A stretch of 64,000 nt of DNA from Klebsiella phage Sugarland: sequence record NC_042093.1. One strand, written 5' to 3'. Both the position numbers and the translations under genes were made by a program. Under the pieces are notes generated by a model. That model did no database searches, was not told where the DNA came from, and saw nothing but the letters and a program-made list of their open reading frames with translations. Numbering within the stretch: position 1 is the stretch's first letter; every line of letters begins with the position of its first letter. This document shows positions 1 through 64,000 of the stretch, piece after piece.

Positions 1-61
1 CAAATTTATGAATCTATTATATTAGAAATTCACGTGGTTTGCAAATGAATTTTTAATATAA

Positions 62-77
62 GTGGCCCGAAGGCCAC
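62..77 (-). terminator. GC hairpin GTGGCC-CGAA-GGCCAC downstream of minus-strand ORF 83-316; weak or possible terminator
   Basis: Perfect 6-bp GC stem with tetraloop. The flank is A/T-rich but has no clean U-run. Confidence 0.3.
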
Positions 78-82
78 CTTAG

Positions 83-316
83 TTATAGTAATTTAGCTGG
101 AGGAACCAGTAAATTACTGTTATAGTCCCGCTTGGCTGTAGGGTTTTCTTTAGGCGGTTTAGGGGCAAACTGACGCATTAGTGCGTCCATGCCCTTGTAC
201 TTTACCATCCCTAGGATAACATCTATGTGCAATCCTGAGGATTGAACCAGAAACTTCAGCTGAGACTCCTCCCTTTCGGAGAAGGTTATTTTGGGGCGTC
301 TGTTAAATAATCCCAT
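83..316 (-). CDS. hypothetical protein
   Basis: 77-aa ORF directly downstream of thymidylate synthase on the same strand. Confidence 0.4.
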   Translation of the reverse strand: MGLFNRRPKITFSEREESQLKFLVQSSGLHIDVILGMVKYKGMDALMRQFAPKPPKENPTAKRDYNSNLLVPPAKLL

Positions 317-322
317 AAGTCC

Positions 323-1177
323 TCACGCGGTGAACGGATATGCAATAGGGTCATGAGACTTATACCCCACGATTTTAAAGTCGTCCTTAGAAACCCAGGT
401 GAGTACGTCCTCTAGGGTTTTTATCTCCGGGTTGATCTCTAGACGGGGGGCCGGGAAAGGTTTGCGGTCGAATTGACCATGTTCCATGAGAACCTTGTAC
501 TGATTCTCGTAGATGTGCATATTTACTATACGTTGGTTTGCTCTGATTGCCCGGTTCCCTGTGATCTGGGCCATAAGCGCAAGAAACGTGTAGCATTGGA
601 CCATGTTAAAGGCTTGTCCCAATAGGAAGTCATTGGATCTCTGGAAGGAGTCGAGATACAGATTTCCATTGAGTAGCGAGAACTGGTGGGTATGCATGCA
701 CGGTCGTAAGCATCCTTGATCAAATTCGCCAGGGTTCCAGAAGGTGAGAATCTCTCCGCGGTCATCAATGCCTCGTCGTAAATTCTCATAGATCTTATAG
801 AGTTGGTCAAAGTGGGAGCCATCCGGTCGAAGCCACGTTCTGCCCTGTACTCCATAGACTCTACCCATATCGTCGGTTCCCTTTCTGTTAGGGTTGACCA
901 GCCACGCCTCGTTTTCGTTGGCGTTAGCGTTCCACGTATTGCAGCCGATAGCACGGAATTGCTCTGCGGAATCATATCCTCGCAGATATCCGATAAGCTC
1001 CATGATGGCCTGAAGGGCATACGCTTTACGAGTTGTAATAAGTGGGAATTTCTTTCCGAGTACATCATATTCAAAGTTTGACCCTATTACGGTTAAACAA
1101 CGAACCCCCGTTCGAGGGTTCTCCAGCCAGACACCTTCTTCGAGAATGCGTTTGCCTTCATTAATATAGTGAATCAC
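323..1177 (-). CDS. thyA: thymidylate synthase (ThyA family)
   Basis: 284 aa. WNP...RPCMHTHQF active-site Cys region and overall ThyA-like layout. Sits in the thy-frd-nrd cluster as in T4/T5. Confidence 0.85.
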
Positions 1178-1737
1178 AGATAGACTCCCTCCATAACAAA
1201 ACGATAGCGCTCATTTTCCCCAGAAGCTACATGAGTTACTACAGCATCCGGAGGAGTGGACGTAAGTATCGGGTGCTCCAGATACATAATGTGGTCTAGG
1301 CTTGGTACTGTACCAGCCTTAGGATAAATAGTGGAGCGATAGATCGCATCCAGACAGCCCATAGTTGCTAGAGTTTCTAGCAGAGCTTTCCCTCCTATGC
1401 AGACTACCTCAACTTCATTACAGAAGTCCCGAATTTTGGGACCCAAGTGGGTGATAAACCGCACATTACGAGGCGGGTTTTTTATCAGAATTGGGGATAC
1501 CGAACCTACTACGTACACCATGGATTTCTTCTCCAGTGCCTTTTTCAGTCGGGGAGGGGCCGTTGTGTAGGTATTATGGCCCAGGATAACAACCTGGTAG
1601 GTATCCAGGATTTTGTAGAACTGTTCTAGCTCCTCGGGAATGGAGCCCCAGGGAAGTTCCCCGTAGGCATCCAGTGTGGCCGGATTAAAAATCCCGAAGG
1701 CTCCATCAACTCGCATTGCGTATAAAGCTGTAATCAT
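1174..1737 (-). CDS. frd: dihydrofolate reductase-like protein
   Basis: 187 aa. CIGGKALLE glycine motif and DHFR-like length. Translationally coupled between thyA and nrdB. Confidence 0.55.
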
Positions 1738-2894
1738 TACAGAAACTCTCCAAATTCGTCAGACAGATCGTCCGGGTTAGCCTGAGATGTTGCACCAACA
1801 CGATAGTTGGTAATCTGTGCTTCTTGTGGTGCTACCTGCTGGTTCTTGGTGTTCAGCCAACCTTTCATCCAGCCAATCGGGTCTTCCATAATTACCGGGA
1901 GATCTTCCGGCCACGGAATGTTGATTGCCATAAACGCCAGGCGTGCGTTGTAATACAGGTACTCTACCAGCAAATCGGCGTTCAGACCCGGAATATCTTC
2001 GCCTTCCGGGAAAATATAATGCGCCCAGTTAATTTCTGTCTCCAAAATGCTGCGCAGGATCTTGGGAGCGTTAGCCTGAGCTGCTGCTACAACATGGGGA
2101 GGAAATTCTCCGCTCTGGATAATACGCAGAACTTCCATCGCCATAACGGTGTGGAGCGCTTCGTCTTTCGCGATAAGCTGTAAGTTCTTAGCGATACCCG
2201 TCAGAATATCGTTCTCCGCCAGAGCAAAGGTACATGCAAATGATGCGTAGAACATAATGGCTTCTAGGGCGTATACAGCGTAGTAGAACTCCAGGATTTT
2301 CTGCTGTAATTGTTCGGTCAGCTCTTGGAATTCATGCGGCGACAGGCACATGACGTCATCTTCCTGGGCCAGCTCAATTGCCTCTCGTTCTTTAAGCCAA
2401 ATCTCTGCTAGTTCGGCCAGCTCATCGATAACAGAAACCGGCAGTGCTAGACGTGCAAATGCTTCGTCGTTAGCCTGTACAGTCGCAATGAAGTCGCCCG
2501 GATTAGGGAGAACGTTGCGAATAATGTTGGAATACGCACGACTGTGAATATTCTCAAAGTAGCTCCACTGAATAAGCATACCTTCCAGCTCAGGACGAGA
2601 TACCAGTTTCAAAATAGCATCTTCTGGAGCACGGGTGATAATGGAGTCGGCTTGAGTTTGCCAGGCTAAGTTCAGCAGGGTCTTGTTTTTAATATGCTGA
2701 GGCAGATTAGGCCATTGTTTTTTGTCGTTTTCCAGGGAGATTTCTGTTTCTACCCAGAACTGAGAACGCTGTAGCAGCGCTAAGTCTTCTAAGCGCTGGT
2801 ATTTTACGTTGACATAGTCGGCAATCCCAAGCTCTTGACCCAGGAATAGTTTAGATTCCTTGTGATCCCATTCGCGATTAAATACTGTAGACAT
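1737..2894 (-). CDS. nrdB: ribonucleotide reductase class Ia small (beta) subunit
   Basis: 385 aa with di-iron ferritin-like EXXH motifs. Adjacent to nrdA. Confidence 0.85.
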   Translation of the reverse strand: MSTVFNREWDHKESKLFLGQELGIADYVNVKYQRLEDLALLQRSQFWVETEISLENDKKQWPNLPQHIKNKTLLNLAWQTQADSIITRAPEDAILKLVSRPELEGMLIQWSYFENIHSRAYSNIIRNVLPNPGDFIATVQANDEAFARLALPVSVIDELAELAEIWLKEREAIELAQEDDVMCLSPHEFQELTEQLQQKILEFYYAVYALEAIMFYASFACTFALAENDILTGIAKNLQLIAKDEALHTVMAMEVLRIIQSGEFPPHVVAAAQANAPKILRSILETEINWAHYIFPEGEDIPGLNADLLVEYLYYNARLAFMAINIPWPEDLPVIMEDPIGWMKGWLNTKNQQVAPQEAQITNYRVGATSQANPDDLSDEFGEFL

Positions 2895-3421
2895 TAGATT
2901 TCTCCGTTATTTGCAAATTCTCCATGAAGTTCGGCTAACTTGGAGTCTCTCCACTTTATAGCCTCTTCAAGAGTTTTCAGTGTTTTTGTGTATGATTTGC
3001 CCTGCTTCCCGATTCGTACTTGGAATGAATTGCCTTTAGGTCTTATATTTTTCATACCAAATTCGTTGTCACTACGCACCCTAGAGTTCATAGAATTTTG
3101 GGAGCTGGTGGCTTTTCTCAAGTTATCCCACTTACAGTTACGTGGGTCATTATCTTTGTGGTCTATCTTGCCTTCTGGTAACTCTCCAGTCATGTACAGA
3201 AAAGCTAGGCGATGAGCTAAATACTGAATCCCGTCCACTTTAATGCGTAAGTACCCTAGATGGTCGTAAGTTCCGGCCTCAGCACCCCAATACATCTTTG
3301 GCAGCATCTTTCTAGGTTTCCACGTGAAAACTCCAGTAGAGGGATCGTAGGAGATTAGCTCTTTAAGTTCTTCTCTCGATTTCATGTGAATATTATAACA
3401 AAAAATCCAACCTACTTGCAA
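2894..3421 (-). CDS. free-standing HNH (HNH_3) homing endonuclease with AP2 DNA-binding domain
   Basis: 175 aa. AHRLAFLYM...DHKDNDPRNCKWDNLRKATSSQN HNH core plus an AP2-like tail. Inserted exactly between nrdB and nrdA. Paralog of 16868-17392. Confidence 0.7.
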   Translation of the reverse strand: MQVGWIFCYNIHMKSREELKELISYDPSTGVFTWKPRKMLPKMYWGAEAGTYDHLGYLRIKVDGIQYLAHRLAFLYMTGELPEGKIDHKDNDPRNCKWDNLRKATSSQNSMNSRVRSDNEFGMKNIRPKGNSFQVRIGKQGKSYTKTLKTLEEAIKWRDSKLAELHGEFANNGEI

Positions 3422-3454
3422 ATAAAATTTTGCTTTCGGTTGGATCGAGCTTAA

Positions 3455-5839
3455 TTATAGAGTACAACCGCCACTGGAACAACCCTGCTCTGCTGCAGAG
3501 CCTCCGGTATCTACGTCAAAGTTTGCGTAGTAGAGGTTCTTAATCCCATATTTAGTGGAGTTAAGGAGATCTTTGATAATCTCAGTACCCGGAATAATAC
3601 CTCCAGGATATTTGTTAAAGTCGTAGTACAGGTTGGCGCTAATAGCCTGATCCGTGAACTTCTGCAGAACCGCTAACCACTTGATGTGCTCAGTACGGTC
3701 AATATCGAACGCATACTTATAGGACTGCATGGTGTCCCAATCGTCTAGACCCGGAGCTACAGTAATTACTTTGTTAACGCCCGAAGTCTTGATAGTTACT
3801 GCACTGCGAGGAGGCTCTACTGCGTTGGTAACACCAATCAGAACAGAGCTAGACTCTCCCGGCATACTTGCAGTCAGGACAGAGTTGCGCATACCATGAG
3901 TTTTGATCTCTTCACGGAGGCTCTCCCAGTCCATTTCTAGACCTACGGAAACCAGGTCATCCACAGTCTTCTTGTAAGTATCGATTAATAGCGTGCCATC
4001 AGAAGTGTGAGTACGGTGGAACCATTCACATGGGCCAACTTCTTTTGCCAGACGTACAGACGCTTTGTGAAGGAAGAACGATGCCTTCTCTGCCTCACGG
4101 TGGATCCAGTTACGGGCTTCTTCGCCTTCGAATGCCAGGCCTTCAGCGGCCATCGCTCCTGCGGCGTTCATCAGTCCAATACCTACGTTACGGCGGCGTA
4201 ATGCCGTGTACTTCATAGCTGGGAACGGATAGTGCTGAATCTCGATAATGGTATCAACGAACTTCAATAGGATGTAGGAGATCTTCTCCCATTCTTCCAG
4301 GGTTTTGATACGACCTAAGGCGAATCCACCTAAGTTGCACAGAGATACTTCCCCATACTCTGAAACATCCATTTTATCCAGTTCTTCGTCTGTACGGTAC
4401 AGATCTACTACATGAGGGATCGGGAACGTTGGCTGTACAATCTCAACACAAAGGTTGGACATACGCACCGGATCTTTGTAGCGGCTGTTGCGGTTCACTT
4501 CACCAGCATCCATAGTGTACAGGCGACCAGTTTCCATACGTACAGTTTTCCAGAACTCAATCAGTTCTGCGGCAGGGATCACCGGGGCTACAGGTAGAAC
4601 TTCACCCTTGAAACCACGTTTGGTAACACCCGCTAGACGTTTTTCGGCTGCGATGTATAGACGTTCAAATTCTGCTACGTCGCCAGAGTCAAACGCTGCG
4701 TATACTTCGGGAGCGTACAGGAAACTCATCAGTGTGATGTTCTCTTTACGCAGGAAGCGTTTCAGGAGAATACTGTTAAACTTCAGGTTGTAGTCCATCT
4801 TATCGATTTTCTTTTCATCAGGGGAACGGTTGCTCTTAGCTTCCATTACCTGAATGATTTCCGGATCGAAGAACGCAGTGTAAACAGTTGCAGAACCACC
4901 ACGAGACTGCTGAGTGTTAGCTTTTACGGAGCGGTCGATGTGTCGATAATATGGCAGTTTTCCAGAGTGTGGGAACGCGCCTTTTCGCACCGGATCAGCA
5001 ATTGATCTACTCTCAAGATGATAGCCGATCCCTGCTCGGGCAGCGACCATTTTGAAGACGACGTGCTCTGCTGCGTCAATGGAGTCCAGGGTGTCAGTAC
5101 CATCAACAAGACAGCAAGAAGCGAAGCCCCTGTCAGCGCTCCGAAGGCCCACGAGCGGCGGAGTTGGGACGTTGATTTTCTGTAGCGACAGCGCGTTATA
5201 AAGGTCGATTGCATCGAGCATACTCCAGTGAGGTTGAGAAAGCATTGCCATTGCCATACCCATGTAGGCAAACTGCGGAGTTTCATAGATCTCTTCCGTA
5301 TAAATATTACGTCTAGAGTATTTATCCATGAACTGCTTCAGACCAGCATTAGTGAACAGTTCGTCACGGCTATGGTCGATAACTTCGTTTAGAGCTTCAA
5401 ACTGGTCGTCAGAGATCCAGCCGCTCATATCTTCCCACGCTCCCAGCTCTACCATGTGGTCGTGGAAGAAACGCAGAGATGGTGGGGTGTAAGAATCAAA
5501 CAGGTTCTTACGGAGCTGGGCTAAACGCAGCTCTAGGGCGAATCGGTCGTAACGATGATCACGCTCGATCATTGATTCGGCAGACTTAATCAGCATTGTT
5601 TGCAGATCGTCTGAGTGTACATCACCTTTCGGCAGGTTCTTAACTGCGGCTACCGCTACCGGAGACCACGGCACATCGCTTCGGATTCCGATGTATTTTG
5701 CCCAGTCATTCAGCTTCTGGGCCATGAACGGTTCTTTTGTACCGTCACGCTTGATAACGTATTCAATACGTTGGGTCATTGGTAACTCCTTTTGGAAGTT
5801 GTCAGGATTTAAAAGATATTCTACTTTGTTTTCGGCCAT
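3455..5839 (-). CDS. nrdA: ribonucleotide reductase class Ia large (alpha) subunit
   Basis: 794 aa. N-terminal ATP-cone-like region, catalytic core, C-terminal CSSGGC redox pair. Confidence 0.9.
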   Translation of the reverse strand: MAENKVEYLLNPDNFQKELPMTQRIEYVIKRDGTKEPFMAQKLNDWAKYIGIRSDVPWSPVAVAAVKNLPKGDVHSDDLQTMLIKSAESMIERDHRYDRFALELRLAQLRKNLFDSYTPPSLRFFHDHMVELGAWEDMSGWISDDQFEALNEVIDHSRDELFTNAGLKQFMDKYSRRNIYTEEIYETPQFAYMGMAMAMLSQPHWSMLDAIDLYNALSLQKINVPTPPLVGLRSADRGFASCCLVDGTDTLDSIDAAEHVVFKMVAARAGIGYHLESRSIADPVRKGAFPHSGKLPYYRHIDRSVKANTQQSRGGSATVYTAFFDPEIIQVMEAKSNRSPDEKKIDKMDYNLKFNSILLKRFLRKENITLMSFLYAPEVYAAFDSGDVAEFERLYIAAEKRLAGVTKRGFKGEVLPVAPVIPAAELIEFWKTVRMETGRLYTMDAGEVNRNSRYKDPVRMSNLCVEIVQPTFPIPHVVDLYRTDEELDKMDVSEYGEVSLCNLGGFALGRIKTLEEWEKISYILLKFVDTIIEIQHYPFPAMKYTALRRRNVGIGLMNAAGAMAAEGLAFEGEEARNWIHREAEKASFFLHKASVRLAKEVGPCEWFHRTHTSDGTLLIDTYKKTVDDLVSVGLEMDWESLREEIKTHGMRNSVLTASMPGESSSVLIGVTNAVEPPRSAVTIKTSGVNKVITVAPGLDDWDTMQSYKYAFDIDRTEHIKWLAVLQKFTDQAISANLYYDFNKYPGGIIPGTEIIKDLLNSTKYGIKNLYYANFDVDTGGSAAEQGCSSGGCTL

Positions 5840-5859
5840 TTTGCAAATGAGATTTTACA

Positions 5860-5895
5860 GACAAAAACAGGCAACCCCTTTCGAGGCTGCCTGTG
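5860..5895 (-). terminator. rho-independent terminator (minus strand) downstream of ORF 5908-6117
   Basis: Stem CAGGCA...TGCCTG with U-run on the minus strand (A-run 5863-5867 on plus). Confidence 0.4.
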
Positions 5896-5907
5896 TGTCG
5901 GTCTACT

Positions 5908-6117
5908 TTAATAAAAGTGTAATTTTTTCATTCGACTAACTAACTCTTTAGTACCGAGGGGTTGGTTAGGAAACTCGTTTGCTATCTTGAAAGCGGCATG
6001 GTGTCGCCGCTCATCCTCAGGATAGTTAGCATTGTATTTATTGACTGTTGCCAGGGATACTGGATGCACTTTCGTTTTACGAGTGCGGAAGTTGTTCAGT
6101 GTAAATACGTTGTTCAT
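5908..6117 (-). CDS. hypothetical protein
   Basis: 69 aa. AGGAG RBS 8 nt upstream of ATG. Confidence 0.45.
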   Translation of the reverse strand: MNNVFTLNNFRTRKTKVHPVSLATVNKYNANYPEDERRHHAAFKIANEFPNQPLGTKELVSRMKKLHFY

Positions 6118-6131
6118 ACGCGCTCCTAGAG

Positions 6132-6245
6132 TTAGAGGTCAGGACGTTCGTCGTGAGAAGTGATACCTTCACCGAAGCCTACGAAGCCACAGTTTTCTTC
6201 AGAGGTAATACCCTCACCATAACCAATGATCAGTTCAGTAACCAT
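6132..6245 (-). CDS. small repeat peptide MVTELIIGYGEGITSEENCGFVGFGEGITSHDERPDL (37 aa), not in ORF track
   Basis: ATG overlaps the phoH stop (TAATATG). Internal duplication G(Y/F)GEGITS x2. Codon usage matches neighbours. Confidence 0.3.
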   Translation of the reverse strand: MVTELIIGYGEGITSEENCGFVGFGEGITSHDERPDL

Positions 6246-6246
6246 A

Positions 6247-6996
6247 TTAGATTCCCATATCGTTAAAGATTGCCTGGAATGCTTTGGATTCAGCGGAACG
6301 CACGTTATCATGCAACTCTACTAAGGAGAATGGCACATGTTCGTACTGATCGTAGATATCCATGATCAGTTGCAGACCAGAGTCGGATTTAATGTCTTTC
6401 TGCGCTACGTCGCCACAGATTACTAATTTGCAATCCTGACCTACGCGGGTTAGAATACACTTCATTGCTTCTACGGAGATATTTTGAGCTTCGTCAACAA
6501 TTACATAAGAATTGTTGAAGGTACGACCGCGTGCATGTTCGATAGCAAGGTATTGGATTGCCTTGCGTTCAACCAGCCCCTGATAAGAACGTTCCCCCAA
6601 GGCCCATTTAAAGCCATCGGCGATGGGTTCTAACCACGGTGCCATTTTCTCGTTCAGATCCCCTGGCAGCATCCCTAGAGATTTGCCAAGCGGTTCGTTA
6701 GGTCGAACAAGAATGAACTTCTCGTACACAGAACCCGGCTTTGCCAACTCTTGAGCAGCGAGGACAGATGGGATAAACGTTTTACCCGTACCTGCTTCCC
6801 CAATACCAACTGTCACCGTAAAGTTACGGATGGTGCTGATATAGTGCTTTTGCTCAGCGTTCTTCGGCTTGAGTTCTTTTGCGGTTGGTTGAAAACGCTC
6901 CCGTGCTTCAAAATCAACGGGGATGACGTTTTCGTGACGTTCACGTTTTGCGCTACCGTTACGGCGCGACTCCTTACGACGTGCTGCTTTTCTCAT
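6247..6996 (-). CDS. phoH: PhoH-like ATPase
   Basis: 249 aa. Walker A GEAGTGKT and PhoH-family layout. Confidence 0.85.
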   Translation of the reverse strand: MRKAARRKESRRNGSAKRERHENVIPVDFEARERFQPTAKELKPKNAEQKHYISTIRNFTVTVGIGEAGTGKTFIPSVLAAQELAKPGSVYEKFILVRPNEPLGKSLGMLPGDLNEKMAPWLEPIADGFKWALGERSYQGLVERKAIQYLAIEHARGRTFNNSYVIVDEAQNISVEAMKCILTRVGQDCKLVICGDVAQKDIKSDSGLQLIMDIYDQYEHVPFSLVELHDNVRSAESKAFQAIFNDMGI

Positions 6997-7254
6997 TGCG
7001 ATCTCCTTAGAGGTCTACAGAGGGTCAAATTTCGACCATGTTTATCAATTTAGAATACCAGTATACCAAGTTTTGGCGTGGATTGCAACTGAAATTTTCT
7101 AGGATGATATGGAGGACGGATCCTTTCCTTTATTCGCGCGATGCGCGGGCGCACACGAATAATATAAAATGAGGGAGATAAGCAAATAAAATTTTCCAGT
7201 TTTTATTGTTTTGATGATCCAGATCAAGTTACTGTTGATTATAATAAAATAAGG

Positions 7255-7283
7255 TTGACATGGCTGTGTCTATTTGATATAAT
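7255..7283 (+). promoter_or_regulatory. strong sigma70-type early promoter for nrdD operon
   Basis: TTGACA (7255-7260), 17-nt spacer, TGaTATAAT extended -10 (7275-7283). AT-rich upstream region. Confidence 0.65.
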
Positions 7284-7305
7284 ATATGCCTAACTGGAGG
7301 AATAT

Positions 7306-9135
7306 ATGAACGAATTAGACCTGATTGATAATATCTATAGTATCCTTGATAATGAGGGTGAAGAAGACCTTATGTTTAATAATGCTAATAAGGCAAGCGA
7401 GCAGTTTCCTACACAGAGGGACATGATAGCTGGAGAGGTTTCTAAATATGTGGTAGCACAGGAGCTTCCAGCATACCTATTGACGGCGCATAATAGAGGA
7501 GAGATACACATTCACGATATGGACTACCGCGCACAAGGGTATACTAACTGCTGCCTAGTGGATCTAGCGGGGATGTTTAAGAATGGAACTAAAATTGGTG
7601 GAGCAGAGATTGAAACTCCAAAATCTATCTCTACTGCAGCTGCGGTAACTGCCCAAGTTATTGCCCAGGTAAGCTCGTGTCAGTATGGGGGTACGTCTAT
7701 CGATCGTATTGACGAGGTCTTTGCCCCGTATGTCCGTAAGTCCTACGATAAGCACTTAGCTATTGGCCAGCGTTGGCTGCACGATAGTAAGAAGGCAGCA
7801 GTGTATGCTACTGAGATGACAGAAAAAGAAGTATATGATGCGTGCCAGGGACTAGAGTACGAAGTTAATACACTATTCAACTCTAATGGTCAGCAGCCAT
7901 TTGTGACATTTGGGTTTGGTCTAGGAGAATCCTGGGAGGCACGCATGTTGCAGAAAGCTATGCTGGAAGTTCGTATAAGAGGCCTGGGTGCTTCAGGGCA
8001 TACTGCTGTATTTCCTAAACTTATTTTCGCAGTTAAGGAAGGACTCAATAAGTCCCCAAGTGATCCTAACTACGATATCAAACAGCTGGCGCTCATCTGC
8101 ACTTCTAAGAGAATGTACCCGGATTACGTGAGCTATGAAAGAGTATCGGCTGTTACGGGCGATTTTAAGTTCCCTATGGGTTGTCGGTCTTTCCTTTCGG
8201 CTATTGAATCAGGGGAAACTGCTGGGCGCAATAACCTAGGAGTTGTATCCATTAACCTGCCGCTAGTTGCTGTAGAGTCTGAGGGATGCTTCGATAGGTT
8301 CTGGAAGTTGTTGGATGAATACATTGATAAAGCGATGGCTGCCCACGATTGGGCTATTGAGCGGTTGAAGCGTGTTCGTGCTAAACAGGCACCAATTCTC
8401 TATATGCACGGAGCTTTTGGGGTACGGTTGAAAGCCAATGATCTTGTATGGCCCATCTTTGAAGGCAGGGCATCAGTGTCTTTGGGATATATCGGTATTA
8501 ACGAGGTGATTGAGGTAATGTTTGAAGATACCGACCCTATGTCTCCACCTGCGGTTGAATTTGCAGTACGGGTTCTTAATCACATGAAAGACCGTTGCAA
8601 CAAAAAAGCTGAGGAAACTAATCTAGGATTCAGTCTTTATGCTACTCCTAGCGAATCCTTATGCAATAGATTCAACACTAAAATTGCCGAACAGTATCCG
8701 GAGTATGACTGGCTAACGGATAAAGGCTACCTGACTAATAGTCACCACCTGGATGTCCGTACAAAAGTTGCCCCTAACGTGAAGTTTGACTATGAAGCTA
8801 ATTTTACTACCATCGCCAATGGGGGTAATATATCCTTTGTAGAACTTCCTGAGATGCGTAAGTTTATCTCTGCACTAGAGTGGGTTGTTGACTATGGATT
8901 AAGTAAGTCCCACTACATAGGGGTCAACATTCCAGTTGATGAATGTGAGGAGTGCGGGTATTTAGGCGAATCCGTATCCGGAGAGCATGGTTTTGTATGT
9001 CCCCAATGTGGGTCGGGGAATATCTCAGTTACCCGTCGTGTTTGTGGGTACTTAGGTAGTCCTGGTAGTAGACCCTTTAACCCTGGTAAGCAACAGGAAG
9101 TAATGCAAAGGGTCAAACACATGAATTTGAAATAA
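7306..9135 (+). CDS. nrdD: anaerobic ribonucleoside-triphosphate reductase (class III)
   Basis: 609 aa. C-terminal glycyl-radical motif RVCGYLGS and a Zn ribbon CEECGY...CPQCG. Confidence 0.9.
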   Translation: MNELDLIDNIYSILDNEGEEDLMFNNANKASEQFPTQRDMIAGEVSKYVVAQELPAYLLTAHNRGEIHIHDMDYRAQGYTNCCLVDLAGMFKNGTKIGGAEIETPKSISTAAAVTAQVIAQVSSCQYGGTSIDRIDEVFAPYVRKSYDKHLAIGQRWLHDSKKAAVYATEMTEKEVYDACQGLEYEVNTLFNSNGQQPFVTFGFGLGESWEARMLQKAMLEVRIRGLGASGHTAVFPKLIFAVKEGLNKSPSDPNYDIKQLALICTSKRMYPDYVSYERVSAVTGDFKFPMGCRSFLSAIESGETAGRNNLGVVSINLPLVAVESEGCFDRFWKLLDEYIDKAMAAHDWAIERLKRVRAKQAPILYMHGAFGVRLKANDLVWPIFEGRASVSLGYIGINEVIEVMFEDTDPMSPPAVEFAVRVLNHMKDRCNKKAEETNLGFSLYATPSESLCNRFNTKIAEQYPEYDWLTDKGYLTNSHHLDVRTKVAPNVKFDYEANFTTIANGGNISFVELPEMRKFISALEWVVDYGLSKSHYIGVNIPVDECEECGYLGESVSGEHGFVCPQCGSGNISVTRRVCGYLGSPGSRPFNPGKQQEVMQRVKHMNLK

Positions 9136-9195
9136 ATCACTTGCTAAATACCTCCGTTTTTGATAAGATAGTTGTAATTGAGAAACGGAGGATTT

Positions 9196-9408
9196 ATGAA
9201 AATCCATAAAACTGATGAAAAGCGTATCTACTTTATGATGGACTCTGGAGCATACGGATCTATTTCCCGAGAAGACGTGGTAAAACTTCTGCGATGCCGT
9301 AACCACTTGTGGAAAGATAAAGTCGATCCCAGAACCTCTGAGTGCTTGTCCGAAAAGGCTGAGCAGTTGCGGAAAGAAGAAATGAGAAACTATATGGAGT
9401 TCCTGTAA
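9196..9408 (+). CDS. hypothetical protein (first gene of Sir2 operon)
   Basis: ATG with GGAGG RBS. Stop overlaps the Sir2 start (TAATG). Confidence 0.4.
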   Translation: MKIHKTDEKRIYFMMDSGAYGSISREDVVKLLRCRNHLWKDKVDPRTSECLSEKAEQLRKEEMRNYMEFL

Positions 9409-10241
9409 TGCGTAGATTGATTATCGTAAGTGGTGCTGGATTGAGTGCTGATAGCGGAGTGCCAACGTTCCGTAAGGGTGCCATCACTCCCCTGTGGGAT
9501 AAATACAAGCTAACCGAAGTATGCAACATTCAGGCATTCGATAAAGGGTTTCACTATCTGGACGACCCTATGCCTCCGTTAGAAGCCCTTTCTGAGGGAT
9601 CTGATGATGAGCCTAGTCGCAACCTGTACGAGCTAACCCATGAGTTCTACAACATGCGGCGGCAGGAGCTGGGTACGGTGGAGCCTAACATTGCTCACCT
9701 GAGAATTGCTGAGTGGTATGAGCGCTTCCCTGGTCAAGTCGTTAACTTTACTACTAACGTGGATGATCTGCTAGAGCGTGCTGGCATTCCCCATGATGAT
9801 GTGATCCATGCTCATGGCTACCTTACGGAGATAATGTATCGCCGAGGTAAGGATGTGATCGTGGAAGATATCGGGTATACTGCGGTTGATTACCGTAAGT
9901 ATGAGTGGGTTAAGCCTGCGATTACGTTCTTCGGGGAAACCGCTCCGTGGTATATGGGGCAGATCAACCTGTTTGATACCTTGACAACCCAGGATCTGGT
10001 AATCGTTGTTGGTGCCAGTAACCAAGTAATCGATTTTAATTGGGAGCTATTTCCGGCCCATAGTCGAGGTACTAAAGTGTGGGTAGTAAACAACGGTATT
10101 AACTACCTGGAGCAGAGTTTGTACGAAGAACGCGGGATCCCCGTTTGGTATGATACTGCTGCCAATGTATTTAGCAACAAACATTTCATAGGTCAAGTTG
10201 AGGCTTGGCTGGAGGAGAAAATTTATGTACCATCCCGATGA
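9408..10241 (+). CDS. Sir2-family (sirtuin-like) protein lacking the Zn-binding cysteines
   Basis: 277 aa. GAGLSADSGVPTFR, TTNVDDL, catalytic HAHG, FFGE and VVGAS motifs. No CxxC...CxxC zinc module. Confidence 0.75.
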   Translation: MRRLIIVSGAGLSADSGVPTFRKGAITPLWDKYKLTEVCNIQAFDKGFHYLDDPMPPLEALSEGSDDEPSRNLYELTHEFYNMRRQELGTVEPNIAHLRIAEWYERFPGQVVNFTTNVDDLLERAGIPHDDVIHAHGYLTEIMYRRGKDVIVEDIGYTAVDYRKYEWVKPAITFFGETAPWYMGQINLFDTLTTQDLVIVVGASNQVIDFNWELFPAHSRGTKVWVVNNGINYLEQSLYEERGIPVWYDTAANVFSNKHFIGQVEAWLEEKIYVPSR

Positions 10242-10389
10242 TATCCTGTTATGGCCCAACGGTAGTTGGTGTTATCGCAGTGATGTACAAGATATGAGTC
10301 ACCTATCGGACGACTATCAGGTTTTACGAGCGGACTCTGAGCAGTGGCACGAATTCATCCAAATGGGGGAAGAATATGCTGGTCAATGA
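10225..10389 (+). CDS. hypothetical small protein
   Basis: GGAGGAG RBS. Overlaps Sir2 end by 17 nt. Stop overlaps next start. Confidence 0.3.
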   Translation: MYHPDDILLWPNGSWCYRSDVQDMSHLSDDYQVLRADSEQWHEFIQMGEEYAGQ

Positions 10390-10777
10390 AAAGGTTGTTA
10401 ATCAAGGGGTTGGGCTAGTTCCCTGGGCTGAAATTCCTCTGGACGTAAAAGAGTCTCTTCTGGACCATCTTCGTGTGTGGTGCGATAATATGGAGGTCTA
10501 CTTCGATTATGACAACATGCACCTGGGGCTATGGGTTCCTATGGACGAAGATCAAGATGAAGTCCTAGACTGGGGCGATCTGACTGAGATGGGGCTGGTA
10601 TTTGCGCTAGGCTACGTGTGTCTGCTGCGTGAGTCCTATATCCCGGTTGGTGTTACAGGTGTTTCAGCAGGTATTTGGGTCGGACGTAATGAAGATTATT
10701 ATGCTCCGGAAAATATTAACGGTTGGATCCAGGTGCTGCGTCGCTTCGGTTTCCAAGTTGAAGGGTTAACTAAATGA
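10376..10777 (+). CDS. hypothetical protein, paralog A of tandem pair
   Basis: 133 aa. Shares W-EIP...L and DWxDLxxxGL motifs with 10774-11169. Confidence 0.5.
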   Translation: MLVNEKVVNQGVGLVPWAEIPLDVKESLLDHLRVWCDNMEVYFDYDNMHLGLWVPMDEDQDEVLDWGDLTEMGLVFALGYVCLLRESYIPVGVTGVSAGIWVGRNEDYYAPENINGWIQVLRRFGFQVEGLTK

Positions 10778-11169
10778 GTATTCCTAAAATGGAACGTATC
10801 TCCTGGGCGGATATCCCCAAGGAATTGATTGATGTAGCAGAGAATCTGCTGCGAGCCGCGTTGAGGGACGAGGAGCTTTGCTTCATCATCCAGCATGACG
10901 TGTGTGTAGGCTTGTCCAAAGGCAGTTTGGCCCAGGATTACGAGATCCTCTTTGATTGGGATGACCTCTCGGACTTGGGGCTAATGGTTCTGGTGAACAA
11001 CGTTGTGTTCCACCCCTCTAATTTTGCAGCATTCCGTGAACCGGGGGCAGGTATTTCTCCGGGGTTCTTGGTAGCTGACGAGCCTTGGACGTATGCTCCA
11101 GAGGTTCTTCGTGAGGGCAAACAAAATGCCTCTTCTAACTCGATTAATATTATGGGTTGGAATGCCTAG
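10774..11169 (+). CDS. hypothetical protein, paralog B of tandem pair
   Basis: 131 aa. ATGA overlap with upstream paralog. Confidence 0.5.
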   Translation: MSIPKMERISWADIPKELIDVAENLLRAALRDEELCFIIQHDVCVGLSKGSLAQDYEILFDWDDLSDLGLMVLVNNVVFHPSNFAAFREPGAGISPGFLVADEPWTYAPEVLREGKQNASSNSINIMGWNA

Positions 11170-11179
11170 TTGAACACTT

Positions 11180-11210
11180 AGACCAGGGGATTATCCTCTG
11201 GTCTTTTCTA
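11180..11210 (+). terminator. rho-independent terminator after Sir2 operon
   Basis: GACCAG...CTGGTC stem followed by TTTTCT. Confidence 0.5.
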
Positions 11211-11251
11211 TGCTTAAACCCAGTTACCTACCACGTATTTAAATATTTTAC

Positions 11252-11280
11252 TTGCAATCTCGCCACGATTTTTATATAAT
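11252..11280 (+). promoter_or_regulatory. sigma70-type promoter upstream of ~480-nt leader of origin-binding helicase gene
   Basis: TTGCAA, 17-nt spacer, TATAAT. Confidence 0.5.
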
Positions 11281-11767
11281 ATATTCATAGGTTGAGAGAA
11301 ATGATGTGAGTTACAAAACTGACATAATTCCTCTCATTCACTTCCGAGCATACAGAACAGTCCGGCTGCTACATGCTTGGTTGGGTTTGGCTTATTGGGA
11401 AATTGATTCCGAACGGAATTATAGATAATTGATCTAGAATGCGGGTAAGAGAGGTTGGCATCGCGAGGCTCTCAGATATTTGTTCGTTAGTCATGTGGAG
11501 CAAATAGCACCGCGGTCTGAAATGACCAAGAAGTGAAGCTGTAAGTAGCAACGTGCCTCTGCGCAATAGCGACGAATAGGGGTCAACCACATGGAGCTTA
11601 GCGGCGATTACATGCTGTGTGGGAGTTGTGCGAAGCGGCCAGTTCTAGCAATGAGGAAGTGACCACCCCTCCATCTATAAGGAAATTTGTTGAGTCAGTG
11701 GACTTTTAAGCTGTTCTATCCTTGATAGTTCGAGATCGCTTTATTCTTCAACATAGGAGAAAACGTA

Positions 11768-14557
11768 ATGTTTTCTATTCTAGAAGGACACGCGGGTTTT
11801 TCCCGCGATCCCGCTTCCGGCAACTGGAAGGAAGTGAAAACAACTGATTACCTTTTTGCGAAGGAGTTTTCTAACGAGCATCCAGAAGGTAAACCAGCCT
11901 CAATGCCCTACAAATTTAACGTAGTGGATACGGTTGACCCCAAAAATCTTAATGAAGCGTATGAGCTGATGGTTCAGCTCACTCAAGATCCACATCTCGT
12001 AGCAGTACGAGGTACATGCTTAGTTGCAGAGAAGGCCGTGCGTCGTAAACGTACTAACTTCAAAATCGACCATAAGAGCAATATTATTGCTATGGACGTC
12101 GATGGAATCTCTGATACCGGAGGATGCGGCAGGTTTGACATTGTGGGTATGGGACGTCATGTCATTAAGTTATTAAACAGCATCAGCGAGGACATGTTCC
12201 CGCTTAACGCAGGGTTTATTGCCCATGCGTCGTCTTCGGCTGGGATTAAGCCGGGGATTCGTATGCACATGCTATTAGAGAGTAATATTCCTGTTACTCA
12301 GGGTCAGTTAAAGTTTCTATTTACGTCCCTCAATGATAGCTCTCGGCAGAAGTATGGTTTTGATATTGCCGACTTAGCTTATTATTCATCTGTACAGCTA
12401 CACTATTTCGCTGACCCGATTTTTCGGGATCAGTTTACCGATCCGTTTAAAGCGGAGGGTAAGCCACGTCTGGTTAAAGTTAACGGTGCTAGGATTGAAC
12501 TGCCCAATACTATGCCAGATTATGAAGCCACTCGCGGGGAGTTTAAAGAAGAGTTTCTATCTCTGCTCAATCAGATTAAAGGAAAGCGTGTAGCCTCTGA
12601 AAAAGTGGAACAAACCATTGCAGAGCTGGAAGAAGCAGAGGATGGTGTTTATCTGCGTATTATTCCTAAACTGTACCACAGAGCGCTGGAGGACGGTGTT
12701 GATTTCGCCTGGCTTGAGAAAGAGATTACCTCAGCTCTGTCCGATTATATCAACACGAAGGACAACTCCCGTAGTCTTCAGGATTATTTTAATAACGGGC
12801 GTAAGCAGGCGTTAAAAGCGTTTGTGAACAACTCTATGCGAGATATTCCTGAGTCTAATGTTAAAGGCGTTCCTGTGCACAAGTTGACCTCTGATAGCCC
12901 CGATGGGATGAACTATTTGAAGATCAACCGTCCACCACCGGAAGGTCATTTAACATTTATCAAGGCTTCCCTAGGTACTGGTAAAACCACCGCAGTGACG
13001 AAGTGGCTAGAACGTGATCAGCTGAAAGGTAATTTCCTTGCAGTTACGAACACACGTGCCCTTGTTTCATCTAACGCCAAGAAGTTTGAAGCCGGACAGT
13101 ATGATAAGTCTGTAGATATGTTAAACTTCAAGCGCGGTGCCATTGATCGTATGTCTACTACTATTCACTCAATCCACAAGTTTAAAAACTTTGTTGGGCA
13201 GATCGATGTTATCTTTATCGATGAGTGCGATGCAGTCATGAATGATCTGTTATTCGCCCCAGTTGTTAAACAACGTCGTGAGTGTATCTCAGTTCTTCGT
13301 GAAATTCTGCTATCTGCAAAAGTAGTTATCCTGTCTGACGGGGATATCAGTGCAGAAACCATTGAGGCATATGGATCTCTCATAGATTTTGACAAGCCGG
13401 TCTCTTATTATAAACACCATCGTAAGATGCTCTCGGATGCTCAGGCGTATGAGTTCCCGGATGAATCCAGTATTTGGGTTGCTCTCCAAACGTCCCTAGA
13501 GATGGGGGAGAAATCTATTCTGGTATCCGACTGTGGGCCAGATGAGTTAAACGAGAAAGGCCTGACGCTAAGAAACAATACAGGTGCGATTGTTAAAGAG
13601 ATTCACTCAAACTCTACCTCTGATATAGATATTCGTCGTATTTTGGATTATACAACGAATGAGTTAATTGAGCAGCAGATTGATTGCCTGCTGTGTAGTC
13701 CGTCAGTAACGAGCGGCGTTGACTTCAACTACTTCGATAACGTGTTTGTTATCACTCGTACCGCTAACCAGGCGCCGAACATGCGCTTCCAGGCAATCAG
13801 GCGCGACCGAGGAGCTAAGAATATCTTCTATTTCATCGATAAGTCCACCAGCGGATTCTCTGCGGGTTCGGAGCAGTATAACATCGATGAGGGTTGGCTA
13901 GACTTAGCTCAGCAGCTGTATGTTAAACGTCGTGAACTAGAGTCCCGTAACTTTATCAGCACATTACGATACTATCTGCTAGATCAGGGGGCAACTATCG
14001 ATATCTTCAGTGAAAGCTGGGGCAAGATTGATAGCTCAGCCGCAGAGTATACTGCCGAGCGAGTTTCTGCTATTTTGAGCAGTACCCCAGATTGGTGTGC
14101 ACCCCGTCATGCGGATGCATACGAAGCCAAGCTAATGCTGGTCAAGTATTTCCACCTGGACTCTATCAAGAGTATCACACAGGAACATGCGGAGATGTGG
14201 ATTAGTAAGAAACCACACAAGCGGGCGGAGTTCTTCCATAAACTCCAAGATATATTCTGGAAGGATATTAAGAAGTGTTCTAACGTGACGATTAGTCCAT
14301 TTATCGAAGCCCTGAAGAAACACAAGAAGGACTTCTTTATTAGGACAGGACAGTCTGCCAACCCTAAATATGCCCGTATGTACCTAACCCAAATGGGTAT
14401 TAATAAGGAAATGGAAACGGAGCAGATCGTAGACTGGTATCGAACCTACTGCTCTATCGAGGGTATCTCTGTACCGTATGAGTTTATGACGGATGAGGAG
14501 AAGGCGCTGGCTGATGAAGCGCAAAACGAACTTGGAGTACGTAATGAGCAAGCGTGA
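11768..14557 (+). CDS. putative replication origin-binding protein / SF2 helicase (herpes UL9-like)
   Basis: 929 aa. Walker A LGTGKTT, DExD-like IDECD, helicase C-terminal motifs. Size matches the T5-type origin-binding protein. Confidence 0.7.
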   Translation: MFSILEGHAGFSRDPASGNWKEVKTTDYLFAKEFSNEHPEGKPASMPYKFNVVDTVDPKNLNEAYELMVQLTQDPHLVAVRGTCLVAEKAVRRKRTNFKIDHKSNIIAMDVDGISDTGGCGRFDIVGMGRHVIKLLNSISEDMFPLNAGFIAHASSSAGIKPGIRMHMLLESNIPVTQGQLKFLFTSLNDSSRQKYGFDIADLAYYSSVQLHYFADPIFRDQFTDPFKAEGKPRLVKVNGARIELPNTMPDYEATRGEFKEEFLSLLNQIKGKRVASEKVEQTIAELEEAEDGVYLRIIPKLYHRALEDGVDFAWLEKEITSALSDYINTKDNSRSLQDYFNNGRKQALKAFVNNSMRDIPESNVKGVPVHKLTSDSPDGMNYLKINRPPPEGHLTFIKASLGTGKTTAVTKWLERDQLKGNFLAVTNTRALVSSNAKKFEAGQYDKSVDMLNFKRGAIDRMSTTIHSIHKFKNFVGQIDVIFIDECDAVMNDLLFAPVVKQRRECISVLREILLSAKVVILSDGDISAETIEAYGSLIDFDKPVSYYKHHRKMLSDAQAYEFPDESSIWVALQTSLEMGEKSILVSDCGPDELNEKGLTLRNNTGAIVKEIHSNSTSDIDIRRILDYTTNELIEQQIDCLLCSPSVTSGVDFNYFDNVFVITRTANQAPNMRFQAIRRDRGAKNIFYFIDKSTSGFSAGSEQYNIDEGWLDLAQQLYVKRRELESRNFISTLRYYLLDQGATIDIFSESWGKIDSSAAEYTAERVSAILSSTPDWCAPRHADAYEAKLMLVKYFHLDSIKSITQEHAEMWISKKPHKRAEFFHKLQDIFWKDIKKCSNVTISPFIEALKKHKKDFFIRTGQSANPKYARMYLTQMGINKEMETEQIVDWYRTYCSIEGISVPYEFMTDEEKALADEAQNELGVRNEQA

Positions 14558-14828
14558 TGCCCGCTGGGAAACAAGGAAGTTTCCCAAACGCGATACGAAA
14601 GCACGGAAAGCTAAAGAGATAGAATTGTGTAGAGTAATACCTATTCGCTTAGCACAGATGCCAAATATCTATGATTGGCTAGAGGCTCAGCGAAAGACAC
14701 GCCTTTCTATACGCATCAACATGGAACTAAACATGGGGTATAAGAGTCTATCTGAATTCATGCACGTTACTTTTGACCCTACGTTCTATGAAAATCGCGA
14801 TTGCTTAGAAGCTAAATCTGTATTATAA
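14544..14828 (+). CDS. hypothetical protein
   Basis: ATG with GGAG RBS. The ORF-track start at 14493 would overlap the upstream gene by 65 nt. Confidence 0.4.
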   Translation: MSKRDARWETRKFPKRDTKARKAKEIELCRVIPIRLAQMPNIYDWLEAQRKTRLSIRINMELNMGYKSLSEFMHVTFDPTFYENRDCLEAKSVL

Positions 14829-14860
14829 TAGTTTCATAAATTCGAGAGAGGATAAAGAAC

Positions 14861-15556
14861 ATGGCAATCCGCAAAAAACTTCATGCGAATAGCATCCCGG
14901 ACGAAAAGTTTAAGGAAGCGATTCAGTGGCTAGAAGATGGCAAGACCAAGAAAGGCGCTTGCGAAATCCTCGGAGTAGCATCCAACTCCACGATGGAGCG
15001 TTTGATTGAGGAATGGAAAGATAACCAGCGTGTTTCTGCTGAAATGCGTAAAAAGAAACGTGGTACTAAAATCGAAGGGGCTGAGCTGGCCAACGTTATC
15101 GATTCGTATCTGTCCGGTGATAGTTTTGAGGCAATCGCCGAGCGTTTCTACCGTTCTGCAAATATGATCCGAATGGTTCTGTCTGCTCACGGTGCTCTGC
15201 TTCGTGTTAATGGTGAGGTTGACCCACTCTTTCCGCCTGCGATTCCAGAAGAATCAATGAAAGAGGTATTTGAAGTAGGCGAACACGTTTGGGTTCCAGG
15301 ATACCAGTGTATCGGCGAAGTTAAAAAAGCTCTGGACAATCCGGTAGGCGCATATCGTGTTTACCTGCTATCCGAAGCCCGTCAGCAGTATGTTAACTAC
15401 ATGTATTGGGATCTGGCGTCTGTTGAGCATCTGGTAGCACTTGGTGTTGATATCAAGTCTCTGGGATTCAAGTGGGGCAAAGAAGACGTAGCTGAACTGG
15501 TTAATAACGCTGTTAAAGCAGCCCTGAAATTAGAGAAGAGAGGTAAAGGTGAGTAA
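14861..15556 (+). CDS. hypothetical protein
   Basis: 231 aa. GAGAGG RBS. Good codon usage. Confidence 0.5.
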   Translation: MAIRKKLHANSIPDEKFKEAIQWLEDGKTKKGACEILGVASNSTMERLIEEWKDNQRVSAEMRKKKRGTKIEGAELANVIDSYLSGDSFEAIAERFYRSANMIRMVLSAHGALLRVNGEVDPLFPPAIPEESMKEVFEVGEHVWVPGYQCIGEVKKALDNPVGAYRVYLLSEARQQYVNYMYWDLASVEHLVALGVDIKSLGFKWGKEDVAELVNNAVKAALKLEKRGKGE

Positions 15557-15767
15557 ATATCAACTCTTGAACCTATTCCAGATTTATTCCGAAGGCGCTA
15601 CAGCTATCCGGGATCTGCATTATGCAGTTCCTATGGACGAAGCGGAAGATAATGGCTGGCTTACCAAATACGATCGTGGTTTGCTGAAGATGTATCGTTT
15701 GTCCCCCAATGGTTTGGTAGCTGTTAACCAAATCCTAGAAAATTCTGTTTGCTTTGCAGCTCAGTAA
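15549..15767 (+). CDS. hypothetical small protein (GTG start)
   Basis: GTG overlapping upstream stop, AGAGGT RBS. Confidence 0.35.
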   Translation: MSKYQLLNLFQIYSEGATAIRDLHYAVPMDEAEDNGWLTKYDRGLLKMYRLSPNGLVAVNQILENSVCFAAQ

Positions 15768-15796
15768 CTTGTTATAATATTCTCATAGTTTGAAAC
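15766..15796 (+). promoter_or_regulatory. extended -10 early promoter cassette TGtTATAATATTCTCATAGTTTGA
   Basis: TGtTATAAT at 15770-15778. A 22-nt stretch is identical to the cassette at 17409. Confidence 0.55.
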
Positions 15797-15841
15797 AAAA
15801 CTTAAAAACTCTTTTTAACAATAAATAAGGAAGTAATAAAT

Positions 15842-16246
15842 ATGTCTACTCCAACTCAATGGTCTCCTGAACTCGAAGCTGAACTGACTTCTGCCTACGT
15901 CGCCAAAATCGAACTCTTCCCGGAAGATGAGCGTCCTGGTGTCTCTATGGAGATCGTAGCTGAGATCGCTAAAGAACACGGTGTTTCCCCGAACGGCCTT
16001 CGTATGAAGCTGTCCAAAGCTGGCGTATACGTCAAGAAAGAAGCTGGTAAGTCTACCGCTAAAACTGGTGGTGATGCCCCTAAAGCTGGTGGCCGTACTT
16101 CTAAGTCTGATGCTCAGGCTGAACTGCGCGCTGCATTTAACGACGCTGGACTGGAAGATGGCTTCCTGGACGAATCGATCGTTGACAAACTGACCGGTAA
16201 AGCTGCCTCTCACCTGGCTGAAGCTATCCGTAAAATCACTAAATAA
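15842..16246 (+). CDS. highly codon-optimised protein with one copy of an IAxxxGxSxxGxRxKLSKxG HTH-like unit
   Basis: 134 aa. Strong host-optimal codons. The same unit occurs four times in the 19743-20501 product. Confidence 0.5.
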   Translation: MSTPTQWSPELEAELTSAYVAKIELFPEDERPGVSMEIVAEIAKEHGVSPNGLRMKLSKAGVYVKKEAGKSTAKTGGDAPKAGGRTSKSDAQAELRAAFNDAGLEDGFLDESIVDKLTGKAASHLAEAIRKITK

Positions 16247-16258
16247 GAGGGTATTGCA

Positions 16259-16555
16259 ATGAATAAAGCACAAGTCGTAGCTATCTGTGAGAAACACGGT
16301 GAGTTTTGCATGCAATACACCAAACTGCGTACCAAGGGGGTAACTTACCTCTACGGTACGACTGAGTTCGATCCTAAGCAAGATAAATACCTTGCCGAGC
16401 GAATCGTCCGTGAAGGCCTGGAACCCGCTGACAAAGATCATATCCTGGTCTTTAGCCGCTCTAGCGATAAATTCCGCTATATTCCGATTGCGAATATTAA
16501 GCGCATCACCAGCCTCAACCAAGAACTTGATCGAGCTACTCCAGTAGGTCGTTAA
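16259..16555 (+). CDS. hypothetical protein
   Basis: 98 aa. GAGGG RBS. Followed by a terminator. Confidence 0.5.
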   Translation: MNKAQVVAICEKHGEFCMQYTKLRTKGVTYLYGTTEFDPKQDKYLAERIVREGLEPADKDHILVFSRSSDKFRYIPIANIKRITSLNQELDRATPVGR

Positions 16556-16563
16556 GACGCAAT

Positions 16564-16590
16564 CAGCCCCTTCGGGGGCTTTTTGTTTAT
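16564..16590 (+). terminator. rho-independent terminator
   Basis: AGCCCC-TTCG-GGGGCT hairpin followed by TTTTTGTTT. Confidence 0.8.
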
Positions 16591-16605
16591 CTGAGAACAA
16601 TAAAA

Positions 16606-16908
16606 ATGAATCAAAACATTTGTCAGGATTACGAAGGACATTCGGAGGAACAATCCATTGTAGTATTTGAAGATCCAGGTAGGCAAATCCGTATGACGGT
16701 ATCCGAGTATCGAGGTAATTTATATCTAGGATTTAGGCTCTGGCTATTGGATATCCTAGATAATTGGTTTCCAACAAAATCCGGTTTTTCCTTTCCGTAT
16801 ACGCTAGAAACCACCTCATCTATGTTTCAAGCCTTTACGAAGATTTTAAGCAAGTCTGAGGTATTACATGAAGTGTACAAACACTCCCAAAACTCTGACG
16901 AGGGATGA
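16606..16908 (+). CDS. PC4-like ssDNA-binding protein candidate
   Basis: 100 aa. IRMTVSEYRGNLYLGFRLW resembles the PC4/YdbC beta-sheet core. T5 encodes a PC4-like protein at an equivalent place. Confidence 0.4.
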   Translation: MNQNICQDYEGHSEEQSIVVFEDPGRQIRMTVSEYRGNLYLGFRLWLLDILDNWFPTKSGFSFPYTLETTSSMFQAFTKILSKSEVLHEVYKHSQNSDEG

Positions 16909-17392
16909 AATCCTTCGTCATTTCACATACGTAGAGGCAGAAGGTAAACTGTACTACAATGCATTGGGAGAAGACCCTGCATACGATGCTAGAATGTCTG
17001 GTAAGGAGTGTGCGTCTATGGACAGCAAGGGATACATTCGAGCACATGTAAAGGGCGTAGCGTACCAAGTGCACAGAATTATCTTTTTCCTCCATAATAA
17101 CGAGTGGCCAGAAATAGTAGACCATAAAGACGGAGTGACGTGGAACAACTTTCATGAGAATCTGAGGAAAGCCACGTACTCCCAAAATGGCCAGAATGCA
17201 AAACTGGCTAGCAATAACACTAGCGGGGTAAAGGGCGTAACGTGGAACTCCTCCAAAAATAAATGGATGGCTCGATGCTCTGTAAATGGCACACGAAAAC
17301 ACGTAGGGTACTTTGACTCCATATCCTCAGCAGAAGAGGCACTTGATTTGTTCAGAAAAGAACATCATGGGGAGTTTGCGAGAAAAAAGTAA
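16868..17392 (+). CDS. free-standing HNH (HNH_3) homing endonuclease with AP2 domain
   Basis: 174 aa. VHRIIFF...DHKDGVTWNNFHENLRKATYSQN plus AP2-like GVTWNSSKNKWMARC. Its 5' end overlaps the upstream gene by 41 nt. Confidence 0.7.
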   Translation: MKCTNTPKTLTRDEILRHFTYVEAEGKLYYNALGEDPAYDARMSGKECASMDSKGYIRAHVKGVAYQVHRIIFFLHNNEWPEIVDHKDGVTWNNFHENLRKATYSQNGQNAKLASNNTSGVKGVTWNSSKNKWMARCSVNGTRKHVGYFDSISSAEEALDLFRKEHHGEFARKK

Positions 17393-17408
17393 TTGCTTAG
17401 TGTTTTAA

Positions 17409-17439
17409 ACCTTGATATAATATTCTCATAGTTTGAAGG
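17409..17439 (+). promoter_or_regulatory. extended -10 early promoter cassette TGaTATAATATTCTCATAGTTTGA
   Basis: TGaTATAAT at 17413-17421. Near-identical to 15766-15796. Confidence 0.55.
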
Positions 17440-17447
17440 AGATCTTT

Positions 17448-17630
17448 ATGAAAGATCATGAAATTGCTCAGTTAGTCAATAAGCTGACCGAAGCTGCTAA
17501 GACGTATGCTCATACGCAGCAATTAAGAGCACACATGTCTAGAATTGTCAACGAGGCTTTACGCCATGAAAAGAATAATTATCGATGCCTACAGTGCTCC
17601 TCCCCTGAAATTCCAGGCCATGACGCTTGA
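17448..17630 (+). CDS. hypothetical small protein
   Basis: AAGGAG RBS 8 nt upstream. Confidence 0.3.
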   Translation: MKDHEIAQLVNKLTEAAKTYAHTQQLRAHMSRIVNEALRHEKNNYRCLQCSSPEIPGHDA

Positions 17631-17829
17631 GTGGGTAGAGGATAAGCAAAAGAAAACCCTACCCGGTTATGTATTTATCGGGGCATGGATTGAAAACAAC
17701 GTGACACTATGCGAAATGCTTAGCCCTAAATCGCTAGGCAGAACGGTAACAACTTTCCAAGCACTATGCGAACATTTTAATTGGGAAGGAAAGACCAAGA
17801 AGCTGTGCGAACACTACGAGGTTAAATAA
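17545..17829 (+). CDS. hypothetical small protein
   Basis: Overlapping ORF. Stop overlaps the ligase start. Confidence 0.3.
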
Positions 17830-18791
17830 TGCAACACGTTAAAGAATTTATCAAACTGTGCCAAGACGCGTACTACAAAGGTATGTCAATCATCTCTGAT
17901 GAAGAGTATGATGCCTTAATTCGTCGCTTTCCGCTAGAGGAAGAAATTGGCCCCAAAGGTGATGTACCTCATCTGTTCCGTATGTTTTCCTTGCAGAAAG
18001 TGTACCCAGGCCGCGGCGAAGAAGTACCCTTCCAGGGCATTGAAACGCCGAAGCTCGATGGCTGTGCTATTTCACTTCTGTATATTGACGGAAAGTTCGT
18101 TTCTGCGTTAACCCGCGGTAACGGCGTCTTAGGTAATGATGTAACTCATAATGTGAAGTTACTGAACATCCCTAAACGGATCTCCCAAAAGACTCCGGTG
18201 CAGATTACTGGTGAAGTACACATCACCAAAGAAGTTGAAAATATGCGTAACTTCGCCTCTGGTGCTATTAACCTGAAAGATTCTGGAGAGTTTCTCTCCC
18301 GTATTGCGGAAGGTGGCCTGATGTTTACGGCATATAGTATTCAGTGTGAAACCGGCAAAGTTGGCCTGACCGCTACTTTCTGTGGAGATATGCATATCCT
18401 TCAGGGTGATGGTTTTGTTACCTGTCTGGATATCTCCAGCCGGGTAGATTGGTTCCCAACGGACGGCGTGGTGGTTCGTATGGACGGCAACAACCAATTT
18501 AACGCAGCAGGTTGGACTAACAAGTTCCCGCGTGGTGCGTACGCCATCAAAGAAGATGATGAAGGCGAGGTTACTACGCTAGAGCGGGTAGAATGGCAAG
18601 TTGGGGCTTCTGGTAAGGTTACTCCTGTTGGATACTTCACCCCGGTAGTCATCGACGACGCTGTCATCTCAAAAGCTACCCTGAATAACGTTGGCTATAT
18701 CACTGCCCTTGACCTAGAAATCGGTTGCCAGATCCGCGTAATTCGTAGTGGTGGGGTCATCCCTCGCATCGTAGAACGTGTTTACGAGTAA
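17829..18791 (+). CDS. ligA: NAD-dependent DNA ligase, N-terminal half (adenylation + OB domains)
   Basis: 320 aa. KxDG adenylation motif (PKLDGCAIS), [12 protein letters not shown]. Stops before the Zn/HhH/BRCT part. Confidence 0.8.
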
Positions 18792-18836
18792 CACTTGATT
18801 CAATAGATACACCGTGATGATTTTTTAAAGTAGTTA

Positions 18837-18865
18837 TTGACATTTTCATCGCCAGGGTGTATACT
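18837..18865 (+). promoter_or_regulatory. strong sigma70 promoter inside the ligase inter-half spacer
   Basis: TTGACA, 17-nt spacer, TATACT. Confidence 0.55.
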
Positions 18866-18930
18866 ATTATCATTCAGTTGAGGGAAAGAAATATTTGGTG
18901 AGAGACTGAGCTAAATTCTGAAAAATTTCG

Positions 18931-18959
18931 ATTGCTTAGTCCTGATTTTCTTGCTATAA
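18931..18959 (+). promoter_or_regulatory. sigma70 promoter (TTGCTT -35, extended -10 TGcTATAAT)
   Basis: 17-nt spacer. Same architecture as promoters at 27498 and 27597. Confidence 0.55.
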
Positions 18960-18990
18960 TATTTATATAAATTGATGAGGAAGAAAATCA

Positions 18991-19740
18991 ATGAAAATTG
19001 AAATTCCACTGAATTGCCCCTCTTGTGGTTCGAAACTGGACTTAGTTAACGATCAGTTGTTCTGCCGTAACAAGTCTATGTGTCCAGCTCAAAGCAGTAA
19101 ATTAATCGAGAACTTCTGCTCAAAGATGAAGTTAAAGGGCTTTGGCCCACAGACGATTGCTAAACTGGAAATCACGAAAGTTTCAGAACTCTTTTTCCTG
19201 ACTAAAGAAGATTTAGTCAGAGCTGTAGGTGATAAAGTCGCCACGAAACTTGAGCTAGAGTTGGAAACTAAGCTGAGACAAGATGTTGACTTTGGTTCGG
19301 TTCTTGGATCTCTTAGTATCCCTCTTATCGGTGAAGTTGCTGCTAAGAAATTATCCCAGCTTTACAACGATTTCCAATCTGTGAAAGCGGAAGGTAAAGC
19401 TGGAGAACACTTAGCTTCGTGGAAGAATACACCGGCAGGACAGGACGTAATTAATCTACCATGGAAATTCAGTGGGGCGCGGGAAACTCAAGTTACCCCG
19501 GCGACTGAATCCAACGGAGTTGTTCTTTGCATTACTGGTAAGCTCAACGACTTCAAAAATCGTGCTGATGCTACCAAATATCTGGAAAGTCTTGGATACA
19601 CGGTGAAAACCTCCGTTACTAAGGCTGTAAACTACTTAATCTGCGAAGATGAAACCAAGATCGGTTCTTCTTCATACAAAAAAGCACAATCGCTGGGCAT
19701 CGAAGTCTTGACGATTAAAATTCTACTGGAGAATAAATAA
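18991..19740 (+). CDS. ligB: NAD-dependent DNA ligase, C-terminal half (Zn finger, HhH, BRCT)
   Basis: 249 aa. CPSCGS...C...C zinc finger, helix-hairpin-helix region, BRCT-like C-terminus. Own RBS and ATG. Confidence 0.8.
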   Translation: MKIEIPLNCPSCGSKLDLVNDQLFCRNKSMCPAQSSKLIENFCSKMKLKGFGPQTIAKLEITKVSELFFLTKEDLVRAVGDKVATKLELELETKLRQDVDFGSVLGSLSIPLIGEVAAKKLSQLYNDFQSVKAEGKAGEHLASWKNTPAGQDVINLPWKFSGARETQVTPATESNGVVLCITGKLNDFKNRADATKYLESLGYTVKTSVTKAVNYLICEDETKIGSSSYKKAQSLGIEVLTIKILLENK

Positions 19741-19742
19741 AA

Positions 19743-20501
19743 ATGGCTAAATTAACCTGGAACGAAGAAATCACTGCATCCCTGACCGCTAAAGCTAACG
19801 CCCTGAACGCGACCGTTATCTCTCAGGAAGCTGTTGCTAACATCGCTGCTGAACTGGCTGCTGAAACTGGTAAAGAAGTTACCGCTCGTTCGGTTGGTTC
19901 TAAACTGCGTAAAGAAGGCTTCGAAGTGCAGAAAGCATCCGACGTAACCAAATCTCCATGGACTCCGGGTCAGGAAGATGAGCTGGTTGCATTCCTGAAC
20001 GATCATCCAGGTCAGTATACCTACGCTGAAATCGCTGCTGCTGTAGTTGGTGGTGCTTATACCGCTAAACAAGTACAGGGTAAAATCCTGAGCCTGGAAC
20101 TGACTGCCGCTGTTAAGCCTACTGAAAAGGCCGCCGCTGTACGTAGCTTTAGCCCGGATCAGGAAGCTGCTTTCATTAACGCCGTTGCCAGTGGCGCGTC
20201 CGTTGAAGCAATCGCTGCTCAGTTTGAACGTACCGTTAAGCAGATCCGTGGTAAAGCTCTGAGCCTGCTGCGTGAAGGCCGTATCGAAGCTATGCCGGTT
20301 CAGGAAGTCTCTAATGCTAAGGCACGTGAAGACGTTCTGGAAGGTCTGAATATCGCTGATATGACCGTTGCTGAGATCGCAGAAGCAACTGGTAAATCCG
20401 AGCGTGGTGTTAAGTCTATGCTGAGCCGCCGTGGTATCTCTGCTAAGGATCACGATGGTGTTGCTAAGCGCGCTAAACTTGACGCTAAATCCGCCAAGTA
20501 A
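19743..20501 (+). CDS. abundant repeat-domain DNA-binding protein candidate (possibly T5 D5-like)
   Basis: 252 aa, four ~60-aa HTH-like repeats, very strong codon optimisation, own terminator. Size and position match T5 D5, but the D5 assignment is an inference. Confidence 0.45.
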   Translation: MAKLTWNEEITASLTAKANALNATVISQEAVANIAAELAAETGKEVTARSVGSKLRKEGFEVQKASDVTKSPWTPGQEDELVAFLNDHPGQYTYAEIAAAVVGGAYTAKQVQGKILSLELTAAVKPTEKAAAVRSFSPDQEAAFINAVASGASVEAIAAQFERTVKQIRGKALSLLREGRIEAMPVQEVSNAKAREDVLEGLNIADMTVAEIAEATGKSERGVKSMLSRRGISAKDHDGVAKRAKLDAKSAK

Positions 20502-20515
20502 TTGATTTGACCTGA

Positions 20516-20548
20516 GGGGAGAGGAATTTTGTTCCTCTCCCCTTTTTC
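20516..20548 (+). terminator. rho-independent terminator
   Basis: GGGGAGAGGAA-TTTTG-TTCCTCTCCCC followed by TTTTT. Confidence 0.8.
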
Positions 20549-20585
20549 GTTTAAGTAGACGCTAACGCGGCGTAGAGAGTATCTT

Positions 20586-22064
20586 ATGTATAACGTCCAA
20601 GCAGTAGTTTTGAAAATGCTCCTAGCCTCCGATCAAAAGCAGGTGGCCCTAGAGACATTCTCTAGACTGCGCAAAGATCACTTCAATGACGCATTTACCG
20701 CGATCTACCAAGCTGTCCAGAATTATTACAAAAAGCATAACGGAATGCCTTCGTTAGATGCTCTGATGCTAGAGTCTAACAGAAACGCAAGGTTGTCTCA
20801 AGCACTAACTGTTTTAGCAAACACTCAGATTCCAGACGTTGACATATCGCATGCGATTCATGTCCTAGAGTCGGAATACACACAGGATCTATTCCTGAAT
20901 CTGCTAGAAACTGATGTGTTGCAGGATATTACCATACTGGATCAGGGAGAATTACTTGATCGAGTAGCGGCTCTGCACATGAAGCTAGAGGAACGAGTAA
21001 CAACGACTGGTAAGGTCTTCAACGCCGATACTATGCGTGTTTTCAAGAGAAAAGAAGACTCCATGTTAAATCTTATCTCTCTCGGCATCTCAAACGAATT
21101 TGATGCTCAACTTGGCGGAATTGCCAGAAAAGAAACACTGCTACTCGGTGGATGGCGTGGTACAGGTAAATCAATCATCTGTTCTAACATTCAAGTAGCC
21201 CAGTATTACAACGGGGATATCGCCCCATATTTCTCCATCGAAATGCCAGAGAATGAGGTCTTTAGACGTAACCTAGCCATTATGGCCGGTGTTTCAGCTA
21301 AGGCTATGCGCAATGACTCCTTACAAGGTATTGAACTCAACAAACTTGCGAAGACTCGTGCAAAAATGTTCGAAGGCGGTCTGGAAGTATATAACGATTT
21401 TGTATCACGTTATACGCTCAACGAGATGAGTGACTTCCATGATATGGAGACTATGCTAATGCAGGAAAGACCCCTGCACACTCCGATGATCATCGTATAT
21501 GATCCGGAGCTTAGTACAGCAACTATTGATGTTGAACTGACTAAGTTAACCTCCAAGTATGGGGATAAGGTAACAATCGCCCTGCTAGACTATATCAACC
21601 AGGTACGTTTGCCGGATACAAAGACATTAGATATGTATGATTGGAAGCAGCAGATGGTTGTCTCCTCTACGTTCAAGTCTACGTGCCAAAAGCATAACGT
21701 TGCTGGTGTAGCTCCTTACCAGATTGACCAACAGGGTAACGCCCGTATGGCAAGAGGTATTCTCGATTCCTGTGATATGGCTGCAAATCTAAATGCTGCT
21801 AAACAGAACGAGGGGCATGACGGTGCAATCAAGTTTGACTTCGTAAAAACTCGTAACTCCGAGGGTATGACATTCATGCCGAAGATCAACTGGAACTCAT
21901 TACGTATGGATCAGACTTCTGATCTTAAACTAGAGGACATTCGTCAGATGGAAGCAGAGTTTGTTATCCCACTTGAAAGCGACAAACCGAAAGACAAACC
22001 AAAAAGGAAAAAGGCTTCGGATGAGGATACTAATCCCACCGGAGAATCCTCAAGAGACTTATGA
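20586..22064 (+). CDS. DnaB-like replicative DNA helicase
   Basis: 492 aa. Walker A GWRGTGKS and RecA-like C-terminal domain. Confidence 0.75.
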   Translation: MYNVQAVVLKMLLASDQKQVALETFSRLRKDHFNDAFTAIYQAVQNYYKKHNGMPSLDALMLESNRNARLSQALTVLANTQIPDVDISHAIHVLESEYTQDLFLNLLETDVLQDITILDQGELLDRVAALHMKLEERVTTTGKVFNADTMRVFKRKEDSMLNLISLGISNEFDAQLGGIARKETLLLGGWRGTGKSIICSNIQVAQYYNGDIAPYFSIEMPENEVFRRNLAIMAGVSAKAMRNDSLQGIELNKLAKTRAKMFEGGLEVYNDFVSRYTLNEMSDFHDMETMLMQERPLHTPMIIVYDPELSTATIDVELTKLTSKYGDKVTIALLDYINQVRLPDTKTLDMYDWKQQMVVSSTFKSTCQKHNVAGVAPYQIDQQGNARMARGILDSCDMAANLNAAKQNEGHDGAIKFDFVKTRNSEGMTFMPKINWNSLRMDQTSDLKLEDIRQMEAEFVIPLESDKPKDKPKRKKASDEDTNPTGESSRDL

Positions 22065-22945
22065 GTAGAATAACCGAGCTTTTAGATCTCAAAGGGATTG
22101 AATACAGAGATACGGGTGGGGACATCCTCATCCGCTGTCTCAATCCTGATCATGAGGATGCTCATCCGAGTTTGCGTGTTGACCCCGACTCCGGGGTTTT
22201 TCACTGCCTAAGCTGCGGATTTGGTCGTGGTATACCAAGCATCTTTCATTACTTCAATGAAGAACAGTACAGGACGTCCCCTAGACTCCTGAAAGTTCGT
22301 AGAATGATTAGTGACCTCCGAACTGAGGGTCGCAGTCTAGAAATTCCTGAATCAGCCATGATATTCGACCAAGACTTTCGTGGTATCAAAGCAGAGACTT
22401 TCAAAAAGTACTTTGCATTCCAACAAACAGAGGACTGGGAAGGTCGTGTAGTGTTTCCTATTACGGATGCCGTAGGGAGAAACTTATTCTTCTTAGGCCG
22501 TAATATGGATAGCTCTGCCCCTCCGAAATATATGATTAGACCAAAGAAGGTCTCCCCACCAATCTTCCCTGTTCGATATAACACCCCAGCCCTAATCCTA
22601 GTCGAAGGTATATTCGACATGTTGAATCTAGAAGATAAAGGTTGCCATAACGTTTCATGTTGTTTTGGTACTCACCAGTTCTCACTAGATAACATTGCAG
22701 ATAAATTCATGCCGTTCCAAATCGCCGGTACGACTCACGTAGTCATCATATTGGATAATGATAAGTCCGGTAATGAGGCGGCTAAGAAGTTGGCCAAATT
22801 AATCCGTGATAAGACTAGAATTATACCAATTATAGGTAACTTCTTGCTTCCAGAGGGCAAAGACCCTGGAGACCTAGATGCTGAAGAAGTCGACCAGCTC
22901 ATCAGAAACGTAGAAATCTTGATTGCCGAACATGTCAAGATTTGA
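22061..22945 (+). CDS. DnaG-like DNA primase
   Basis: 294 aa. N-terminal Zn-binding CLNPDH...HCLSCG. TOPRIM motifs (EGIFD, DNDKSG). Confidence 0.8.
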   Translation: MSRITELLDLKGIEYRDTGGDILIRCLNPDHEDAHPSLRVDPDSGVFHCLSCGFGRGIPSIFHYFNEEQYRTSPRLLKVRRMISDLRTEGRSLEIPESAMIFDQDFRGIKAETFKKYFAFQQTEDWEGRVVFPITDAVGRNLFFLGRNMDSSAPPKYMIRPKKVSPPIFPVRYNTPALILVEGIFDMLNLEDKGCHNVSCCFGTHQFSLDNIADKFMPFQIAGTTHVVIILDNDKSGNEAAKKLAKLIRDKTRIIPIIGNFLLPEGKDPGDLDAEEVDQLIRNVEILIAEHVKI

Positions 22946-22951
22946 TATAAT
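22924..22951 (+). promoter_or_regulatory. promoter for DNA polymerase gene
   Basis: TTGCCG, 16-nt spacer, TGaTATAAT. Confidence 0.45.
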
Positions 22952-23012
22952 AATTGGGTAAGTTTGAGAAGAAACACTGACGTTTTACTTGCTTACCTAA
23001 TAGGAGAAATCA

Positions 23013-25583
23013 ATGAAAATTGCAGTTGTAGACAAATCACCGAATAACGTCCGCTATCAGAAACACTTCGAACTCTTCGACCATGAGGTTGAGACCTTCT
23101 TCATGGCTAGTGAGAAAGTAACCGGGCGACTGCTCAAGAAACATATCACTATCGGAACACCGGAGAACCCGTTCAATCCGGAAGATTTTGATTACGTTAT
23201 TCTGGTAGGTGCAGACCCGTTCTTGAAGTTTGCAGCTAAGAAAGGCATTTCCGATTACTCAGGTAAACGTGTTGAGCACGATGGGTATGCTAACTGGATT
23301 GCAAGTATCAGTCCGGCCCAGCTCCACTTTAAACCGGAAATGAAGCCTGTATTTGAAGCCACAGTAGAGAGCATTCATGCCATTCTCAATGGTCGTGAAA
23401 AACGCTCCAAAGCAGGTGATTACCGCCCGATTCAGTGCCCGGATGAAGCCGAAGCATACGTGAAGATGGTGTATACCATGTGTCCCGGTATGATCGCATA
23501 CGACTCCGAAACCAGTGCGCTGTATTGCCGAGATGGTTACATGTTGGGGATCTCAATCTCCCACCAAGAGTACCAGGGCGTGTATATTGATGCAGACGTC
23601 ATCACAGAAAATACCGTCTATTACTTACAGAAGCTGTTCGATAGTCCGGAACATGGCGTTGTGTTCCATAACTTGAAGTTTGATATGCACTTCTACTGTT
23701 ATCATTTAGGTCTATCCTTTGATAAGGCAGCAGAAGAGAAACGCCTCCACGATACCATGCTGATGCACTACGCCCTAGATGAACGACGTGGTACACACGG
23801 TTTGAAATCTTTGGCGATGAAGTATACCGATATGGGGGATTACGATTTTGAACTCGACCAGTTCAAGGAGACGTATTGCAAGACGCATAAGATCAAGAAA
23901 GAGGATTTCTCGTATGATCTCATTCCGTTTGATATCATGTGGCCTTACGCAGCGAAGGATACCGATGCAACACTGCGTCTATCCAATTTCTTCCTGCCAA
24001 AAGTCGAAGCTAACCCTCGACTGAAGTCTCTGTATTACGATGTACTGATGCCAGGATGTGTATTCTTACAGCGCATGGAAGACCGTGGTGTACCGATCTC
24101 CAAAGATCGTCTGAAAGAGGCTCAGGTTCAGTTAATGACTGCGCTACAGCTCGCAAAAGCTAAGCTGTACGAGTATCCCGAGGTTCGTAAGCTAGAGGAA
24201 GATCAAGGCTCGGTGTTTAACGCAGCCTCTGTTGTGCAGCTTCGTAAGCTCCTGTTCGATTATGTTGGCTTAACCCCAACTGGTATCATGACAGATACCG
24301 GTGCAGATTCCACTGGCGCAGATGCCCTGAAAGAACTTTCAGACCAGCATCCGATAGCTAAGACTCTGTTAGAGATTCGTAAGATCTCCAAGCTGCTCTC
24401 GACGTATATCGAGAAGATGCTGATCAGTATTGATGCTGACGGTTGCATTCGTACCGGATTCCATATCCATATGACTACCTCCGGTCGTCTGAGTTCGTCC
24501 GGTAAGCTGAACCTCCAGCAGTTACCCCGTGATGAGTCTGTTATTAAAGGTTGTATTGTTGCCCCTGTAGGTTATCGCATTATCGCATGGGACTTAACAA
24601 CTGCTGAGATTTACTATGCCGCTGTACTGTCTGGTGACATTAACATGCAGCAAGTGTTTATTAACATGCAGAACGACCCGGAAAACTACTCGGACTTCCA
24701 CGGTTCAATCGCACACATGGTATTTGCTCTGCCGTGTAAACCGACTGAGGTTAAAAAGCTGTATCCTGCACTGCGTCAGGCTGCAAAAGCGATTTCGTTC
24801 GGTATTCTTTATGGCTCTGGCCCAGCTAAAGTAGCAGCGTCAGTAAACGAAGCTCTCCTAGAAGAGCACATGAAGACTGGTAAACCGTACACTGAATGTA
24901 CCACTGGTGATGCGAAAGAGTACATCGAAACCTACTTTGGCCGATTCCCTCAGCTTAAGAAATGGATCGATAAATCTCACTCTCAAATCCAGACTAACGG
25001 CTTCATTTACAGCCACTTTGGCCGTAAGCGTCGTCTGCACAACATTAACTCCGAAGACCGTGGTGTACAGGGTGAAGAACTGCGTTCTGGTTTCAACGCC
25101 ATCATTCAGTCTGCATCTTCTGATAGTCTCCTGCTAGGTGCTATCGATACCGATAATGAGATTCGCTCTCTTGGTCTGCAGGACGAAATGAAAATTATCA
25201 TGCTGGTTCACGACTCCGTGGTTGCCATTGTTCGTGAGGATTTGGTTGATCAGTACAACGAGATGCTAATCCGTAACATTCAGGTAGACCGTGGCATTAG
25301 TATTCCGGGCTGTCCTATTGGTATCGACTCTGACTCAGAGGCTGGTGGTTCTCGTGATTACTCCTGTGGTAAAATCAAGAAACAGCGTCCTTCTGTTGCT
25401 TGCATTGAGGACAAGGAGTTTGAGGAGAAAGTACGTAGTATTATCGGTATGGAGGACTTCGATTACGCTGCTATTGCGGCTAACGATGAAAACCACCCTG
25501 ATCACGATAAGTACGCCAATATTAAGTTCTTGCCGGAAATCAGCAAAGATATTGTCAACGTTCGCAGGGTTCTTGGTGCTTAA
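23013..25583 (+). CDS. family A DNA polymerase with 3'-5' exonuclease
   Basis: 856 aa (T5 polymerase is about this size). Exo motif DSET, motif B K...YG (KAISFGILYGSG), motif C VHDS. Confidence 0.9.
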   Translation: MKIAVVDKSPNNVRYQKHFELFDHEVETFFMASEKVTGRLLKKHITIGTPENPFNPEDFDYVILVGADPFLKFAAKKGISDYSGKRVEHDGYANWIASISPAQLHFKPEMKPVFEATVESIHAILNGREKRSKAGDYRPIQCPDEAEAYVKMVYTMCPGMIAYDSETSALYCRDGYMLGISISHQEYQGVYIDADVITENTVYYLQKLFDSPEHGVVFHNLKFDMHFYCYHLGLSFDKAAEEKRLHDTMLMHYALDERRGTHGLKSLAMKYTDMGDYDFELDQFKETYCKTHKIKKEDFSYDLIPFDIMWPYAAKDTDATLRLSNFFLPKVEANPRLKSLYYDVLMPGCVFLQRMEDRGVPISKDRLKEAQVQLMTALQLAKAKLYEYPEVRKLEEDQGSVFNAASVVQLRKLLFDYVGLTPTGIMTDTGADSTGADALKELSDQHPIAKTLLEIRKISKLLSTYIEKMLISIDADGCIRTGFHIHMTTSGRLSSSGKLNLQQLPRDESVIKGCIVAPVGYRIIAWDLTTAEIYYAAVLSGDINMQQVFINMQNDPENYSDFHGSIAHMVFALPCKPTEVKKLYPALRQAAKAISFGILYGSGPAKVAASVNEALLEEHMKTGKPYTECTTGDAKEYIETYFGRFPQLKKWIDKSHSQIQTNGFIYSHFGRKRRLHNINSEDRGVQGEELRSGFNAIIQSASSDSLLLGAIDTDNEIRSLGLQDEMKIIMLVHDSVVAIVREDLVDQYNEMLIRNIQVDRGISIPGCPIGIDSDSEAGGSRDYSCGKIKKQRPSVACIEDKEFEEKVRSIIGMEDFDYAAIAANDENHPDHDKYANIKFLPEISKDIVNVRRVLGA

Positions 25584-26073
25584 CTTTAGCTTACCAGTAT
25601 ATGCTTTAAGGGCTTATGATGTACTCTTCCAAGAGGGGGAGTACATTGTTATCCAGACGAGATTTACAAGGTATGTGCTGGACAACCCAAGCCTTCCTGG
25701 GACATTCTCTCAGCGAAGGCTTTTTCTTTATGGTGAGCGGGAAAATTTACCTTACAAGCTCTATCCATTAAAGAAACAGTTCAAGTACTTATCTCAAATA
25801 ATAAATTCTGGACTAAAGCATTTCATCGACTCCACAGGTAAGATAGTAACATGGAAGCCTACAACTTACTATAACATTATCACGGAACGCGTTAGAGGAT
25901 CAACTAGAATCTTCAACGGAAAGTACCAGTGTTATGTCAAGAACGTTCCATATCCTTTCTTACTTAGTGAACCTGCCAACTATATCTCGTACGCGTTGGT
26001 TCGCGGTTCACCAGTTATTTTTGATACGCACGAAGAGGAGCCAGAAACTCCTAGACTTAGAGTTAAGATATGA
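25576..26073 (+). CDS. hypothetical protein with no in-frame ATG (GTG/TTG start inferred)
   Basis: Protein-like ORF. The 5' part of track ORF 25291-26073 overlaps the polymerase. The only plausible starts are TTG 25573 or GTG 25576. Confidence 0.35.
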   Translation: MLNFSLPVYALRAYDVLFQEGEYIVIQTRFTRYVLDNPSLPGTFSQRRLFLYGERENLPYKLYPLKKQFKYLSQIINSGLKHFIDSTGKIVTWKPTTYYNIITERVRGSTRIFNGKYQCYVKNVPYPFLLSEPANYISYALVRGSPVIFDTHEEEPETPRLRVKI

Positions 26074-27428
26074 AGATAGTTATATCTAATAAAATCTATT
26101 GTAAACCCAGCGACGAACTGTGGGAATACTTATTAAAACACACTTCATACCAGATCTTTAAACCTGGGGCGAAGTATCCTCTAATGTTCCAGAACTCTGG
26201 ATCGGTAGGTAAGGAAATCAAGTGGTTCCCAGTAACCAGATTAGATCTGCTAGAATCTTTCGGGCAAAAAGTGACAGAGGTCGTGGATAAACGTACCTTG
26301 GTTCCTGTCGATATGCCAAAGCCATCGTTTACCCTGAGATCCGGAGATCAGCTCCCTATATATGAAGACTGTAACGATACGTGCATTATTAATGGTAAGC
26401 CCGGGTTCGGTAAAACAATCCTCGCTCTCGCTATCGCCCATAAACTTGGGCAAAAAACGTTAGTTATATGTACCAACACTACCATTCGAGCTATGTGGGA
26501 AAAGGAGGTACGCAAGTTCTTCGGGATTGAGCCAGGAGTCATTGGGTCGGGCAAATTTAATATCGATTCGCCTATCGTTATTAGTAATATACAGACAGTT
26601 AACAAACACGGAGCCGCCTTGGCAAAAGAATTCGGCACCGTTATTGTTGACGAAGTGCATCACTGCGTTGCCACCACGTTCACCAAGTTTCTAGAACAGT
26701 CTTCGGCACGATATAAAATCGGGCTATCCGGTACATTAAAACGTAAGGATGGGCTACAGGTTATGTTTAAGGACTATTTTGGAACGAAAGTGTATAGTCC
26801 TCCGGTAAATAACACTCTGCCACCTACTATCCATAGGTTTGCGCTAAAAACGCAGGTTTCTGGAAATATGAATGTGCCGTGGGCGATAAGAGCTAACGAT
26901 GTGTATTCGCAGCCAGAGTACTTTCAACAGGTTGTTGATTTGTGCGAATTATATTCGATGGCAGGTCATAAAGTCCTATTTGTGTCCGATCGTATAGATC
27001 TGATTGAGAGAGTTACGAATGCTTTGGAACTCAGGGGTGTGAAGACCTACACGATTACCGGTGTAACTTCGCTCGATGATAGGGAGCAGGTACAGATTGA
27101 CGTGACCAATGATGGTCCATGTGTATTAGCGGCCTCCCAAAGCATCTTCTCTGAGGGTGTATCATTAAATGCTTTATCGTGTTTAGTGTTAGGCTCTTTA
27201 ATAAATAACGAATCTCTAATCGAACAGTTGGCAGGTCGTGTCCAACGTATGGCAGATGATAAGTTAGATCCAATTCTCGTGGATCTGAAGCTAGGAGGTG
27301 TAGGATTCAAGCAGGCGGCAGGTAGAGAAGCGGTATATCGTCTCAATGGGTGGGAAGTTCTTGACTTTAACGAGAAGAATATGGTAAACTTAGATAAAAT
27401 TCTGTTTGCTAAGAACCCCAAAGTTTGA
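26070..27428 (+). CDS. SF2 DNA helicase (T5 D10-like)
   Basis: 452 aa. Walker A GKPGFGKT, DEVHH box, helicase C-terminal domain. Confidence 0.7.
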   Translation: MKIVISNKIYCKPSDELWEYLLKHTSYQIFKPGAKYPLMFQNSGSVGKEIKWFPVTRLDLLESFGQKVTEVVDKRTLVPVDMPKPSFTLRSGDQLPIYEDCNDTCIINGKPGFGKTILALAIAHKLGQKTLVICTNTTIRAMWEKEVRKFFGIEPGVIGSGKFNIDSPIVISNIQTVNKHGAALAKEFGTVIVDEVHHCVATTFTKFLEQSSARYKIGLSGTLKRKDGLQVMFKDYFGTKVYSPPVNNTLPPTIHRFALKTQVSGNMNVPWAIRANDVYSQPEYFQQVVDLCELYSMAGHKVLFVSDRIDLIERVTNALELRGVKTYTITGVTSLDDREQVQIDVTNDGPCVLAASQSIFSEGVSLNALSCLVLGSLINNESLIEQLAGRVQRMADDKLDPILVDLKLGGVGFKQAAGREAVYRLNGWEVLDFNEKNMVNLDKILFAKNPKV

Positions 27429-27434
27429 TATAAT
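27406..27434 (+). promoter_or_regulatory. promoter P1 (TTGCTA, 17-nt spacer, TGaTATAAT) overlapping helicase 3' end
   Basis: Read directly from sequence. Confidence 0.5.
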
Positions 27435-27497
27435 ATTTATATTGAATTGAGAGACAGATTTACAAAGAAGAGTTAAGCAAATAGTTAAAAATTTCAG

Positions 27498-27526
27498 TTG
27501 CTGAGTCCTCAAAAATACGATATAAT
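27498..27526 (+). promoter_or_regulatory. promoter P2 (TTGCTG, 17-nt spacer, TATAAT)
   Basis: Upstream element AAAAATTTCAGTTGCTGAGTCCT resembles the one at 18920. Confidence 0.55.
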
Positions 27527-27596
27527 ATCTGTATAAATTAATGGGAACAGCAACTGAATCTTCGGAAAGTCCGAAGCAGAAAAATAAAAAACTTAG

Positions 27597-27626
27597 TTGC
27601 TAAATTCTCTCAAAATGGTGTATAAT
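27597..27626 (+). promoter_or_regulatory. promoter P3 (TTGCTA, 18-nt spacer, TATAAT)
   Basis: Directly upstream of ORF 27631. Confidence 0.5.
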
Positions 27627-27630
27627 AATC

Positions 27631-27984
27631 ATGTTGTTTTATGATTACGAAAAAATTTACATATTAGCGCGAGGTAACTCATCGCTGATTGTACAGATTA
27701 TCAGACGAATGGTTGAAGATCCCGAAGCTCATGTGATGTTAACGGGTAGATCATTTATCTTGAACGAAGATACAATCGTTTATAACAAACGAAAGCTGTC
27801 AGACCGACAGTTGGCTGAGTATCTAGGACTTTTGAGTTTTAGAAACTATGCCGAATATAGCTTCTCGAAGGATTCTTCACTGGATATGCAATATATCCCG
27901 CCGTGGGTTCCTAGAGTAGTTATCGAGCACCACCCACTAATCGCAATCAACAAGTCAAAATTGACATTTATCGAGGAAAAATAA
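27631..27984 (+). CDS. hypothetical protein
   Basis: 117 aa. Confidence 0.4.
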   Translation: MLFYDYEKIYILARGNSSLIVQIIRRMVEDPEAHVMLTGRSFILNEDTIVYNKRKLSDRQLAEYLGLLSFRNYAEYSFSKDSSLDMQYIPPWVPRVVIEHHPLIAINKSKLTFIEEK

Positions 27985-27986
27985 AT

Positions 27987-28760
27987 ATGGCTACTAAATC
28001 TTGGGGTTCTACTACTGGCGGTTCTAACGGCGACAAACTGGACTACATGAAGTTCAACAACGGTAAGAACGTTGTGCGTATCGTTTCCGGCGTTCTCCCG
28101 CGTTATGTGTACTGGATTCAGAACAAAGAAGGTAAACCGGCCCCGTTTGAGTGCCTGCGTTTCGACCGTGAAAAAGAGCGTTTCATCCGTGGAGCATCCG
28201 ATCCGGTTCACGACATGGGCTTCAAAGATCCGGAGAAGAAAGATGGTAAGGCTCAGCCGCTGCGTCCTAAGAAAAACTACCTGGCCGTTGTTATCGACCG
28301 TACTGATAACAAACTGAAGCTGATGGAAGTTAAGGCAACCATCCTGACTGGTATCCACTCCATCATGGCCCAGCTGAATCTGGAAGATCCGGGTGAAATC
28401 GATATCACTATCTCCAAATCCGGTACTGGCTTCGATACTAAGTACGATGTACAGCAGATCGCTGCAATGCAGTTCCAGATGGCTAAAAATCAGCCGGGTT
28501 CTAAAGAGGCCGCTCTGCATGAAGCCGACGTTGCTCTGATTGGTGAGGCTCTGTACAACGAAGCAGACGAATTCGAAGGCTTCGAAAAAGTGCCTAAACT
28601 GGATGTTACCTACCCGGTTCCGTCCTATGACGAGCAGAAGAAAGCAATCCAGGCATGGCTGGAAGGTAAGAAAGATGAGGAGGGCGATGAATCTAAAGGT
28701 AATGAAGGTTCCGCGAACTCCGGTAACATCGATCACGAAGCAGCTTCTGACCTCGATTAA
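27987..28760 (+). CDS. SSB-like protein candidate with acidic C-terminal tail
   Basis: 257 aa. Strongly codon-optimised. C-terminal DEEGDESKGNEGS...DLD tail as in gp32/gp2.5-type SSBs. Own terminator. Confidence 0.45.
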   Translation: MATKSWGSTTGGSNGDKLDYMKFNNGKNVVRIVSGVLPRYVYWIQNKEGKPAPFECLRFDREKERFIRGASDPVHDMGFKDPEKKDGKAQPLRPKKNYLAVVIDRTDNKLKLMEVKATILTGIHSIMAQLNLEDPGEIDITISKSGTGFDTKYDVQQIAAMQFQMAKNQPGSKEAALHEADVALIGEALYNEADEFEGFEKVPKLDVTYPVPSYDEQKKAIQAWLEGKKDEEGDESKGNEGSANSGNIDHEAASDLD

Positions 28761-28769
28761 TCCAAACAA

Positions 28770-28796
28770 GGGGAGCTTCGGCTCCCTTTTATTTTG
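28770..28796 (+). terminator. rho-independent terminator
   Basis: GGGAGC-TTCG-GCTCCC followed by TTTTATTTT. Confidence 0.8.
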
Positions 28797-29792
28797 ACTA
28801 TGAAAATACTTTTCTCAGCAGATCATCACATCAAGCTAGGGGCGAAGAACGTTCCTCAGGAATGGCAGAAAAATCGGTTTATCCTTCTCGGTGAAAAGCT
28901 GGACGAAGTGTTTGGAGCTACCGGGTGCGACCTCCATATTATTGGTGGTGACATCATGGATGTTTCAGACCCGTCTTCAGAAGAAGTTGAACTACTGTTT
29001 GCATTCCTAGCTACCCTCCACCATCCTGGTATTATTTACACCGGGAACCACGAAATGAAATCTAAAACGATTTCTTGCCTGGATCACTATGCAGCAGCAA
29101 TTAGCGACGCAACAGACGGGCTTTGGAAAGTCGTCAAAGACTACCGATCTCCAGAGTTCGATATCATCCCTTACAGCAGCCTTCACAAAGCTAGTTGGAA
29201 GCCCAGAGTTTCAGACATTTGCTTCACGCATGTCAGAGGTGCAATCCCGCCTCATGTCGTACCAGAAATCGACCTTGAAAGATTCGTCGAACATGGGTAC
29301 TCCAAAGTATTTGCAGGCGATCTCCACAGCTACAAGAACAGCCAAAAGATCGGAGACGTTGACCTGCTCTATCCCGGATCTCCGCTTACAACTTCGTTTC
29401 ACAGAGAAAGGACGAAAGGAACTAACGGAGCTTTTATCATCGATACGGTCTTGCCAAGAGACCATGAGCACTACCTTTCGTGGGTTGAACTGGGAGATCT
29501 TCCACAGCTCATACGAAAAACTATTGAAGTCGGCGAGCCAATGGAAGCCGATGCGTATGACAGAGTTATATACGAAGTCACCGGCGACGTATCCCAACTC
29601 AAAACGTTAAAGAACAGCGAACTGTTAGATAAGAAGATCAATAACCGTGTCACCAAAGATGCTAAGTTAGATCTAGACGATATGTCACTGCTACAGGAGC
29701 TGGATACTTATTTCACAAACGTGCAGAAACTAGACGAAGCGTCTAGAACTCGCATATTAAAGAGAGCCGCTGAGTATGTCGATAGTAATTAA
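28794..29792 (+). CDS. SbcD/Mre11-like nuclease (T5 D12-like)
   Basis: 332 aa. Calcineurin-like phosphoesterase motifs DHH, GDIMD, GNHE. Confidence 0.8.
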   Translation: MTMKILFSADHHIKLGAKNVPQEWQKNRFILLGEKLDEVFGATGCDLHIIGGDIMDVSDPSSEEVELLFAFLATLHHPGIIYTGNHEMKSKTISCLDHYAAAISDATDGLWKVVKDYRSPEFDIIPYSSLHKASWKPRVSDICFTHVRGAIPPHVVPEIDLERFVEHGYSKVFAGDLHSYKNSQKIGDVDLLYPGSPLTTSFHRERTKGTNGAFIIDTVLPRDHEHYLSWVELGDLPQLIRKTIEVGEPMEADAYDRVIYEVTGDVSQLKTLKNSELLDKKINNRVTKDAKLDLDDMSLLQELDTYFTNVQKLDEASRTRILKRAAEYVDSN

Positions 29793-31611
29793 TAAATTGA
29801 CAATCAGCCATTTTATGTCGTATGCTGAGAACGTGGTGATCGAGTTTGATAATCACCGCGTAACTCAGTTAATCGGGCGTAACGGGCTGGGTAAATCAAC
29901 AATTGGTACAGCTCTAGAGGAGCTTCTTTATAATAAGAACTCACGAGGTATCAAGAAGGACGACCTGTTTAACTGGCATACTGGCTCCAAGTCCTATATG
30001 CTAGAAGGTCAGTTCACAAAAGATGGTGACGTGTACAACGTCAAGAAAGTTGTGAAGTCAACCGCCAAAGTAACTCTCACTAAAAATGGTGAAGATATCA
30101 GTGGTCATACTGCAACCCAAACGTATAAGCTGATAGAAGAGGTACTCGCCTGTGATTTTACGACATTTACTAAGCTCGTATATCAGTCAGTTGGATCCAG
30201 TCTCGACTTCCTCAAGACTACGGATGCTCAGCGCAAGGCTTTCCTCGTTAACCTGTTCGACCAGGAACAATATAAGGAAGTTTCTGAACGTGTTAAAGCG
30301 GGACGTAAAGCCGTCTCGGCAAAACTGTCCGGATTGGAAGGTAGCCTGCGAACTGCCCAATCTATACTTTCCTCAAAAGCCTCGCTTGGCACACCTCAAT
30401 CAGAGATCCCAATCCCTGTTTTCGATGAAGAGCCACTAGTCGAAGAATTAACCGAAGCAAAAGTCAAGGTAGCACTGGCTCAGAAGCAAAAAGCCAGTAT
30501 TGCAAAACGTAGCTCTTTGGACATGGCCGTACAAGCTGCCGAAAAAACTTTTGCACCATTCGAAAATTTACCTGCGCCCACCTCGAAATCTGAGGAACTC
30601 CTGAGTGTTACGCGTAACCTAACGGTCGTGGCAACTAGAGCGGATGATCTGAAGAAACGTTACTACGATTTCAAAAATGCAGCAGGTAAAACTCAGTGTT
30701 CTGCGTGCGGAACTCACTTAGATACCTCCGCCGCTCAAGAAGCTATGAGACGAACTAAGGAGGAGTATGATCCGCTCTATAAAGAACGTCAAAAGCTGGA
30801 AGCAGAAGTTGAAGAACTTAGGAAGGAAGATAGGGCGTTTAAGGATTATATCTCTAAGTTTAACGCTCTGGAACAGGCTCGCAAAAACCTCAAGGAATTT
30901 GATGAGGTCAATGGAACGCAGGATGAAATCGTAGACGCTAGCGGGTTAGCTGAGCGTATCAAAGCTATTGAGTCTAGCATTCGTCAAGGCAGATCCTCGG
31001 TAGAACTTGCAAGAACCCATAACGAATCAGTTGTACGTGAAAATGCGAAATATGAAGCTAAGCGTGAACAGATTCAAAAGGCCGAGCAGGAGTTTGATAA
31101 GATCCAGGCTGAACTGTCCTTAGTTGCAGAAGAAGTAGCGGATCTGGATATCTTAATCACCGGACTGAAAGATCTGGTAGGGTATAAGCTAGAGCACAGC
31201 GTCAAGGTATTTGAAGAGATGATCAATCATTATCTCTCTATCATGACCAGTGGTAAATTTGCTCTAGGGTTCGAGTTAGACGAGACGAAGTTACAGGTTG
31301 TCATCTACAATGATGGTAACAGGACTTCTATGGTCAACTGCTCCACTGGTCAGCAGAGCCGTATCAATATTTCCACGCTATTAGCAATTCGAATGTTGCT
31401 TTCAACGATTAGTAAAGTTAATATCAACCTGCTCTTCCTTGATGAAGTTGTAAGTTATATTGACCCGGATGGAATTAATACCCTCGTAGAACTTCTACAG
31501 GAAGAAGATCAGCTGAACTCAATCATCGTATCTCACGGGCACACACATCCGTATGCACATAAGATTGAGGTTAAACAAGACGAAGCTGGCTTATCAATTT
31601 TGGAGGCCTAA
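29776..31611 (+). CDS. SbcC/Rad50-like ATPase (T5 D13-like)
   Basis: 611 aa. Walker A GRNGLGKST, coiled-coil middle with CxxC zinc hook (CSACG), C-terminal signature plus Walker B LFLDE. Confidence 0.8.
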   Translation: MSIVINKLTISHFMSYAENVVIEFDNHRVTQLIGRNGLGKSTIGTALEELLYNKNSRGIKKDDLFNWHTGSKSYMLEGQFTKDGDVYNVKKVVKSTAKVTLTKNGEDISGHTATQTYKLIEEVLACDFTTFTKLVYQSVGSSLDFLKTTDAQRKAFLVNLFDQEQYKEVSERVKAGRKAVSAKLSGLEGSLRTAQSILSSKASLGTPQSEIPIPVFDEEPLVEELTEAKVKVALAQKQKASIAKRSSLDMAVQAAEKTFAPFENLPAPTSKSEELLSVTRNLTVVATRADDLKKRYYDFKNAAGKTQCSACGTHLDTSAAQEAMRRTKEEYDPLYKERQKLEAEVEELRKEDRAFKDYISKFNALEQARKNLKEFDEVNGTQDEIVDASGLAERIKAIESSIRQGRSSVELARTHNESVVRENAKYEAKREQIQKAEQEFDKIQAELSLVAEEVADLDILITGLKDLVGYKLEHSVKVFEEMINHYLSIMTSGKFALGFELDETKLQVVIYNDGNRTSMVNCSTGQQSRINISTLLAIRMLLSTISKVNINLLFLDEVVSYIDPDGINTLVELLQEEDQLNSIIVSHGHTHPYAHKIEVKQDEAGLSILEA

Positions 31612-32093
31612 TGGCCGTAGATAGTCGCGAGAAAGGAAAACGCGCGGAATACCAAATCCGTGATATGCTGCGTAAATATACCTCCTTGGACTGGGAACGT
31701 GTTCCTGGTTCAGGAGCTTTTGGCCAATCCCACTCCCTAAAGGGGGATGTGTATCTGCCACCTAGCGTAGGTAAAATGAGCCAATACTGCTTTGAGATCA
31801 AACATTACGCAGACGAAAAATTTAATAGCAATATCCTAAACGTTGGAGAATCCCAGCTAGAAAAATGGTGGGCCCAAGCCGCACGTGAAGGTGAGCAAAT
31901 GAACATGAAACCCGCCCTGATCTTTAAGAAAGATCGTGGTCAATGGCTTATCGCTCTGGATAGTAGCGACCCTATGATTGATAACCTCATGAGTAGAGCA
32001 CATTTCATAGTGAATAAACGTGGAATGGAAATTGTTATCGGTCTTTTTGAGCCGTGGTTAAACGCATGTGATATTGGAGATTTAGTTAAATGA
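31611..32093 (+). CDS. PD-(D/E)XK nuclease, Hjc-like Holliday junction resolvase candidate (T5 D14 position)
   Basis: 160 aa. GKRAEYQIRDML...WERVPGSG...GDV...CFEIKH resembles the archaeal Hjc motif order. Confidence 0.4.
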   Translation: MAVDSREKGKRAEYQIRDMLRKYTSLDWERVPGSGAFGQSHSLKGDVYLPPSVGKMSQYCFEIKHYADEKFNSNILNVGESQLEKWWAQAAREGEQMNMKPALIFKKDRGQWLIALDSSDPMIDNLMSRAHFIVNKRGMEIVIGLFEPWLNACDIGDLVK

Positions 32094-32968
32094 GTAAATC
32101 CTGGGGAACAATGAAACGAGAGGCAGAACAACGCCTCGCCTCACGCCGTAATCTTATGATTGTTGACGGTACGAACTTGGGCTTCCGCTTCAAGAAAGAT
32201 AGTGGTAAGCCTATTGCAGCATCCTTTGCAAACACCATCAACTCTCTGGCAAACTCCTATGACGCGAAGCACACTATCGTTCTAGGAGATAAAGGGAAGA
32301 GTATCTTCCGTACCAATATTTTCCCGGAGTATAAAGGCAACCGAGATGCAAAGTACGCAGATCGCTCCGAAGCAGAAGTAGAAGCAGATCGTCAGTTCTT
32401 CGAGTACTTGGACGATGCATTTGAGCTTATCGCAAGCCAATTCCCTACTTTCCGAATTCGTGGAGTAGAGGCAGATGATATGGCGGCTTTCATTATTCAG
32501 CTGATAGGTCATCACTATGATCATATCTGGCTCATCTCCACAGATGGCGACTGGGATACCCTGCTGGCTCCTAATATTTCACGCTTCTCGTTCACTACTC
32601 GTAAAGAGTACCACGAGAAAGATATGTTCGATAACCATAACGTAGATACGGTTGATCAGTTTATCTCTTTGAAGGCTATTATGGGCGATATGGGGGATAA
32701 CATTCGTGGTGTTGAAGGTATCGGTGAAAAACGGGGCTACAATCTAATCCGGGAACACGGTAGCGTGCTAGACATTATCGATGCACTACCTCTTCCAGGA
32801 ACTCAAAAATTCGTTCAGGCACTGAATAAATCAGGCGAACTCATGGAGCGTAATCTAACTCTAGTAGATCTCCCAAGTTTCTGTGGAGAAGCAGTTGCTG
32901 CAGCAGGACAAGATATCTACGATCAATTTGTTAAAGACATTATGGCTATTGCCACAGGAGAAGTATAA
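32090..32968 (+). CDS. 5'-3' flap endonuclease (T5 D15-like)
   Basis: 292 aa. N-terminal MIVDGTNL, H3TH region GDMGDNIRGVEGIGEKRG. Confidence 0.8.
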   Translation: MSKSWGTMKREAEQRLASRRNLMIVDGTNLGFRFKKDSGKPIAASFANTINSLANSYDAKHTIVLGDKGKSIFRTNIFPEYKGNRDAKYADRSEAEVEADRQFFEYLDDAFELIASQFPTFRIRGVEADDMAAFIIQLIGHHYDHIWLISTDGDWDTLLAPNISRFSFTTRKEYHEKDMFDNHNVDTVDQFISLKAIMGDMGDNIRGVEGIGEKRGYNLIREHGSVLDIIDALPLPGTQKFVQALNKSGELMERNLTLVDLPSFCGEAVAAAGQDIYDQFVKDIMAIATGEV

Positions 32969-33411
32969 TGCGTATTAAATTATCTCACCCCGATTGTAAA
33001 CCTCACGTTGGAAGCTCGGAAGCAGCCGGTATGGATCTACGGGCCTACTTCGGAGATCGTGCTTCCGACCTATTGCGTGCCATACCTCCTGGGGAGTCAT
33101 TGATGATTGATACCGGAGTTGCGGTTGAGATTCCCGAAGGCTGGGTAGGAATCGTGGTTCCGAGAAGCTCTCTAGGAAAACGTCGTCTAATGATTGCTAA
33201 TACAGCGGGGGTGATTGACTCGGATTATCGAGGAACTATCAAGATGAATCTGTTGAATATGAGCAATGAGACACAGCCAATTGATAATTTCGAGCGTCTG
33301 TGTCAGTTGGTGGTCGTACCTCATTATAACCCCAATGACATTGAAATTGTCGATAGCCTAACAGACACTGATCGTGGGGAGGGTGGATTTGGAAGTTCGG
33401 GAAGCAAATAA
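32968..33411 (+). CDS. dut: dUTPase
   Basis: 147 aa. Motifs AAGMDL, PRSSLG, IDSDYRG. Glycine-rich C-terminus. Confidence 0.85.
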   Translation: MRIKLSHPDCKPHVGSSEAAGMDLRAYFGDRASDLLRAIPPGESLMIDTGVAVEIPEGWVGIVVPRSSLGKRRLMIANTAGVIDSDYRGTIKMNLLNMSNETQPIDNFERLCQLVVVPHYNPNDIEIVDSLTDTDRGEGGFGSSGSK

Positions 33412-33442
33412 TTTTACTGATCCTAGTATGGTAGGTATTACT

Positions 33443-33631
33443 ATGCCAACTTATCAGGTTATAACTAATGAACCAGAAATGTTAGTGCTAAAAACAGACA
33501 AAGAGGGTAATGTTACTTTCTGGGATCCTGAAGGTTTTGTAGAACTTTGTACTAATACTGATAATGAGCATTTAAAAATACTATTAACTATCTATAATCT
33601 TGGTATTATAGAAGGCTGTAGAAGCATATAA
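33443..33631 (+). CDS. small AT-rich ORF (possible moron)
   Basis: 62 aa from ATG 33443. Markedly lower GC and different codon choice than neighbours. No convincing RBS. Confidence 0.25.
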   Translation: MPTYQVITNEPEMLVLKTDKEGNVTFWDPEGFVELCTNTDNEHLKILLTIYNLGIIEGCRSI

Positions 33632-33635
33632 TAGA

Positions 33636-33674
33636 AAACCCCAGTGGATTTTGTCCACTGGGGTTTCTTTTTTG
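33636..33674. terminator. bidirectional rho-independent terminator between convergent early (+) and late (-) modules
   Basis: AACCCCAGTGGA-TTTTG-TCCACTGGGGTT with U-runs on both strands. Confidence 0.8.
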
Positions 33675-33852
33675 TCAAACTTTACTGGATAGTAAAATTT
33701 AATTACTTGGATTAGGTATACTATTTGCTTCTCAAAACCTCTATTAGACGATTAGCTGAGTATTCTGCGTATAATATTACCATTGAGTGCTTAGCTAGAG
33801 TATGTTTTTCATATAAAATGTTATGAAAATAAAGGAGCCGTACGGCCCTCTT

Positions 33853-36800
33853 TTACATACCTAACTTCTCTTCAATTTCCGAAAGACGCGCTTCGAATCC
33901 CTTCGCGATAAACATGTTAAGTTCATCGAGTCGGAACGAATAACGATCGCCAGCCGGGATGGTTTTGTAGATTGGGTTTTCTGTTCCGTCTTCATTAAGC
34001 GAACCGTATTCAGAAACCACCGTTTGCTCATCCCATTCGTCATGGCAGATGAAGCCATATTTAAACGGTTCAAGCCCAAAACTTTCCATGATCTCCATCG
34101 CACGCTGTACGGTCAAACCACAATGCTCGCGAATGTCGTTCATATCAGCTTGCTCCTTCCACGTCCAGAACCCGATCTCCTTCGCAATGGCTTTGGCCGC
34201 TTCGGTTTCAGGGTTGCTCATCATGCGAACATCATTTTTCAGCCGAGCGTCTGAGGTGTTGATTGACCCATTTGTAGCGTAGATGTTTTTGACTCGACCA
34301 CTACCCCATCCAATATCATAACTGCCATCACCCATCGGGACGAAGTTCCCGTTGTGGTCAACGCTCCAGCGAGCGGTTCGTGCAGTAGATCCTACAGTGC
34401 ATGTTTCGAACAAGATTCGCGTTGGCGTACTGCTTGTACCCCACCCTCCAGCAGCCTGAATAGTAACCGCGCCACGCATTGAATCGAATTTCTCCCCGTC
34501 GTGGCCAGACGCCCCAAAGAAGAAACTAGACCATGACTGTGTCGCACCGATATATTTATCAGAGTTACCAAGGCTACCATCGCACCACATTGCACGAACC
34601 GCAGGAGATGATGTAGCAGAACCGCGAGGTGCAATCATGTTAATTTCCGGCGCGCCATCCGATGATACAAGTTTCAACCCTCTACCATCCTGATTGGTTG
34701 GAGCATTGAATTTCGGCACTACTGCGTTTAACGTTTCAAAGCTACGCACCAGCCCAAGATCTGAGTGCATAGCGCCGTCTGGAACCAGCCAAAGATCGCC
34801 ATTATCCGACAGCCTGAACGCCGGAACCCTATCGCTAATCGTCTTACCTTTAGGGGTGACAAGTAAGCGAATCCAGCCTCCGTGATTGGTTCCAGATGTA
34901 TCGCCAGCGCCCAAGAAATGCAACGCCGCGTTACTATGCTCCGTGTAGTCAGATCCTAACCACGGGCGAGAACCATAACCACCTAAAAGCTGATTGTTCT
35001 TAGTTACGCTATTGGACGCGCCTCGTGCATAGTTATGGAATACAGCAGATCCGCCAGCAGTATTCTCAATACCGAAAGAGCATTCCGTTGCGTTGTCGCC
35101 GATAAAGTTAACGCCAACCCCGGTTGTTGCGGTCGTCTCCTTCAATGGCAAACTCTGAGATGCGGTAACGTCAATCCCTTTGCTATTGACACCACCATTA
35201 ACAACCATGTTACCACTTCCGTCAATCGTCACTTGACCACTTCCGGATCCATCGCCATTTGGACGCAAATAAATTCGCTGTCCAGCTTTTGCGCTAATGA
35301 TTGGCTCCCCTCCGCTATTGCAACGAATTGCCGCGCCTTGACCAAATGCTATTTTGGTATCTCCACCACTTGCAGCCGTGCAAGAGACCTCGATCCCATT
35401 ATCTGATGCCGCTGCGCCAGCTGGTCGTAATTGAATCTGTCTATCAGTGCCGCCGGAGGCAGACAGAATCAAGCGGCCCTCCCCACCTTCGCGAACCATT
35501 GCACCGCGACCCATTACTATCCCTTTGTCACTTCCTGGTACTTTTGATGCTGCGCCACCACCAACGCCAAGGTTTCCATTTAACGAGCTAGCACCACTAA
35601 TAGCAAGCTCACTACCAGAAAGGCTACCTGATGCACTTAACGTCTTAACACTAACGTCTTGATTCGTGCCACTTACAACCGACTCTCTCCATGCCGACCA
35701 AGTTCCACCATTGCTATAACGTGTGAATTCACGATTTAAATCAGAGCTAAAAATGCGCTGACGGTTAGTGAAATCAGTGTCGCTCACTTTACGAAGTGAC
35801 TCGACGTAAAGAATGAAGTTTCCGCCTACACCGCTTGGCTTGTTAGTAATATTTGCACCACCACCGTATCCTGGACACCGATAAATGCGTACCGTCCCAG
35901 GAGTACTCAGGTTAATCGTTAGGCTGTTAAGATCAAGTGTCTGCCCATCTATGTTCTCAGCCTCCCAAGCCCCGAAAAAGCCATTAGCGAACGTCATTGG
36001 TCCAGCAACAGAGAAACCAGCATCCATCATTTTACGCGTTACAACCTTGCTGTTTTGCGCTTGGTTTGAATTTTCTCCATAAGCGAGATCGCCATCAACA
36101 TCAATGCCCAAAAGCTTTGCGCTCATGTTGTTAAGTTTAAACCCAATTGACAGATCAGAATCAGCGTCGCGTGTTAACATGATTGGCGTGTGTTGCTTGC
36201 CACTAACTCTTAGACTTGTTGCCCCAGTGTCTGTGTCGTCATTAGAGAAATCAGCGGTACGAGAAGAGATCTTGTAACTGATCTTTGCGTCTCGTGCTTC
36301 GATTCGTCCATCATGGCGCACAATAAAATCTCCACCAGTTGTGCCGCCAGTGGTCTTTGCGCGAATGCGTACCTCACCCAGCGATTCATTGTTTGGCGGC
36401 GACCAAAGCACTCCGCGTTCTCCGCCGTCACCATTTTGAAACCATACATGAGCATTACCACTTGCCGACTTGAGCCGGATAGCTGGAGTTGCTTTTGCGA
36501 TATCAAGGTCACCCGTCATGGTATCGCCAACCTTCTTAACTTGCGCGTCGTTAGTTACGTTACCCAGGCCAACATCCGATTTTGATGGCTTGTTAACTGT
36601 GCCATAAAGGGTATTTACCTTTACGTTACCGGCATTGAGGCTTGCGTCATTGGCGGCGAGTATCACAACCTTACCGCTGTTATAGTCAATGTTAATCGCT
36701 GAAATAGTGTCTCCACAGCGGGAAGACATACCAGAGCCGTGAGACATAATGCTTGAGCTAGCTCCAGACTTCTGGCTTGCTCGCCAAAAATGCCCACCTT

Positions 36801-38649
36801 TCTCTCTCATGCGTTGCAATAAGTCTGCATCGCTGGTAATGTTATCATATGAAATACCACTACCTCCAAGACCAAAAACACCTACCTGCATCACGTTATC
36901 ATTTGACGTACCAACATCTTTATAAGCTGCCGAACCTAGCCCCAAAGCCTCTTTTGACGGTTTGTTAAGCTCATCATACACGCGGATAGCCTTGCTTTCC
37001 ACCCAGTCGGCTGGCATGTCGTTTTGGCTAACATATCCGCTAGGAATATAGAGGTCAACCCAACCTGCTTTTGCCAGAATAGCCACCTTCACGTTATTAA
37101 TGAAAGCCCGCTGGAAGGCCCAAATCTCAAAGAAACCATCACCCTTAACAATCCCGTACCGCAATTGGTTATCTTCCGCAAGGCTCGGATCACCAAGGCG
37201 GCGAATCTGCATAAACTGGCGAACGTTTGAAGCGTTAATAACGGTTGTTCCAAGGCTACGCGCTGACGCATCAAGAAAGTCTATTGAGCCTTGACGCGCT
37301 CCATAGTTTCCGCCGTTTGTGATCATTAGTGTAACGTGGGACTCAGACGAACCCGGATCAGACAGTTTTGCGATTTTTATATACTTTTCCCCTGCCGCTG
37401 TACCAACGGGCCAGTTATATTGGGTCAGCGGACTGGCAATAAGAGAGGCTTTATCGGCATACTCCTTAGCATTCGTCTCGCTAGTCTTTGCATTCGTCTC
37501 GCTAGTCTTTGCATTCGTTTCGCTAGTCTTTGCATTCGTTTCGGATGTTGCAGCAGCGTTTTTGCTGTTATTAGCGTTCGTCTCGCTAGTCTTTGCATTC
37601 GTCTCGCTAGTCTTTGCATTCGTTTCGCTAGTCTTTGCTGCCGCCGCACTCGCTGCTGCCGCTACCTTACTACTGTCTGCGCTAGTAGCACTTGTTGCCG
37701 CCGCGTTCTTGCTGGCTGCTGCTTCGTTTTCTGACGTCTTGGCTGCTGTCTCACTTGCCGCTGCCGCGTTCTTACTTGCTAGCGCTGCCGTTTCGCTTGC
37801 TTTCGCTGCATCTTGACTGGTTTTTGCTGCGTTTTTGCTTGCTGCTGCTGCATTCTCACTAGCTTTTGCGTTAGTCTCCGAAGTCTTAGCAGCTACTTCT
37901 GAAGCCTTAGAGTTTGTCTCTGAAGTCTTAGCAGCTACTTCTGATACTTCGGCATTAGTCTCCGAAGTCTTAGCAGCTGTCTCACTAGCTTTTGCATTAG
38001 TCTCTGAAGTATTAGATTTAGTCTCCGAAGTCTTAGCAGCTACTTCTGAAGCCTTAGAGTTTGTCTCTGAAGTCTTGGCAGCCACTTCTGATGCTTTTGC
38101 ATTAGTCTCCGAAGTCTTAGCGGCTGTCTCACTAGCTTTTGCATTAGTCTCTGAAGTCTTAGATTTAGTCTCCGAAGTCTTAGCAGCCACTTCTGATGCT
38201 TTTGCATTAGTCTCCGAAGTCTTAGCAGCCACTTCTGATGCTTTTGCATTAGTCTCCGAAGTCTTAGCAGCTGTCTCACTAGCTTTTGCATTAGTCTCTG
38301 AAGTCTTAGCAGCTACTTCTGATGCTTTTGCATTAGTCTCCGAAGTTTTAGCAGCTTTAGCACTATTAGCAGAAGCAGTAGCAGAAGAGGCAGCTTGAGT
38401 TGCAGATTGTTGAGAAGCTGCCGCAGAGATAGCGGCCCCATTCTCAGAAGCTTTGGCATTAATCTCTGACTGCTTAGCTGCGGCAGCAGAAGCTGCGGAT
38501 GCTTCTACTGCTGAAGTTAACTCTCCTGCTGTAATAGAACTGATAGAATTAGCCAGAACTACTGTATACTTAGGGTACTTACTAGCAGTAGTTATGGTAT
38601 CATCTATGTTTAGAAGCTGCTGTACAATAATTTTAGTTTTGATTGCCAT
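33853..38649 (-). CDS. L-shaped tail fibre protein (pb1-like) with C-terminal intramolecular chaperone domain
   Basis: 1598 aa. Long Ala/Ser/Thr-rich 7-residue repeat shaft, a beta-rich middle, and a C-terminal NTSDARLKNDV autocleavage-type motif followed by a chaperone-like domain. Confidence 0.8.
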   Translation of the reverse strand: MAIKTKIIVQQLLNIDDTITTASKYPKYTVVLANSISSITAGELTSAVEASAASAAAAKQSEINAKASENGAAISAAASQQSATQAASSATASANSAKAAKTSETNAKASEVAAKTSETNAKASETAAKTSETNAKASEVAAKTSETNAKASEVAAKTSETKSKTSETNAKASETAAKTSETNAKASEVAAKTSETNSKASEVAAKTSETKSNTSETNAKASETAAKTSETNAEVSEVAAKTSETNSKASEVAAKTSETNAKASENAAAASKNAAKTSQDAAKASETAALASKNAAAASETAAKTSENEAAASKNAAATSATSADSSKVAAAASAAAAKTSETNAKTSETNAKTSETNANNSKNAAATSETNAKTSETNAKTSETNAKTSETNAKEYADKASLIASPLTQYNWPVGTAAGEKYIKIAKLSDPGSSESHVTLMITNGGNYGARQGSIDFLDASARSLGTTVINASNVRQFMQIRRLGDPSLAEDNQLRYGIVKGDGFFEIWAFQRAFINNVKVAILAKAGWVDLYIPSGYVSQNDMPADWVESKAIRVYDELNKPSKEALGLGSAAYKDVGTSNDNVMQVGVFGLGGSGISYDNITSDADLLQRMREKGGHFWRASQKSGASSSIMSHGSGMSSRCGDTISAINIDYNSGKVVILAANDASLNAGNVKVNTLYGTVNKPSKSDVGLGNVTNDAQVKKVGDTMTGDLDIAKATPAIRLKSASGNAHVWFQNGDGGERGVLWSPPNNESLGEVRIRAKTTGGTTGGDFIVRHDGRIEARDAKISYKISSRTADFSNDDTDTGATSLRVSGKQHTPIMLTRDADSDLSIGFKLNNMSAKLLGIDVDGDLAYGENSNQAQNSKVVTRKMMDAGFSVAGPMTFANGFFGAWEAENIDGQTLDLNSLTINLSTPGTVRIYRCPGYGGGANITNKPSGVGGNFILYVESLRKVSDTDFTNRQRIFSSDLNREFTRYSNGGTWSAWRESVVSGTNQDVSVKTLSASGSLSGSELAISGASSLNGNLGVGGGAASKVPGSDKGIVMGRGAMVREGGEGRLILSASGGTDRQIQLRPAGAAASDNGIEVSCTAASGGDTKIAFGQGAAIRCNSGGEPIISAKAGQRIYLRPNGDGSGSGQVTIDGSGNMVVNGGVNSKGIDVTASQSLPLKETTATTGVGVNFIGDNATECSFGIENTAGGSAVFHNYARGASNSVTKNNQLLGGYGSRPWLGSDYTEHSNAALHFLGAGDTSGTNHGGWIRLLVTPKGKTISDRVPAFRLSDNGDLWLVPDGAMHSDLGLVRSFETLNAVVPKFNAPTNQDGRGLKLVSSDGAPEINMIAPRGSATSSPAVRAMWCDGSLGNSDKYIGATQSWSSFFFGASGHDGEKFDSMRGAVTIQAAGGWGTSSTPTRILFETCTVGSTARTARWSVDHNGNFVPMGDGSYDIGWGSGRVKNIYATNGSINTSDARLKNDVRMMSNPETEAAKAIAKEIGFWTWKEQADMNDIREHCGLTVQRAMEIMESFGLEPFKYGFICHDEWDEQTVVSEYGSLNEDGTENPIYKTIPAGDRYSFRLDELNMFIAKGFEARLSEIEEKLGM
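37440..38400. repeat. array of near-identical 21-bp (7-codon) tandem repeats, with 42/84-bp higher-order units, inside the tail fibre gene
   Basis: Many copies of units like GCATTCGTCTCGCTAGTCTTT and GCATTAGTCTCCGAAGTCTTAGCAGC. Encodes the (AKTSETN/AKASEVA)n region. Confidence 0.85.
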
Positions 38650-39071
38650 TATTGAGTTACTCCATCACTGATATAGACTTTACCTTCCATGATACGGAAG
38701 GAACCGACCTCTGAGCCAGTACCCTCACGAGTCATTAGAATGTCATAGTAACCAGCAAAACGTTGTCTTGGGTTATATTTATCACGTTCTTTGGATGATT
38801 TATTACCGATATTGGTAACATCGGAAATTGAAAGACTGATAGTAGCCGCCCCATGAGTAGCGTCGATTACACTAGTTTTAAAGGTTGCTAAAGTCTCAGC
38901 ATCCTCATCAAGATTTGCCTTGATAGTTCCACGGAGTGAATAGCCTGTTAAATTCACGGGGGACTCAGTTGGAGGATAAACACTATCATCAACATCCATA
39001 AACTGCATGGTAAGACCATACGGTACTTTCTCATCAATAACAATATCAATTACTCTATTTTCTGTACTCAT
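38649..39071 (-). CDS. tail collar protein candidate (T5 p132-like)
   Basis: 140 aa. Sits between the fibre and the pb4-like gene, as in T5. Confidence 0.45.
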
Positions 39072-39075
39072 TATT

Positions 39076-41133
39076 TTACCTTATATGGATATACCCAGTA
39101 GCTAGGTCTATCTTCATTCTGTAAGAGGCTTCAGGATTGTTTGATAACGCTGCATTTCTATCATAGATAACGTTAACACCGATCTGAGATAAGAAGGCAT
39201 CATTCGCCACAATCTTACTAGCGGTTACCGTGCCGTTAACTATCATATTGCCGTGTAAAACCATCGCAGGGTCAGCCCAACTGGAGCCATTCCATTGACG
39301 AGTAAATGCAGATTGTGGAGCACTACTATTAAACTCAGTCAACACGTCATATTTAACCGGAGGACTACCAAAATTATTCTGAAAGAAGGCATTAGCCTGG
39401 CTGTCATTCCAACCCCCAAGACCAGAAATACCTAAAGAGTACATCCCAGGACCACGTTGTCCATCGTGTCCAATTGTACCTTCAGTACCACTCCACTGAA
39501 CTACATCTGACCAGCTAGTACCTACAAGTAATTTATTAGTTACTGGATCAAGTGTACCTGTAGTCACATAGATATTTTGAGTCATATCCGTACGGTTAGG
39601 TGGGGTCTTCGACCAACTAGGTGGTGGATAATCTTGCTCTAGTGGTTTTGCAGGAAGTGAGGATGCTAATTTATAAACGAATACTGTTTGTTTACCTTGC
39701 ATACCTGTACCAAGATCCACATCGCCATTTGGTGTACCAATTACAACTTTATTAGAAATTCTTAATGTATCACCATCGTAACGTATATACTGTGTAGCGT
39801 TACCGATGTCTAATTTAGGTTTAGCATTGGTATTATCCATACCCATCCAAATACCAGACTTTGCATCTCCCCAAGTTTTACCTTGTGTATATATTGCCGG
39901 GTTATCTTGACCAGTTAGGTTAGTCATGACAAAATTAGCAGCATTAATAGTTTTAGTGATTACACTACCATCAACGTTAACAATCTTTTTAATAGGATCA
40001 AAAGATATTGGCGCTTTTCCTTCCGCGTCTAGAAGACCTATATTAACAGCACCAGTGGCGGCATCTATTAGGAAGGTTTGTTTCCAGGTTGTGCCCTCTT
40101 TGATCTTACCCTTAATGTATGCATAGTTAACTTCTATACCCGTTTCGTTAACAAAATTATTATCAAGTGGGGTATCTTCATTTAGTATAAATGTCTGTGC
40201 TGTGGAATCAGTAGTATCCTGTATATTTGGTCCCCAAGCAATAGATGACACCTTAAATTTATGTTCTACCTTCCAGGGGAATGATATAATTGTTGCCGAC
40301 TGAGCAGCCCCCACGTTGATTTTTTGTGCCTTAGTCCATCCAGTTTTAGCAAATTCTGTTGAATCTATATAGGATAGAACGAATTCACGAACGTTAGCGC
40401 CTGTGCCTCTATTCCAATCCCATTGTACACGTAAATCATAGCGTTCTTTACCATCGGCTATACGCGCAGCTTTAAATACAATATTAACTGGAGCTGTAGG
40501 TGATACAAAGTTATATTTAACTTCAAAAACAGTAGGGTACTCATAGTAGCCAGATGAATCAATAGTTACCCCATCTGGTAGAGATACTTGTCCAGAAATT
40601 CTTACTTTATAGGACCCAACTGGCACACCACCAAACATAATAGTTGGCATTAATGCCCCAACATAATATTTAACCCACGGATTATTAGCATTAGAATTAT
40701 TTTTTAATTCTATAGTACAATAATCAGCTTCTCCCGTAGTATTTAGATAAACTATTGGTGCCCCAACACCTACGTCTACCGGCTCTGATTCACATCTAGC
40801 ACTCGTGATTCTAGGTGCTGACTTCATTTTAAAAGTTTGTTTGTCAGACAGATTAATACCTATCTGAGCATTAAGTAGTTCAGAGTCTATTATAGAATCA
40901 TAAAATGCACCCTGAACCTCATACGTTGCTGTAGGTTTTAGATTATTAATAGTTACAGAGAAGGTATCAACTCCAGTAAAATCTCTACGAGTAATATTGC
41001 TACCTTCTTTAAGCCAAAAAGATCTGCCTATAACATCGTAATCAGAGTAGATAGAGTGCTGGATATACGCCAATGTATATCCAGTTACGACGCTATTTAG
41101 GACCATTTTAGCTGGTGCATTATTTGAAATCAT
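39076..41133 (-). CDS. baseplate/central fibre protein (pb4-like)
   Basis: 685 aa (T5 pb4 ~688 aa). Beta-rich repeats consistent with FN3/Ig modules. Confidence 0.55.
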
Positions 41134-43980
41134 TTAGATATATGCCCATGCAACCGACTTCTCGCCCCTTGGTCCCTCTGCCTGAATTCTTGGCTGAAGT
41201 GCTCTATAAATCCCCAAAGTATTCGAGTTGTTGGCCTTATAGTCGAGCTTATTGTAACTCAACAGATAACTGTAATTATATAAACTGGTGATCTTCACGG
41301 ATCTAAGCAGTTTATTAGTGCTGTCTCTTATTTCAAGCGTGTAGAAAATCCCTGAAATCAGATCCTCTTCTTGCAGCTTATCCCATCCTAGCTCTAGGTC
41401 AGGTCCAACCCATTCCGTAGGATCAGGAGATAGGTTAAGCACCCGGAAGTTTTCCACCACACTAAGGTTCTTAGCTGAATTCAAATCTACAGAAATTGTT
41501 ACTGGAGAGCTACGACGACCATTAATATCAACAGCGCGGATTTCGAAAATAGTCAGTCCAGCGGGCTCACCCACGATATCTTGGAACATCCTAGCATTAG
41601 GAGTGAAAGCAGTCTGCTGCACAATATAAGGATCCACACGGTCTGATTTACGTATCGAGTAATAAACTACGTTAGGCGTTAAGCTAGGTAGCCATGAAAG
41701 CTCTCCGTTTTTACCAACATCACCCACCCTTCCACCAGGCGTAGGAGTGTACTTAAAGTCTCTAGGAGGCAGGACATTATTGGATATTTCAGGTACGCTT
41801 TCACTACTGTTATCCACCTGCGTTGAGTTAATAAATACATCCTCACCATACTCCTGAAGAGTTACGTTTATCTTACCATCTCTTGTGTTCTCCACCTCAT
41901 CTACTAGGAAGAACTTCTTATTCCAGCCATAACGATCGTAGGTGAATACTACAGGATCGTTAGGTTCTATACCAAGGAATTTGTAAGGTAAAGAGAAGCT
42001 CAGAGAACGCGAGTAGCGAGACTTTTTAAGTTCCCTATCTGCCAGACTTCTGGCAGTGTAGTAGTTGGTTATGTTAGCAAAAGAAAGTTGAAGTTTCTTG
42101 TCAACCCCACGATCTTCATTCTTAAACTTAGAATTATAGAACGTTATAGAGTTGGTTTTCCAGTTCAGGGTAGGATCAATCAGAGACGCCTGAACTGAGT
42201 TGTACTTATTACGACCTGTAGTATCTGAGAGCTCCAGGTCCCCATAAGTATCTAGGAAATTAAGTTCTAGCGGAGTTTTTGAATCTTTCTCTACGGTAAT
42301 GCGGAAAATACCTGATAGGTTGTTTAACGCCCCCTGGAAGGATTCTAATAGCTCCTGCACGTTCTTGAACACAGAGTTGGAGTTATCCAGGATTGTGTTC
42401 ATTTGCATTATTTGTCTGTTTTCAGCTGTCCAACTCTCCCACCCAACGTATCTCCAGAACGGCTGCCAACTAGTTTGATAAGAGGTGTCTACAATGTTTA
42501 ATAGATCGGCCTCTTTTCTCCAGTCACCAATCACCATTCTATCTATAGGAATACTTGCACCAAAAGTAGTGGAGGTTAGGTAGTCAAATGTTTGCCATAC
42601 GCCATTCTGACTGGTTTTATCCATTTTAACAGAACCGTCTGCCTGGTACACTTTTACCTTACGGCCGCTTAATTCTGCGGACACTTCAGGAATATCGGTC
42701 CTGTTCTCGGTAATAGTAAACCGTATAACAGCGTAAGCAGTATCTAATAGCTTGTATCTAGAATCCCAGTACTCCGGTCCATTACCGTTCTCTCCCTGTA
42801 GGAAGAAATTGTTAGCAGCAGCAATGTCTCTTAGTACCGTAGCTACCGTCTGGTCTGGCTTACCGTGGAATGTCCAGATTCGTATATCCCCGTTACCGTC
42901 ATTGTACTTGTATTCTTGACCATGCTCTGAGAGAGATGTTGATGGAAGTCCTGTGGAGATTCTTGCCATAGTATCTCCCGATACTCTTTTTTGTCCAAAG
43001 CATGTACGAGAGGTACTGTCAGTTTGATCAGTACAGATCATAGGAGCGTCTCCAAACTGGAAGTCGAGGAATCCTTCAATCTCACCCTCACAGAACGCGT
43101 AGACCACATACACAACGTTTGGATTGTTTCTTTCTGTATCCGCGAAAACCGGGATACCAGGAACTTTTTGAGTACCGTATACTACAGGAATAAATTTAGC
43201 TGCAAGGTTGAAATCCAGGTCTACTTCTTTAGTGACAGTCTCATAATACTTTTTAAGGCTGTAGCTCTTGGAGAGACCAAATAATTTCTTCTTAGATTCT
43301 AGCTTGTATCGTTCTTCTTTTACTTGATATTTAGCTAGGAAGTTAACGCTCTTGTTGGCATGGAAGAATCCGTAGTCCTCTTGATATTCCGGTCGTTTGG
43401 CACCGTGAGAGGGTAGTAGTTCCCCATTTACAATCTCAAGCCCTCGGTGGGAGGCGTCGTCTGTGAAGCGTCCAGCAACTCGTTCAAAATCGTAGAATTC
43501 GTTAGAACAGTTCCAAGTTATAACAGAAGTACCAACTCCGGATACTGTATTACTTTCTTTAATACCACCGCCCACAATCTTACCCCTAAAGAAGAGTAAC
43601 GGGCCGTTAGTATCTGGGTCCACTGGAAGGATTTCCCCATTGTCGTCGATGATCGCCTGATATATAGAAATAGAGCGATCTAAAAATGATACACCACTTT
43701 GCACGAGCTTAATGACTTCATTGGCATCCGTACCAGTAACACTGAAGCTCAAACTACCGACGGTTAACGTGCGGTTTTGTTTGTGACTGCTAATTGTTTT
43801 AATTTTCCCTGATTGGAAGAGTATACCACCGTAGCTGATATCTCTCATGTAGTCCGTCATATAAGCGTAAACAGCATTATTACCCGTGGACCCCGGGAGT
43901 TCGATAGAGACAAGATACGCTAATCGTATCTTGTCATTGTTGGCAAGGTAGGCTTTCGCAGAAGGAAGGATCTGTCTCAT
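41134..43980 (-). CDS. baseplate hub protein (pb3-like)
   Basis: 948 aa (T5 pb3 ~949 aa). Upstream of pb4 and downstream of the distal tail protein. Confidence 0.6.
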   Translation of the reverse strand: MRQILPSAKAYLANNDKIRLAYLVSIELPGSTGNNAVYAYMTDYMRDISYGGILFQSGKIKTISSHKQNRTLTVGSLSFSVTGTDANEVIKLVQSGVSFLDRSISIYQAIIDDNGEILPVDPDTNGPLLFFRGKIVGGGIKESNTVSGVGTSVITWNCSNEFYDFERVAGRFTDDASHRGLEIVNGELLPSHGAKRPEYQEDYGFFHANKSVNFLAKYQVKEERYKLESKKKLFGLSKSYSLKKYYETVTKEVDLDFNLAAKFIPVVYGTQKVPGIPVFADTERNNPNVVYVVYAFCEGEIEGFLDFQFGDAPMICTDQTDSTSRTCFGQKRVSGDTMARISTGLPSTSLSEHGQEYKYNDGNGDIRIWTFHGKPDQTVATVLRDIAAANNFFLQGENGNGPEYWDSRYKLLDTAYAVIRFTITENRTDIPEVSAELSGRKVKVYQADGSVKMDKTSQNGVWQTFDYLTSTTFGASIPIDRMVIGDWRKEADLLNIVDTSYQTSWQPFWRYVGWESWTAENRQIMQMNTILDNSNSVFKNVQELLESFQGALNNLSGIFRITVEKDSKTPLELNFLDTYGDLELSDTTGRNKYNSVQASLIDPTLNWKTNSITFYNSKFKNEDRGVDKKLQLSFANITNYYTARSLADRELKKSRYSRSLSFSLPYKFLGIEPNDPVVFTYDRYGWNKKFFLVDEVENTRDGKINVTLQEYGEDVFINSTQVDNSSESVPEISNNVLPPRDFKYTPTPGGRVGDVGKNGELSWLPSLTPNVVYYSIRKSDRVDPYIVQQTAFTPNARMFQDIVGEPAGLTIFEIRAVDINGRRSSPVTISVDLNSAKNLSVVENFRVLNLSPDPTEWVGPDLELGWDKLQEEDLISGIFYTLEIRDSTNKLLRSVKITSLYNYSYLLSYNKLDYKANNSNTLGIYRALQPRIQAEGPRGEKSVAWAYI

Positions 43981-44591
43981 AGACTTTCTCTCAGAACTAG
44001 GTTAACCCCATCATACACACCATCAACTGTGATCTCTTCGCTGAATGAATCTCCGTTCATTAATTTAGTTTGGAAAAGGATCCCATTGAAACGTGGTCTC
44101 TCGGAGCCGTTGGTAGTGAGCAACAGATCAGGGTATAGATTAAGTGTCCATACTCCTGCTACGTTTTTAAAAGATGTAATTTTATACACCTTTGGATGTG
44201 TGGTTAACTGGAATAAATCACCAGGCTTAGGCTCCCCAGATAGGGAGCTTGTATTGGTAATAACCAGTGTGGAGCCCTTTTGTCCGGCGGCAATGCGACA
44301 GTTGTTCGCATCCCCCTTTACTCGGTAAGACTCGTAATGTGGGAGTATAACGTCGAGATAGCCTCTGGTACGCTTATACTCTAGAATTGCTGACGAAAGT
44401 ACAGCATACTCATCGGGAAACATCACAGGATAACTAATGTTAAGACCCCAATACTGAGTGGCTGTTTTAACTTCGTTAACCTTGCCGTTTGGTAGCTCAT
44501 CTCTGATCATCGGATCGTTATCGATCAGCGTAGCTCTGTCAAACCCAAGGCCGTTATACTGAGGATGTGTAAAGGGATCTGGTAATCTCAT
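43977..44591 (-). CDS. distal tail protein (pb9-like)
   Basis: 204 aa (T5 pb9 204 aa). Directly follows the tape measure. Confidence 0.55.
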   Translation of the reverse strand: MRLPDPFTHPQYNGLGFDRATLIDNDPMIRDELPNGKVNEVKTATQYWGLNISYPVMFPDEYAVLSSAILEYKRTRGYLDVILPHYESYRVKGDANNCRIAAGQKGSTLVITNTSSLSGEPKPGDLFQLTTHPKVYKITSFKNVAGVWTLNLYPDLLLTTNGSERPRFNGILFQTKLMNGDSFSEEITVDGVYDGVNLVLRESL

Positions 44592-44628
44592 GTTTTGTTT
44601 TCTCCTCTCAATGTTAATATTATAGTCA

Positions 44629-44657
44629 TATCAAGAAAAATTTTCAAGATAATTTTA
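44629..44657 (-). promoter_or_regulatory. minus-strand promoter for distal tail/baseplate genes
   Basis: On the minus strand: TTGAAA, 17-nt spacer, TATAAT, then GAGAGGAG RBS. Confidence 0.45.
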
Positions 44658-44663
44658 TAAATT

Positions 44664-44696
44664 CCAAAAAGAAGGGAGGACAATTACGTCCTCCCT
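44664..44696 (-). terminator. rho-independent terminator after tape measure gene
   Basis: GGGAGGAC-AATTA-GTCCTCCC with U-run on the minus strand. Confidence 0.7.
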
Positions 44697-44705
44697 TTAG
44701 TTTAG

Positions 44706-47700
44706 TTAATTCAGGTTCTTTAAGCTCAGCCCTTGTTCATTCAAGGCTAACTCTACAGCTGCCTGGAATGCCGCAGGATTTTCCAATGCGTACTCCATAA
44801 AGCTCTTAGCGTCCATTGCCTGGATGTTCAGATTAACCGGTCTTCTAGCACCACCAGAAGAAGTTTCAGAAGCCACTTTATCCGCTGGAGTTACCTTGGT
44901 GGGCACCATAGGAGTTGCAACTTCCGTTCCGTGTTCACCCATCTTATATGAGACACCTGGGTAGGTATTACCACCTTCTGCACGAGGGATAAATCCGTTA
45001 GCACTACCTATGCCTTTATCACCACGAACGTAAGATAGTTCGCCTGCGTTTGCGCCCATGCTAACATCTACGTTTTTCTGGCGCTCACCTAAGGTTAGGT
45101 AAGAGGCGGTTTCACCACCAGATCCTGCTATATCGGTCATTCCGGTAGCACTAGATGCCTGAGCTAGAGATAAAGCACCTGCAAGCCCAGCCGCGATCAT
45201 CAGAGGAATAGAGAACGGATACGGAACAGCTGTTGCTGCCTGCATTACCGCTACTGCTGTCTGGATAATGATTTGCTTCTTAGCAGATTCCTGCTGAAGT
45301 TTAATCTTCTCCGCTTCCATCTTTTTGATCTTGTTCTTAGACTGCTCAGATTTACCGTCACGTTTCTGCTCTGCCGCGATGGCTGCATCAATTGCCGAAA
45401 TCTGCTGGTTAGTACCGTAGCTGATCATCTGACTAACTGTCTGCATACCTGCTGCAATCATGGACGTAGTGTCCAGAGACCCTTGAGAGAACTGGATCAT
45501 AGCGTTAGCTAAGTTCCCCATACTTTGAGCTGTAGCAGTGGCCTCTGAGTTTAGCTGAGAGAGCTTACTGATAGCTGTATCGTATGACGCCATCTGGTTT
45601 TCCATATCGGCGAATTTCTTATCTTCCCCTTCCAGACCAGTAGTAGGCGTATAGTCTGCGCCCAACGACTGTCCTACACGATCCATCATCTGTGCGTTAC
45701 GTTGCGCTTTGAGAGCTGCCATTTGAGCAACAGTGTTTGCAATCTCCTTGCTCCAACGTGCCTGCTCATCAGCGTTACCTTTAGTGAATTCCTTCATTTC
45801 CTGGTAGAACGCTAACTGCTCCTGCATTTTCTGCGATTCGCCCATTAGAGGCTTCATGCTTTGATTGCGCTCGAATTCCTCTTTGCGCATTTCAGCAGTT
45901 TTAGCATTACGATCAAGCTGCTCTTTCCAGATTTCTCTTTCGATTGCAGCGATGTTACGTCTGGATTGCTCGGCTTCCTTCTCTTTGTCAGCCTGAGTCT
46001 TCAGTAGGGCTAACCTATCTTTCTCTACTTCCAGATTTAGTTTAAGGTTCGCCACATTATACTGAGAATCTGTCATAGTGCGATTATTTAAGAGTGCGAT
46101 TTCTCGATCTATGCCTACTATCTTATCCTTATAGAATTTCTCCTTCTTAGTCGCTTCCATGCCCTGGTTCTTCACTTTGAGCTCTTCCGTCTCTAACAGG
46201 GTCAACTCTTTTTGAATCGCCTGGTTGTCCTTGTTGGTCGCCAGTACAGCTTTCAATGCCTCTTTTTTCGCGCTAAGTTGCTGCATTTCTAGGGCTCTAC
46301 CCGCTTCTTCCGCCTTATCCTTATTACGGGTGGCAGCGTAGACCTCCGCTATACGCTTCTCAACATCTAGCTTAGACTTAGCCTCATCATTTACTATCTT
46401 CTGATAGTTAGACATGGCTTTATACGCAGTGTTCATCTCGGTTACGGTGGAGTAGCCCAAATTAAGGTCCTTGGTCATTTGATTGGCTTTTTCCGTAGAT
46501 CCACCCGCCAATGACTCAACCGCCTTAAGTGCATCACCCAGTGCTGCAGTAGCTCTAGATGCAGTATTAGAATCTTGTGCAAAGTTCTGGATATCGTTGC
46601 TCAGATCTCCGGAAGTTTTCTTTATATTATTGAACTCCTTCCGTAGAGCAACTGCCCCGTCTAACGCTGCGTTGTCAAAGGTGTATAGTCCATTACTTGC
46701 TTCAACGTTCTGTGCAATATTGAGTTTCCCCGCCAGTTCTGGGTTCTCTTTCTGAGCCTTAGATAGAGCGGAGTCCCTGGCGTCTTTCCATTTTTGAATA
46801 GCTCCTGCAGAATCTGCTAACTCCTGCTGTAACATATACGCCTGTCTACGCATATCTGCAGTCTGTTGTGTAAATTCTTTGTTAGCTTTAGAGGCTCCTA
46901 AGGTAAACAGGTTACCGAATCCACTATAGTTGGCAGCTGTGGCTAGTGTGGTGGACATATCCATCTTCGCCTCTCTATCCATTATCTCCTTATTAAGAGC
47001 TGCGAGCTTATTTTTTACCTCTTCTTTTGCTTTGACTGCATCATCCAAGCCTTTCTGAGAAGCCTCAAGGTTCATGACCACTGCGTTAGAGTCTTTACCA
47101 TCCATTTGCTTAATCGACTCTTGCTGGGCAGTAGCTGCCTCTGCAGATACCGAAGCCTTAGACGTATAGAACGCTGCGTTTATAGATGCAATAACTGGAC
47201 CCAGATATTTAGCAGCCGCTTGTTGAACCTTGCGTAATGCAGAATCCGCATTAGCTGCAAATTGCTCCCATGGGGTTGCTCGTAGTACCTCATCAAGGTA
47301 GCCGAAGCGTTTGGTAGACTCTGCTACTACCGCATTAGCGTATGCCTGCTGCTTCTGGAAGGAAGTTAGACCCTGAATGTTATACGTTATCCCCGTATTG
47401 GCCGCGTTAAGTTTCTTAACGTATTCGGCATACGCATCATTTAACCTGATGGTTACACCTAATTCGTCTAGAAGTTCGATTTCCTGCTTAGATACACCCT
47501 TGATTACACGGTTTAGTGCATCGGTCATATCAACGCCCAGAGTAGCTGCTGCCCTACGTGCAACTAGTGCAAACTCGCTAATCTGTTTAGCATCGAAGCC
47601 ATACGCGGCCGCAGTAGATGCCTGACGCATTGCCTCTTCAAAGGACACCGCGTGGCCAGTAGCTTCCTGCAGTGCCACAGCAAGGGACTGAATAGGTGTG

Positions 47701-49175
47701 CCTGTCTTCGCCCCTACGATAGAACCAAACTGCTCTAGACGGTTAAGCTGATCCCCCATCTTTAACTGATCAAAAGCTGCTTTCAGTACGTAGAGGTTGG
47801 ACGCCAATGCACCATATAAGAGCGGCATAGGCCCAGTTACCATAGCTAGAGCTGCGAAGTTTCTTGTGGCACCACGAGCGGACCCTGAGGTATTACCTAG
47901 CGCCCTTGATGCCCTTCCAGCAGCGCTACCAGTGCCGGTTAACGTAGAGTTTAGACCACCTAGTCCTGTATTTACATCCCGAACCCCTGCGTTAAGGTCG
48001 GTCAGCTTGTCGGACACTTTGTCTGTGCTTCTTGCCATATCAGACATAGTGGTATTCATCTTGTTACCCATAGCGTCAATAGCAGCTACTATCCGGTTCA
48101 TCTCGGCTACCATAGTACCCATATTAAAACCTGCAGCACCTCCGCCACCACCCCCAGTTTGTCCTAAGCGAATGCGTTTTGCAATCAGCTTATCGATTGC
48201 AGCAGCGGATCTAATTGCAGCTGCCTCTATTGCATTTAGCTCTGGAACTACTTTCTGGAAGTTATTGATCATCCTGGTAGAGGAAGACGCAGATTTAGTA
48301 GCCATATCCTGGAAGCCTTTAGAGAATCCCCTCTCAAGTATTTGGGAGGTAGACGCTAGCTTGGTTTCCAAAGCGTTTAAGGATTGTGTAATGGCTTTAA
48401 ACTGATTAGGTAGCTGTAGTACTCCTCTCCCTGCTTGAATTTTGGCTAAAGCTGAGTTTACCTGATTCGCCGCTTTTACTAGTAGGTTGAGCTGTGGGAT
48501 AACGCCCTTCACAGAGTTACCTAGTGGGTTTAGCCCACCAACGCTGCTCATAGATGCGAAAGCCCTACTTAACTGTCCTAGGTTGGCCTCTATACCAGAT
48601 ACCGAGGCTTCCAGATCTGCTTTCAGCTTAGTCATGGATGCACCAAGTTTATTAACGGATGTAGAAGTATTAGCCAGGTTAGTACCTGCTTTGATCTTAG
48701 AGAGCGCCGAAGCTGCCTGGTTAGCGTTGGCAGAAAGCTCCGCTAAGATTTTGTTAACTTTGTCTAAGTGAGGAGACGATGACGTCATCGCAGCAGTAAT
48801 ATCAACACCCATTTTATTAGCACTAGTGCTAATATTATTTAACTGGGATGTGATCCTTAACACAGACTTCGCTAGTCCAACCTCAAACTCAGTGAACTTA
48901 GTCCCTAACATACCGATAGAGGAAGCTAGGGTTGTTAAACTAGTAGTTGATGCCAGTTTCTCCAGAGATTTCTGAGTCCTAGATACCGAACGCTCCACTG
49001 TAGTGAACGTTGCAGGGAGCTTGCCTAGACTCTGGTTAAGCCCCTCGGAACTTTGAGTGGCACTCTCCAAGGCAGCTTCAACATCCCTGATCTGTTTAGC
49101 GGCTTTGGATCCACCACGCTGCTTGATGTCTACAAGTAACTCTCGTATTAGTCTATCTGTCATGATTTTTTCCAA
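44706..49175 (-). CDS. tail tape measure protein (pb2-like)
   Basis: 1489 aa, predominantly alpha-helical repeat composition, GGGGGAAG glycine hinge, C-terminal globular part. Confidence 0.85.
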   Translation of the reverse strand: MEKIMTDRLIRELLVDIKQRGGSKAAKQIRDVEAALESATQSSEGLNQSLGKLPATFTTVERSVSRTQKSLEKLASTTSLTTLASSIGMLGTKFTEFEVGLAKSVLRITSQLNNISTSANKMGVDITAAMTSSSPHLDKVNKILAELSANANQAASALSKIKAGTNLANTSTSVNKLGASMTKLKADLEASVSGIEANLGQLSRAFASMSSVGGLNPLGNSVKGVIPQLNLLVKAANQVNSALAKIQAGRGVLQLPNQFKAITQSLNALETKLASTSQILERGFSKGFQDMATKSASSSTRMINNFQKVVPELNAIEAAAIRSAAAIDKLIAKRIRLGQTGGGGGGAAGFNMGTMVAEMNRIVAAIDAMGNKMNTTMSDMARSTDKVSDKLTDLNAGVRDVNTGLGGLNSTLTGTGSAAGRASRALGNTSGSARGATRNFAALAMVTGPMPLLYGALASNLYVLKAAFDQLKMGDQLNRLEQFGSIVGAKTGTPIQSLAVALQEATGHAVSFEEAMRQASTAAAYGFDAKQISEFALVARRAAATLGVDMTDALNRVIKGVSKQEIELLDELGVTIRLNDAYAEYVKKLNAANTGITYNIQGLTSFQKQQAYANAVVAESTKRFGYLDEVLRATPWEQFAANADSALRKVQQAAAKYLGPVIASINAAFYTSKASVSAEAATAQQESIKQMDGKDSNAVVMNLEASQKGLDDAVKAKEEVKNKLAALNKEIMDREAKMDMSTTLATAANYSGFGNLFTLGASKANKEFTQQTADMRRQAYMLQQELADSAGAIQKWKDARDSALSKAQKENPELAGKLNIAQNVEASNGLYTFDNAALDGAVALRKEFNNIKKTSGDLSNDIQNFAQDSNTASRATAALGDALKAVESLAGGSTEKANQMTKDLNLGYSTVTEMNTAYKAMSNYQKIVNDEAKSKLDVEKRIAEVYAATRNKDKAEEAGRALEMQQLSAKKEALKAVLATNKDNQAIQKELTLLETEELKVKNQGMEATKKEKFYKDKIVGIDREIALLNNRTMTDSQYNVANLKLNLEVEKDRLALLKTQADKEKEAEQSRRNIAAIEREIWKEQLDRNAKTAEMRKEEFERNQSMKPLMGESQKMQEQLAFYQEMKEFTKGNADEQARWSKEIANTVAQMAALKAQRNAQMMDRVGQSLGADYTPTTGLEGEDKKFADMENQMASYDTAISKLSQLNSEATATAQSMGNLANAMIQFSQGSLDTTSMIAAGMQTVSQMISYGTNQQISAIDAAIAAEQKRDGKSEQSKNKIKKMEAEKIKLQQESAKKQIIIQTAVAVMQAATAVPYPFSIPLMIAAGLAGALSLAQASSATGMTDIAGSGGETASYLTLGERQKNVDVSMGANAGELSYVRGDKGIGSANGFIPRAEGGNTYPGVSYKMGEHGTEVATPMVPTKVTPADKVASETSSGGARRPVNLNIQAMDAKSFMEYALENPAAFQAAVELALNEQGLSLKNLN

Positions 49176-49206
49176 TAAAAAAGGCCTAGGGCATTAACCC
49201 TAGGCC
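49176..49206 (-). terminator. rho-independent terminator or attenuator between tail chaperone gene and tape measure gene
   Basis: GGCCTAGGG-TTAATG-CCCTAGGCC then TTTTTT on the minus strand. Confidence 0.65.
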
Positions 49207-49247
49207 AAGCCTCACGTGGAACGCCCGTTGGAGGAAAATGTAACTCA

Positions 49248-49676
49248 CTATCTGCTAGAAGACTTCATTTTAGACTTCTTAATAGCTGCTTCAACACGTT
49301 TGCGAGAGGCTGCCACAGCATGTGAGTCGAATATGTTGATGATCTGGAGTATAAGACTCTTCTCATCTGGATCCTCGACACCGTAGACATCGAAGAAAAC
49401 TAAAAGGGCACTCTTATCTTTACCTAAATAGGTTGGATAATCTCCTGGAATATAATTATCAGATAAGTTATTATAAATTGTAAGAGCAGTTTGAGCGATT
49501 TCAGGAAAGTCATGTATCTCCACAAACCGTTTGAGAACATCGGGGTTGGGTTCCTCCCCCAATGATTCACACATAGTTAGATACTGCTCTTTTGTTATTT
49601 TGGAGTCTCCTCCTTTAACACATCGTTCTGCGAAGGCATCAATCTCCTTAAGCAGTCGGTTCCTGTTTTGAGTCAC
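49248..49676 (-). CDS. tail assembly chaperone candidate (T-like distal ORF; GTG start)
   Basis: 142 aa. Immediately upstream of the tape measure. Overlaps the preceding ORF by 29 nt. Confidence 0.4.
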   Translation of the reverse strand: MTQNRNRLLKEIDAFAERCVKGGDSKITKEQYLTMCESLGEEPNPDVLKRFVEIHDFPEIAQTALTIYNNLSDNYIPGDYPTYLGKDKSALLVFFDVYGVEDPDEKSLILQIINIFDSHAVAASRKRVEAAIKKSKMKSSSR

Positions 49677-50070
49677 GAAAAGTGTCTAGGTGGAAGACGG
49701 TGCTATTCATCCAGGTTTCGAAGGCGCTAGAGTTACGTACCAGCATTACGGCGTTGTCGATGCTAAACTCTACCTTATCGCCTAGGCGGTCTTCAGGCAC
49801 GTCGATAAGCATCAGTTTTTCAACATCCGCTACTGTAAGACCTTCCCAGCCTTCAATTGCTACTTTGACGAACTCTTCTGCGAATTTATCGTCATTCTGA
49901 ACCTTTACAGCAATACCATTAACAAACTGGGTCTCCTGCGCAGCTTCCAGAATTTTCTTAGATAGCTTGCGAGAAACGTAGTTAATTTTTAGCTTAAAGT
50001 GCGGTAAGCCTGGGTACGCGGTAGTAATCTGTTTGGTGTCCAGGGCAATGTCTTTCAGGTTAATACTCAT
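49648..50070 (-). CDS. tail assembly chaperone candidate (G-like)
   Basis: 140 aa. Sits between the tail tube region and the tape measure. Confidence 0.45.
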   Translation of the reverse strand: MSINLKDIALDTKQITTAYPGLPHFKLKINYVSRKLSKKILEAAQETQFVNGIAVKVQNDDKFAEEFVKVAIEGWEGLTVADVEKLMLIDVPEDRLGDKVEFSIDNAVMLVRNSSAFETWMNSTVFHLDTFRDSKQEPTA

Positions 50071-50073
50071 TTG

Positions 50074-50961
50074 TTAATCTCCAATTAGCTTTATTCGGAC
50101 AGGATCTGATTGCTCCGTAGGGACTACATCGTAATCGATCTTGTACACGTCGGTTAAGTCTAGGCGTTTTGTGATTTTAGTGGATGGAAAGTCCACCACA
50201 ATATATTTATTTCTGATTTGTACCGGTAGGCCCATATCAGGTTTAATGTTATGCGTGGAATCTATCTGAAGACTCTTCGCATAGTACATCGATATCAAAG
50301 CGGATGAGTTCAATTCGTTAACGATTGCCCTCCTATTATTATAAATCTTATTGATATCGAATAAACTTCTGTCGCCCCGCCACTCGCATTGCTGCTGGAA
50401 TGACATACCGGCTGACATAAGTCCTGGGAGCACTCTCCCCTTCGAAGATACCTGAGGTAATGAAAATGGTAGCACCTCACCTTGATCAAGCGTATAGCTA
50501 TTGAGTGGGTGGCCTACTTCCTCAAAGTATCCCGACTCGATACCAACGTTTAGCACCGGGACACTCTTATCCAGAGAAAAGTCACAGGTGGTAGCAAAAC
50601 AGTTATCGAAACGTAAGCTCGTGTTCTTGTTAATAATATATACAGAGAACATTTTGGGCTCAATATTATTACTGAACAAGGGCATCTGATACATTCCGTC
50701 TACCTCTATAAACCCCATCAACTCGAAAAATAGACCTTCGAGAGCATTGCTAGAGAAATTAAGAGTTAGAGAAATTGAAGAAGGAGACTGAGCAGTTATC
50801 TTCGAATAGGCGTAGTTACTGCGTCTGTGAATCGTCCTACGATTTGCTTTAAACTCTTCGTAGGACGTTCCAGCAGTGTAATCAGACAGGGCGTCAAATC
50901 CATACGCCCTGCCATCGTACTCGATGACTACTCTAGACTCCCGCATTAGGGAGTATAGCAT
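50074..50961 (-). CDS. minor tail protein (T5 p140-like)
   Basis: 295 aa. Position between the tail tube and chaperone genes. Confidence 0.4.
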   Translation of the reverse strand: MLYSLMRESRVVIEYDGRAYGFDALSDYTAGTSYEEFKANRRTIHRRSNYAYSKITAQSPSSISLTLNFSSNALEGLFFELMGFIEVDGMYQMPLFSNNIEPKMFSVYIINKNTSLRFDNCFATTCDFSLDKSVPVLNVGIESGYFEEVGHPLNSYTLDQGEVLPFSLPQVSSKGRVLPGLMSAGMSFQQQCEWRGDRSLFDINKIYNNRRAIVNELNSSALISMYYAKSLQIDSTHNIKPDMGLPVQIRNKYIVVDFPSTKITKRLDLTDVYKIDYDVVPTEQSDPVRIKLIGD

Positions 50962-50970
50962 TAGTTATCC

Positions 50971-52098
50971 TTATGGAGTGACCGGGTTACCATCACCAGA
51001 GGTAATTAGTTTCGCGATAGAAGTCTTGGTGTATTTAGAAGAGAAACCTAAGTAACCTTCGTCACCACTGTCCATCTGCGTCGGAATAGCTTTGAACTCA
51101 ATAGATACACCCAGCACGTCATCGGTCTCAATTGACGGGATATTCAGGTTAGCATGTTTAGCTACCAGAACGGCTGCCGGACGAGCAGTATCGTATTCTC
51201 CGCCTAGGATGATTGCCACCTCGAAGTCGTTCACGGCTTTCAGGTCAGATACCAGATCTTTATACAGCTGGATAGAACCGTTGGCAGCATCATTCATATA
51301 CGCTGTCAAGGAACCAGTCAGCTCGAAGGAACCAGTGAACGAACCGATAGGAACGTCAACACGAGACATGATGTTAGGAGTCAGGTACGTCACGTTGTTG
51401 TTCATGGTGAAAGAACCTCCCGTGATCGGGATGTTATAGGTTTTTCCGCCGGTAGCGTTGTTCTTCAGCTTAAGAATAGTCAGTTTGTTCTTGATATAAG
51501 AACTCTGAATCTTAGCATAAAGAGCATCGTCTATACCGATGGTTTTAGGATCGAACGGCTGTGCGGACAGAGTCTCTAAACGGGTGCCATTGCCTGACCA
51601 GGTTACACGCCCGATATCATCAATATCTACGTTAACCTCAGCCTGTCCAACCTGGCAATTACGGATCACAGACCAAGAATTGTCGGTCAGGATATAAATG
51701 TTCAACATAGCCAGCTCGTGGTACCCGTTGTCTTTAAAGTTGACAACCAGGTTAGTAGCGTTCTGGAATACGCCAGTAGTACCTGCTAGATTCACGGCAG
51801 CGCCAGTTGATAGTCCGTGCCACAGTAGGTAGTCCGGCAGGATTTGTTTACCTGCATCGTCATACGGCAGGATATAGGTGGAGAAGCTCCACTCAGCAGC
51901 GTTCAATGAATCGTTAAAACGCTGCGAACCACGGGTTGGTTTAGGGCCAGCCTCATTTAGGGTAATATCAGTGGAGTTACTGTCCTGGCTCCAGGAGACG
52001 TCATCCTGAACTAGGATCTCCTGAGTGTTGGTCTTAGTAAACCCCGTAGTAACGGTTGACACGAAGATTCGTGTATTACGTAATAGTTGTACAGACAT
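50971..52098 (-). CDS. major tail tube protein (pb6-like, shorter)
   Basis: 375 aa, beta-rich. Located where the tail tube gene lies in T5-like late operons. Confidence 0.5.
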   Translation of the reverse strand: MSVQLLRNTRIFVSTVTTGFTKTNTQEILVQDDVSWSQDSNSTDITLNEAGPKPTRGSQRFNDSLNAAEWSFSTYILPYDDAGKQILPDYLLWHGLSTGAAVNLAGTTGVFQNATNLVVNFKDNGYHELAMLNIYILTDNSWSVIRNCQVGQAEVNVDIDDIGRVTWSGNGTRLETLSAQPFDPKTIGIDDALYAKIQSSYIKNKLTILKLKNNATGGKTYNIPITGGSFTMNNNVTYLTPNIMSRVDVPIGSFTGSFELTGSLTAYMNDAANGSIQLYKDLVSDLKAVNDFEVAIILGGEYDTARPAAVLVAKHANLNIPSIETDDVLGVSIEFKAIPTQMDSGDEGYLGFSSKYTKTSIAKLITSGDGNPVTP

Positions 52099-52121
52099 TT
52101 AAATTTCTCCTGAGCTGTAAC

Positions 52122-52607
52122 TTATCTATCCAGCGCTCTTCTCAGAGGCATATACCGGACTGTTACGTTAACTTGAGCAAAACCAAACGGGGACAGTATA
52201 CCCTCGTCTGTGGACACCGACGTGATCTGCATGTCAGTGGCTTCAGAATCGATAGTTGAACCATCAGGTTTCATTATAGTATATTGTAAATTTCCTCCAG
52301 TGTCAATAGAGGTTTTTACATCCGCTATGAGTTTCTCAAGTTGCATGTTAATATCATCCTTTTCTTTATCATAGATAAGAATAGGAATTTCAAGGTAAAC
52401 CCACTGCTGTGCAGACGGCAGGTAGTTTCCAGTTTCGGTACCCACGTGGACTGCTATGTAAGGGAACTCATTGATCTGCTCAAACGAATAAGTCTGGCGG
52501 GATACGTTCCCATACATATTAGTAAAGAACTCTGTGGGATTACTCCCGTCCATGTCCTTCTTCAGTCGTTCCACTAGGGCATCAGCAATACTTGTTCTGT
52601 AATTCAT
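52122..52607 (-). CDS. tail terminator/completion protein candidate
   Basis: 161 aa. Assigned by synteny only. Confidence 0.35.
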   Translation of the reverse strand: MNYRTSIADALVERLKKDMDGSNPTEFFTNMYGNVSRQTYSFEQINEFPYIAVHVGTETGNYLPSAQQWVYLEIPILIYDKEKDDINMQLEKLIADVKTSIDTGGNLQYTIMKPDGSTIDSEATDMQITSVSTDEGILSPFGFAQVNVTVRYMPLRRALDR

Positions 52608-53368
52608 TATGTACCCTGATTTACTCTTATCCGGTATCTAGAGTGGATAAGGTCTCTTGCAGCCTTAGCGATTGCCTCGCCGATCAGCTTCTGCGGGTTC
52701 CTAGCACCAGGGAAAGGCCGTAGGGAAAGTCCGCGGTAGGTAGAGACGGCAGGATTGAACACAGAGTAAGGCTTAAGCATGTAGTTATACGTGATGTTGA
52801 GGTCAGGATTCTTTGCCCCTGCATCTTCTCTTAACAGCACGTCTTTAATCTTCAAGGAATTAGCGAAACGCCCCGTTCTAAATTTAAGGGGTGCCCCGGC
52901 TTTTTTCATATCCTTAACTAAATATTCTTTCGCTACGAGTTCAAGTAACGCTCTAAGGTTTGTGTTTGAGACGAAACGCCCAGAAGCGCCAGAAATAGCA
53001 CCAGCGTAACCGTTGTCAGCATCTGAAGGATCTCCAAAGTTAACCTCTACCCTACCGGTAGATCGTTTTCTTCCTATTTTGGATTTTTTACCAGTGATAC
53101 TATTTAGAAGGTTATCGATAACACCAACGTCACCCTCAAGGTTAAGTGACGACGAGACAGCTTTTAAAATAGAGGACGTCCGAACATTCAGTAAATCCTC
53201 CGATACCGGCTTGGTAAATCGGAAGGATACCTTGCCTATGGTGCCATCTTTATGGTTATCCATAGTTTCCGCACTATATATCACGGTGTTCTTGGTAGAG
53301 TGGCTACCACCACTCATAATGTCCAGCTGTTCTTTAACTATCTGTCGAGCTAGATCGCCCAACGCCAC
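52607..53368 (-). CDS. tail completion / head-tail joining protein candidate
   Basis: 253 aa. Assigned by synteny only. Confidence 0.35.
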   Translation of the reverse strand: MALGDLARQIVKEQLDIMSGGSHSTKNTVIYSAETMDNHKDGTIGKVSFRFTKPVSEDLLNVRTSSILKAVSSSLNLEGDVGVIDNLLNSITGKKSKIGRKRSTGRVEVNFGDPSDADNGYAGAISGASGRFVSNTNLRALLELVAKEYLVKDMKKAGAPLKFRTGRFANSLKIKDVLLREDAGAKNPDLNITYNYMLKPYSVFNPAVSTYRGLSLRPFPGARNPQKLIGEAIAKAARDLIHSRYRIRVNQGT

Positions 53369-53880
53369 TACAGCCTCCGGTACACTTCGATTATAGTACG
53401 GATGTGTTCCGGTACGCCAGATTTAGTAGTATTGAAAGTAACGGTTTCTCCGCCAAATGTACGAGACTCGCGATAGTCTTTCTTAACCCAATGATCAACT
53501 AGGAAGCATGCTGCTAGTACCAAGTCGTCAGGGATAGAGGTGAAGCCGGTCTGAGTAAACTCTACTTCCATATACCCCTCTGGGGGAGAGAATTTCAGCA
53601 AGAGCGTACCATCCGGGTAGTTCTTATATTGCGACTTATCGATCTCCTGATCGTTAATCGTAATTTTAGTGATCGTGCTAGGCACGGGAGAAGATAGGAA
53701 GTACTTTTTGCGTGCTGGTTTAGTAGGCAGAACGTCTACAACGTTAGCAGTGTCGTCAATACCTAGAAGCTGAGTAATCAGAGCATTAGCCGCTTTGATT
53801 AACATTGGGATATTTGACTCTAAGTCAGGACGTTTAAGGCCTCCATATGTTCTCCAATCAGAATCTGTCATGAATTGCAT
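53368..53880 (-). CDS. head completion protein candidate
   Basis: 170 aa. Assigned by synteny only. Confidence 0.35.
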   Translation of the reverse strand: MQFMTDSDWRTYGGLKRPDLESNIPMLIKAANALITQLLGIDDTANVVDVLPTKPARKKYFLSSPVPSTITKITINDQEIDKSQYKNYPDGTLLLKFSPPEGYMEVEFTQTGFTSIPDDLVLAACFLVDHWVKKDYRESRTFGGETVTFNTTKSGVPEHIRTIIEVYRRL

Positions 53881-53891
53881 ATTTTACCCAA

Positions 53892-53917
53892 TAAAAAAGG
53901 AGAGCCGAAGCTCTCCT
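53892..53917 (-). terminator. rho-independent terminator after major capsid gene
   Basis: GGAGAGC-TTCG-GCTCTCC with UUUUUU on the minus strand. Confidence 0.75.
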
Positions 53918-53938
53918 TTAGTCGGCAGTATAGCCAAA

Positions 53939-55321
53939 TTAAGCAGCGTAAGCACCAGCAACTACTCCGTTCTCGAAGAAACGCATCAGGTTCAGACGCT
54001 GAGTAACGTAGTACGCATCGCGCTGACGCTCAGCCTGACGCTCTTTCTCAACGGTGATTGCACGCTGACGAGGAACGATGAAGTTGTCACGGTAAACAAC
54101 TACACAGAACTCAGCACTTGCAGCCTTAGCTGGGAAGAATTCAGAAACCAGTACCGGCAGACCGTAGATACGACCAACCTGACCCTGCAGTTTGATAGCG
54201 GTGGTAGCGGTGACCTGTGCAACGTCCTGGAACTCTTCATCTTCGATCAGATCGTAATAAGCATCCATCGAAACAACCAGAGCCAGTTTGTTCAGATCCA
54301 GACCGTGGCGGCCCAGTGAACGACGCAGCTTGTGAATTTCTTTAGCGGTAACTTTAACAGAACCGTCAGCTTTAGCAGTAGTAGCAACTACTTTACCATC
54401 GTCTTTAGCGAACTGGATCAGACCTTTCGGAGTACCAGCAGCACCAGTACCGGTCAGGAACGCTTTTTCGATTGCGATAGCGTGAGCTTCAATCAGACGA
54501 CGACGCATGATCGGCAGCAGAGTGAAGATAGCATCTTCTTCTGTTTCGTCGGTCATATACGCTTTAGCCGCCAGTTTGTAAGTCTTGAAGGTGATTTCAG
54601 ACAGCTTGGTTTTGTCTTCCGCACCAACAGTAGCAGGAGTACCGTAAGTAGAGGCGTCAACCCAGCTAGCTTCACCAGCTTCCGGCTCAACCATCATGGT
54701 CAGCAATTTGCTAGACATCGGCAGTTCTTCGAACATGGTACCGATAATCAGTTTAGCCTGAATGTCACGCAGGATACGCAGGGAGAAAATGGTTTCGTAT
54801 GCTTCGGTAGAAACTTCGATAGAAGAAGAGCCGTTAACAGCTTTCAGGTGGGCTTCGCCACGCTTAGTACCGAATACATCTTTCTGCATTACGTAGGACA
54901 GAAGAACCAGTTTCTCAACTTCGTCTTCGAAATCTTCCTGCTTACCAAACATTGCCTTAGCAACGCCATCAGCTACGAAAGAGCGACTATTTTCACGTGC
55001 GGCCAGCAGAGATTTGATTTCTTCTTTCAGACCAGTGATTTCTTCCTGCTGGGAGTTCATTGCTTTAACGAACGCTTCAGCGGACTGTTTGGATTTCTCA
55101 TCCAGGTTTTTTACAAGCTCCAGAGCTTCTGCCAGGTTTTTACGGTCTTCACCAGTTGCTTTAGCAACCAGGTCTTCCATACGCTTGAGTTCTTTAGCTT
55201 CCTGCTCAGCAGCAAATTTGCGAGCTTCTTCAGCTTTCTGAGAGGCGGTTAGACCTTTAAGCTGCTCAGCAATGTCACCCAGGCCCAGATCTTTAGACAG
55301 TTGTGCGATATCGTAAGACAT
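53939..55321 (-). CDS. major capsid protein (HK97 fold) with N-terminal scaffolding Delta domain
   Basis: 460 aa (T5 pb8 458 aa). First ~150 aa are a coiled-coil. Highly optimised codons. Confidence 0.85.
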   Translation of the reverse strand: MSYDIAQLSKDLGLGDIAEQLKGLTASQKAEEARKFAAEQEAKELKRMEDLVAKATGEDRKNLAEALELVKNLDEKSKQSAEAFVKAMNSQQEEITGLKEEIKSLLAARENSRSFVADGVAKAMFGKQEDFEDEVEKLVLLSYVMQKDVFGTKRGEAHLKAVNGSSSIEVSTEAYETIFSLRILRDIQAKLIIGTMFEELPMSSKLLTMMVEPEAGEASWVDASTYGTPATVGAEDKTKLSEITFKTYKLAAKAYMTDETEEDAIFTLLPIMRRRLIEAHAIAIEKAFLTGTGAAGTPKGLIQFAKDDGKVVATTAKADGSVKVTAKEIHKLRRSLGRHGLDLNKLALVVSMDAYYDLIEDEEFQDVAQVTATTAIKLQGQVGRIYGLPVLVSEFFPAKAASAEFCVVVYRDNFIVPRQRAITVEKERQAERQRDAYYVTQRLNLMRFFENGVVAGAYAA

Positions 55322-55334
55322 TATTATTTCTCCA

Positions 55335-55943
55335 TTATCCTTTAGCGTAACCAGCGGCTACTAGGAATTTCTCTAAATTAGAAAGTTCAGGTTGTTCAAC
55401 AGGCTGGACCTGCGAAGATTTTACAAAAGACTTACGAAGCTCCATGTAATCATTATGGTTTACAGACTTCGAAAGGCTAAAAGTTGAGTCTTGGTTGCAG
55501 GGAACCGAGACTACAGAGATCTCGAGTAACTCCAGATCTTTAATAATGAACGTTTCAGTCATATCGTCCCATTCGGCGTCTTTGATATAGAAGCCTACCG
55601 AGAACGTTTTAAGAACTTCATCACGTATTAATGAGTAAATCTGTAGATCAGCAGCACTTACCTCACCCTCAACCATAAGTCCGGACTCGGTTGGCACCAG
55701 GTCTAGGATCTTACCAATTGGGCGGCTATGGTTATGGCCGAAAAGCATGATCGGGTTCTTCATAAAATTCTTGAGGGCGTTACTTGTAGTCCACGCTTCG
55801 GAGAGAATAACGTCGCCGGCGCGGTCTTTGGTAATCGTGTTAGCATACCCTTTGATTTTTAAAGGAGGATTATCACCCTCACCGACAGCTTTAACAGATT
55901 TAATCTCAGCATTAAGATTAATATTCTGCATCGTTTGCTCCAA
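55335..55943 (-). CDS. prohead maturation protease
   Basis: 202 aa. Sits immediately upstream of the major capsid gene, as for T5 pb11. Confidence 0.65.
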   Translation of the reverse strand: MEQTMQNINLNAEIKSVKAVGEGDNPPLKIKGYANTITKDRAGDVILSEAWTTSNALKNFMKNPIMLFGHNHSRPIGKILDLVPTESGLMVEGEVSAADLQIYSLIRDEVLKTFSVGFYIKDAEWDDMTETFIIKDLELLEISVVSVPCNQDSTFSLSKSVNHNDYMELRKSFVKSSQVQPVEQPELSNLEKFLVAAGYAKG

Positions 55944-55976
55944 ACACTTTCGTGTTGTTCCTCAGTTTTCAGATAC

Positions 55977-56005
55977 TATTATTACATACCAGATCGCGAA
56001 TGTCA
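55977..56005 (-). promoter_or_regulatory. minus-strand promoter for protease and capsid genes
   Basis: On the minus strand: TTGACA, 16-17-nt spacer, AATAAT. Confidence 0.35.
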
Positions 56006-56090
56006 AAAGATATTTGAAAATCCCATACGGTGTGTGGGATTAGTGGGCAGTCGAAATTGGTTACACTGAAAATAGCTATGCACTAGCGTA

Positions 56091-56118
56091 GAAAAATGGG
56101 GAGCCTAAGCTCCCCATT
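56091..56118 (-). terminator. rho-independent terminator
   Basis: ATGGGGAGC-TTAG-GCTCCCCAT then TTTTTC on the minus strand. Confidence 0.7.
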
Positions 56119-56127
56119 TAACAGGTA

Positions 56128-56844
56128 TTACACAGGTGCCTTAACTGTTACTGTTACTGTTGCAGTGTCGGTCTTATTGCCGTCAGCCGTTCTAACAGTA
56201 ATAACTACGGTACCATTCGCAGCCAAGTTAGCAGGAACAGTTACCGTACCATCCGCAGCTACGGTAGCTTTGGTGGTATCAGCAGAAGTGTAAGTTACAG
56301 ACTTATTGGTTGCGTTAGCTGGGGCTACGGTACCAGTAAGTTTGCCGGTCTTACCTGCTTCGATTGTAATAGTCTTTGGTGACATAGTGACACCGGTAAC
56401 TGCTACAACAGGAGCCTTGACCTGAATAGACACTTCACTCGATTTACCACCTGCAGTGGCAGTAATTTTAACAGTGCCTGCCTTAGACAGGGCTGTTACT
56501 AATCCTGTTGAGCTCACAGTAGCTAGGGTAGCATCGCTAGTATTCCACGTTACAGTTTTGTTATCTGCGTTTACTGGTAGAACCGTTGCAGTAAGCTGTA
56601 CGGTCTTAGTATAATCTAAGGATGCGGGAGCGCCTGTGATACTAACAGAAGTTACCGGTACTGGTTTAGTTGCTTCTGCGTAGGCTTCCTTAAACTGCTT
56701 CCAGGTTTTACGGTTAGTCGCAGCATACCCGTATTCCTTACGCAGGATCTGGTAGGTGAGGTGTGCCTTAACAGTAGCCAGCACATTGTGCGCCTCTGGC
56801 AAGCCGTTTGGGAATAGTGCTTTTAATGCTTTATAGTCAATCAT
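56128..56844 (-). CDS. capsid decoration-like protein with two bacterial Ig-like (Big_2) domains
   Basis: 238 aa. Two ~80-aa T/V/A-rich repeats (VTVTVKAPV-type) typical of Big_2 folds. Confidence 0.5.
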   Translation of the reverse strand: MIDYKALKALFPNGLPEAHNVLATVKAHLTYQILRKEYGYAATNRKTWKQFKEAYAEATKPVPVTSVSITGAPASLDYTKTVQLTATVLPVNADNKTVTWNTSDATLATVSSTGLVTALSKAGTVKITATAGGKSSEVSIQVKAPVVAVTGVTMSPKTITIEAGKTGKLTGTVAPANATNKSVTYTSADTTKATVAADGTVTVPANLAANGTVVITVRTADGNKTDTATVTVTVKAPV

Positions 56845-58052
56845 TGTTTTTCCTCGTCTTTATTGGGAGCGCCACCTTCTTGTCCACTTACTCCAGTAGC
56901 TGATCCAGCTACGTTGGCAGGGATGCGAATTTTCTTCATCTGCTCGTCAGCCAGTTCCTCATAACCAAGTTCTATACGACCTTCGTTACCAGTAAGGATA
57001 CCGTTGTTGACCAGTGCAGTTACGAATTTAGCCTCTTTCTCCTTGTCAGGAGTTAGTGCTATTACGTCTTTAGTATTGGGCGTTACTTTAAAACCGAAGA
57101 AGAACGTAAGCGAACTACATACTTTATTGAGCATAGGCACAATGGTCATGTAGTAGAACAGCTCAATGTTCGGTCGAATATTGGCATTGTTACCCCCATC
57201 GATCAGTAGCTGTGGGACCCCAAGAGCGATACATACGTCTTTATTAAACCGAGCAATATCGTTCTCAAAATCGAGATCTTTAAAGGAAGAGATCTGAGAG
57301 TACGGCTTAGCCTTCATCCCTCCGTCTAAAATGAGCACAGTTGATTGGCCGGTACTAGGGTTATAGTCCAGCTGAAGCTCTTCTTGTTTACGTTCACGGA
57401 GCTTTTTATTTAGGATTTCATCTGTTTCTAGGATAAGACCGATAACCGTACCATTGTCCAGGAATTTCTCCTTGAACTCAAGCATTTTCTCACGCTTAGT
57501 AAGCGAGTTAATCACGGTAGCTACGCGAGACTGGCCTGTGATCTGGGAGTTAATACCACCATTCTGGCCATTATCTTTGATGAAAATAATTTCATCAACG
57601 CGATAGTCGATCATATTATTAAAGACGAATTTGTTAACGAATTTTTTGTCATCTGCTTTCACTTCCATTAGGGCAGCAGGCAGATGGTACAGAGACGAAC
57701 CGTCCCAATGGATATACGCACACCCTTCGAATAGAAGGTCAGACACTATTAGGCGTCTAAAAGTACTGGAGTCCATGTACGGGTTAGGGCGAACATTAAG
57801 CAGCGTCTCAAGAGTTTTACTCCTGATCGTGCCATAGGTTGTTATTGTTTTATACTGTTCACCTACGGTGTAGGAGCACTCAGCGGCGCTGTCAATTACC
57901 ATGTTCGCGGATCTATTAAGGATCTCAATAGACGAATAGGCTTTGCCAGTCGTGAATGGTTTGACGTTAGTACGGTGACTAACATCCTCCAAGTCCCTGA
58001 TTATGCGTTGTCCGCGGTTTAGTTTAGTAACTAACCAGTCACGAATAGCCAT
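56841..58052 (-). CDS. portal protein
   Basis: 403 aa (T5 pb7 403 aa). Position between terminase and protease. Confidence 0.75.
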   Translation of the reverse strand: MAIRDWLVTKLNRGQRIIRDLEDVSHRTNVKPFTTGKAYSSIEILNRSANMVIDSAAECSYTVGEQYKTITTYGTIRSKTLETLLNVRPNPYMDSSTFRRLIVSDLLFEGCAYIHWDGSSLYHLPAALMEVKADDKKFVNKFVFNNMIDYRVDEIIFIKDNGQNGGINSQITGQSRVATVINSLTKREKMLEFKEKFLDNGTVIGLILETDEILNKKLRERKQEELQLDYNPSTGQSTVLILDGGMKAKPYSQISSFKDLDFENDIARFNKDVCIALGVPQLLIDGGNNANIRPNIELFYYMTIVPMLNKVCSSLTFFFGFKVTPNTKDVIALTPDKEKEAKFVTALVNNGILTGNEGRIELGYEELADEQMKKIRIPANVAGSATGVSGQEGGAPNKDEEKQ

Positions 58053-58534
58053 TATAGGAACCTTGCGAATCCTGATTTCTCAGTCTTGACGTCAGTCGGA
58101 AGCCACTTCGCAAAGCCTGATCTTTCGCCAGTATTGCTTGTACGAGGTGCCTCTGGATTCATACATCTTTCACGTTGTTTCTCAACCCAAATCTTCTGTT
58201 TGTTAGCTGAAAACAACGGAGGTTCTTTCGTATAGACCTTGTGTAAGGTCTGATGATGAAAGACACATAAAGAAACAGTATCTTCTACTAGCTCATGCCA
58301 ATAATGTTGGTAGAACTTGTCCCGATTACTAAGGACGACTTCTGAGTCAGTGAAATCCAGTTGGAATTCTTTAGCAAAGTTTTTTACTAGTAGAGATACT
58401 GTATGATAGTGATGAAGTTCAATGTTCTCAGCACTACCACATATTGCACAGGATGGTGCTCTTTTATACTTGGCCTTAATCCCATCCCGCATTATAGAGA
58501 TTGCGTCTCTTTTATACTTTACGTTAGCAGCCAC
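58052..58534 (-). CDS. HNH endonuclease
   Basis: 160 aa. CAICGS...ELHHYH...CVFHH bba-Me motif. Confidence 0.7.
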   Translation of the reverse strand: MAANVKYKRDAISIMRDGIKAKYKRAPSCAICGSAENIELHHYHTVSLLVKNFAKEFQLDFTDSEVVLSNRDKFYQHYWHELVEDTVSLCVFHHQTLHKVYTKEPPLFSANKQKIWVEKQRERCMNPEAPRTSNTGERSGFAKWLPTDVKTEKSGFARFL

Positions 58535-59222
58535 TGCTCTCCTCCGCTCCGAATTCTTCTATTAAAAAGTCTCTAGCAAGCTCTGGGGTTATATTGAAGA
58601 ACTCAGTACTACCGCAGAAACCAGAGTACGAACAGCGTAGATCGTAGAATCTTCTGTGAGATTCTTTCTCAAGATCTAGAGCTGTGGACCTGTCAAAGAA
58701 GAATACATATCTCAGGGCTAGGTCTTCGAACCCTGATGCACGTTTTACCTCTTGGAGGCGTTTCTTAGGAGATACGCTAACGCCTATCTTGGTGCCGGCG
58801 GTAGATCCCATAATATATAGGTATCCCCCGGCACCCCATGTATTTGCGCAGTCAGGACAACCTTTTCCGGCTTTGATATTATCTAGCCTAGATGACCACT
58901 CATGTCCTGAACTACAACGTATACGTATCGGCTCTTTGGCAGATTTATATACGCTAATAAGAGTTAAATCTAACTGAGATAAGTAATCTGCAACCTCTTG
59001 TTGGGTTAGCTTCTGATTACCACTACATTTCCCACATCCCTTACCCCCATGCATGATGGAGTGAGGAGTAGCTTCCCAGGTATGCCCGGAAAGACATGAA
59101 AATGCAGTTTTTGTTCGCTGGTTAGTATACTCGCCGATGATCTTTATGCCCCGGTCTGCCAGTCTTGTGTTAATTTCTTCAGTAGTTAGTTTAGCTCTAG
59201 CCATATTAAATATTCCTCTCAT
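58524..59222 (-). CDS. T5orf172/GIY-YIG-like domain protein with two N-terminal Zn-ribbon repeats
   Basis: 232 aa. Two CxxGHxW...GKGCxxC repeats, then GYLYIMGSTAGTKIGVS...R motif typical of T5orf172 (MUG113) domains. Confidence 0.55.
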   Translation of the reverse strand: MRGIFNMARAKLTTEEINTRLADRGIKIIGEYTNQRTKTAFSCLSGHTWEATPHSIMHGGKGCGKCSGNQKLTQQEVADYLSQLDLTLISVYKSAKEPIRIRCSSGHEWSSRLDNIKAGKGCPDCANTWGAGGYLYIMGSTAGTKIGVSVSPKKRLQEVKRASGFEDLALRYVFFFDRSTALDLEKESHRRFYDLRCSYSGFCGSTEFFNITPELARDFLIEEFGAEESSGC

Positions 59223-59261
59223 TCACCCTGATGTCTATGAGATCTCTCAAGGTATGAATAT

Positions 59262-59290
59262 ATTATAACTGCCACACACGAAATTGTAAA
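59262..59290 (-). promoter_or_regulatory. minus-strand promoter upstream of T5orf172-like gene
   Basis: On the minus strand: TTTACA, 17-nt spacer, TATAAT. Confidence 0.45.
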
Positions 59291-59303
59291 GTGAATTTTA
59301 TAA

Positions 59304-59343
59304 AGTTGGAACGGAATTTGTACTCACTACTATCCGTTCCAAC
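59304..59343 (-). terminator. stem-loop/terminator after terminase large subunit gene
   Basis: 11-bp stem GTTGGAACGGA...TCCGTTCCAAC with 17-nt loop, followed by UUUAUAAAAUU on the minus strand. Confidence 0.45.
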
Positions 59344-59350
59344 TCAGCTC

Positions 59351-60667
59351 TTATTTGCCACGGGAAATCGAGTAGATGCCGTAACGCAGTGCGTCACATA
59401 AGTGAGAGTTGGCATCATGACGAGGTTTCTCTCTGGAGAGCTTCTCCTCCCCTTCCTGGAAGTCCCACTTGTAGTTCTGGAGTGCATGAATTAACGCAGT
59501 ACACGAGGCGTCGACAATGATCTTACCCTGCTGGAATAGAGCAGCTAGGCATGCTAGACCATCTAGAACAGATTTCTTGGCTGGGGCAGAAGATATCTCG
59601 TGCTCGTATGCCAAGTCCTGTCGGAACTGTGCGGCTGCAGAGTCAACAAAGATACGGTCTACATTATACCGGTCTATACAGTGTTGTATGTACATGGCAT
59701 GCTGTGCTGTAGTCTTCTCTGCCTGCTGGTATTCCTCAAGGATATAGTACACATCTTGGTCATAGTGGTACTTAATGGTAAGGACTGCTGTCGGGTCTCT
59801 GTAACCAACGTCGATACCTAAAATAGTCTCGAACTCGTGGTCTGCTGCAAAGAAATGGCCCATACCTGCGAGATCCTGTACATGCTCAGAAACGCTAAAG
59901 GTATCGTAGATCTGACCTTCGAATACGGAGAAGTCCGCCTCATATTCCTGTTTGAAATAGTTCTTAGATACAGTCTTACGTGCTTCTTCGATATCTGCAA
60001 GAGATACGCGGGGGTTATCTCGGTATGTACCATGGATTGATACCCATTGCGGAAGATCCTCTCTGAATCCCTGTTCATAGAAGCGCTTGAACCAGTTACC
60101 GCCACGAGGAGTAGAGATAAACAGAGCTTTAGAGTTAGGTTTGTCTAGTGTAGGACGGAGCTGAATATCAAAAGCGTCCCCACCAACGTCGGAGATCGCT
60201 GCTTCGTCAAAGATAATAAAGTCGTATGAACGACCAACCGCGGAGTCAGCCTGTGCAGCAGAAGCCAACTTAAAGAGCGAACCGTTAGCAAGCTCAATCT
60301 CTTTATCTTTGGCGTTCTCACGCTCAGTTTGAAGCCCGTATTTCTTAATCAGACCTTTGATCTGCGCCCATCCGATGTTTGCCAGGGAGTAGTTCGGAGC
60401 TACTACGAGCACCTTAACGTTCGGCTCTAGGAGTTTAAGGAAGCCTAGAGTATACGCAATGAACGACTTGCCAACACGACGTGATACGCATGCTGTAACG
60501 AAACGGTGACGTGGGTCTTCCAGTGCGTTTATGATTGCGCACTGCGGGCCATTTGGAACGATCCCCTCGGTGGCCAGCAAGCCGGACACCGGGAATTTAA
60601 AGAATCGTTTATCAACACCAAAATCCACCACGTCAGTCGTATTAATATAACTACGTGAGATTTCCAT
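59351..60667 (-). CDS. terminase large subunit
   Basis: 438 aa (T5 terminase 438 aa). Walker A VSRRVGKS. C-terminal RNaseH-like nuclease region. Confidence 0.85.
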   Translation of the reverse strand: MEISRSYINTTDVVDFGVDKRFFKFPVSGLLATEGIVPNGPQCAIINALEDPRHRFVTACVSRRVGKSFIAYTLGFLKLLEPNVKVLVVAPNYSLANIGWAQIKGLIKKYGLQTERENAKDKEIELANGSLFKLASAAQADSAVGRSYDFIIFDEAAISDVGGDAFDIQLRPTLDKPNSKALFISTPRGGNWFKRFYEQGFREDLPQWVSIHGTYRDNPRVSLADIEEARKTVSKNYFKQEYEADFSVFEGQIYDTFSVSEHVQDLAGMGHFFAADHEFETILGIDVGYRDPTAVLTIKYHYDQDVYYILEEYQQAEKTTAQHAMYIQHCIDRYNVDRIFVDSAAAQFRQDLAYEHEISSAPAKKSVLDGLACLAALFQQGKIIVDASCTALIHALQNYKWDFQEGEEKLSREKPRHDANSHLCDALRYGIYSISRGK

Positions 60668-61140
60668 TATTTACCTGCCCCCACAATGCGTGACAGGAGA
60701 TCCGTGTAGTTAGAGTCGTGACCACCTGCCAAGTTGATCTGAGTATTAGTCTGGTGTACAGGAGCTTTAGCCTGCTTCACCTTCTCATACTCGATCTGCA
60801 TCTTCATCTCATCCATCTTCATTTTGTGCATGAGTTTGAGGATATCCATAATATCCATCTCTGAACCCATTCCAGTTTCATCTAGTTCCTCCATTTTCAT
60901 AGTTAGAACAGTGTCTAGAATGCCAAAGAATTTATCACGGTTACGGAAGCCAGATTCCATGAAGATATCCGTAAGGTACGCTTTGACCTCAGGTTTACGC
61001 ATAATCTCCCGGAATTTAGGTTCCTCCATTCCAACAGCTAACGCTGCTTTCGCAACGTCGCTGCCAGACTCCAAGTAGGCCTCTATAACTAGCATGCCTT
61101 CCGGAGACATTGCATCTGGTACAATTAAATCATTGCTCAT
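60667..61140 (-). CDS. terminase small subunit candidate
   Basis: About 157 aa from ATG 61140 with GGAGG RBS. ATGA-coupled to terminase large subunit. Confidence 0.4.
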
Positions 61141-61150
61141 ATTGCCTCCT

Positions 61151-63127
61151 TTAGGCAAGCCTTTGCACAGCAATCCTAACATCAGGAAGAATCACTCGCA
61201 TGTTCATAATATTAGACATTTCAGTGTTAACCCATACCTCAACACTGCCATCAGCTCTGGCAACCAACCAGTATGTAATAGCATAGTCGCCTTGAGTAGC
61301 AGAGTTAGTAGTAGCAGGCGCCCACATGGCCTTCATTTGCATGGCGTTGTTCCCAGGAATAACCCCACATTGGACTACCGTACCACGAATAAAGTGAAAG
61401 GGCACACACATGTTAACAGGTAAACACATGATTTGATGCACACGTTTCTGGAAGTGATTTCCGAAAATTCTCAGCCTACTATCTACCTCGCTCCACTGGG
61501 TAAGATCTTCTAGAGGGTTATAACATCCAATCCCTGCAGCAGCGATCCACTCATCGTTTTTCCAGTCTAGAGTGACGACGCAAGCTCCATTTCTAGAGTT
61601 ATTAATCCCTAACCATAAGGTAGCTAGATGATGGCTGGCGTTACCGCTGGTACGTAGGTTTCCCCCAATATCGGCGAAGCCGGTACCACCTACTAGGCGA
61701 AGAGGTCGAGTTGCCTCAGACCATACTGGACCCCATTGATTTCCAATCTCCGGTGGATTGGATTTAACGTACCACTGCGCATCAGACCTAAAGTTATATA
61801 CCCCAACTGTGGTTACGTGCATAGCACTAACGTTACCCTGCCCGAATTCGGCACTATTATCCGGTCGAGTCAGAGGCTGGTTGAATTGGGTGTACCCATT
61901 ATTACCAATAGTAGCATCCCCATTAAATCTAGCAACATTGGTTGCAATAACCCTTATGTCCGGTCTATTACCTGGGCTGTAGTTTATGTCATTCTGGTTT
62001 ATGAACTTCCATCCAGTGTTCATTAGGTTTATACCGTTTACAATAAACTCTCGAGGGCTGATTTTAATCTCTTGGTTGCGAGAGCCAAATACGTCCTCTG
62101 CATAGAACCCCTGCCCATTGTACTTCATATTAGTAATATACCAGCGAACACGCTTAGGGACTCTCCAGTTGTTATCCCTATAAATAGCGTTGTTACCCCA
62201 ACCACTACCAGCATTATTATTATCAGTGTTCTCCCACCCCATAAAGTTATTGGGCGGACCACGGAAAAAACCTGCTTTGTACTGAGTCTCCTGATAAGAC
62301 TCAGTTTGGATATTGTGAGAGTAAGGCCCACCGACCGGATTGGAACTCTGCCCATATCTAGGGCCCATGTGTCCGTATATGTTACGATTGAGGGTCTCCC
62401 CGCGTAAACATATACTGTTAACCCCAGTAGTACGCATCCAAGGATGACGCATTGCATCTGCACCAATAGTAAGTGGTCTATTGGGCGGAGACACAGAACC
62501 GGCTATATTGCCACTAAAAGCCCCCCTATAGAGCACCCATCCAGCTTTAATAATAGTCTCAAAGTTTGGTCGTATAGGAGCTCCAACCGGCGGCCCAGGA
62601 CCCCTGTCACCCCACTCGGAGTTTACTCCCCAAGTGTACATACACCCAGTACCATCACGCAACTTCTCATTAATAGTACCTGGAGTTTCCTCAAAATAGA
62701 AACTAACATCCATATGCAGATCAGCAGAAGCACAAACGTTAGTCTTCATACTAGCCATAGTACCTGCAGAAGCCTGGGAACCGACAGTATTACTAAAGTA
62801 AGCGTTATACGCCTTGGCGCCTACACCCAGGGATGTACCGTAAATGAAACGTCTAGTACCATCCTCAAACTCAACCTCAGTTAAGACAACCCTGTCGTAG
62901 TCTGCGGACAGTACCTGAATAATCCTGTCTGGCATTCTAGTACAACGATACCAATCACCACCATCCCAGAGGTCTCTTTCGTGAGTTTCTAAAACTACAA
63001 CGTGAGGCATATCACTATGGAATATAGTATCCCAACCTGGATTTGTATGGTTATTGACGTCTTTATTGTTGCCAGAGGTGAGAGACAATACTTTCTTGTC
63101 GCCTATCCTTCCTGCATAAAACCCCAT
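61151..63127 (-). CDS. receptor-binding tail protein candidate (pb5/Oad-like)
   Basis: 658 aa (T5 pb5 640 aa). Last late gene before the divergent promoter, where oad sits in T5. Beta-rich, Gly/Asn/Trp-rich composition. Confidence 0.5.
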
Positions 63128-63143
63128 AAAAACCTCAAAATCT

Positions 63144-63172
63144 CACTTGCTAACAAGTGACTTTTATAATAT
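63144..63172 (+). promoter_or_regulatory. promoter (TTGCTA, 17-nt spacer, TATAAT) with perfect palindrome CACTTG-CTAA-CAAGTG across the -35
   Basis: Read directly. Palindrome at 63141-63156. Confidence 0.5.
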
Positions 63173-63240
63173 AATATTATTATAAATTAAATCAACCGCC
63201 AAGTAAACCAGATTTTTTAAAACCATCTAGGAGGACCACT

Positions 63241-63465
63241 ATGGAAGTAGTTATAGGAGCACTTGTTTTACTCTCAATCGTACTATTTGTCATTACCGTA
63301 AAGCAAGGTAAGGCAATCAAACAGCTAGAACGCACTAACGGGGTGTTGCAAAAGTCTTATGACAACCAAACCCGTTTGCTGCATAAGGCGCAGTTAAACC
63401 TGTCTGAATGCAAGGCAGAACTAGAATCAGCAAACAAAATCTACATTACTAAGGGTATGGTGTAA
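63241..63465 (+). CDS. small single-pass membrane protein (N-terminal TM, C-terminal coiled coil)
   Basis: 74 aa. AGGAGG RBS. Hydrophobic VVIGALVLLSIVLFVITV. No lipobox. Confidence 0.45.
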   Translation: MEVVIGALVLLSIVLFVITVKQGKAIKQLERTNGVLQKSYDNQTRLLHKAQLNLSECKAELESANKIYITKGMV

Positions 63466-63468
63466 AAC

Positions 63469-63930
63469 ATGACTATTGTATTAATTTTCACAACATTCTT
63501 TTTCCTGGCAGCAGTTTGGTTCGGTGTGCGGGCACATGACCTGCGGAACGCGGTAGTAGCGGCAGATCTTCGTAACAAAAGCCTACATCAAGAGATCCTC
63601 CAAACTCGGGCGGAACGTCAAGTAGCGATCTCGAAACACCAACGAGTCATGAACGATCTTCGGAATGACCCGAGCAACCCGTACTACATCCCTCCAGTGA
63701 CACCGCAGGTAGCGAGACGCAAACAGAATCGGGCAGGTTCGGAGGATTCTCGGAAAGTTTCGGGAAGTCCTTCATCGAACTCGGGAAGAACTCGTGGAGA
63801 TGACGGGTCGACAGCAGCAATCATAGCTACAACCGCGGCAGTTGCTACGTATAGTGGGTATGACTCGGGAAGTTCTTACTGCGACAGCGGCAGTAGCAGT
63901 AGTAGCTTTGATTCGGGATGTTCTTTCTAA
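63469..63930 (+). CDS. membrane-anchored protein with Pro-rich segment and Ser/Gly/Cys-rich C-terminal tail
   Basis: 153 aa. N-terminal TM. CGG/TCGGGA-rich codon usage unlike the rest of the window. Confidence 0.4.
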   Translation: MTIVLIFTTFFFLAAVWFGVRAHDLRNAVVAADLRNKSLHQEILQTRAERQVAISKHQRVMNDLRNDPSNPYYIPPVTPQVARRKQNRAGSEDSRKVSGSPSSNSGRTRGDDGSTAAIIATTAAVATYSGYDSGSSYCDSGSSSSSFDSGCSF

Positions 63931-64000
63931 TGGCCTAAGTTTGCCTAAGTACTCCCTTTAGCCTTTTCTCCAAATTTCATAAAGTTTTACGTGAGGGTGG

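Follow-up and report, generated by a model that had tools for sequence, protein, structure and literature searches.

Two tandem DNA arrays within the heptad tract of the L-shaped tail fibre gene of a Klebsiella Sugarlandvirus

The L-shaped tail fibre (Ltf) protein encoded in the 64,000-nucleotide stretch of Klebsiella phage Sugarland analyzed here (NC_042093.1; hereafter, the window) carries a tract of 50 consecutive heptads. Taken as a whole, it is probable that this tract is the coiled-coil “upper arm” of the fibre, that it has recently been expanded, and that its length changes in steps of 21 bp. Two arrays within the tract probably stem from tandem duplications of 21-bp units in the recent past, which would make the arm about twice as long as that of T5. 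An expanded, length-variable coiled-coil arm of this sort is nothing out of the ordinary, and its mechanism is tidy.

The fibre gene and its two DNA arrays

The ltf product is a 100% match to the CDS labeled “L-shaped tail fiber protein” in the record of Klebsiella phage Spivey (MK630230.3), is spanned end to end by phrog_24369, and shares 71% amino acid identity with T5 pb1 across 1360 aligned residues (BLASTP). It is a full-length orthologue of T5 pb1 in a T5-like phage of the genus Sugarlandvirus. The gene lies directly downstream of the collar gene ltfC, with a one-base overlap at position 38649, and the Spivey record annotates the latter as “collar protein for L-shaped tail fiber attachment.” T5 pb1 occupies the same place after its LtfC collar gene and has the same anchoring domain, which corresponds to its residues 1 to 40 (PMC12750041). 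The two proteins are also alike in their first seven heptads, in the Ala/Ser heptad itself, in the end motif AKEY.D. AS.L.SP.TQY.WP, and in the fibre domain and chaperone. The T5 counterpart of the linker in Table 1 (AKEYLDM ASELVSP VTQYDWP) closes the pb1 coiled-coil domain, and it is probably at this linker that the arm bends into the fibre domain. At the C terminus, a Pfam match to PF13884 (residues 1466 to 1525, E = 1.2e-8) and the cleavage-site motif NTSDARLKNDV at residue 1464, which is the same in T5 around Ser1264, predict a self-cleaving chaperone; the C-terminal chaperone of such fibres has been described (PMC4690869).

Table 1. Features of the ltf region (positions in the window)
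Feature	Position	Strand	Basis
ltf gene, L-shaped tail fibre protein, 1598 aa	33853..38649	-	ORF; T5 pb1 orthologue
Collar protein gene (LtfC / p132), fibre attachment	38649..39071	-	PF23926 LtfC, E = 9.6e-16
Anchoring domain, aa 1-40, inserts under collar	38530..38649	-	homology to DT57C LtfA
Coiled-coil domain, aa 41-403, proximal fibre arm, predicted continuous alpha-helix	37441..38529	-	AlphaFold2; alignment to T5 pb1 41-218
Seven N-terminal heptads, aa 51-99, DNA-degenerate, conserved with T5	38353..38499	-	47% mean unit identity
Array A, 24 x 21 bp, aa 100-267, AKTSETN alternating with AKASEVA or AKASETA; copy-number-variable	37849..38352	-	TRF, lag identities
Three 147-bp (7-heptad) higher-order copies in array A	37870..38310	-	TRF 37871-38309, 3.0 copies, 94% matches, score 773
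Ten middle heptads, aa 268-337, DNA-degenerate, number constant among relatives	37639..37848	-	heptad table, relatives
Array B, 8 units, aa 338-393, six being AKTSETN	37471..37638	-	TRF period 21, 8.3 copies, 79%
Last heptad and conserved linker AKEYADK ASLIASP LTQYNWP	37408..37470	-	T5 conservation
Fibre domain including receptor-binding tip	34261..37407	-	homologous to T5 pb1 219-1263, BLASTP
Predicted C-terminal intramolecular chaperone (Peptidase_S74)	33856..34260	-	Pfam and cleavage-site motif
Antisense ORF, 165 aa	37319..37816	+	ORF list; unannotated in Spivey record
Antisense ORF, 187 aa, frame shared with the 165-aa ORF	37835..38398	+	ORF list; unannotated in Spivey record

Tandem Repeats Finder (TRF) located the arrays between 37465 and 38356 and confirmed the 21-nucleotide (seven-codon) base period that a first-pass annotation of this DNA had placed on the minus strand within the L-shaped fibre gene. 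The AKTSETN, AKASEVA, and AKASETA units translate in frame exactly as that annotation read them, and a degenerate AKTSETN pattern has 18 matches in the window, all within the tract (shuffles, 0.01). The annotated extent of 37440 to 38400 does hold the repeat, but the heptads run slightly longer (37450 to 38499), and at the DNA level the recent repeats comprise only arrays A and B rather than the whole 1 kb. Outside these arrays, 17 of the 50 heptads are DNA-degenerate, with 40 to 55% identity; the N-terminal ones among them occur in T5 too (AKQSEIN ... SQQSATQ, SANSAKA).

“Near-perfect 21-bp” repeats proved an overstatement, as neighboring units of array A are only 54% identical. Identity in this array is 75% at a lag of two units (42 bp) and 85% at a lag of seven (147 bp), and TRF reports a 42-bp period with 76% matches. 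Of the 42- and 84-bp higher-order repeats proposed initially, the former thus stands, but no 84-bp period was found; the higher-order unit is instead 147 bp, whose three copies agree pairwise at 136, 132, and 139 of 147 bases (90 to 95%). Array B has a mean unit identity of 78% and encodes Ser with AGC versus TCG or TCA in array A. Identity among AKTSETN units is 91% inside array A and 96% inside array B but 72% across the two arrays.

The DNA identity of array A exceeds what its peptide requires, and the array has therefore expanded recently, as had been suspected. Its lag-7 identity is 0.854, compared with 0.674 +/- 0.019 under synonymous-codon resampling (z = 9.3), and none of 1000 resamplings reached the observed identity, whether at lag 7 or over all unit pairs. 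Elsewhere the same peptides are encoded more variously: T5 has five AKTSETN units in five different encodings and no periodic DNA identity, and the repeat of an Aggregatibacter adhesin is encoded by 37 distinct units among 39. Tandem units with DNA identity beyond coding need are what defines a variable-number tandem repeat (VNTR) at this level.

Copy number among relatives

We compared the arrays across 13 related sequences, in which array A has 10, 12, 17, 20, 21, 22, or 24 units; these counts come mostly from short-read assemblies, several of which break inside the repeat, and some may be wrong. Spivey, phi1_146058, GZ8, and P0007 have 24 units, six other relatives have 22, 21, 20, 20, 17 (Torridgeon), and 12 (AmPh_EK80), and Roth37 and the metagenome contig L041 have 10. 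The differences are always whole heptads, every indel being a multiple of 21 bp, while the first and last units and the flanks of array A are conserved and the 719 bp upstream are 98 to 99% identical across the 13 sequences. Array B has 7 to 9 units in relatives. Copy number that differs among close relatives between conserved flanks is likewise the mark of a VNTR, with assembly quality as a caveat. Since array A counts differ among relatives, whereas identical counts had been named as a refutation, the fibre-length polymorphism anticipated by the first-pass annotation is upheld with the same caveat. In the T5 clade, by contrast, all 12 protein clusters have an unvarying 22+1 heptads, as obtained with an anchored, tolerant detector; an earlier strict run detector under-counted distant relatives.

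Other searches added little to this set. When IMG/VR was scanned with the collar protein, 27 T5-like loci came up and no Sugarlandvirus above 89% identity. A protein search with the N-terminal 470 residues, which selects its candidates on shared words, was dominated by Aggregatibacter adhesins and did not list the query's own database copy. Literature searches on the AKTSETN peptide, and on tail fibres whose length varies through heptads or tandem repeats, yielded no specific results.

The caveat on assembly raises the alternative that the coiled-coil domain encoded by the tract is stable and that copy-number differences are mostly short-read artefacts, produced by collapse or mis-joining of the 147-bp repeat. 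Assembly of the Roth phages used 2x150-bp reads, the records of Torridgeon and DevonBitter start and end within array A, and L041 ends in array B. The unit order of Roth37 (ABARALSDEI) is a sub-path of the Spivey order, and short arrays of this kind can be read either as a deletion between identical units or as an assembly collapse. The Spivey record has itself been revised; it now stands at version three, and its ltf protein bears a new accession. However, unit order is not the same in all arrays of 24 units, with FCPBALAL... in Spivey and FCACABAM... in phi1_146058 and GZ8, and the latter two carry units T, O, U, V, J, and K, which Spivey lacks. Differing order and private units at equal length are not producible by collapse. 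In addition, phi1_146058 and GZ8 were deposited separately and have the same unit order save for the last unit, intermediate counts of 17, 20, 21, and 22 are seen in different records and in proteins from metagenomes, and array B varies as well. The heptads of the Aggregatibacter adhesins also fall into 16 length classes in 7-residue steps, even though their scrambled codons assemble easily. We therefore consider a predominantly artefactual origin unlikely.

Two Sugarlandvirus records in GenBank are split inside the repeat and annotate the fibre gene as a misc_feature only. One preprint took the split fibre gene for a missing tail fibre gene.

The heptad tract as a probable coiled coil

Residues 51 to 400 form the 50 heptads in an unbroken register. 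Position 1 is Ala or Ser in every heptad and position 4 is Ser in 49 of the 50. Six residues (A, S, T, K, E, and N) account for 94% of the tract, from which Pro, Trp, Phe, Cys, His, Met, and Arg are absent; its single Leu, two Ile, and nine Val never occupy position 1 or 4. The tract thus has the heptad periodicity of a coiled coil, unbroken and conserved at positions a and d, and lacks the canonical core of large hydrophobic residues, the core positions being Ala and Ser. Such cores are atypical for a coiled coil, but T5 pb1 and lambda Stf have them too, and both are described as coiled coils.

Structural evidence points the same way. AlphaFold2 predicts helices at residues 41 to 209 and 217 to 403 with pLDDT mostly 70 to 85, in a single-sequence monomer run (pTM 0.27) whose hairpin at 210 to 216 is an artefact of the monomer folding back; overall, an alpha-helix is predicted for residues 41 to 403. 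In the cryo-EM structure of DT57C, the LtfA helix begins at T40 and forms a three-helix coiled coil (PMC10713586). The coiled-coil domain of T5 pb1 comprises residues 41 to 218 and is straight in EM images (PMC12750041), and the Spivey tract is flanked by sequences homologous to the start and end of this domain. The annotation, the pb1 identity, and this domain alignment (PMC12750041) bear out the initial reading of a heptad shaft in an L-shaped fibre gene. By analogy with the first turns seen in DT57C and with the T5 images, the tract may be trimeric along its whole length. In a PDB sequence search, the sole true relative of Ltf is the N terminus of DT57C LtfA (8hqz chain d, E = 2.8e-30 over residues 1 to 223). 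Three Klebsiella phage depolymerases have about 45 residues in common with Ltf and no more, and matches to the RNA polymerase II CTD were discarded as artefacts of heptad periodicity. A Pfam search of the whole protein up to E = 10 gave no model for the heptad tract and did not recover the PF23435 label carried by the database copy of Ltf.

The simple composition, the missing Pfam model, and the periodicity-only matches to CTD heptads would also suit a low-complexity disordered spacer, with a 7-residue period that reflects merely the amplification of a DNA repeat. Against this, the register continues through the 17 heptads that are not DNA repeats, T5 keeps the same register without any DNA repeat, and small residues are invariant at positions 1 and 4. 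The predicted helix, the cryo-EM three-helix bundle at the start of the homologous region, and the straight T5 domain further argue for a coiled coil, and we regard a disordered spacer as very improbable.

One plus-strand frame has just four stops between 37304 and 38411. The antisense ORFs first described at 37319 to 38398 exist on this strand, that range holding two ORFs rather than one (Table 1), which we judge to be spurious by-products of repeat composition. That they encode real overlapping proteins constraining the repeat has a probability close to nil. They are long, and the lambda stf tract likewise yields a long antisense ORF that is annotated (orf206b). However, they are unannotated in Spivey, they start and stop where the repeat does, and in relatives they lengthen or shorten with the number of array A units. 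Translating the complement of the repeat gives products rich in leucine, alanine, valine, and serine, and no independent conservation signal is possible because the sense frame dictates every residue.

Related repeats, proposed mechanism, and significance

Relative to the 23 heptads of T5, the 27 extra heptads of Spivey lie in the two DNA-repeat arrays that T5 lacks, and only the Sugarlandvirus clade, not the T5 clade, shows variation in copy number. The resemblance to lambdoid side tail fibres noted at first reading was confirmed by BLASTP against lambda Stf (orf-401), whose proximal coiled coil (residues 102 to 393; PMC12617516) includes exact AKTSETN heptads. This domain is of the same heptad type and is also the proximal rod of a trimeric side fibre, but the N-terminal attachment domain and distal parts of Stf are unrelated to Spivey Ltf. 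Only the heptad region of Spivey Ltf residues 1 to 420 aligns with orf-401 (E = 2e-4, composition-adjusted), and we found neither StfN attachment nor gp37-like distal domains in Spivey Ltf. By this comparison, Spivey Ltf shares a module with the lambda Stf family without being a member of it. As far as can be read from its sequence, the lambda tract has no DNA-level tandem array.

The stalks of chromosomal YadA-like adhesins of Aggregatibacter (P0121-P0240) carry the same heptad pair, AKASETA and A[KQ]T[SA]ETN, in an obligate trimer, which favors the coiled-coil reading of the tract, although these are bacterial outer-membrane adhesins and not phage proteins. They are 640 to 745 residues long, and 103 of 109 lengths equal 3 modulo 7. 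Their DNA has no similarity above 81% to the Spivey units, and recent DNA transfer between adhesin and phage was rejected for want of such similarity. The arrays also resemble the VNTRs of phage and bacterial surface proteins, which have near-identical tandem DNA units in a host-contact protein and copy numbers that differ among close relatives. Unlike the units of frameshifting contingency loci, the Spivey unit is both a multiple of three and one structural heptad, and therefore length alone changes and the gene is not switched off.

In the mechanism that we propose, three Ltf chains would be anchored under the LtfC collar via residues 1 to 40 and would form, from about residue 41 to residue 403, a parallel three-helix coiled coil with Ala (a) and Ser (d) in its core. 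This arm would project sideways from the tail collar, the conserved linker would kink it into the rigid fibre domain and receptor-binding tip, and the C-terminal chaperone would be removed after folding. Arm length would be set by heptad number, at about 1 nm each by coiled-coil geometry, which would give about 54 nm for Spivey and about 39 nm for Roth37 versus about 26 nm for T5. The extra length in the Sugarlandvirus lineage would derive from recent tandem duplication of 21-, 42-, and 147-bp units in two arrays, and units may be gained or lost by replication slippage or unequal recombination because they are nearly identical at the DNA level. Since every unit is 21 bp, each event would keep both the frame and the coiled-coil register, and the fibre would remain functional while its length changes. 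It is rather doubtful that the arrays also act as an evolvable ruler whose 21-bp steps tune fibre reach to how deep the capsule or O-antigen layer of Klebsiella is, with arm length selected instead of drifting and the peptide reached independently or anciently exchanged with Aggregatibacter adhesins.

These findings leave the known working of T5-type fibres unchanged. The repeat breaks or distorts short-read assemblies, and comparisons of receptor-binding proteins in Sugarlandvirus should join record ends and check copy number by long reads. For the biology of these phages, the tract is a clear case in which the DNA repeat unit is the structural unit of the protein, so that each slippage event would give a correctly phased longer or shorter coiled-coil arm. 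This offers a simple, testable route to fibre-length variation in candidate therapy phages against Klebsiella.

The ltf gene and its T5 counterpart

The minus-strand ORF at 33853-38649 (4,797 bp) matches the "L-shaped tail fiber protein" CDS of Klebsiella phage Spivey (MK630230.3; Demerecviridae, Sugarlandvirus) at 100% identity, and it comes after a collar gene. Its product, Ltf, is orthologous to T5 pb1 along its full length: 1360 residues align at 71% identity, the Peptidase_S74 chaperone is conserved, and the NTSDARLKNDV cleavage-site motif is identical. The first-pass annotation had likened the repeat to lambdoid side tail fibres, and exact AKTSETN heptads do occur in the proximal coiled coil of lambda Stf (orf-401; PMC12617516), as in Spivey Ltf. 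However, the alignment with Stf is confined to the heptads, which places Spivey Ltf in the pb1 family and not in the Stf family.

The fibre domain and receptor-binding tip (33853-37407) are T5 pb1-like, with 71% amino acid identity overall and more in the tip. The match of the sister Sugarlandviruses GZ8, AmPh_EK80, and Riker to ltf ends at about gene nucleotide 3456, and their distal parts are different. T5 pb1 binds polymannose O-antigens and Klebsiella O3/O5 are polymannose, making O3/O5 candidate receptors for the Spivey fibre. The central fibre (~35190-37850; gene nucleotides 796-3457) has ~77-79% identity to the tail fibre of ~50-kb Klebsiella siphophages, a part shared by vB_Kpn_K50PH164C1 and ~100 metagenome proteins of ~1309 aa, which suggests that modules have moved between phage families. 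T5-like collar/ltf sequences also occur under odd labels: a Corynebacterium phage (H52, PQ773600.1; 41 kb, 91.5% nucleotide identity), Campylobacter phage C13 (H140, MG065692.1), and Enterococcus faecalis (protein P0125, partial and of a type identical to T5 pb1). Contamination or wrong host labels are the likely explanation.

Structure of the repeat at the DNA level

Read in heptads, the gene contains 50 consecutive units in unshifted register, spanning aa 51-400 (37450-38499). The interval first proposed, 37440-38400, was nearly right, and its peptide units AKTSETN, AKASEVA, and AKASETA were correct. Position 1 is Ala in 43 heptads and Ser in 7, position 4 is Ser in 49/50, and Pro, Trp, Phe, Cys, His, Met, and Arg are absent from the tract. 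Tandem Repeats Finder reports overlapping arrays at 37465-38356. A degenerate DNA pattern for AKTSETN has 18 matches in the 64-kb window, all within the tract, against 0.01 expected; the repeat is therefore real, far beyond chance.

Features of the collar gene and heptad tract (positions in the window)
Feature	Coordinates	Strand	Description
Collar gene	38649-39071	-	Pfam LtfC domain
N-terminal heptads	38353-38499	-	7 units, degenerate at DNA level
Array A	37849-38352	-	24 units, true DNA repeat
147-bp higher-order repeat	37870-38310	-	3 copies of 7 heptads each, 132-139/147 bases shared
Middle heptads	37639-37848	-	10 units, degenerate at DNA level
Array B	37471-37638	-	8 units, true DNA repeat
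Antisense ORF	37319-37816	+	Unannotated; extent set by repeat
Antisense ORF	37835-38398	+	Unannotated; extent set by repeat

The repeat had been described as near-perfect at 21 bp with 42/84-bp higher-order repeats. Because array A switches between AKTSETN and either AKASEVA or AKASETA, its adjacent 21-bp units reach only 54% identity. The array in fact repeats every 42 bp (75%) and, most strongly, every 147 bp; an 84-bp period was not found. The AKTSETN serine codon is AGC in array B and TCG or TCA in array A, and identity among AKTSETN units is 91% inside A and 96% inside B but 72% across the two, so the arrays expanded separately.

The DNA identity nevertheless exceeds what the protein needs, as originally claimed. 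When the tract peptide was re-encoded 1000 times using the codon usage of the remaining ltf gene, identity between array A units seven apart was 0.674 +/- 0.019 (maximum, 0.731) compared with 0.854 observed (z = 9.3), and all-pairs unit identity in arrays A and B lay above every simulation. Two controls agree: T5 pb1 has 23 heptads at the corresponding place, with five AKTSETN units encoded five ways and DNA periodicity absent at any lag (~46%), and an Aggregatibacter adhesin with a matching peptide repeat has 37/39 distinct 21-bp units.

One plus-strand frame across the tract has stops only at 37304, 37814, 38396, and 38411, and the long antisense reading frame reported at 37319-38398 is present as two ORFs, which we regard as by-products of the repeat. 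In lambda, the coiled-coil region of stf likewise contains an antisense ORF that is annotated, orf206b (NC_001416 20147-20767; locus L038:1148-1768), which is probably the same kind of composition artefact.

Copy number among Sugarlandviruses

Array A was typed unit by unit, in 21-bp units, for eight GenBank Sugarlandviruses and, at the peptide level, for three further database proteins and one metagenome contig (L041). Array A has 24 units in Spivey, phi1_146058, GZ8, and P0007, 22 in P0009, 21 in P0015 (Veronica), 20 in Riker and DevonBitter, 17 in Torridgeon, 12 in AmPh_EK80, and 10 in L041 and in Roth37 with its three near-identical sisters. Relatives thus do not carry the same copy number, and the predicted fibre-length polymorphism is supported by differences that are always exact multiples of 21 bp. 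Relatives have their first and last units in common while the interior differs, and the number of flanking degenerate heptads is constant; the 7-unit difference between Spivey and Torridgeon equals one 147-bp copy. Array B varies by 1-2 units. The T5 clade, by contrast, has 22+1 heptads in 12/12 protein clusters. Such a pattern would follow if slippage or unequal recombination, driven by the homogeneity of the DNA units, let array A gain or lose whole heptads. Exactly 24 units occur in both Spivey and the phi1_146058/GZ8/P0007 group despite clearly different internal order; the agreement may be chance, or it may reflect an upper or preferred length.

Assembly artefact could also produce such variation: the Roth assemblies come from 2x150-bp reads, the L041 contig ends within array B, the Torridgeon and DevonBitter records have both ends inside array A (gene nucleotides 581 and 585), and the Spivey record is a third version with a renumbered ltf accession. 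However, arrays of equal length differ in unit order and contain private unit variants, while phi1_146058 and GZ8, deposited separately, have identical order save for the last unit. We consider artefact an unlikely substitute for genuine gain and loss of heptads.

Torridgeon (OR896843; L034/L035) and DevonBitter (OR896848; L036/L037) have ltf annotated as two misc_features only, and the KlebPhaCol preprint describes both phages as missing the tail fibre gene. Joining the record ends with no overlap gives an intact in-frame ltf ORF of 1549 aa in Torridgeon and 1400 aa in DevonBitter; in our reading, the gene is present but split by the record ends. In Spivey, the protein accession of ltf (WLG16177.1) belongs to a later series than those of the adjacent genes, with a gap of three numbers (QBX06898-QBX06900), which suggests that earlier versions split ltf into several CDSs.

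The coiled-coil arm and related rods

T5 pb1 has experimentally defined anchoring (1-40), coiled-coil (41-218), and fibre (219-1263) domains followed by a chaperone, and its coiled-coil domain is straight by EM with a variable kink at the fibre junction (PMC12750041). The DT57C cryo-EM structure shows the LtfA helix, from T40 onwards, in a three-helix coiled coil that extends radially from the LtfC ring (PMC10713586). The Spivey Ltf N-terminus matches this LtfA chain (PDB 8hqz_d, E 2.8e-30), the tract begins with heptads common to Spivey and T5 (AKQSEIN ... SQQSATQ ... SANSAKA AKTSETN), and it ends at a boundary motif reading AKEYADK ASLIASP LTQYNWP in Spivey and AKEYLDM ASELVSP VTQYDWP in T5. 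Single-sequence AlphaFold2 predicts a helix at 41-403 (pLDDT 70-85) with one break at 210-216, the fold-back expected of a lone chain. The N-terminal match, the T5-like motifs, and the helix prediction together identify the tract as the coiled-coil arm of the L-shaped fibre. Of the 202 residues that Spivey Ltf has beyond T5 pb1, 189 are 27 additional heptads; at the ~0.15 nm per residue of standard coiled-coil geometry, the arm would be ~54 nm long in Spivey and ~26 nm in T5. Phage depolymerase structures 7lzj_A, 7vyv_A, and 7vz3_A (~907-928 aa) contain a short same-type stretch (residues ~129-194) in which the Ala/Ser core could be seen experimentally.

Matches of the tract to 24 PHROG tail-fibre families and, by tblastn, to 311 phage records, including T5-like phages, ~50-kb Klebsiella siphophages, and side-tail-fibre coliphages, mark it as a widely shared rod module. 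The top scorers for the N-terminal 470 residues are 109 clusters (P0121-P0240) of chromosomal YadA-like trimeric autotransporter adhesins from Aggregatibacter, whose stalk alternates a heptad pair as in Ltf (AKASETA with AQTAETN or AKTSETN). Their lengths are 640-745 aa, 103/109 being 3 modulo 7, and their heptad tracts span 173-278 aa in exact 7-residue steps. They show independently that the heptad peptide is a trimeric stalk that tolerates length variation in heptad steps. The adhesin DNA (L039:4001-6217) has scrambled codons and showed no similarity to the phage units, making recent transfer between the two unlikely.

The original observation is confirmed in part, since the repeat holds up but its description as near-perfect at 21 bp with an 84-bp period is wrong; the original interpretation is supported. 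The phage, the gene, and the domain are all known, and this version of the domain is specific to its lineage, recently expanded, and apparently polymorphic in length. Its interest, modest overall, comes chiefly from how cleanly the DNA unit corresponds to the structural unit and from what the repeat means in practice for assembly and annotation.

Follow-up and report, generated by a model that had tools for sequence, protein, structure and literature searches.

Two membrane proteins and no Llp-type lipoprotein beside the receptor-binding protein gene of a T5-like Klebsiella phage

The textbook example of a receptor-binding protein (RBP) that comes with a matching receptor-blocking lipoprotein is found in the T5-like phages. 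A sizeable group of Klebsiella phages that are candidates for therapy nevertheless code for a pb5-type protein without such a lipoprotein and carry a conserved pair of membrane proteins instead. What these two proteins are bears on whether, and how, the Sugarlandviruses avoid superinfection and the loss of progeny on debris, for which we found neither a protein receptor nor an exclusion protein of a Sugarlandvirus reported in the literature searched.

Organization of the locus

The window (the whole 64-kb stretch of DNA analyzed here) is the right end of a T5-like Sugarlandvirus genome and is 100% identical to Klebsiella phage Spivey. The features of the locus are the following:

61151-63127, minus strand: RBP gene, 658 aa (ORF)
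63143-63160, no strand: perfect palindrome TCACTTG-CTAA-CAAGTGA (read in the sequence)
63147-63175, plus strand: sigma-70-type promoter TTGCTA-17-TATAAT of the two-gene operon (10/12 consensus positions)
63179-63207, minus strand: promoter-like site TTTACT-17-TATAAT facing the RBP gene (consensus match only)
63229-63234, plus strand: Shine-Dalgarno sequence AGGAGG, 6 nt before the ATG of gene 1 (sequence; RBS annotated in the Spivey record)
63241-63465, plus strand: gene 1, CPT_Spivey_186, 74 aa (ORF)
63469-63930, plus strand: gene 2, CPT_Spivey_187, 153 aa (ORF)
63667-63720, plus strand: invariant motif DPSNPYY(I/V)PPVTPQVARR, gene 2 residues 67 to 84 (invariant columns of alignment A1)
63799-63927, plus strand: C-terminal tail module DDGSTAAIIATTAAVATYSGYDSGSSYCDSGSSSSSFDSGCSF, gene 2 residues 111 to 153 (pN/pS, hhalign)

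Coordinates and strands confirmed the two ORFs, of 74 and 153 aa, that a first-pass annotation of this DNA had described as divergent from the RBP gene. Gene 2 starts 3 nt past the stop codon of gene 1, a close coupling that becomes an overlap (TAATG) in L013 to L015. The right terminal repeat follows directly after the pair, beginning 83 nt past gene 2 in GZ8. The 658-aa protein aligned with PDB chains 8b14_B and 8a8c_B over residues 1 to 657 (phmmer, E 1.7e-145), had 39.8% identity to T5 oad (tblastn), and matched phrog_4815 (E 1e-257), results that identify it as a full-length homologue of the T5 receptor-binding tail protein pb5 (Oad).

The promoter of the two-gene operon, TTGCTA-17-TATAAT followed by ATTATTATAAATTAAAT, resembles that of T5 llp, TTGCTT-17-TATAAT followed by AGTATTATAAATTAAAT, and TATTATAAATTAAAT is common to it and the annotated T5 promoter after the -10 box. 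The -10 boxes of the rightward and leftward sites stand back to back (TATAATAnTATTATA), an arrangement also found in T5. By this comparison, the promoter of the pair is orthologous to the llp promoter, and from the T5 annotation the operon is presumed to be early. The same divergent arrangement beside a full-length pb5 homologue, with the corresponding promoter, bears out the designation of the region as the equivalent of the llp locus.

Among the phage records, about 78 Klebsiella phage genomes have the pair, and its gene order is kept in diverged loci from metagenomes, where the RBPs are 608, 643, and 649 aa long. A word-indexed search of 5.8 billion proteins returned the phage lineage itself. 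An exhaustive HMM search of 1.84 billion representatives returned this lineage plus one weak outside match (P0047), whose 1.2-kb contig was uninformative and matched no phage, and a scan of IMG/VR viral contigs gave a single locus. Neither protein had a significant family in Pfam, NCBIfam, or PADLOC, and a profile search against the sequences of solved structures in PDB gave no match for the pair.

Absence of Llp

Llp, a lipoprotein made early and located in the outer membrane, blocks FhuA or BtuB from the periplasm (PMC9586334, PMC4728585), and the types of Llp follow the receptor (PMC4728585). In T5 and BF23/DT57C, it is a small envelope protein encoded right behind the divergent promoter beside a pb5-type RBP gene, as the Spivey pair is. 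In other respects they differ: neither Spivey protein carries a signal peptide or a lipobox or resembles Llp in sequence, and both are helical membrane anchors, in contrast to the small folded lipoprotein. The lipobox [LVI][ASTVI][GAS]C is absent from both proteins and no usable lipobox ORF exists in any frame of positions 63000 to 64000, so the sequence check agrees with the earlier statement that neither is a lipoprotein. An embedded ORF for an Rz1-like lipoprotein was considered as well, and none was found in this interval. A lipobox ORF further to the right had been set beforehand as the finding that would overturn the idea of a lipoprotein-free locus; beyond the window there is only the terminal repeat, which opens with a dNMPase gene and has no lipoprotein gene. 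The sole credible lipoprotein in the whole Spivey genome is the o-spanin, and the best hit when the Llp proteins of T5, DT57C, and Stitch were compared with both proteins and the whole genome (blastp/tblastn) was its signal peptide (E 0.04). By these searches, Spivey has no Llp anywhere in its genome.

Nor does the pair behave as Llp does with regard to inheritance. We compared the identity of the pair with that of the RBP among six loci. The 74-aa proteins of L013 and L015 are identical and their 153-aa proteins 88% identical, whereas their RBPs share only 33% identity; conversely, Kpn13-P1 and L014 have RBPs that are 95% identical but 74-aa proteins that are only 69% identical. These figures indicate that RBP alleles reassort independently of the gene pair, which, unlike Llp, is not co-inherited with an RBP type, and they contradict the first-pass view of a cassette matched to a divergent RBP. 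Next to at least four RBP alleles, one of them that of Eos (25% RBP identity), the tail encoded by gene 2 stays nearly the same. From one lineage to another, the 74-aa protein varies together with the N-terminal part of the 153-aa protein, a co-variation of neighboring gene segments that may simply reflect linkage.

The two membrane proteins

Each protein has a single N-terminal hydrophobic segment and no second one, with Kyte-Doolittle 19-residue maxima of 2.79 (74 aa) and 2.28 (153 aa). In the 74-aa protein, the predicted membrane helix (about residues 3 to 19) continues into one long helix, modeled by AlphaFold2 as a single helix of residues 2 to 73 (pLDDT 88). Its family (alignment A2) has the conserved motifs ME[VI]V, AYDNQ, and YITKGMV, and it matched phrog_37669 (E 2e-52), a PHROG without assigned function. 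A cysteine is found at residue 57 and in most members of the family, though it is absent in L013 and L015.

The 153-aa protein consists of an N-terminal membrane helix, a coiled helix up to about residue 66, a Pro-rich and basic motif, a Ser-rich linker, and a conserved tail. AlphaFold2 modeled helices at residues 2 to 66 and 79 to 90, the C-terminus being of low confidence and mostly unstructured. The Pro-rich segment (DPSNPYYIPPVTPQ) and the Ser/Gly/Cys tail with Cys138 and Cys151 are as first described, and hydropathy, AlphaFold2, and sequence all bear out this description and that of the membrane anchors. DPSNPYY(I/V)PPVTPQVARR is kept in L013 to L015 despite an N-terminal part that is only 42 to 55% identical. 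The tail (43 residues) is the most constrained part of the locus and is under strong purifying selection: between Spivey and L013/L015, pS is 0.63 to 0.65 and pN 0.05 (pN/pS about 0.08), compared with a pN/pS of about 0.6 for the N-terminal part. Its pLDDT is below 50, so that no confident fold is predicted for it, and it is rich in Ser and Asp, with an invariant pair of cysteines 10 to 12 residues apart.

Charge bias points to an N-out, C-in orientation in all members, with no Lys/Arg before the helix and one to seven after it, and residue 2 of the 74-aa protein is invariably acidic. From this distribution of Lys/Arg and the acidic residue 2, that is, from the charge rule, we infer that both proteins are anchored in the inner membrane, their N-termini facing outward and most of each chain lying in the cytoplasm. 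The charge signal of the 153-aa protein is weak: the Lys/Arg difference is 2, and in L014 it is 1, the same value as in lambda Rz, which is known to be N-in. The cysteine pair of this protein would suit a disulfide loop in the periplasm no less than a tail in the cytoplasm.

Relatives of the pair in T5 and Eos

T5 has, in addition to llp, four genes (T5.159 to T5.162) before its terminal repeat, each coding for a single transmembrane domain, and llp with small single-helix genes is also the arrangement in DT57C, Stitch, Shivani, and Ob_P. These four T5 genes, co-transcribed with llp, were overlooked in the first-pass annotation, which had proposed that the pair replaces Llp; we found no mention of them in the literature searched, and they deserve attention. 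Since T5 itself has four small single-pass genes after llp, the Spivey pair looks like the counterpart of T5.161/T5.162 in a phage that lacks llp rather than like a replacement of it. T5.161 and T5.162 (PHROG 5851 and 6447) share the promoter and slot of the Spivey pair and, like it, come last before the right repeat. Both phages have first a protein of 64 to 74 aa that starts with M(M)EVV and consists of a membrane helix and a coil, and next a longer one in which a charged helix accompanies the membrane helix. In both, the two genes are coupled or overlap, and the charge bias is the same. Spivey lacks llp, T5.159, and T5.160, all of which T5 has.

Similarity at the sequence level is marginal for the 74-aa protein and undetectable for the 153-aa protein. 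The profiles of the 74-aa and T5.161 families aligned in hhalign at a probability of 84% (E 7e-6, 54 columns), with cross-controls at 0.3 to 9%, a match between small profiles of helical, low-information sequence. The 74-aa family profile against the single T5.161 sequence gave 17%, blastp of the two proteins gave an E of 0.14, and the PHROGs search gave no match to phrog_5851. The 74-aa protein also has the position of T5.161 (penultimate before the right repeat) and its architecture (an N-terminal helix continuing into a long helix, 64 to 75 aa), and it is probably a distant homologue of T5.161. The 153-aa protein is likewise in the position of T5.162, the last gene before the right repeat, and has an N-terminal membrane helix followed by a charged helix. 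The comparison with T5.162 (hhalign, 11 to 21%) aligned the membrane helix alone, homology beyond this helix being undetectable with this tool, and PHROGs gave only weak matches, none of them to phrog_6447. T5.162 has neither the PYYxPPVTPQVARR motif nor the 43-residue, cysteine-containing tail of the 153-aa protein.

The tail has a relative elsewhere. The Eos63 family, comprising a protein of phage Eos (MN478377, unclassified Markadamsvirinae) and metagenomic relatives (P0048 to P0050), aligned with it in hhalign at a probability of 95.8% (E 7e-9), and Eos63 also ends in CSF. Like the 153-aa protein, Eos63 has a membrane helix, a coil, a basic and Pro-containing linker, a Ser-rich and then Ala/Thr/Val-rich stretch, and a Y-D-x-S..SSY..C..CSF tail. 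Like gene 2, it is the last gene before the terminal repeat, at a locus with no llp. The two proteins can be aligned over the last 60 or so residues only, and Eos63 differs in having extra cysteines in the coil, no PYYxPP motif, and a codon usage that is not CGG-rich. Upstream of it, Eos has two or three other small membrane genes, including a homologue of T5.159. The tail module is thus found in two lineages without llp (Sugarlandvirus and Eos) and is absent from T5, DT57C, Stitch, Shivani, and Ob_P, a distribution that would also fit a functional replacement of Llp.

Possible roles of the pair

We hold it probable, at about 0.7, that the locus is an early operon for two membrane-anchored proteins, that the phage has no Llp, and that the pair is independent of the RBP and the positional counterpart of T5.161/T5.162. 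As to function, a receptor-independent role at the inner membrane early in infection, possibly a block of entry, is what we tentatively favor. The two proteins would associate through their co-varying membrane and coiled helices, and the invariant tail of the 153-aa protein would bind a partner that stays constant whatever receptor the phage uses. The result may be the exclusion of incoming related DNA at the point of entry or the protection of the infected envelope, rather than the masking of an outer-membrane receptor, and the pair would act beside Llp in T5 and without it in Spivey. T4 Imm, HK97 gp15, and P22 SieA are superinfection-exclusion proteins of this kind: small, phage encoded, made early or constitutively, and blocking DNA entry at the inner membrane independently of the outer-membrane receptor. 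Their likeness to the Spivey pair is a conjecture about function, with no relationship in sequence or fold, and the searches for the pair returned no homologue of known function. Resemblances to class II microcin tails, TonB boxes, and C-terminal signals of outer membrane proteins offered no testable match, and we make no claim for them.

A doubtful but serious alternative is host takeover unrelated to exclusion, in which the pair, encoded in a hypervariable "moron" slot at the genome end, would, for example, inhibit from the cytoplasmic face a component of host division, transport, or membrane-bound defense. The stretch from the RBP gene to the repeat does vary between Demerecviridae lineages, the tail is conserved whatever the RBP, the orientation toward the cytoplasm predicted for the pair suits it, and PHROGs files the T5.162 family under "moron, auxiliary metabolic gene and host takeover." Nothing specific speaks against it; it differs from the reading we favor in the target alone. 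In T5, co-transcription of the small genes with llp and the fact that all five products are in the envelope hint at a role there or in entry. The pair, or the 153-aa protein alone, could instead be a non-orthologous replacement of Llp whose periplasmic C-terminal part inactivates the receptor of the cognate RBP, preventing superinfection and progeny loss on debris. Its position, promoter, and presumed early timing are those of llp, a pb5-type RBP is there with no lipoprotein to block its receptor, and the distribution of the tail module, in Sugarlandvirus and Eos and not in the five phages with llp, is compatible with it. Furthermore, like TonB or TolA, the 153-aa protein could reach across the periplasm by means of its anchor, 45-residue helix, Pro-rich segment, and flexible linker, with the invariant cysteines forming a disulfide loop there. 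However, pair and RBP are unmatched in both directions, the tail hardly changes across at least four RBP alleles, whereas Llp types follow the receptor (PMC4728585), the charge bias predicts a cytoplasmic bulk, and Enterobacter phage KKP_3711 has neither llp nor a protein of the 153-aa type. Such a receptor-matched replacement seems distinctly unlikely. Unlikely, too, is a version freed from the receptor type, in which the 153-aa protein, helped by the 74-aa protein, would replace Llp without being a lipoprotein by jamming an entry step common to T5-like phages. It would be anchored in the inner membrane and span the periplasm like TonB or TolA, and its disulfide-looped, invariant tail might target, e.g., TonB-dependent transporters at their periplasmic face or the tape-measure channel. 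A replacement of this sort would account for the occurrence of the tail in the lineages without llp and for its constancy while RBP alleles are swapped. Should the pair, on any of these readings, prove to be a general block of entry, this would matter for the design of phage cocktails that include Sugarlandviruses.

Control of lysis is less probable still. The pair would be an antiholin or holin modulator, or an extra spanin-like component, that sets the timing of lysis or its inhibition. Both proteins do combine a membrane helix with a coiled coil, most 74-aa members have a cysteine, a Pro-rich segment is common to the 153-aa protein and o-spanins, and the 74-aa protein weakly matched phrog_214, an Rz-like spanin (E 0.009), and a holin model of NCBIfam (E 0.057). 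These matches, however, do not come near significance and are what any membrane helix followed by a coil would give; there is no lipobox, the cysteine of the 74-aa protein is missing in L013 and L015, and the genes lie behind an llp-type early promoter, far from the lysis cassette. The Spivey holin, endolysin, i-spanin, and lipoprotein o-spanin are annotated elsewhere, the canonical i/o-spanin pair at positions 23594 to 24297 of the record. The identification of the two proteins as a two-component spanin was rejected, given the lack of a lipoprotein partner and the canonical lysis cassette elsewhere. Finally, a signal at the DNA level near the repeat boundary (packaging, nicking, or protein-binding repeats such as TCGGGAAG) could in principle explain both the conservation of the 3' end of gene 2 and its odd codons. 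The region coding for the tail is 80 to 200 nt from the repeat boundary and contains short direct repeats (TTCGGGAAGTCCTT, CTCGGGAAGTTCTT, and TTCGGGATGTTCTT). Yet the synonymous sites of the tail are nearly saturated (pS 0.63 to 0.65) while the protein is kept (pN 0.05), which essentially refutes this explanation, and among homologues the count of TCGGGA ranges from 1 to 5 and the use of TCG from 1 to 8. We consider it barely credible.

Composition of the genes and the promoter palindrome

Gene 2 uses CGG for 6 of its 13 Arg codons (8.9% in the genome; binomial P 5e-4) and TCG for 8 of 23 Ser codons (9.2% in the genome; P 7e-4), and TCGGGA occurs four times in it. Its richness in CGG and TCGGGA, claimed in the first-pass annotation, is real, but it does not set the gene apart from the rest of the window, as other Spivey genes are equally CGG-heavy: its CGG share is the third among 81 Spivey ORFs, and in Spivey_015, 051, and 013, CGG makes up 40 to 62% of the Arg codons. 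The "foreign composition" ascribed to both genes did not hold either. Gene 1 does not stand out (GC 0.41; codon likelihood, 39th percentile). Almost all of the higher GC of gene 2 is due to its amino-acid content (0.51 versus the 0.498 expected from its amino acids and the codon usage of the genome, an excess at the 71st percentile), and its GC3 (0.46) equals the median. A foreign origin of gene 2 was rejected because of this ordinary GC3 and the agreement of its GC with the amino-acid prediction.

The palindrome proposed to overlap the -35 box of the promoter is real and slightly longer than claimed, with 7-bp arms at positions 63143 to 63160. By itself, a single palindrome is unremarkable, since the 64-kb window contains 38 perfect ones with arms of this length. 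It is absent from T5, DT57C, Stitch, and Eos, and Rfam gave no match for it. It lies in the 113-nt intergenic region, within the predicted 5' leader of the leftward RBP transcript and just upstream of the RBP Shine-Dalgarno sequence, and diverged relatives have kept it. GZ8, Kpn13-P1, and L014 share its arms with a variable loop (CTAA, TCAA, or CTTA), and the single change in L013/L015 gives a G.U pair on the minus-strand RNA and an A.C mismatch on the plus strand.

Locus between the receptor-binding protein gene and the right terminal repeat

Positions 63100-64000 of the window match the final 901 bases of MK630230.3, the record of Klebsiella phage Spivey (Sugarlandvirus, Demerecviridae), at 100% identity, the end of the window being the end of that record, and 77 more Klebsiella phage records match this segment at 80-97%. 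As the first-pass annotation had claimed, two ORFs lie divergent from the receptor-binding protein (RBP) gene, and a perfect palindrome overlaps the -35 box of their promoter:

61151-63127, 658-aa RBP ORF, full-length homologue of T5 pb5 (E 1.7e-145 against PDB 8b14_B, identity about 40%)
63143-63160, palindrome TCACTTG-CTAA-CAAGTGA with 7-bp arms
63147-63175, promoter TTGCTA-17-TATAAT, -35 overlapped by the palindrome
63241-63465, 74-aa ORF, divergent from the RBP ORF
63469-63930, 153-aa ORF, divergent from the RBP ORF

The GZ8 record spans both repeats, and its annotation places the start of the right terminal repeat 83 nt past the stop of the 153-aa gene; the first gene there, on the opposite strand, is an ORF of 723 nt without a name; the equivalent gene in Spivey and in the diverged metagenomic locus L014 is a deoxynucleotide monophosphatase. 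In vB_Kpn13-P1, an inserted HNH_3 + AP2 endonuclease gene (L004, 2724-3191) separates the 153-aa gene from the repeat, and similar HNH insertions occupy the same slot in Shivani. Further left, between the nicking endonuclease and terL, a 232-aa ORF (58524-59222, minus strand), for which the Spivey annotation says no more than hypothetical, contains T5orf172/MUG113, treble-clef zinc-finger and CapR domains; since it is missing from the same place in GZ8 and in the metagenomic loci L013, L014 and L015, it looks like a mobile insertion of the homing-endonuclease type.

Llp is absent, but its promoter is kept

We found no homologue of Llp, the T5 receptor-blocking lipoprotein, in the genome with T5-, BF23- or Stitch-type queries, and a genome-wide scan for signal peptides with a lipobox matched only the annotated o-spanin, beyond three ORFs with implausible signal peptides. 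A lipoprotein gene beyond the right end of the window, which would have refuted the earlier reading, was looked for and not found. The earlier reading thus had the right locus, with no lipoprotein at the llp position; what is new here is that a whole genus whose RBPs are of the pb5 type lacks Llp. Of 50,697 phage records, essentially all those of Sugarlandvirus, and no others, encode the two proteins of the pair, and in a search of 5.8 billion proteins the only members were those of a narrow family, with identities reaching down to 55% (153-aa protein) and 62% (74-aa protein).

The same reading named only llp opposite oad in T5, a picture that proved incomplete. The T5 segment from oad to the right terminal repeat carries llp and then T5.159-T5.162, each annotated with a single transmembrane domain, and this layout recurs in DT57C, Stitch, Shivani and Ob_P irrespective of RBP and Llp type. 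The four small single-pass membrane genes (T5 record 110826-111490; 1360-2024 of the T5 locus, L005) are co-oriented with llp and kept across Tequintavirus and Epseptimavirus; no mention of them was found in the searchable library. An unannotated 38-aa ORF of Enterobacter phage KKP_3711 (L017, 2738-2854), adjoining the RBP gene, is a T5.159 homologue.

The annotated llp promoter of T5 is TTGCTT-17-TATAAT followed by AGTATTATAAATTAAAT, that of Spivey is TTGCTA-17-TATAAT followed by ATTATTATAAATTAAAT, and in each of them the -10 box of the leftward gene lies back to back with the rightward one; by sequence, the two are clearly the same promoter. The stretch at 63163-63191, with the back-to-back -10 boxes (TATAATAnTATTATA) and then AAATTAAAT, is common to Spivey and the T5 oad/llp intergenic region, with different flanking genes. 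The last two T5 genes, T5.161 (64 aa, MMEVV..., membrane helix and coil) and T5.162 (81 aa, membrane helix and charged helix), overlap; order and architecture are the same in the Spivey pair. Pairwise comparison detected no significant similarity between the pair and the T5 proteins, whereas a 74-aa family profile to which the diverged members from L013 and L014 had been added matched a profile of five T5.161-like sequences at 84% probability (E 7e-6, 54 columns), against 0.3-9% in four cross-comparisons among membrane helix and coil profiles. The alignment of the 153-aa protein with T5.162 is confined to the membrane helix. Given the shared promoter and the T5.161/T5.162-like order, this is the llp locus, with genes that look like those behind llp in T5; the nearest known relatives of the pair are T5.161 and T5.162, which are uncharacterised.

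Predicted topology of the two proteins

Each protein has one strongly hydrophobic segment, N-terminal and without a second, and neither has a lipobox, which bears out their description as two non-lipoprotein membrane proteins. AlphaFold2 models the 74-aa protein as one helix (residues 2-73, pLDDT 88) and the 153-aa protein as helices 2-66 and 79-90 with a low-confidence C-terminal third. The positive-inside rule predicts membrane orientation from flanking Lys/Arg; because all members have none ahead of the membrane helix and 1-7 behind it, both proteins are predicted to be N-out, C-in, the orientation of ZipA and ATP synthase subunit b, although the 153-aa protein itself gives a weak charge signal and the case of Rz shows the rule not to be strict. 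Glu at position 2 is invariant in the 74-aa family; in one variant (P0041; L014, 4756-5001), the conserved C-terminus ...LESANKIYITKGMV is swapped for a longer ...ALEVVKNVDINKITDVPGAY.

The two genes abut or overlap as TAATG, and from locus to locus the N-terminal part of the 153-aa protein varies in step with the 74-aa protein, which is compatible with a complex of both, although linkage alone could also produce the co-variation.

The pair and the RBP alleles reassort freely

Loci L013, L014 and L015 have the same arrangement with RBPs of 608, 643 and 649 aa, and the vB_Kpn13-P1 allele is of 650 aa.

Identity between loci (RBP; 74-aa protein; 153-aa protein)
L013 vs L015: 33%; 100%; 88%
Kpn13-P1 vs L014: 95%; 69%; 76%
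Spivey vs Kpn13-P1: 31%; 66% (92% in the C-terminal half); 91%

These comparisons show RBP alleles and pair reassorting freely, the opposite of Llp, whose type follows the receptor (PMC4728585), and speak against the cassette matched to a divergent RBP that had been proposed. Sugarlandvirus-like RBPs (this window and L004, L013, L014 and L015) comprise at least three or four alleles (658, about 650/643 and 608 aa) whose mutual identity is only 30-35%, a spread that suggests that the genus uses several distinct outer-membrane receptors; for the 650-aa allele, Salmonella phage GSW6 comes closest (33%). Recent Sugarlandvirus papers mention no exclusion protein and only infer that the pb5 homologue has an outer-membrane protein as its receptor.

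A constrained C-terminal module

The membrane helix and coil of the 153-aa protein evolve fast (pN/pS about 0.6). For the tail, from Asp111, pS is 0.63-0.65 against a pN of 0.05. On these rates it is the peptide that is constrained, and with pS this high a DNA-level signal at the repeat boundary is ruled out. No lipoprotein is encoded at the locus in phage Eos (unclassified Markadamsvirinae) either; the products there are a T5.159 homologue, two membrane helix and coil proteins and, last, a 183-aa protein that has the same build as the 153-aa protein and is likewise encoded directly before the repeat. In two of its three relatives the C-terminus reads ...DCGSSSPSVDCSF, against ...CDSGSSSFDSGCSF in shorter Sugarlandvirus variants and, with two more Ser, ...CDSGSSSSSFDSGCSF in Spivey. 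The tail profiles of the two lineages match at 95.8% probability (E 7e-9), and an exhaustive HMM search added one further relative, weak. A strongly constrained module common to a second llp-less lineage has thus emerged. In this small sample, it is found in both llp-less lineages and missing from five that carry llp; the KKP_3711 locus has neither llp nor a tail-bearing protein, so the slot is simply variable.

Possible roles of the pair

We tentatively favor (probability roughly 0.35) a receptor-independent envelope or entry-exclusion role, in which the two proteins would form an early-made inner-membrane heteromer facing the cytoplasm and the tail would bind a receptor-independent partner. 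Action on some other host-takeover target is only slightly less likely. Llp-like receptor masking, as originally proposed, is quite unlikely in view of the independent reassortment of pair and RBP. A periplasmic pair replacing Llp is unlikely, yet kept alive by the invariant Cys pair and by the correlation of the tail with llp-less lineages. Lysis control is improbable: the 74-aa protein weakly matches an Rz-like family (E 0.009), but holin, endolysin, i-spanin and o-spanin are encoded elsewhere in the genome, so the match needs no spanin reading.

Codon use

Both genes had been described as foreign in composition. The 74-aa gene is ordinary. In the 153-aa gene, the codon counts stand: CGG makes up 6 of 13 Arg codons (P about 5e-4) and TCG 8 of 23 Ser codons (P about 7e-4), each about 4-5 times the genome average, and TCGGGA occurs four times. 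Foreign composition is nevertheless not supported, given a GC3 at the genome median, a GC of 0.51 where ordinary Spivey codons for its Ala/Gly/Arg/Pro/Ser-rich sequence predict 0.498, and other CGG-rich ORFs, two using CGG more heavily and two more with at least 40% of Arg. In CPT_Spivey_015, 051 and 013 (Spivey record 8048-8431, 25582-26031 and 6450-6944, in the left genome part and outside the window), this rare codon makes up 40-62% of Arg, much as in the 153-aa gene, which suggests that the phage has a class of CGG-rich genes rather than one foreign gene.

Intergenic palindrome

The palindrome, kept in Sugarlandvirus loci with varying loops and lacking in T5, DT57C, Stitch and Eos, has no match in Rfam. 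Its position between a leftward promoter-like site and the Shine-Dalgarno of the RBP gene makes a putative hairpin in the 5' leader of that gene's mRNA no less likely than a repressor operator. The L013/L015 copy has one change, a single substitution and hence thin evidence, after which pairing is retained only in the minus-strand RNA (G.U).
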